Below, piece by piece: positions 1-64,000 of a stretch of 64,000 bases of DNA. Under the pieces are notes generated by a model, which searched no databases, was not told where the DNA came from, and saw nothing but the letters and a program-made list of their open reading frames with translations. Positions within the stretch are counted from its first letter, which is position 1. Each line of letters begins with the position of its first letter. The translations under genes and the position numbers were made by a program. Origin of the DNA: Diadema antillarum (lineage: Eukaryota); assembly GCF_040938485.1 (NCBI RefSeq), contig NW_027270963.1, forward strand, positions 2,232,001 to 2,296,000. The letters run 5' to 3'.

Positions 1-14279: not shown

Positions 14280-17180
14280 GTAACGTATAATCACCAGAGA
14301 ATCTTAATCATTTCCTATCTTTCTTGACTGATAAGTGGTGTAAATGCAATGATCGTCATTGTTGTCTTGGGAGTGCATGACCGACAAAGTTGAGCCTTTA
14401 AGTAGTAAGTCAAAGATCCAAAGGATTGGATACTAATGGGGATAATATTCTTGTTCGTCGTAATTAAGATAATGATATGGATAAACACAAGAATACATTT
14501 TTACTAATCAGCAGAAAGAAATTCACTGATTGCAGATTTTTCCCCTAAAAGCTCCTAGTGGGATGAAAAGATTAAGTTTTCTAAATTGTTTTCCCAATAT
14601 CCGTGTCTATCTTTATTTTTAGCCTAATCATCCCCTTCAATAATGTTATACAGGTTTGAAAAGCGTTTACATAATGAGAACCTGATCTAATGTCGATAAA
14701 TAATAAAAAATTCTTGTGTTCTCTAAATTATGCATCAGAGGAACAAACACCATGATTATGTTTCATTTCGCAGCTCCATGCTGAGTGTTCAGAGTCAAAA
14801 TCCCAGACACTATTCTGCGTGGGATGACGTTAATTTCTTTGTCACTTCTATAGTACAGGCAGCTTTGTCTGCCGTCACTGGGATTTACGTCGACAGGAAG
14901 AATGTGTCACGTTTCATACAAACTCATCCATCATTTATGTGTTGCCCAAAAACCGACAACGTATCATTTTGACACTGCTAACGTAGCTTGACTCCTGGCC
15001 GTGTCTCCATAAGAGAAAAAGAATGCCCGTCTCCATCATTCCAGGCATAGTATCTGTTTCCTCCATACACAAAACTCAACAATGCACATGTTTTGTCCAT
15101 TGCGATATTTTGGTCCGATTATCAGTGATCGCCGGCCAACTTGAAAGTGAGTTTCTAGGCTGTACTTTTCGTTGCACTCAAAGCGCATTTCCAAGCCGTT
15201 TCAAAACACCTGTGAAACAAAATTCCACAATCCGCAATACATTAAGCTGACAAAAAGAAATAAAGTGATTAACTGAGATGTATTGAAGAAAAGTTACTTA
15301 AGCCGGGAACTGTCGTAAAAAGGAAGAAAACTGAGATGGGACCCAACTGAAAGTGATTGGTCAAGTTATTGTATGCCGCTGCTTTTAATAAACACAAAAG
15401 TTGATCTTGCTTTATAATATGTCATCAGGAGAGGGAAACTGGGCTGGTATCAACGAGAAACCGTTTCTTGCGAACGCAGTCATTAGAAGCAGGTAACAGC
15501 ATAGTAGACATACAGCATAATAGAGAATACCACCACTTGTAGTATAAAACAGCAACTACGCTATCAGCGTGGTTGATATCAGTGTTATTAAAGCTCGTGG
15601 CGCCTAATTGAGTCTAATTTGTGACAGCCCGCGCGATTTGACGAGATAATTTAGTGAATTCTGGCAGCATTAGCGGGGGAAAAAATGAGCATCCCCCTTT
15701 TTCTGTAACCCGACAACTGGACTGTCGGTATTATGGAAATGCATCCCACACACGCTTTATTGCAGTTAGCTATAGAATGACATAAGTTACCAGAATCCAT
15801 TAGGGTTCACCGAAAGGCATCATTTCTGACGCCTGCACTGAGAGCGATACATTTTAGACAACTCATTTTGCTTCAACAGTCTGTCACTAAAAAACAATGT
15901 ATACGATTAAAATCCTTCATTTACAACACAGGCGCGGTGAAAAGATATCGCTGTAAAGAGAAAGGGTGTGTATGTGCGCGCATGTTAGTGTATAATAATA
16001 TGTGTGTGTATTTCTTTGTTTGTCTGTTCTTTTTGTCAAGGTAGGCCTATCACATTAAATTTACGAGTGACAATATATTAATGCGATGGAGCTTTCGCCT
16101 CGAACTCGAGCGCTTCTCACCAAGTCACCGCTGATCTTATAGTCTTCATCACTGTTGCTGATCAACATTCCTGTCTTGCGACCCGCGACCGAGTTTGGCT
16201 CAGTTTCCATTTCTTCCTGATCAGCCCTCTGGCTCGTTTCTGACCCTCATCGAATTTCCTTTTATTTCTATCTCATTTCACCTCGCTTCGTTTCATCTCC
16301 CCCCGTTTCGAGAGCACACTTAGATGTCCCAAATGACACATCACAATATCCGCACACAAGAGCCATCAGTCCTGGGTAAAGAGAAACAAAGTTACGCAAG
16401 ATGGTGGTAGTTCTCCCGTTGCAGTTGGCTGCTCTCTATAGGAAAGGTCGCAGCAACAGAAAATGATGACGCATCTTTTGTCATGGGTGAATTTTAGACT
16501 GCACTACAAGTTCACGTTAAGGAAAAGGAGAGAGATATGATATGTCCCCTGAATCAGGCTTACGTATTTTGATGCAGATTTGCAAATTGAATGCCGAACA
16601 TGACCCATTAGTTGGTATGCCATCTACCGAAGATGAGTTGTGATCGGTCGAAAGGAAACGACTGAAATTGAAATGGGTATGCCTCCCGCTTGTACGACCG
16701 ACGACAATACCCTGATCTAAGAACGCATGTCAACAACCCAGACTATGGAAGCGTGATTCAACACGATGTCCAATGTAGATTTGATAAAAGAGTAAAAAGA
16801 AAGAGAATGATGGATGCGGCATCAAATAAGACAAAGAATGAGAAGTTATGGAATTCCGAGGTGTTACATATTCTCACGTCCTATCAGAATACTAAGTGAA
16901 TTTGGTCGCAGTCACATGTGCATGATAGCTGAGATGACGATGCCTTCAATTCGCACTTCTCAAGTTGGTTTGTGATCACAAATGTCGTAAAAATGATGTT
17001 TTTGTTCAATATTTTTCCAACTATACCATTCTTTTTCTACGTCACCTTTGTCCGATAATTATAACATGAATATAATTCATGTTAAGGATTCAACCGATTA
17101 TTACGACGCAAAGATAATCAACGTAAAGGATTCAATATTTTCTGTCTGATTGCATGTCAACAAAGAGGACATGTAATGAA

Positions 17181-17220
<40 letters not shown>

Positions 17221-17702
17221 TGTGTGTGTGTATGTGTACGTCAGTTTGAGTCTTATGAGATCATAAAGATACCTCAGCTTTTTTGTTCCCATGTTATTGC
17301 AACAGCATCACTATTCTATAGAAAATGTCAGGTTAGAGCTTCTTTAATTTTCTATTTTGAGGAGACTTCTACCAGTCTGTTTGTATGATTTTACCGAATA
17401 CGTTATAACGTTAGTTGGAACTTAGTGTCTAATTGCACTACACGACGCACCTAGGTATATAAAAAGAGACATCACGGTTTTTCAGCGTATTAAAGTAAGA
17501 TGTGCCGTGTCTGTTGACACGTCATTACATTATTGCTCCTTGGGAGCAGTTGATTTAATGTTGCCCTTCACCTGTATTGCAACTACACCAAGCTCTCTGG
17601 GGCAAGAGTAGTTTTCGCTTGTTATCAGTGCGCGCGCAGTGCATCCGCTTATAATAATGCATCTTCTGTTTTGGGTTGTTGTTTTTGTTTTTCTACATAA
17701 AG

Positions 17703-17823
17703 GAAAAAGCAGACTTGGGCGAAGTGATGTTCTCTCTCAACTACCTGCCCACCGCATGCAGACTTACCTTAACGGTCATCAAAGCCCGCAACCTGAAGGC
17801 TATGGATATCACTGGTGCCTCCG
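17703..17823 (+). CDS. SYT9-like: Synaptotagmin exon: start of C2B
   Basis: aag|GAA...TCC G|gtaagt. Encodes [40 protein letters not shown], the Syt9-class C2B N-terminus. Confidence 0.95.
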
Positions 17824-20640
17824 GTAAGTAATTCAGTTCGCCGCATGGACGGACGCCCAAGCGGCGTCGAGAGGCAATTCAGCGTCACAAATCGTTTCGC
17901 GCGCGCAGTTCACTGTATAACAACAACTGATGTGTACAATGACATTAAGGTAGTAGGATTTTTCCCCTCCACTTTTCTTTCTCTTCTGCGAGGGAAAACA
18001 GCTTGGATGCGATATGAACTGAAGTAAGAACATAAATTCGAGTTGGCATCGCAGTTTTCTGCGGTCTTGACTTCTGCCCCCAGCTCCTTCCCTCCAAACA
18101 AATGCCACATTGCTCAAGCCGTTAAGATATTGGATAGCATCGAGTTTTTGGCTTTCAAGAGGAAGAATATCGCCATGTTCAATTCGTGTGGTACACGCAA
18201 GACCGCACCCAAAAGTCCACTGATCAGCGACGAGTTGTAAATGTCTACAGACCCCTGGATCGAGAGATTAAATCACACCCAATGCATTTCCTTTCCTCCG
18301 GGCGATGGAAAAAAAAAGTGTTGTTTTATAGTTAAACAGTTCCATAGACAACGTGACAAACTGTTCGGCTGACTTTTCAAATAGCAGACACCCCTATGGG
18401 TCCCAAATCAAGACCACCATGCTGCCACTATTATTCCAGCTTAGGGGCATCACGAAGGGTAGTTGCGCAATGAACTCGATTCATGGCAAGTTCAAGAAGA
18501 AATCCGCGAGTTATTATCTACAGGATTTACAATCGCGTGACTGTGCGACGATTCTTATTTGAGAACACTGCTGGAATGCGTTCTTTGCCGCAGCTCAATG
18601 AATACAAAATTAGAGCGAAATGCAACCACATTTATTCGGGGACGAATCAAAATGCTGTAAGAACATTCAAGATTTATTCATATAACCCTACTCAGGAGTT
18701 ACAGGAGGGACATGTTGACAAAAGAACCAGGCGTTCCGTCTTGATTACAACAGAATTTGCACGTCTGTGATGCATGGGCGTACATGCTTCTGCTGATACC
18801 TATTATTGTGCAATGTATCTTTACGTCACAGGGCTCTGTTGTAAAGCAGGCCTTTCGGTCCTGAATCAGACTACCCTGTAAATTTTTAAAGAAGACCGAA
18901 TAATAGATGAACAAAGTAATCTCTTGGTCTTCATTATAATTGTACATGATACTTATAATGCACAATGTCTTGGTTAGCGAGTAGCTATCAAAAAATGCAG
19001 ATATTGAGAAATTTTACATCATCATATCGTTCCCAATCGATACTCTATTATTCCGTCCTAAAGACGATGGCCTATGTTAATTGTGAGACGGGCACCCTTG
19101 CCAAGGCGCACATTAAAGCGCATTTATCACATTCATACTATCTGGATGATACTCCGAATCAACAGCTGCATGGCTTGATGTGTAATCTAATTTTCAACTG
19201 GCTTTCATGCCCTCCAGCGAAACGTTTTCTCGCTTGTCGTTACTCTTTCGAAGTCTGCAAAGCCTGTCAAAACAATTCGACTCCCGTAATGTTTGTCTGT
19301 AAACATTTGTTTTCCATCTCGGAAGGGAGAAAGAGCAGCTATTTGCAGTTTGACATTCTTGATGTATCGACCTCGATCTTCAGCACTCCGGCAGTTCTCG
19401 AATGTGCCGAAATCTGCGCCGGAATTCAATCTCGTCGAATGGGTTATTGATCATTGGTAACACGCTCGTTCCACCCTCCGAACTGTACCTCCGACCTTTC
19501 CTGTACGGTTTGCTGTGATCGGAGGCGTTGTTGGCCACACGAAATGAAAATAACGCATCAGCGCTGACCTTTTTCGGCAGTGAATCCAATCAAACGGTTC
19601 GTAGGTCCTCGGAAAAAAACTGTCAAATTTATCCGAATAGTTCAGGCATCAAATGGAAGCTATTTCACACCAAGTCACGTTCTTGTTAACAATTTATCGT
19701 TTTTGTCGTGCCCTTTTTCGCATGGGTTTGTGTAATGGGCTTTTAGGTGGGCGGTGAAGCCATCCGACACCTTTTATTCGCACCATGACTACGTTTTTCT
19801 TAATTGTTTGCTTTAGTGTCGATGAAATTATTTTCTGAGACAAGAGACCTGTTTTTAAATCCGGATTATGTGTGGGTTGATATTAAAACTGCGCGCACAA
19901 GCAAATAAAAAGATATATGTAATATGAAAAATAGCGACGTGAATTGTTTGTTCCCTTTCGAAGAGTTCGATTTTTCCCTCGTCGACGTAGAATTGGGTCA
20001 AATTTCATCCCCCTAGCTCACTGCTATGCTAAAAGACACTCACTCTCATATGCACTCACTTTCAAATGCCCTCCCTCTTTTCTGTCACGTGACACCTTGA
20101 TGTAAATCAATTCAAGAACAAGACACTTCAGGTTAATGCACATTCGCTCGCAGAAGGTGATTTCATTTGTGTTCCACATTGTGCCAGAACGAGGAGAGAT
20201 GTGTCTTGAAATCTAGATGGCGTTTTCTCCGGGAAGAGGAGAACTTTAGATCTCAACAGACCGACTAAATTTCATTATGAATTCGATCTGCACTGACTAA
20301 AGGATATCAAAACCTTTGTGGCATACCCGGATCGATCAGATTAAAATTCACGATCGTTAAATGGGTGTACCGAAAAGCTAAAAAGCATATGTGTCTCGTG
20401 GTTTTTCGAGGTGTTTGAAAGGCAGAAAAAGTGGACAGTTTTTCTGTGCCACGCATGGTACGAATTGTCCCGTTTTTCATCGCGCTTCCGTTTGCGGTTT
20501 AATCGATTCTTCTCTTTTAGGTCAATTCTAGCCTCCATGTACTACTCTGAAATTTCAAAAGCGAACGTTCTCCTTGACTGGTTAGGGTTGTCACGCAACT
20601 CAGCTGACCTTGATATTTTTAAAGAAGAGATAGGTAAGAA

Positions 20641-20656
20641 GATAGATAGATAGATC

Positions 20657-20688
<32 letters not shown>

Positions 20689-20730
20689 CAAAGATAGATG
20701 GATAGGTATATTTCATGGAAAGATAGATAG
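20641..20730. repeat. (GATA)n microsatellite
   Basis: Direct reading. Confidence 0.9.
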
Positions 20731-21043
20731 ATGACAACAGGCTAACCGTCATGACTGTGGGCTCATCATTCAACAGTAGTTTCGCGCTTTAAATTTTTTT
20801 CCTTGTGTTCGAAGAGTGAAGACTGCTGGGAAGCAAAAAAAAAAAAGAAAAACCTCAAAAAACAAAAAGCAAAACAAAAAACAAAGCAAAACAACAACAA
20901 CAGCAATCATCAAGCTGTTCAGAAAGATTCATAATCATCATCTTTGACGCGACGATGATCGGAACGTCAAGACAGGTGAAATTGGTCTGCCTAATGCCCG
21001 AAGCAGTTTCTTCTCTCCCTCGATCTCTCCTTCTCTCCCCCTT

Positions 21044-21046
<3 letters not shown>

Positions 21047-21109
<63 letters not shown>
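21047..21109. repeat. (CT)n microsatellite
   Basis: Direct reading. Confidence 0.95.
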
Positions 21110-21117
<8 letters not shown>

Positions 21118-22630
21118 CTCTTCTCTATCTCATTCTTTTTTCAGGCGGAAAGGGGATACATTTTGAATTATTATGAATCTCTCCGCCATTCCGCGCAGAT
21201 GATTTGCCTCTGCATATGACCGGTGGTTACACTGCGAATTTCAATCGGTTCGGGCTCTTGGTCTATGTTGCTCAACTCCCGACGGAACACACTCATGTGG
21301 GATATGTCAATGATTGTCTTTCGTCCTGTTTTTCGTCTCACATGTCTTTGGGATACATACAAAAAACAAGAGGGAAAAAATCACCAACAAAGAAAAAAAG
21401 AGATGATTAAACACCGCCTTTCTTTCAGAGCGCGGGGTAGAATTGTAATGGGATGGTAATTGTATTGTAATGAGAATCGTGAAACAGATCACTTTGCAGC
21501 ATATGGAGACGCGTCCGCCTTTTCAAGATATCACCGGCAAAATATCAATGCCAAATTAACAAATAAGCAAGACTACAAGCATATGACTATTACTATAACA
21601 TGTAGGTGATGCAAGCGAGCCAAAAAACAACAACAACAAATCAAAACAAAACAAAACACACACGGGCGACTGCCTAACTTCCGCTCACGGCGCAGTAATG
21701 GAGTAACAAGTCGCTTCGATAGACACAGTATGCCACTTTGTGTGGGTGTTTGTGTTACTTGTTTATGCGTTTGTGCATATAATGTGCGTGTGTGTGTGTT
21801 GATGGATTTGTATGTGCGCATTGTAGGGTGTGCATGTCGGGTTATTTTATTTCCTTTGGAATATCGGTGTTTTCAAGATTCAGAAAGGGGATATTGCAAG
21901 ATTTGATATACAATTTCTCCACTATGTTTGTATGAAAATGAGATTCATAATCATTATATCCCATGCGTTTGGACAGAATTCATCTTGTAAATACTTTATT
22001 TTTCAATATCTGATGTTTTGTAATTATTAGTCTGTAAAGATTTGTATGAAATCCATACGCAAATATGTTCGTTTAGCATTTTGATGTTTTTGTGTTCTAA
22101 ATGATTCCCAATAAATCGTTAAAAAAACGTAGTTTTTCTTTGAAAAAAAAAGTATACCAAAGATATTGTAAGGGCATAACATTAGGATCTTATGAGACAC
22201 AAGAGCAAATATCATCTTATGATTTATAATTAACAACAGCTCAAAGAGGGAGAGATTTTCCGTGGTTTGTTAGCTCGTATATGTGTATGTAGTTATCAAA
22301 ATTCAAATTACAGAACATGCTAGATATTCATGCATGGTTGGCTTTACAATCGCATGGGAAAAACAAGAGAAAATATGTATTTATTCACAAGCATGGGATA
22401 TTTAGAATATCCTTCATGAAATAGTAACTGTTCGTACACCTATAGCACTCATTTGAGTTACAGCAAAGAGAAGGCGGAAACCAACAGAAGAAATTTAATG
22501 AGAATGTGCATGAATGATATGTGGCGAAAGCCCCCTACGGCGACTCAATAGAAGGATTCTTAGTTGTCAAAGAATATGTCATCTCCAAAGATTTTAATTT
22601 GAAATTTATCTCCCTCTCTTCACCGAACAG

Positions 22631-22802
22631 ATCCGTACGTCAAAGTATCGCTCATGTCGCAAGGAAAGCGGATGAAGAAGAAGAAAACGACGGTGAAAAA
22701 GAATACCTTGAATCCCGTCTACAATGAAGCAATGGTATTCGACGTCGCTCCCGACAGCATGCAAAACATATGCCTCGTCGTCGCCGTTGTCGACTACGAC
22801 TG
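22631..22802 (+). CDS. SYT9-like: Synaptotagmin exon: C2B core with polybasic stretch
   Basis: cag|AT...TG|gtgagt. Encodes [58 protein letters not shown]. Confidence 0.95.
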
Positions 22803-23152
22803 GTGAGTAAACTGATGACCCGAACGATAGCTATGATAGTAATAATGACGATAGTTATGGTAAACGTGGTTGTATTAGGACGAATTGTAGTGGTGATATA
22901 ATCATATTAATAACTTCAAAATAATGATTACGGTGACAATACTGATAAAACCAACAACAGTTATCATCAACAACATCATAGCCATGATAATAGTAGGCCT
23001 ACACATAATGATAACTTGAGCTCCTGATATAACCCCAGGTATGCCCCTCAGTGTAAACACTCTCCTCCCAATGCAATCCTTTTCTGTACACCGTCATCGC
23101 CAAGTAAATATTTTAAACACCTTTGCATCAATTGGGACAAGGTGGGTAAAAA

Positions 23153-23469
23153 TGGTTGCAGTTCGCTATTCCGAAGGTTCGTTAATCTGAAAATGATCTA
23201 AGGTTTGTTATTCCGAAGATTCGTTTATCCGAAATTGAAATACGGGCCGTTATACTGAGGGTTCGCTATTCCGAAGGTTCGTAATTCGTGTAATTCCGAA
23301 AATGATTTATTCCGAAGGTTCGTTAACCCGAAAATGAAATAAGGCTTGTTATTCCGAAGATTCGTTAATCCGAAAACGAAAAAAAGTTTCGTAATTCCGA
23401 AGGTTCGTTAGTATGCACCTCCTTTGCATTTTCGGATTAACGAACCTTCGGAATAACGAACATCACCCA
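23153..23469. mobile_element. Foldback-like MITE built from short tandem motifs, 7-bp target duplication
   Basis: About 35-bp TIR GTTCG(C/T)TATTCCGAAGGTTCGTTAATC(T/C)GAAAATG. About a dozen internal copies of the TTCCGAAGG/TCCGAAAA motif. GTAAAAA at both 23146-23152 and 23470-23476. Confidence 0.75.
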
Positions 23470-25704
23470 GTAAAAACACCTTAAACATGTGTCAGGATGT
23501 ACCCAGGCTCCCCTAATTCTGAGTCCAGATGCTCACCCACGACACCACAGTACTTCCACCTCAGTCATGAGATAAGGGGGAAACAAACGTCTAGATTATA
23601 TGCTTCAAGTTTACATTAATCCCATGTCAATTTTCCGCACCATTACAGTCCTGTGTTGGCTGGTGTATAGCGTCATCAACGTTTTGATTTGTGATACAGA
23701 CACACTCCTATAATGGTACCAGCATTATAGCATGGGATAGAAATCGTTGCACTGCAACGTTTCTATTATGTATTCTCGCTGCATTTATGATCTTAACTTG
23801 ATAGTTTATACAATGATGTTTTTTTTTAACGGAAACAGCCGAATAGGATATTAGATTCAGTAACTCCCACGTTCTTTTCCCTTGAGCTTCGTTTTCGAAA
23901 TCAATCTCTCTACGTCGCCTGTAGCTAAATTAACTCGTCGAACCTTTTGCAAAAGAAATCGTGTCGACGAAATTGTGGGTTGCTTTCATTTTTTTTTTCA
24001 TCCTCTTCCTCATTTCTACCTTCCTAATTAATTTCCTCCGCAAAAGTGACCCCAGTATATGATCAATCGACTAGGTGGACTAAACTGGACGTTATCAATC
24101 AGTCCGATAAGACCGACATACGATACACCCCAGGGAGACCGGTAAAATGGAGCAGGGGATGAGAGTATACCTTAATAATAGAAACCATCAGACTAAAAGC
24201 CCTGTAAAGCCGTCGTCGGTGTTCGTAAAGATGGATGTAGACATAAGAAAATAACGGGAGACCACAGCTCAGCACACCCGCAGGGGGAAACCCCGCCAGC
24301 TGAAATGCGAGCAGGAAATACCACTGACTACACAAAGTACATACCTTCAATTAGACAAATTGGTATACGAAAGTGACGCCGTCATTTCGAGTGAGAGAGA
24401 TATTATGAATTCAATGCAAACAACCAGAAGAAAGGCATACTGTTAGAGCAACCATTGTATAGTATCAGTCACGTGACACTGTAGCAGGCTAACAGAATAT
24501 GAAGTAATACTTGTCATGGATCGTAGAAATTCGCTTTCAGGAAAGAAGCCATATAAAGTGTATGAACTTTGAATTAAATCCTGCAGCTCTCAAATTTCAA
24601 CAGAAAAAAAAATGAATGTTGTTGTTGATTCCGGTAGAACGATGATATACTACAGTGTGTCAAAAAAAAACCATCGGATTTTTACGCTGATAACTTCTAA
24701 CATGATCAAACTTTCTGAATGCTATTTCAGGGTCTAAAAATATAACATCTTACCTACATTTTGCGGAAAACCCTATTCAATTTGGTTAAGTGGTCACAGA
24801 GAAATGTGAATCGTTGTGAAGCATGTCGTGGATGTGATTCTTCCAAGTTTAGCACTTGGATGCTCTTGGAACTACATATTAATGTGTGAACACAATGGAC
24901 AGAACTTGGAGGGAAGGGATTCCTGACATGCTCTAGAAAACTCCTCATTTCTCTTTGACCACTGAAGCAAATCGGATGAGGTTTTCAGTAAGATGTGGGT
25001 AATAAGTTATAGTTTCATACCCTGAACTTGTATTTGGATTTATTCCCTATTTTTAAAGTTATTATTGCGGAGGGCCCCGTTGTAATTGTTTTTTTGGCTT
25101 TTTTTTGGGGGGGGGGGACATACGGTGTATACTATCTAAGTCTTCACCCGATGACTGGTAATCGACCAATCAAAGGGACAGGTGGCTGCACACCAAAAAG
25201 ACTTGGTCCTATAGGAGTTTGATTGTAGTAAATACACAAGTGAATCGTGAATAATGACACGGGGACATTGTTATTATTGATTTGATACAACCACTGTCAT
25301 ATGTAGTCTGTTTATCTAGCACGTTTTCTTGTGACCAATTACCTCGAACGTCAATAGGATTCGATATCACACTGAATATTTATCGGCATTGTCTCGAAAT
25401 GATCACGTGAGTGCAATACTAATCATATTTTCGTCACACAGGTCGTCACAACTAATAGAGGTTAATTTCGCTGAGGCTCGGCGTAGGCTGTTTTGTCAAA
25501 GCGGCGTCCCGGTTGCTATGCAAAGATAATGCTTGTAGATTGTGATAGATAGACCAAACGACAAATAATGCGCCATGTGAGCGATAAAGACGAGACATTC
25601 CTGAATTTAACTATCAACTGAAGTAAGTAAACTGGTCTAGGTTGACAGATGTGACGATTTCAATAATCCAGATGTTATCGCTGCTGTTCTTCTCTCCCCT
25701 GCAG

Positions 25705-25915
25705 GGTCGGCCACAGCGAGCTGATCGGGGTCTGTGAGGTGGGACCCAACGCTCCAGCCCAGGGTTCAACGCACTGGGCAGACATGCTGGCCAACCCGCG
25801 CAAGCCCATCGCGCAGTGGTACCAACTCCAGGAGTCTACGCCAGCCCTCTCCGTGGCGTCACTGTCGGCAGGTCTCAAGAACTGCATGGGGTCCTCACAG
25901 CAGAGCGGCGATTGA
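25705..25915 (+). CDS. SYT9-like: Synaptotagmin last coding exon (end of C2B, stop)
   Basis: cccctgcag|G. Encodes [41 protein letters not shown] followed by a short tail; TGA at 25913-25915. Confidence 0.95.
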
Positions 25916-26527
25916 CGATGCCAACACGAGAATTTCGCCGATTTCCGTTGCCTCTAGGAGGTAGATAGATTAACTTTTGCTTGGCTTGAAACATTGGAGT
26001 CAGAAAACCAGCTACCGTCCAATCGTAGTTCCCATTACATTATGACCGCCTGCAGCAGCAATCATGACCTACAATAATTACAGTTTTCAGTTGTTACAGT
26101 TGGGCAATAACTAATCACCGAATGGCATTTTTGTCTTTTCTGCAGCAACTGTAATTATTATGACTTTTGACACTTTTGGGTCCTGAAAAACTGTCCATAA
26201 AGACTCATTATTGCAAAGGCAGCCCATGATGTTACAGTCACGATGGCAGTTGCTAGGCAACAAAAGTATCCTGCAAGCGGTGAAGTTTTCGAGGATGACA
26301 ACCAATATTGCTGAAACCCACATTTATTTCAGAGCTTATCATAAAATGGGGCTCAATGTGGGATTCCACATCATTTCCGCTCTCTAAATCTCCCATTTCC
26401 TAGTTCTTATTAAAGCTTTCACGTATTCATATGTGCTTATTAGCACACATGAAAATAATCCGGCGAAACACTTAGTAGGCTCCCTACTTACAACAAAATT
26501 TGGCGGGATTTTTTCCGGTTTCTCTCC

Positions 26528-26579
<52 letters not shown>

Positions 26580-28262
26580 AATACTCGTAAGAGGGATGAA
26601 GATTGATGACTGAAATCTCAGGATAGTATTCTAAGAGTTAGATTAATTCGCAGCGAAACGGAGTGATTTACAGTGACCTAAATTACAATCTTGATTCATA
26701 ATCTTTGGCTTTACATCCGACTCCCCTCATACATTAAAGATACCATGATATACAATGTATTAAGAAAAGTTACTCTATAAATGCGATATTTAAATTGAAT
26801 GTATGCCTCGACGCGGTCGTAACAATGCTTTGATGCTAAAACTCAAACATGAATCCTTTGCATTTTTGCTCGAGTAAACGCAATAACAATTCTTCTCTTT
26901 TTTTTCGTTCTTACAATGTGATTAAAGTTGTGCTGTATACGCATAATTTCTCTTGACAGAATTGATTACATGATATGATTATGACGCAGTATCAACATGG
27001 CTGAAAATGTGTCGGGACACGCGAAAATCTGTCTCCCTTGAATTGCCTTTCTATAAGAGCGTGTGGGCGAGTACGTTATTGACCATAATTGAATTATGGC
27101 TTCCACGGGGTGGCCACACAGCAGATAACTGCTGATGTTTATCAAACTCATTTCCAAGAAGAGCTTAGGTACACTAAAATCAACTATATCTCGTACCACA
27201 GTACATATCCCATAAACCACCATTCAAAGTTTCAAATTGCACTACAAATGCCCCATGGTATTTTTTTATACGATAATTTTACGATAATTTGTTTGAAGTG
27301 ATTTTCTTAAGATAAAAGATAAAGCGCGCACTAAAGGCTTAAGTCCATATAGGCCCACTGGATCCCCTCCCCCCTCAAAACAAAAAGAAGAAGATAGAAC
27401 ATTTTCAACAGAAACTAGGACACCAAACTGACGTACGAAACGTAATGCGACACGTAAAATATCTTCAAACACACTGTCCTGAAAGGGCCAATTATTAGTC
27501 GCAATCAATGTAAACCCCAACAAATCAGTTGGTAAGACGTTTTTATTTATGTCATCTCAATAGAATGAAGCGTTACGTAGTATGTGTAGCGTCGTGTCAT
27601 GAACAGAACATGTGCACAATGCTCCATGATCATTATTTCAGAGCTCATACTGTAAGAGCGAACTGAATATAAACAAGATGAATGGTATAGGTTCAATATG
27701 ATAATCAACAGCAATACCACATTACATATTATTGCAAGCTACCAGTTTGCATTTTTTTTTCTGTGCCTCATTAGTTTCCTCTGATTCTAGTGAATATTGA
27801 GTAAATACCCGCTGTCATGTTTGTTTTCTTGCACCATTTTATCTTCACAGACATCCGGTGACGAAATTGGTGGATTTTTCTGCACTTGAAGCACTTCACT
27901 TCTGACGATTGTGGCTGTAAGTGGCGTTACGCACTTCTTATCTCTGAGCGTTCCCACCCATGGTTAAAGGCATGGGATATGACGATGGACGAGAAAGACT
28001 CTTGTGTAGTGACGTCATCATTACGATTTTAGCGCGTTCATTTGTTATCACTTCATATGAGTGGCGGGAGACTGGTATTCGTGCACGCTTCACGAAAGCA
28101 CAGAACGATCGGCCTTGTTTCGTTCGTTCGTTCGTTCGTTCCTTGTGTATTTCTGACTGTTTCCGCATCGGAAAACAAACGGAACTTCTGGGGATGTTCA
28201 CGGCTCAGCGTATGTAGAGTAGAGTTATGACAGCACTGAGGTAGACATTCATGGCGGCACGT

Positions 28263-28294
<32 letters not shown>

Positions 28295-30638
28295 GCACGA
28301 GTATCTTGTACCATTAGCTATTTTCACAACTGTTGAAAAGACTGGTCATAGTTTGTTAACCATGCTGCATGCATTAGCGGCGCGAGTCATTTCACTGACG
28401 GAGTTTCTTCAGTGGAAGTTGAGACTGGGTTCATTCTTTAGTAGCAATCGACGACCAGTTCACGGTTTTTGGTTGCGACTTGATGATGGTTGTTGTCTTC
28501 GATCCGAAATCATTGATGGATAACCCATCCAGGCCGAAGATGTACAGTTTGAATATATGATTAAGACGATCATGGTAATAAAAAAAAAATACAAAACATA
28601 TTCACGTGATAATTCATACATGCGTTGCCTTTCATACCAACAAGGTCAAACAATGTTTACTCTTTTGTCCAACCTTCCTAAGATGCCTTCGTTGAATTAA
28701 AACGGCAGTGAATCGATCGGTGATTCTACAGATTCTTCAATAAATTCTAAAGATATGAAAATCGCGAATGACCAAACTTAGTCTATTGTCTGAGAAGGAA
28801 TGTCTTTTCGAAATTTTTGATATAAAGATTTAACGGGAATTCCGCCATGGGCCATTTCGAGTCCTACCAAATCTTAGTGGAAAAAAATTTTGCATTCTTC
28901 GTTTGGACTCATTCGCGTAATTCCATGTACATTGTTCATCTTTTAGTGTAAGACACGTCGCCAGTATACTAATAGTATATTGGTGTGACGTATGTAAATA
29001 ATTAAGCAACGTATTGATAAGAGAACTTTTGTATGAAAAAAAGAAACAGTTTCGCTTGTCACAAAGTTGATTTTTTATCAGACTTTTCTACAACATGTAT
29101 TACATTGCGTATGGTAAGTAAGAAGGCATGCCAGTTTCTTGGTTGTAAATAGATTTAGGTGTTACTCACGGTTCATTAATATTTTATGGTGCTTGATATA
29201 AATGTTGCCACTGGTTTTTGAGCTCTCTCTTGTATAAGGTCGTTTTACTTAAGATCAAAACTTTCAAGTCTTAACGTGCTGCTACTTCGCGTGTCCGTAT
29301 GGAACCACTGCAATGGTGGAAAGGAAACATAAACCACTTTATTCTGTATGTAAAGAATTTGTTTTTCTTTGAGTGTTTGATAACATGGCTCTGATCAGAA
29401 CCATGTTATGATTTTATCTGAATTTTATCTGATGCTGTTCTTTCCTTTCCTTATTAGCTTATTAATATCACAAACATTTCTTACATTAGCTTGTAGTCAA
29501 GTCAAATTTAAGTGTTAAATGAATTGTTATGTGATTACACTCTCTTAAGCGTTTAGATAAGTCTGTCCATTTTTTTATATATTTTATTACAAATTGTCAG
29601 TAATCGATATTTTGAAGGCAGAATTATTTATTGTCAGTTTCACTAGTATGTAAATATGAATATGTGCAATATCTATGTGAAAATGTGAAAAAAATTATTT
29701 TGTTACCATTCCCTGTACATATTTCGATTTATACGGATTGATATTGGAATATCTATATGACTTTTAGTTTTCATCGTTACCATTAAGATAAGGCGTAATG
29801 TGAAGGTGGTTCGAGCAGTCGCTGATATTGGTGATATGATAAACACAATGTGATCGTATGCTGTCATGAAAAAAAAACACGTCATTTTCGAGATAAATAT
29901 TTGTTTACGCAGTTCTCATGCAGAAAAAAAACCACCAACATGTGTCTTATTTGTTTGTTATATGTGTGATTACGTTGTACGTGGGAGCTGGGCTTGGCAA
30001 AAAGGAACAAACAAACATAACACAGACAAAACAAGACAAACAAAAAAACAACAACACGACCCTTTGAACAAACGTGTTCGTCCCCGTGGAGACATCAATG
30101 ATTATGTAACGAATCAAGCTTCTCCAACTTCCCTTTGTTGTGAAAATTCACGTTCACGGTCACCAATAAAATCGTAATTGTATACAGGCGTTGGAGGGGA
30201 AAACCAGAATGTATCACCTGTAGGGCGCTAAAAACTAGTGAGGGATGTTTTAAGTAGCGAAGATAACTTCAAGGACTTAATAATCTCACCAACGTTGCAT
30301 TTAAGAACATTCTGTATATTCCCGTCAGCATAAGTCGGTCAAATAAATGGTTTAATCAAAGTATTTTCAGAGTAATGCAAGTCCTTGACCTAAAATATCT
30401 GTGGTAGGCATTTCCAAATCATCACCACCAACTTCACTGCATGCGAAGTACAGCTTTTGCGTCTCATGCGCGCAGTGCGTACAAATTAGTACCTGATTTT
30501 TTTTATGCTCTTACATCCCAAACCACCACCTGTTCGAAAAGTGGAAACTTCTCTGGAAATTGTTCCATATTTACCTATTCCCAGAAGCTGCACGTTTCGA
30601 CAATACTTTAGACTGCATGCTGTTGCACATGAATATAA

Positions 30639-30697
<59 letters not shown>

Positions 30698-30752
30698 ATA
30701 CAGTGTATACATATATATATTTATATATAGCGAAAACTTTGAGCAAAGAAAA

Positions 30753-30830
30753 TGGGTTTTCATCGGGATTCGAACCAGAGACCTCCGGATTACTAAACCG
30801 GTGCTCTACCGACTGAGCTATTGAAAGCCC
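30753..30830 (-). pseudogene. tRNA-Thr(AGT)-derived sequence (pseudogene or SINE-like head), left arm of a foldback
   Basis: Reverse complement GGGCTTTCAATAGCTCAGTCGGTAGAGCACCGGTTTAGTAATCCGGAGGTCTCTGGTTCGAATCCCGATGAAAACCCA has an A box, D arm, anticodon loop with AGT, B box GGTTCGAATCC, then TTTT. Stem mismatches and an extra base argue against a functional tRNA. Confidence 0.7.
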
Positions 30831-30847
30831 TATATGTAAACCTATAA

Positions 30848-30914
30848 AGCTCAGTCGGTAGAGCGCCGGTCTAGTAATCCGGAGGTCTCGGCTTCGAATC
30901 CCGATGAAAACCCA
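30848..30914 (+). pseudogene. tRNA-Thr(AGT)-derived sequence, 5'-deleted right arm of a foldback
   Basis: AGCTCAGTCGGTAGAGCGCCGGTCTAGTAATCCGGAGGTCTCGGCTTCGAATCCCGATGAAAACCCA then TTTT. The anticodon loop is CT-AGT-AA; the 5' acceptor strand is missing. Confidence 0.7.
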
Positions 30915-30970
30915 TTTTCTTTGCTCAAAGTTTTCGCTATTTATTATTACAAGTGTTTCTGGTCAGTTTT

Positions 30971-31173
30971 NNNNNNNNNNNNNNNNNNNNNNNNNNNNNN
31001 NNNNNNNNNNNNNNNNNNNNNNNNNNNNNNNNNNNNNNNNNNNNNNNNNNNNNNNNNNNNNNNNNNNNNNNNNNNNNNNNNNNNNNNNNNNNNNNNNNNN
31101 NNNNNNNNNNNNNNNNNNNNNNNNNNNNNNNNNNNNNNNNNNNNNNNNNNNNNNNNNNNNNNNNNNNNNNNNN
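30971..31173. other. Assembly gap (N run)
   Basis: Direct reading. Further gaps at 32046-32173, 53815-54047, 54195-54441 and 55863-56035. Confidence 1.
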
Positions 31174-31605
31174 CTTGGAGATAAAGAGTAAAGACAAAAC
31201 GGTGGCAATCATAATGTTTGTCTCGATATGCTGGACAAGAGAGGGCGCTAAGCAAATATTTTGTGATGGACAGGTTGACTATTTATATCAAATCACAATG
31301 ACGACATGAACAGTTAAAGGCAGGTAAAATACAGCTTGTTCAATCATGCATTTATCCATATAGCAATAAGGACAATGATGACAATCTATCATCTATTATT
31401 ACATCATTCTTGTGTTATATTACAATACCCAACTGAATAAGTAACTATCTTAATATAAGAAATTAGAAATTATGTATACATCTACATAATCATTTATTGA
31501 GATTATGTATAAATCATGAATATAATACATGTATATATATATATATATTGACAGCAAATCTTGCACATATAGACGTGGCTGGTGTTGGGTAGCACCCCTT
31601 TAATC

Positions 31606-31640
31606 ATCGAGCTTCCGGGCGAAAATCCCTTCTTCAGGAT
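31606..31640 (-). ncRNA. Minimal type I hammerhead ribozyme motif, degenerate copy
   Basis: Reverse complement ATC-CTGAAGA-A-GGGATTTTCGCCC-GGAA-GCTC-GAT. The core GAAA is changed to GGAA and stem II has one mismatch; the palindromic AGCT of stem III is retained. Confidence 0.55.
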
Positions 31641-31917
31641 CTATACAGTCAATGACAACAACGTATAAATAACCGACCATAACCTTCTCACAGACAACAC
31701 TACAAGACCACACTCAGCACCAACACAGTAAGTTTTGTTTTGAGATTGTATTTAGTAATAGTATGCTGATTTGTTTTTTGTTATAAAATGTGCTGAATTG
31801 AGGTATGTTTTATGTTGAGTATATTTTGAAATGTATAGTATATGAGGCTAGTTGAGTTTAGTATGATTTTATACCTAGGTTGATTTTATTTATACGTTGT
31901 TGTCATTGACTGTATAG

Positions 31918-31952
31918 ATCCTGAAGAAGGGCTTTTCGCCCGAAAGTTCGAT
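31918..31952 (+). ncRNA. Minimal type I hammerhead ribozyme motif
   Basis: ATC-CTGAAGA-A-GGGC-TTTTC-GCCC-GAAA-GTTC-GAT: CUGANGA core, 4-bp stem II, GAAA, minimal stem III ending in a UC cleavage site, 3-bp stem I ATC/GAT. Confidence 0.7.
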
Positions 31953-34397
31953 GATTAAAGGGGTGCTACCCAACACCAGCCACGTCTATATGTGCAAGAT
32001 TTGCTGTCAATAGATTTACTGTTCTTGCACCGCCCCGCCATGTTGNNNNNNNNNNNNNNNNNNNNNNNNNNNNNNNNNNNNNNNNNNNNNNNNNNNNNNN
32101 NNNNNNNNNNNNNNNNNNNNNNNNNNNNNNNNNNNNNNNNNNNNNNNNNNNNNNNNNNNNNNNNNNNNNNNNNTATGCAGTAAACTCTTTTTGATAACAC
32201 TTTTAAGGAGTTTGCCATTCATTTTGGGGCAGTTCTTGTCTTTGTCTTTGCTTTTTATTGTAATCAGTAAGAAGCTGCAATTGGCTTGTCGCATCCGAAA
32301 TGCCTAGAAGGAGTGGCATTATATCTTATTCTCGGTCCATACTTTCTGATTACTTGCTTTGTGACATATAACACTGCCTTTAGACTGTTAATACGTGAAA
32401 AAAAAAAGGATTTTCATGTAGTAAGGAAGTGACATACTTCTTGTTGCAAGGAATTGATTTATTTTTCACACTGTGATATTCGTCAATGTAAAACATATTA
32501 TTTCCCAAACTGCTGGATTTGCGTCTGAGCCAAGGTGATCGATCCATGTTGTACGCACAAAAGTACGCTTTCATAAATTTTCTTTTTAGGGGGTTTACTA
32601 AAAATTACAGTCCTCATGATAACATCACATACGAAATCGGTTTTTAAAAAAATAAATATTATTCATGAGAAAACATTTGATCAAGATCAATACCGACCAA
32701 AAATGTTTCCTGGAAAACAAAAGAGAATATGCTTTTGCTGAGTAATCATCTGCCTATAATGCTTGCTGTTTGTGTACGGTATACTTATTTTTTGCCTTTT
32801 TTTTCTCAGCCATGTAACACGTATAACATGTAGTTGTGAACTGTCTGTCGTGTTGTTGTTTAGTTTGTGTGTATGTCTGCATTTACGTCTATTTCGCTTT
32901 TATTTTTGGATGATTTACTCACAATATACAAGATTATTGATTTTTCACTCCCCATATGAAGTATAGTGAAAGACTACTAAAGTTAATTGTTCCGTTGAGG
33001 TTCATTATGACGTCTGGTCTGCAACATGCGTGCATTGAGCTGTTGCTACGTCAGTCAAGCCTTGGGCAAAGCGAGTAGATATCAGTAATAATATAAATAC
33101 ATATGAATAATGTATTAGCCAACCGGTAACTGTGGTGCTAATTATGTTGGTTTTTTTTACACATTTTATCCTTCTCTCTCTCTCTCTCTCTCTCCCTCTC
33201 TTTCTCCCTCTATGTTTTTCATTATATTTCTATGTAGATTTAGTAACTGCTTCATCACTTTGTCAACTGAAAGTGTATCCTTACATCACATCGGCTTTGA
33301 ATTATTTTGTAGGTGGGGAAGAAAAAAAAAGAGATTATTCATGAAAAAGTCGAAACGCACTGATTTGAAACCACTGGGAAGAAGATGAAATGTTGTAGAC
33401 ACTGATAGATATGTGATACGGATGCAAGAGCTAGTTTTTCCCCAGGCATATATCACCCTCTATAGGACGCTAGCCAATACATCATTCCACATTGTCTATT
33501 GTTGTTGTTATTGTGTGTTTTTTAGCAACCACTCTAGCTCATGTGCCGTGAAGAGGTTCAGGCTTGGGGTGACCGTTTAACCCTTTCTTTGCCAATGAGT
33601 CCAATGTGCACAGATGTTACACGCATACCTATGGGCAGAAAATGAATGCGGTAGGCAGAGGGTTAACAGCAAAATCCTTGCGCGGACTTGACAGGGAGAG
33701 ACTCTGAATGAACGAACCGTTTGTTTGTTTGTTTTTTTTATTTGCATGGTTTATGACAAACATTGGGGCATGTAGCAAATTTTATCGACAAGTGGCATGG
33801 CCCTCTGTTTATTTTCATCTTTACCGTCTCTCTAACAGAATAATGGCACTGCAAGTCACAGAAAAGCTCTTGAGAAAACTATTTACATTTTAGGTTTGCA
33901 AATACCAAAATTATTCATCCAGACAGATAACTACCAAACCGATTTATTATATTGTGTGATGTTCAAATACTTGACAATCAGTATTTATGTCACATGGCAT
34001 CATTGATTACGGGTAGTTTAAAGAGAGTGAACTAACATGACTAATATGAATTAGTTATATAAACACGTTTGAACATCAAATCTCTTCTCTAATCCACCAA
34101 GAACTTTCGGTACGTGACCAATAAAACATTTTGATATCCAGTGTCACTTAGCATAGATCTATATTGTACTATGTCTGAGCAGTCTGAGCTTATTCACATC
34201 ACGAGACAATGTCACGCCAGCACATGCGAAGAAAATTGAATACGTTTCTGAGACCAATCCGCTAAAAGGTCTAACGTCTCATTAATCACGAGAAAACACA
34301 TACCACAGTTTAGGATTAACTGGCAGGACAAGCAGACAAGTGTTAACGATATTCAACTCACCTGCACTTAAAGTAGAACTCTCCATGTTATTTTTAT

Positions 34398-34433
34398 CGT
34401 TGTTGTTGTTGTTGCTGCTGCTGCTGCTGCTGC

Positions 34434-34466
<33 letters not shown>
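34398..34466. repeat. Compound (TTG)n(CTG)n(TTG)n microsatellite
   Basis: Direct reading. Confidence 0.9.
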
Positions 34467-34467
<1 letters not shown>

Positions 34468-35665
34468 ACAAAATTAGGCTGTACCTAAATATTCATATAA
34501 CAAAAAAATTTTTCGGGGGAAAGTCGTCCAGCAAATATTTATTACAAGGCTCGACATGACCGGTGGCCCGGTGGCCCGGGGTCAACAGAAACAGATGTCG
34601 GGACACCACTTTTTAAGAAAAGATATGTTTTGATGACCCGTTAGAGCCACGAAATTTCATTGTCGGTAACAACGCATTATATAAAAAGAAGTGAGTTGAT
34701 GATGTCATCGCTCTACACTTTTCTAGACGACTTGCACACGAACTTTGACTGAATTCCCTTTGTTAAGATGAACTTTAAAAAAGAAAAGAACATGTATACT
34801 ATGCATTAAATTAGTTAATGTGTTAGTGACCTTGTAATTATAAAGTTTTGCTTTTCCAGTATGCGGGAGTGGTTACTTGTAAAGCTGCTTAATCCATGAC
34901 AAATAGCGTCGTTATAAAAGCAAAGAAAATCTAACAGCTATGAAGTGAAAAAATCGATTCTGCTCGTGAATGAATTGAATCTTATATCGTTCTTTCAGTG
35001 GAATATTTAAACTTCAGATTCATTTGGTGCCCATCCTATCACACACAAAAAATGTGTTCTCTTTGTTTTACTTTACTCATTTTATTTGCCAGGGGGACTA
35101 TATTTCATAGTGGAGTTTTTGCCTTTAAATGAAGGATAGCTGGCAGCGTGCAATTAGCTGATTACTCAGGATGGGACTACCTCATCACCGTGCCATTGAT
35201 TGTGGCTATTAAAAGTCAGCGCCCTCACCCGTTTCAGTGCAAAAAGGCACCACAGCGGGCAGTGCGTAGCTCAATTCACCATCATCACAATCATACCTTG
35301 GCTGGTGGTATAGGCTGACACTTCCTTTGGTCCGTTCGTAACACTCTCCTGTCACATATATATATATCTTGGAGTACAAATTACATGGACTTTTTTTTCA
35401 TTAATTCATTCATTTATCTGTTTTCATATTGCCAAGTTATGTAGCTACAATGTTTCTACAAAAGGTGCATAGATCAACATTACAATGTACAATAAATGAA
35501 CTTTATGACTTTGCAAAAGAATTTAAAAAGTGGAATCTAAAAGAAAAGCAGAATTACAAAACTCAATTACACGAACTTACTGTGAGAAGAAACCTAACCA
35601 GTTCTAAACAAACACTCTGGACAAATCTCAACACTAAGTGTTGTTATGTAGAAAAGAAAGAAGAT

Positions 35666-35696
<31 letters not shown>

Positions 35697-37549
35697 GAGA
35701 GAGTGAGAGAGGGAGAGAAAGAGAGAGAGAGCACTTGGTTAAGTTATCTTCAGTGTGTCATCTTATCTATGCATTTTCTATTTTTAAGTTTTGATTGTTA
35801 CAAAACGAAAGTAAACCTGCTATAGCAGTTAATGACTAAAAAGCAAATATCTTTCATCTTCAAGTCCTTATCGATAGATCGACCGGAGGAATAATTCATG
35901 TCTTTTAGAAATGAACGAAAATCTGACAAAAAATAATTTCCAGATAACCAAAGGTATACAAAAATATAACGCGAAATTGCGAGAAAGTGAATACCCCCTC
36001 CCCCTCCCCCCCCCCCCAAAAAAAAGGGGGGAAAGATCTGTGTCACTAATATTCATGGAAAGTCAAGGTTTCCAGCAAGTATAAATCAAAGAATAGGCTT
36101 ATTTCTTTTATTAGGATGTCCGCAACGATGTTTAAATATCACTTCTTTAATGTGTGCTTAACATATGAATTCTATTCCATTTATTAATTTCTTTATATTG
36201 ATACAATACACGTAGTAAGTATATTCCAGCCTTAACTGCTAAGTTTGGCTTACTGCATAGACTTCAACACACTTTATATCAGGTGAGCCCAGCAGAGCGT
36301 AGCCGGCTACCACGGTAACCGAGGAGTAACGCTGCAAGATGAGGTCATTTATCGTCATGTCACCTTGGAAACGGTTTACAGGAATGGCAAACGAGTCGAC
36401 CCATCAGGTAAATTAAAAATCATGGCCAAATGATTTCATTGAATTCGCGAACCCCACAGTATCATACCCATATTGATTTCTCTCCCGCCACAGAGTGATC
36501 ACAGCTTCAGTATGAATAGAGACCAAAGCGAAACCATTTTTTATCAAAACGAAAGTGAGGAAAACACAAACGAGCATTTTCCCCAGTGAATACCACCAGA
36601 TATTTCTTATCCCAGCAGCCATCACTGAGAACTGTGGAGGACAATAAGCTTGAATGAAAGTTAGACAATATCACTTGTATCGAGGGGATTATGATGTTAC
36701 AATAACGATGCATATCTAGCACGGTAGAATGACAAATCTAATCGGTGTAGAAGAGAGGTTGTTGGGAGAAAACGAAACCAGGCAGCATGAGTAAAGGTCT
36801 TCCAATGCTAATTCGTTTACGCTATTTGTTGGGCAGTTGAAACTTTTCCTCGTGGAAGGAGGCATACTGGAGAAACCTGCTGTCGCAGGCTAAATTTTTG
36901 CATGAAGTTTTGGGATTGTTTCCAGTCATCGAATGCGTAAAAAAGGTGCAGAGTACAATATTAAGTACGGTGGCATTCACGACGTGCGTCAGTCACATGC
37001 GCGTTGTGACGCTGAACGAATGCTGCAGTGTTGTATTATTCTACGTCGCGAGGAACCGTTTGCGTCTGCGCAAATATATTGGACAGCAAGCGAAATACAC
37101 GTGGAGAAACACGATTACAGGTCTGCACAGAAATCGATGTAGATACATTCCGACATCAGTCAGTTTGCGATCTGATTTAATCACTACAGAGGATGAGTAG
37201 AAAGGGACAGACGATCACTCAAGCCGATATTACCGAGAGCGGACTGTTTTGGGTCATGCTTCTTACCTCATCTTTACTGGGTTGTGCTTGTCACACCAGC
37301 AATAATGAAATAAAATAGAAAATATAAATTCTCCAACGATATTTGAAAGCAAGTTAAGGTAATCCTCTGCAAACTCAAATTTACGTCGTGACTTTGTTCA
37401 CATGATTGCGGTGATTGCTTAGCAAGCTGATGTGAGCTCACGATTTGTGTATGAATGGGAAGTTTTCTTCTAGTCTGGACTGAACTCAAGCAACTGTTGG
37501 TGGAAAGGTCTTCTCCCTTGGACGGTGGCGACCTCGCCAGTTTGATAAG

Positions 37550-37909
37550 ATGGGATCTGGTAGCAGTTCACACGGGTCTGCCTCCAGCCGGCGGAGCGTC
37601 GGGAGCAATGAGAGTAGGACGACAAATCCAGTCGCCCCTGTCTCCATTACTGTCACCGTCACTGACGAGACCGGCCTGAGACCGAGTCACGAATGGACCG
37701 ACAAATACTTCAGCAACCTGCCCGCCAGCGATCCTTACAGCGACGACGATCTCGAGACTGTGCTCGACGATGATATGGACGCTCGTTCCGTGGTCGGGGA
37801 AGAAATGGGAGCTTCCCCCGTGATCCCAACAAAGATGCTGCACGCACACATGGCAAAGCCATTCCACTCCAAACTTCAACCATTGCAAATACATGGAGTA
37901 GATTTTCAC
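37550..37909 (+). CDS. TGM: Transglutaminase TG-A exon 1 (MGSGSSS..., disordered N-terminal tail into the beta-sandwich)
   Basis: ATG at 37550, 120 codons, donor CAC|gtgagt in phase 0. Ends LQIHGVDFH, matching the start of the TGase N-terminal domain. Confidence 0.85.
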
Positions 37910-39564
37910 GTGAGTATGATCAACTGTCACTCCTTCCAAAGAATCATTCGAAGCTAATTTTCTATAGGCACAGTTTCTCCCTCTTGCACAAGTGAATGTA
38001 TAATCGGGCTTGAAAGAGTTGGATAGGCGCTTTAAGGATCTATGGCAACAGAGTGTGTCCCGCACATGCCACAGGTTAATGATTTATTCATAGACTCCAC
38101 GGTGCATGCCGTGTGCGTTGCGATACGGAATCTGCCATTTGCTGCCAAGCTTGCACAATTAAATTGCATCATATCCATAACATCGGATGTAGATTGACAT
38201 GTTCGTTCGTCCCCCGTGAGTACAAGAGAGGAGCTAAGCAATCTGTAGTGGAGAGTCACTTCAGAGCCCTATCGGATATACGTACATGAATTAGATACAT
38301 TCGAGATATCGTCATATAATTTTTCTGGTCAGAACATTAATGTTAGCACTGCTTTTCAAAGAGGATTTTGTGTTGCCTTTGGTGGTACCCCCAACAACGT
38401 GAGGTAGCCATTCTTACTATTGGGCCGAAGGGTACATGGTAGATAATAACGCATCATCCAAGGCTGTAAGCAACTGACATGATGCGCCCTTAGATCCTCC
38501 TACACGAAAGTCTGGACTCTTCTCCGCTTTTCCAAGAATGCCCCCTATATCAAGTCTTGAATTGGTATGCTGACTCCATGTCGCGAGAGCAGACATATAG
38601 TAGCTACATATTCTTCAATTTAGCCCGTATTCACATTCATACATGTATATAATGCTCTCATCCTTCCCGCCAGTCCCCTCCCCCTCCCCTATACAGACGA
38701 ATTTTCCAATTTCTTTTGCTGAATCGAGATTTTCCTTACGCTATGACATTGACAGAAAACACGCGGCTCATCAGGAGATGGATAATTATCATAAACACGG
38801 TGAAGGGTAGACTTGAGAGTAAGGCAGCGCAAACGATTCTCGCAATCAATTGCTAGTGTGTCTTCTGGCCCTTCTGTATCTATGACAACCGGCTTACGCT
38901 TACATCATACATACACGATTTTCCAAATGGCAGACGAAATGAAGAGCTGCACATAACATTAACTTGCTTTCATCCGAGTCAAGGGCAGGTGCAGTATGAA
39001 ATCGAACGTCGAAGCAAATCACCATCCATGAATTAGATTTCACTGAGTTACGAATGACTGATAAATGGGAACGGATATAATGTTTGATGCGTGGTGTAAC
39101 AGCTTGATGCACTCACAGGGCTGCTTGTTGACTTTTTTCCCGTCCCTGACTTTCTTTTCTAGGAAACTATAGGTATGTTTTAAAGACCTGAAGAAGGAGG
39201 AAAAACTGGTCCTTGTGAATGTTAACTGTAAACCTCGATGATGATGCGCATTGCATCTTTCATGAGCTTAACTTTGAATTAATGAGAAAATAGAATGTAA
39301 TATTCAAAGGAATTGCTGCCAGAGTGAATAGGTTTGTGAGCCAACATTTAAAATTGTCGACAGCTGTATAATTGCAAACAATAAGCAGGAATTTTGGGAG
39401 AGAACCAGCATAGGGACGAGTGTTGTGGTAAGTATTTTAAATCAGTGTCTTCTTGAAATAAAGGTGTTAACTTCGGAGGCACTGAAGAACAGATGCGATT
39501 CTTGAGCAGTAGTGTGGATAGATACGAATCAGTGATATCATTTCGAGAGACGGACTCGACTTAA

Positions 39565-39937
39565 AGGTACACGGACCCAGCATCCGAAAGAGGGCGCTGT
39601 TGAACGGCATGACGATTACCGCCATCTTCATTACGACGATCGACGATGTAAAGCTAGCTATCTGCCGCGGTTATCTGTCAGTCAAAGTAGATAGTGTGTT
39701 TTCACGCAAGTTTCCACGAATATCTTGCAAGAAAACTTTATCTTTGAAGGATCCGTAAGTAGTAGGCGGAACCAGTCAGGAACAAAGGCCGAATGAAGAG
39801 CCGAGCTGAGATTCGCATTATTTCGAACATTTTCTACATTACTCATAATCGGCTTTATTCGGATTTCTGGAACATGGTAGACGCAAAAGCGTGGGTCCAT
39901 GCAACAGCGCCCTATGGAATCCTGGGCCTGTGTCCTT
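39565..39937. mobile_element. Kolobok-like MITE in TG-A intron 1
   Basis: TTAA|AGGTACACGGACCCAGCATCC...AGGGCGCTGTTG at the left end versus CAACAGCGCCCT...GGAATCCTGGGCCTGTGTCCT...TTAA at the right end: about 40-bp imperfect TIR with TTAA flanks. Confidence 0.7.
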
Positions 39938-40075
39938 TTAACTTTAATTGATAGTTCTCTCTTTGATCGGAAGTGTTCATTTTAAATGTTTGATATTTAA
40001 AACGATTAAAGACACAAAGTAAAACGATTCAACATCACGTCGAGTTTTCATTGGCTAATATTTATTCATGAACAG

Positions 40076-40226
40076 TTGGACACTAACCAGCCTGAGCATC
40101 ACACGGAAAGCTACGAGAACCAGAACCTGGTGATCAGACGAGCGCAGAATTTCAAACTTACCGTACGGACGAGCAGGAAATACGTTCCAGAGCGAGAAAC
40201 GTTGTACATGCGATTTGCCGCCATGT
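40076..40226 (+). CDS. TGM: TG-A exon 2
   Basis: aacag|TTG...ATG T|gtgagt. Encodes LDTNQPEHHTESYENQNLVIRRAQNFKLTV, the TGase N-domain HHT..Y..LV.RR.Q motif. Confidence 0.92.
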
Positions 40227-40573
40227 GTGAGTGTAGTTGTTGAAGTGAATGAAATGGATTCCGTTTAATAACCATAGGTCAAAGCAAATATTGAGCAGTT
40301 CGTTATGTATAATAATTGATGTGTACGTTTGTTTGTCATTAGTTTGTTTATACATCTGTGTAAGTTGATTTGTTAAATAGAATAGACATGATTCCCACTC
40401 ACATGACATCGCCCTTTAGTTGAACACATAGGTTGTTTCGTGAGTAAAGTGTTTATAACAACAATCAAAACGTGTTTGTTGTCTGGTGTATGGTCGTTTA
40501 TCGTTTTTGTCATTATATTATTTTTTTAAAAAATGCGCAAATGTTCTTAATCATTCTCGTTTTGAAATCTCAG

Positions 40574-64000: not shown

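Follow-up and report, generated by a model that had tools for sequence, protein, structure and literature searches.

The question raised by this locus is how an element without an open reading frame (ORF) comes to consist of two inverted arms, each with a minimal hammerhead ribozyme, and what such a structure says about the insertion of Penelope-like elements (PLEs). The element lies in the window, a stretch of 64,000 nucleotides from Diadema antillarum (Table 1). An initial annotation described 127-bp inverted arms, and these were reproduced together with both motifs; positions 31546-31672 and 31886-32012 are 127 nt each and differ by three mismatches (31611/31947, 31615/31943, 31626/31932). 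The element is not confined to 31546..32012 as had been proposed, since the plus arm extends into a tail that can be read as far as 32045. The change from C/A-rich to T/G-rich sequence near 31728 is real, but it does not mark the point of inversion. Family copies align to 31673-32045 in a single colinear block, which places the inversion junction at 31672/31673, and 31728 reads as the donor of an intron. Position 31673 was rejected as a fixed pLTR boundary because many copies are colinear further upstream.

Table 1. Features of the inverted element, in window coordinates.
Feature	Position	Strand	Remark
(TA)n target, left flank	31532..31547	.	Read from the sequence; last TA may belong to element or target
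Short arm, inverted, running from start site 1 into the intron, ending at unit position 3904	31548..31672	-	
Minimal hammerhead, minus copy	31606..31640	-	Predicted inactive, with A13>G (31615) and one stem II pair disrupted (31626)
Head-to-head junction, blunt, without microhomology	31672..31673	.	Gap 0 in counterpart L002
First exon of leader, C/A-rich	31673..31727	+	5' end inside putative transcription-start zone, unit 3669-3718
Intron, 190 nt, T/G-rich, spliceosomal-type, GTAAGT...TATAG, retained here	31728..31917	+	Exactly absent from genomic sister copies
Minimal type I hammerhead, plus copy	31918..31952	+	C>T at 31947; cleavage predicted to follow C31949
Parts of plus hammerhead	stem I 31918-20/31950-52; core 31921-27; stem II 31929-32/31938-41; GAAA 31942-45	+	
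ATTAAA, polyadenylation-signal-like hexamer right after cut	31954..31959	+	A(A/T)TAAA recurs in sibling families; putative function
Start site 1, where short arms end, TGTCAA|TA boundary	32010..32012	+	
Tail, readable to 32045, holding the first ATG of the ORF (32040-42)	32013..32045	+	L002 and other copies

A genome search with the element as query gave 401 candidates, of which 40 were scored, with 93-100% identity. The proposed association with PLE ORFs was borne out by an intact parent element (L031), whose 4,088-bp units are arranged in tandem and whose intact ORF spans 1,017 amino acids counted from the first ATG. The ORF codes for a reverse transcriptase (RT) domain (RVT_1, PF00078) along with a GIY-YIG domain at the C-terminus (PF01541), both above the cut-off, and the protein is 100% identical to a database protein labelled Diadema antillarum. 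A second long reading frame, of 1,033 codons, is found at C900. Unit positions are numbered along L031, with the intron donor at 3745, the acceptor at 3935, the hammerhead cut at 3967, start site 1 at 4030, the ATG at 4059 and start site 2 at 4086. On this scale the left arm of the window copy runs from 4030 back to 3904 and the right arm from 3690 onward, through site 1 into the tail; window positions 31673-32045 match the parent as one colinear piece with 97% identity. The insertion is thus an ORF-less member of a young, (TA)n-targeting EN+ Penelope-like family, and the earlier assignment to PLEs stands in that respect. The family has the traits of EN+ PLEs: RT and GIY-YIG in a single ORF, tandem pLTRs, an inverted truncated copy, a one-sided tail and, judging from genomic copies, a spliceosomal intron within the 5' UTR of the pLTR. 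Between RT and EN, the linker reads CX4CxxH in this family and CX4CxxC in a sibling family with about 50% EN identity. By the criteria in PMC8557442, a Cys linker, CX2-5CxxC in the Neptune clade, and a (TA)n target, the family appears Neptune-like, Nematis sharing the linker; none of the 120 homologues listed in a protein homologue search is a clade-named protein. A hydrophobic, signal-peptide-like ORF start (mean hydropathy 1.5-2.0 over 17 amino acids) followed by a second Met is seen in four families (L031 3655-3720; L041, L042, L053), and PLE families are nested in each other's (TA)n flanks (L016 1880-2950; L047; L049; L056).

The two arms in the window are unequal, one short and one longer with a tail, and are not equal terminal repeats. 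In family copies the tail ends about 22 nt beyond 32045, at start site 2, and is followed by (TA)n. No target-site duplication can be read at the family insertions because both ends abut (TA)n. One other copy, L002, has the same head-to-head junction and flanks that are 90-96% identical, and for these reasons it is probably the other allele of the window insertion. The two copies share the GGAA change in the minus hammerhead; only the window copy has the changes at 31947 and 31626.

The segment 31728-31917 is, judged from the sister copies, a GT-AG spliceosomal-type intron with 31728 as its donor, because it is precisely missing from independent genomic insertions in which unit position 3744 is joined straight to 3936. 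An exact search of the genome for this spliced junction gave 25 matches, all of which were examined and which represent 11 independent insertions. In a sibling family the spliced junction was predicted beforehand from a donor-like site; it gave 19 matches against none for the control and was confirmed in all eight loci read, one of them by eye. In a third family nine of ten non-native junctions are one spliced form, with an intron of about 530 nt. The acceptor is at the 5' edge of stem I in all three families. The precisely spliced copies in three families, taken as retrocopies, show that sense, spliced RNA is copied. In the contigs of four runs, for which an RNA origin is not established, no joint across the intron was found.

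All 16 spliced arms in a table of 54 insertions end at unit 3673-3710, and the intron is kept in all 43 arms that extend upstream of unit 3669. Unspliced ends in the interval 3100-3925 fall within the 50-nt zone 3669-3718 in 9 of 50 cases (p 0.003), or in 9 of 33 when the background is narrowed (p 0.012), for a zone picked after the data were seen. These ends point to a transcription-start zone 35-55 nt before the donor, at about 31673-31692, with start site and splicing both read from genomic copies. Since the plus arm begins at 3690, within this zone, the window element would be a copy of the whole unspliced leader. The plus arm is therefore probably a complete 5' leader rather than a random truncation; of the initial reading as a truncated, ORF-less PLE insertion, the ORF-less inverted PLE is retained and the truncation of this arm is not.

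The plus hammerhead reads ATC-CTGAAGA-A-GGGC/TTTTC/GCCC-GAAA-GTTC-GAT, and both hammerheads read outward from the centre. The minus copy has GGAA in place of GAAA and a broken stem II pair. A consensus of the two copies had been said to restore GAAA and the AGCT palindrome, and this intact form is indeed the family form, since the 37-nt motif has 117 exact matches in the genome and its reversed control has none. A general hammerhead search was less informative: an Rfam scan of 28000-36000 gave 16 matches and no hammerhead family, and a loose hammerhead pattern occurs in the window at chance level (5 matches versus 4.8 expected). For this reason the hammerhead assignment is based on the family copies and on covariation. 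The comparison was made for the core YUGANRA, an extra nucleotide before stem II, G10.1-C11.1, GAAA, a palindromic 15-16 region and a short stem I; the family form and its siblings match the minimal type I hammerhead of PLEs, and both window copies depart from it. Across ten rows of related families, two of them the window copies, 92% of the cells are paired, against 43% for the best slid control, in a comparison that leans in favour of the structure because it was set from the same sequences. Two-sided changes are found in seven of nine pairs, including C3-G8 to U3-A8, and stems I and II covary across sibling families, in agreement with the conservation of core and stem II that had been anticipated. 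The 3-bp helix I is wholly within exon 2 and is unchanged by splicing.

Both hammerheads at this locus are probably inactive passengers and are predicted not to cut. The minus copy was already considered dead, and a calculated stem II pairing probability of 0.01 makes this likely. Cleavage by the plus copy, which had been thought possible, is doubtful because a private C>T at 31947 breaks its AGCT palindrome and because the only neighbouring hammerhead is on the opposite strand. The folding calculations give the four-base dimer helix -2.5 kcal/mol in its unchanged form, -0.1 kcal/mol when the changed copy pairs with an intact one and +5.2 when it pairs with itself, and in read-through RNA of either strand the arms fold into one long hairpin (-269 to -280 kcal/mol). 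Minimal hammerhead forms had no activity as monomers (PMC4209133), and the anole hammerhead needed protein (PMC11167929). An origin of the template ends in hammerhead cleavage is not supported, since none of 108 arm ends falls at unit 3964-3970. A search for junctions at the cut site gave 21 matches, in which one identical pair joins exactly at the cut and one at +1, and the rest are scattered, core variants or unrelated. Two downstream scans of one sibling family (L044-L046, L050, L051, L053, L059, L060) found no hammerhead. A hexamer resembling A(A/T)TAAA lies at most about 10 nt after the cut in every family seen (31954-31959 in the window; L016, L041, L042, L047, L049, L057), and an ACGTC motif follows about 30 nt after the hexamer in most families (window 31981-31987). 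A literature search on the post-hammerhead hexamer found only a review.

A pattern search of the genome shows two exact end types, both abutting TATATA and both carrying a similar 11-mer, with 147 short and 148 tail ends. Pairing was counted in the first listed places (100 short and 97 tail ends, up to contig 613). Among the matches listed, all 42 outward pairs within 12 kb consist of one short and one tail end, with no short-short and no tail-tail pair; a single passenger copy accounts for 33 further pairs, and 47 ends have no partner. A spliced palindromic insertion and its deletion derivatives are found inside a larger repeat (L061-L080, L082, L101, L104, L105, L107, L108, L110, L111, L114). 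The 54 independent two-armed insertions were tabulated by hand from BLAST chains, with alleles and passenger copies collapsed and with degraded, single-armed and complex loci left out (L095, L106, L119, L133, L138, L139, L140 and partial views). Because spliced copies were deliberately looked for, the table over-represents them.

The two arms of an insertion agree with each other. Both arms are spliced in 6 insertions and unspliced in 32, and none is mixed (Fisher p 3.6e-7, or p 2e-4 when only arms that end close to the start zone are taken), and six both-spliced insertions and no mixed ones were read in two sibling families. The arm subtype is concordant in all 40 scored insertions against 17.8 expected by shuffling, a scoring in which two rows are unparsed and an internal tandem copy may have been counted for L121 and L134; such concordance would also be expected if one source locus supplied two RNAs or if gene conversion acted between the arms. 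Of the 54 insertions, 33 have a short arm that extends further 5' than the tail arm, 7, among them the window copy, have a tail arm that does so, and in 14 the arms are level. Arm lengths range from less than 30 nt to more than one unit. Among 16 short tail arms, six end within 4026-4036, at site 1 (p 0.0015), and seven tail arms consist almost entirely of tail and have hardly any sequence in common with the short arm. The arms end within 12 nt of each other in 8 of 44 non-spliced insertions against 0.96 expected. The junctions overlap by at least 3 nt in 13 of 53 insertions against 7% expected, by a rough BLAST overlap, and 19 have extra bases. Five complex copies (L119, L122, L133, L138, L140) are not readily accommodated by the model set out below and were kept out of the table. 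Arm ends also recur in the 3' UTR at unit 3207-3210, 3324-3329 and 3360-3377, which may be pause sites or minor starts (L005, L017, L019, L020, L023, L026, L032, L096, L136). L119 and L122 reach about 170-220 nt past site 2, a hint of a rarer third start site or of template jumps.

In LINE-1 twin priming a single RNA serves as template for priming from both target strands, and the inverted 5' part is joined by microhomology. The LINE-1 cDNAs are non-overlapping, whereas in the present family the same region is usually duplicated and there are two fixed start sites. A related process is the probable origin of the insertions described here: each of the two nicked target strands would prime on the same sense RNA molecule, from start sites separated by 56 nt. 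This reading is favoured because the arms share splice state and subtype and because the pairing is strictly short with tail. The RNA would start in the pLTR at about 31673-31692 and in the case of the window would still be unspliced. The protein would then cut both strands of AT-rich DNA, and copying would begin at two internal sites, a step taken over from in vitro work on an anole element (PMC11167929). One cDNA would start from site 1 and the other from site 2, the latter thus carrying the tail. The trailing site-2 enzyme may stall at the leading site-1 cDNA or displace it, an order that fits the usually greater 5' reach of the short arm and the tail arms that stop at site 1. By analogy with LINE-1, the cDNA ends would finally be joined head to head. 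At the window locus the site-1 copy would have ended at 125 nt, with the site-2 copy reaching the 5' end of the RNA. Against the model count the longer tail arm of the window copy, a minority case, the modest microhomology at the junctions and the complex copies; the fold-back and two-RNA alternatives given below each account for part of the pattern.

PMC11167929 describes a pair of start sites on either side of the tail, cleavage and extension of both strands, and a predicted dimer; in vitro the start site was not seen to differ between the strands, in contrast to the strict short and tail pairing in the genome. The twin-priming rule alone would yield a one-sided tail, a head-to-head repeat and a palindromic centre. 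Splicing appears to be confined to the cap-proximal intron, which would make spliced copies short dead ends and leave the intron in long copies. The long copies would derive from the unspliced downstream pLTR of read-through RNA, and leader stubs would be dead ends. That twin priming from one RNA with two fixed start sites, one for each target strand, is obligatory in PLEs and combined with cap-proximal-only splicing is a wider proposal, for and against which the chances seem evenly balanced.

An unlikely alternative is that one cDNA snaps back and is copied into a hairpin whose tip is later trimmed, so that both arms come from the same element with the same intron. Fold-back would account for the shared splice state and subtype and also for the near-perfect palindromic centres of L082, L090, L109, L112 and L113. 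It predicts, however, a tail arm at least as long as the short arm, because the tail is present only in the site-2 cDNA, and the opposite is found in 33 of 40 unequal cases. The seven tail arms that are nearly all tail have almost no overlap with the short arm, and fold-back would require one-sided deletions halting at site 1. Two RNAs of one source locus carried by a protein dimer, each copied from one start site, are somewhat less likely still. Such a pair would explain the subtype concordance and would let the arms overlap without strand displacement, and a dimer is predicted in PMC11167929. Mixed insertions would then be expected because one locus yields both spliced and unspliced RNA (PMC2377424), yet there are none among 38 informative insertions and none among the six both-spliced ones in two sibling families; tail arms stopping at site 1 are not predicted either.

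Far less probable than either of these is self-priming by antisense RNA, put forward as a hypothesis in PMC3846280, which would make the palindrome and explain intron retention. Head-to-head palindromes and retained introns are common in the family, but in three families spliced and unspliced copies share both kinds of end, and since spliced copies need a sense, spliced template, this is excluded as a general route. The least probable origin is a fixed MITE-like or retrozyme-like unit that moves whole, with its junction at 31728. A 277-bp palindromic copy is present dozens of times and, among the matches listed, makes up 33 end pairs in the first 613 contigs. However, these copies share both flanks in 19 of 20 read and so ride inside a larger repeat, and they were rejected as a self-mobile miniature. 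The exact structure of the window recurs only in L002, with matching flanks, arm lengths vary widely, and there are no tandem short units. The locus thus lacks the tandem short hammerhead units of a retrozyme, having two copies on opposite strands, and a MITE or DNA transposon is not indicated when the sole counterpart shares its flanks and lengths vary.

The preferred reading, priming of both strands on one RNA, agrees in several respects with systems already described. EN+ PLE insertions with an inverted, 5'-truncated pLTR and a one-sided tail (PMC8557442; Pen2a_Av in PMC3846280) have the same architecture, with tandem and inverted copies, a tail over the ORF start, a hammerhead in the pLTR and a microsatellite target. 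They differ in a tail of 30-40 nt versus 56 nt here, and the window copy lacks an ORF remnant. The available portions of the same two papers contain no description of spliced genomic copies that was found. Penelope of D. virilis has a 5' UTR intron 46 nt after the start (PMC2377424), compared with about 35-55 nt suggested here, and, as here, the 3' end of its intron is at the 5' end of helix I and helix III is palindromic (PMC4209133). Its intron is 75 nt; that of the window's family is 190 nt, and this family in addition has a Cys-rich RT-EN linker and helix I in exon 2. The Poseidon element PAc of Anolis (PMC11167929) also has two adjacent internal start sites bracketing the tail, an AT-rich target and copying through an uncut hammerhead. 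Unlike in PAc, site 1 here precedes the first ATG, site 2 falls inside the ORF at about 27 nt, and every insertion makes use of both, one at either end. Neptune and Nematis (PMC8557442) share the RT-linker-EN order, the Cys motif and the (TA)n bias; the last Cys is His here. Metazoan non-LTR retrozymes (10.64898/2026.07.22.740005) are ORF-less and pLTR-related with a type I hammerhead, as here, but they are head-to-tail tandem units, and the window holds a single head-to-head product without spread.

The architecture, the hammerhead, the position of the intron and the (TA)n bias are thus already in print. A literature search of open-access papers found neither spliced genomic PLE copies nor twin priming in PLEs. 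The locus itself is a dead stub, and it is the family that bears on the formation of inverted ends and on intron survival in PLEs. Templating by sense or antisense RNA was left open in PMC3846280, and the steps after initiation were left unvalidated in PMC11167929. The short and tail pairing together with the shared splice state gives a concrete model that is testable in the existing in vitro system, and an intact, very young parent element is present in the genome.

A second inverted pair is found in the window at 30718-30949, with 102-nt arms of 93% identity beside a (TA)n run. Each arm is tRNA-like (Rfam tRNA, 43.6 and 39.3 bits), and the pair is likely two head-to-head heads of a tRNA-derived SINE. 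A search of the window did not find the final exon of the upstream C2-domain gene. Exons of this synaptotagmin-like gene lie upstream of the element and exons of two transglutaminase genes downstream (13353-14327, 22603-22803, 40459-41607 and 62847-63272 for these neighbours), which places the element either between neighbouring genes or in a late intron of the C2-domain gene.
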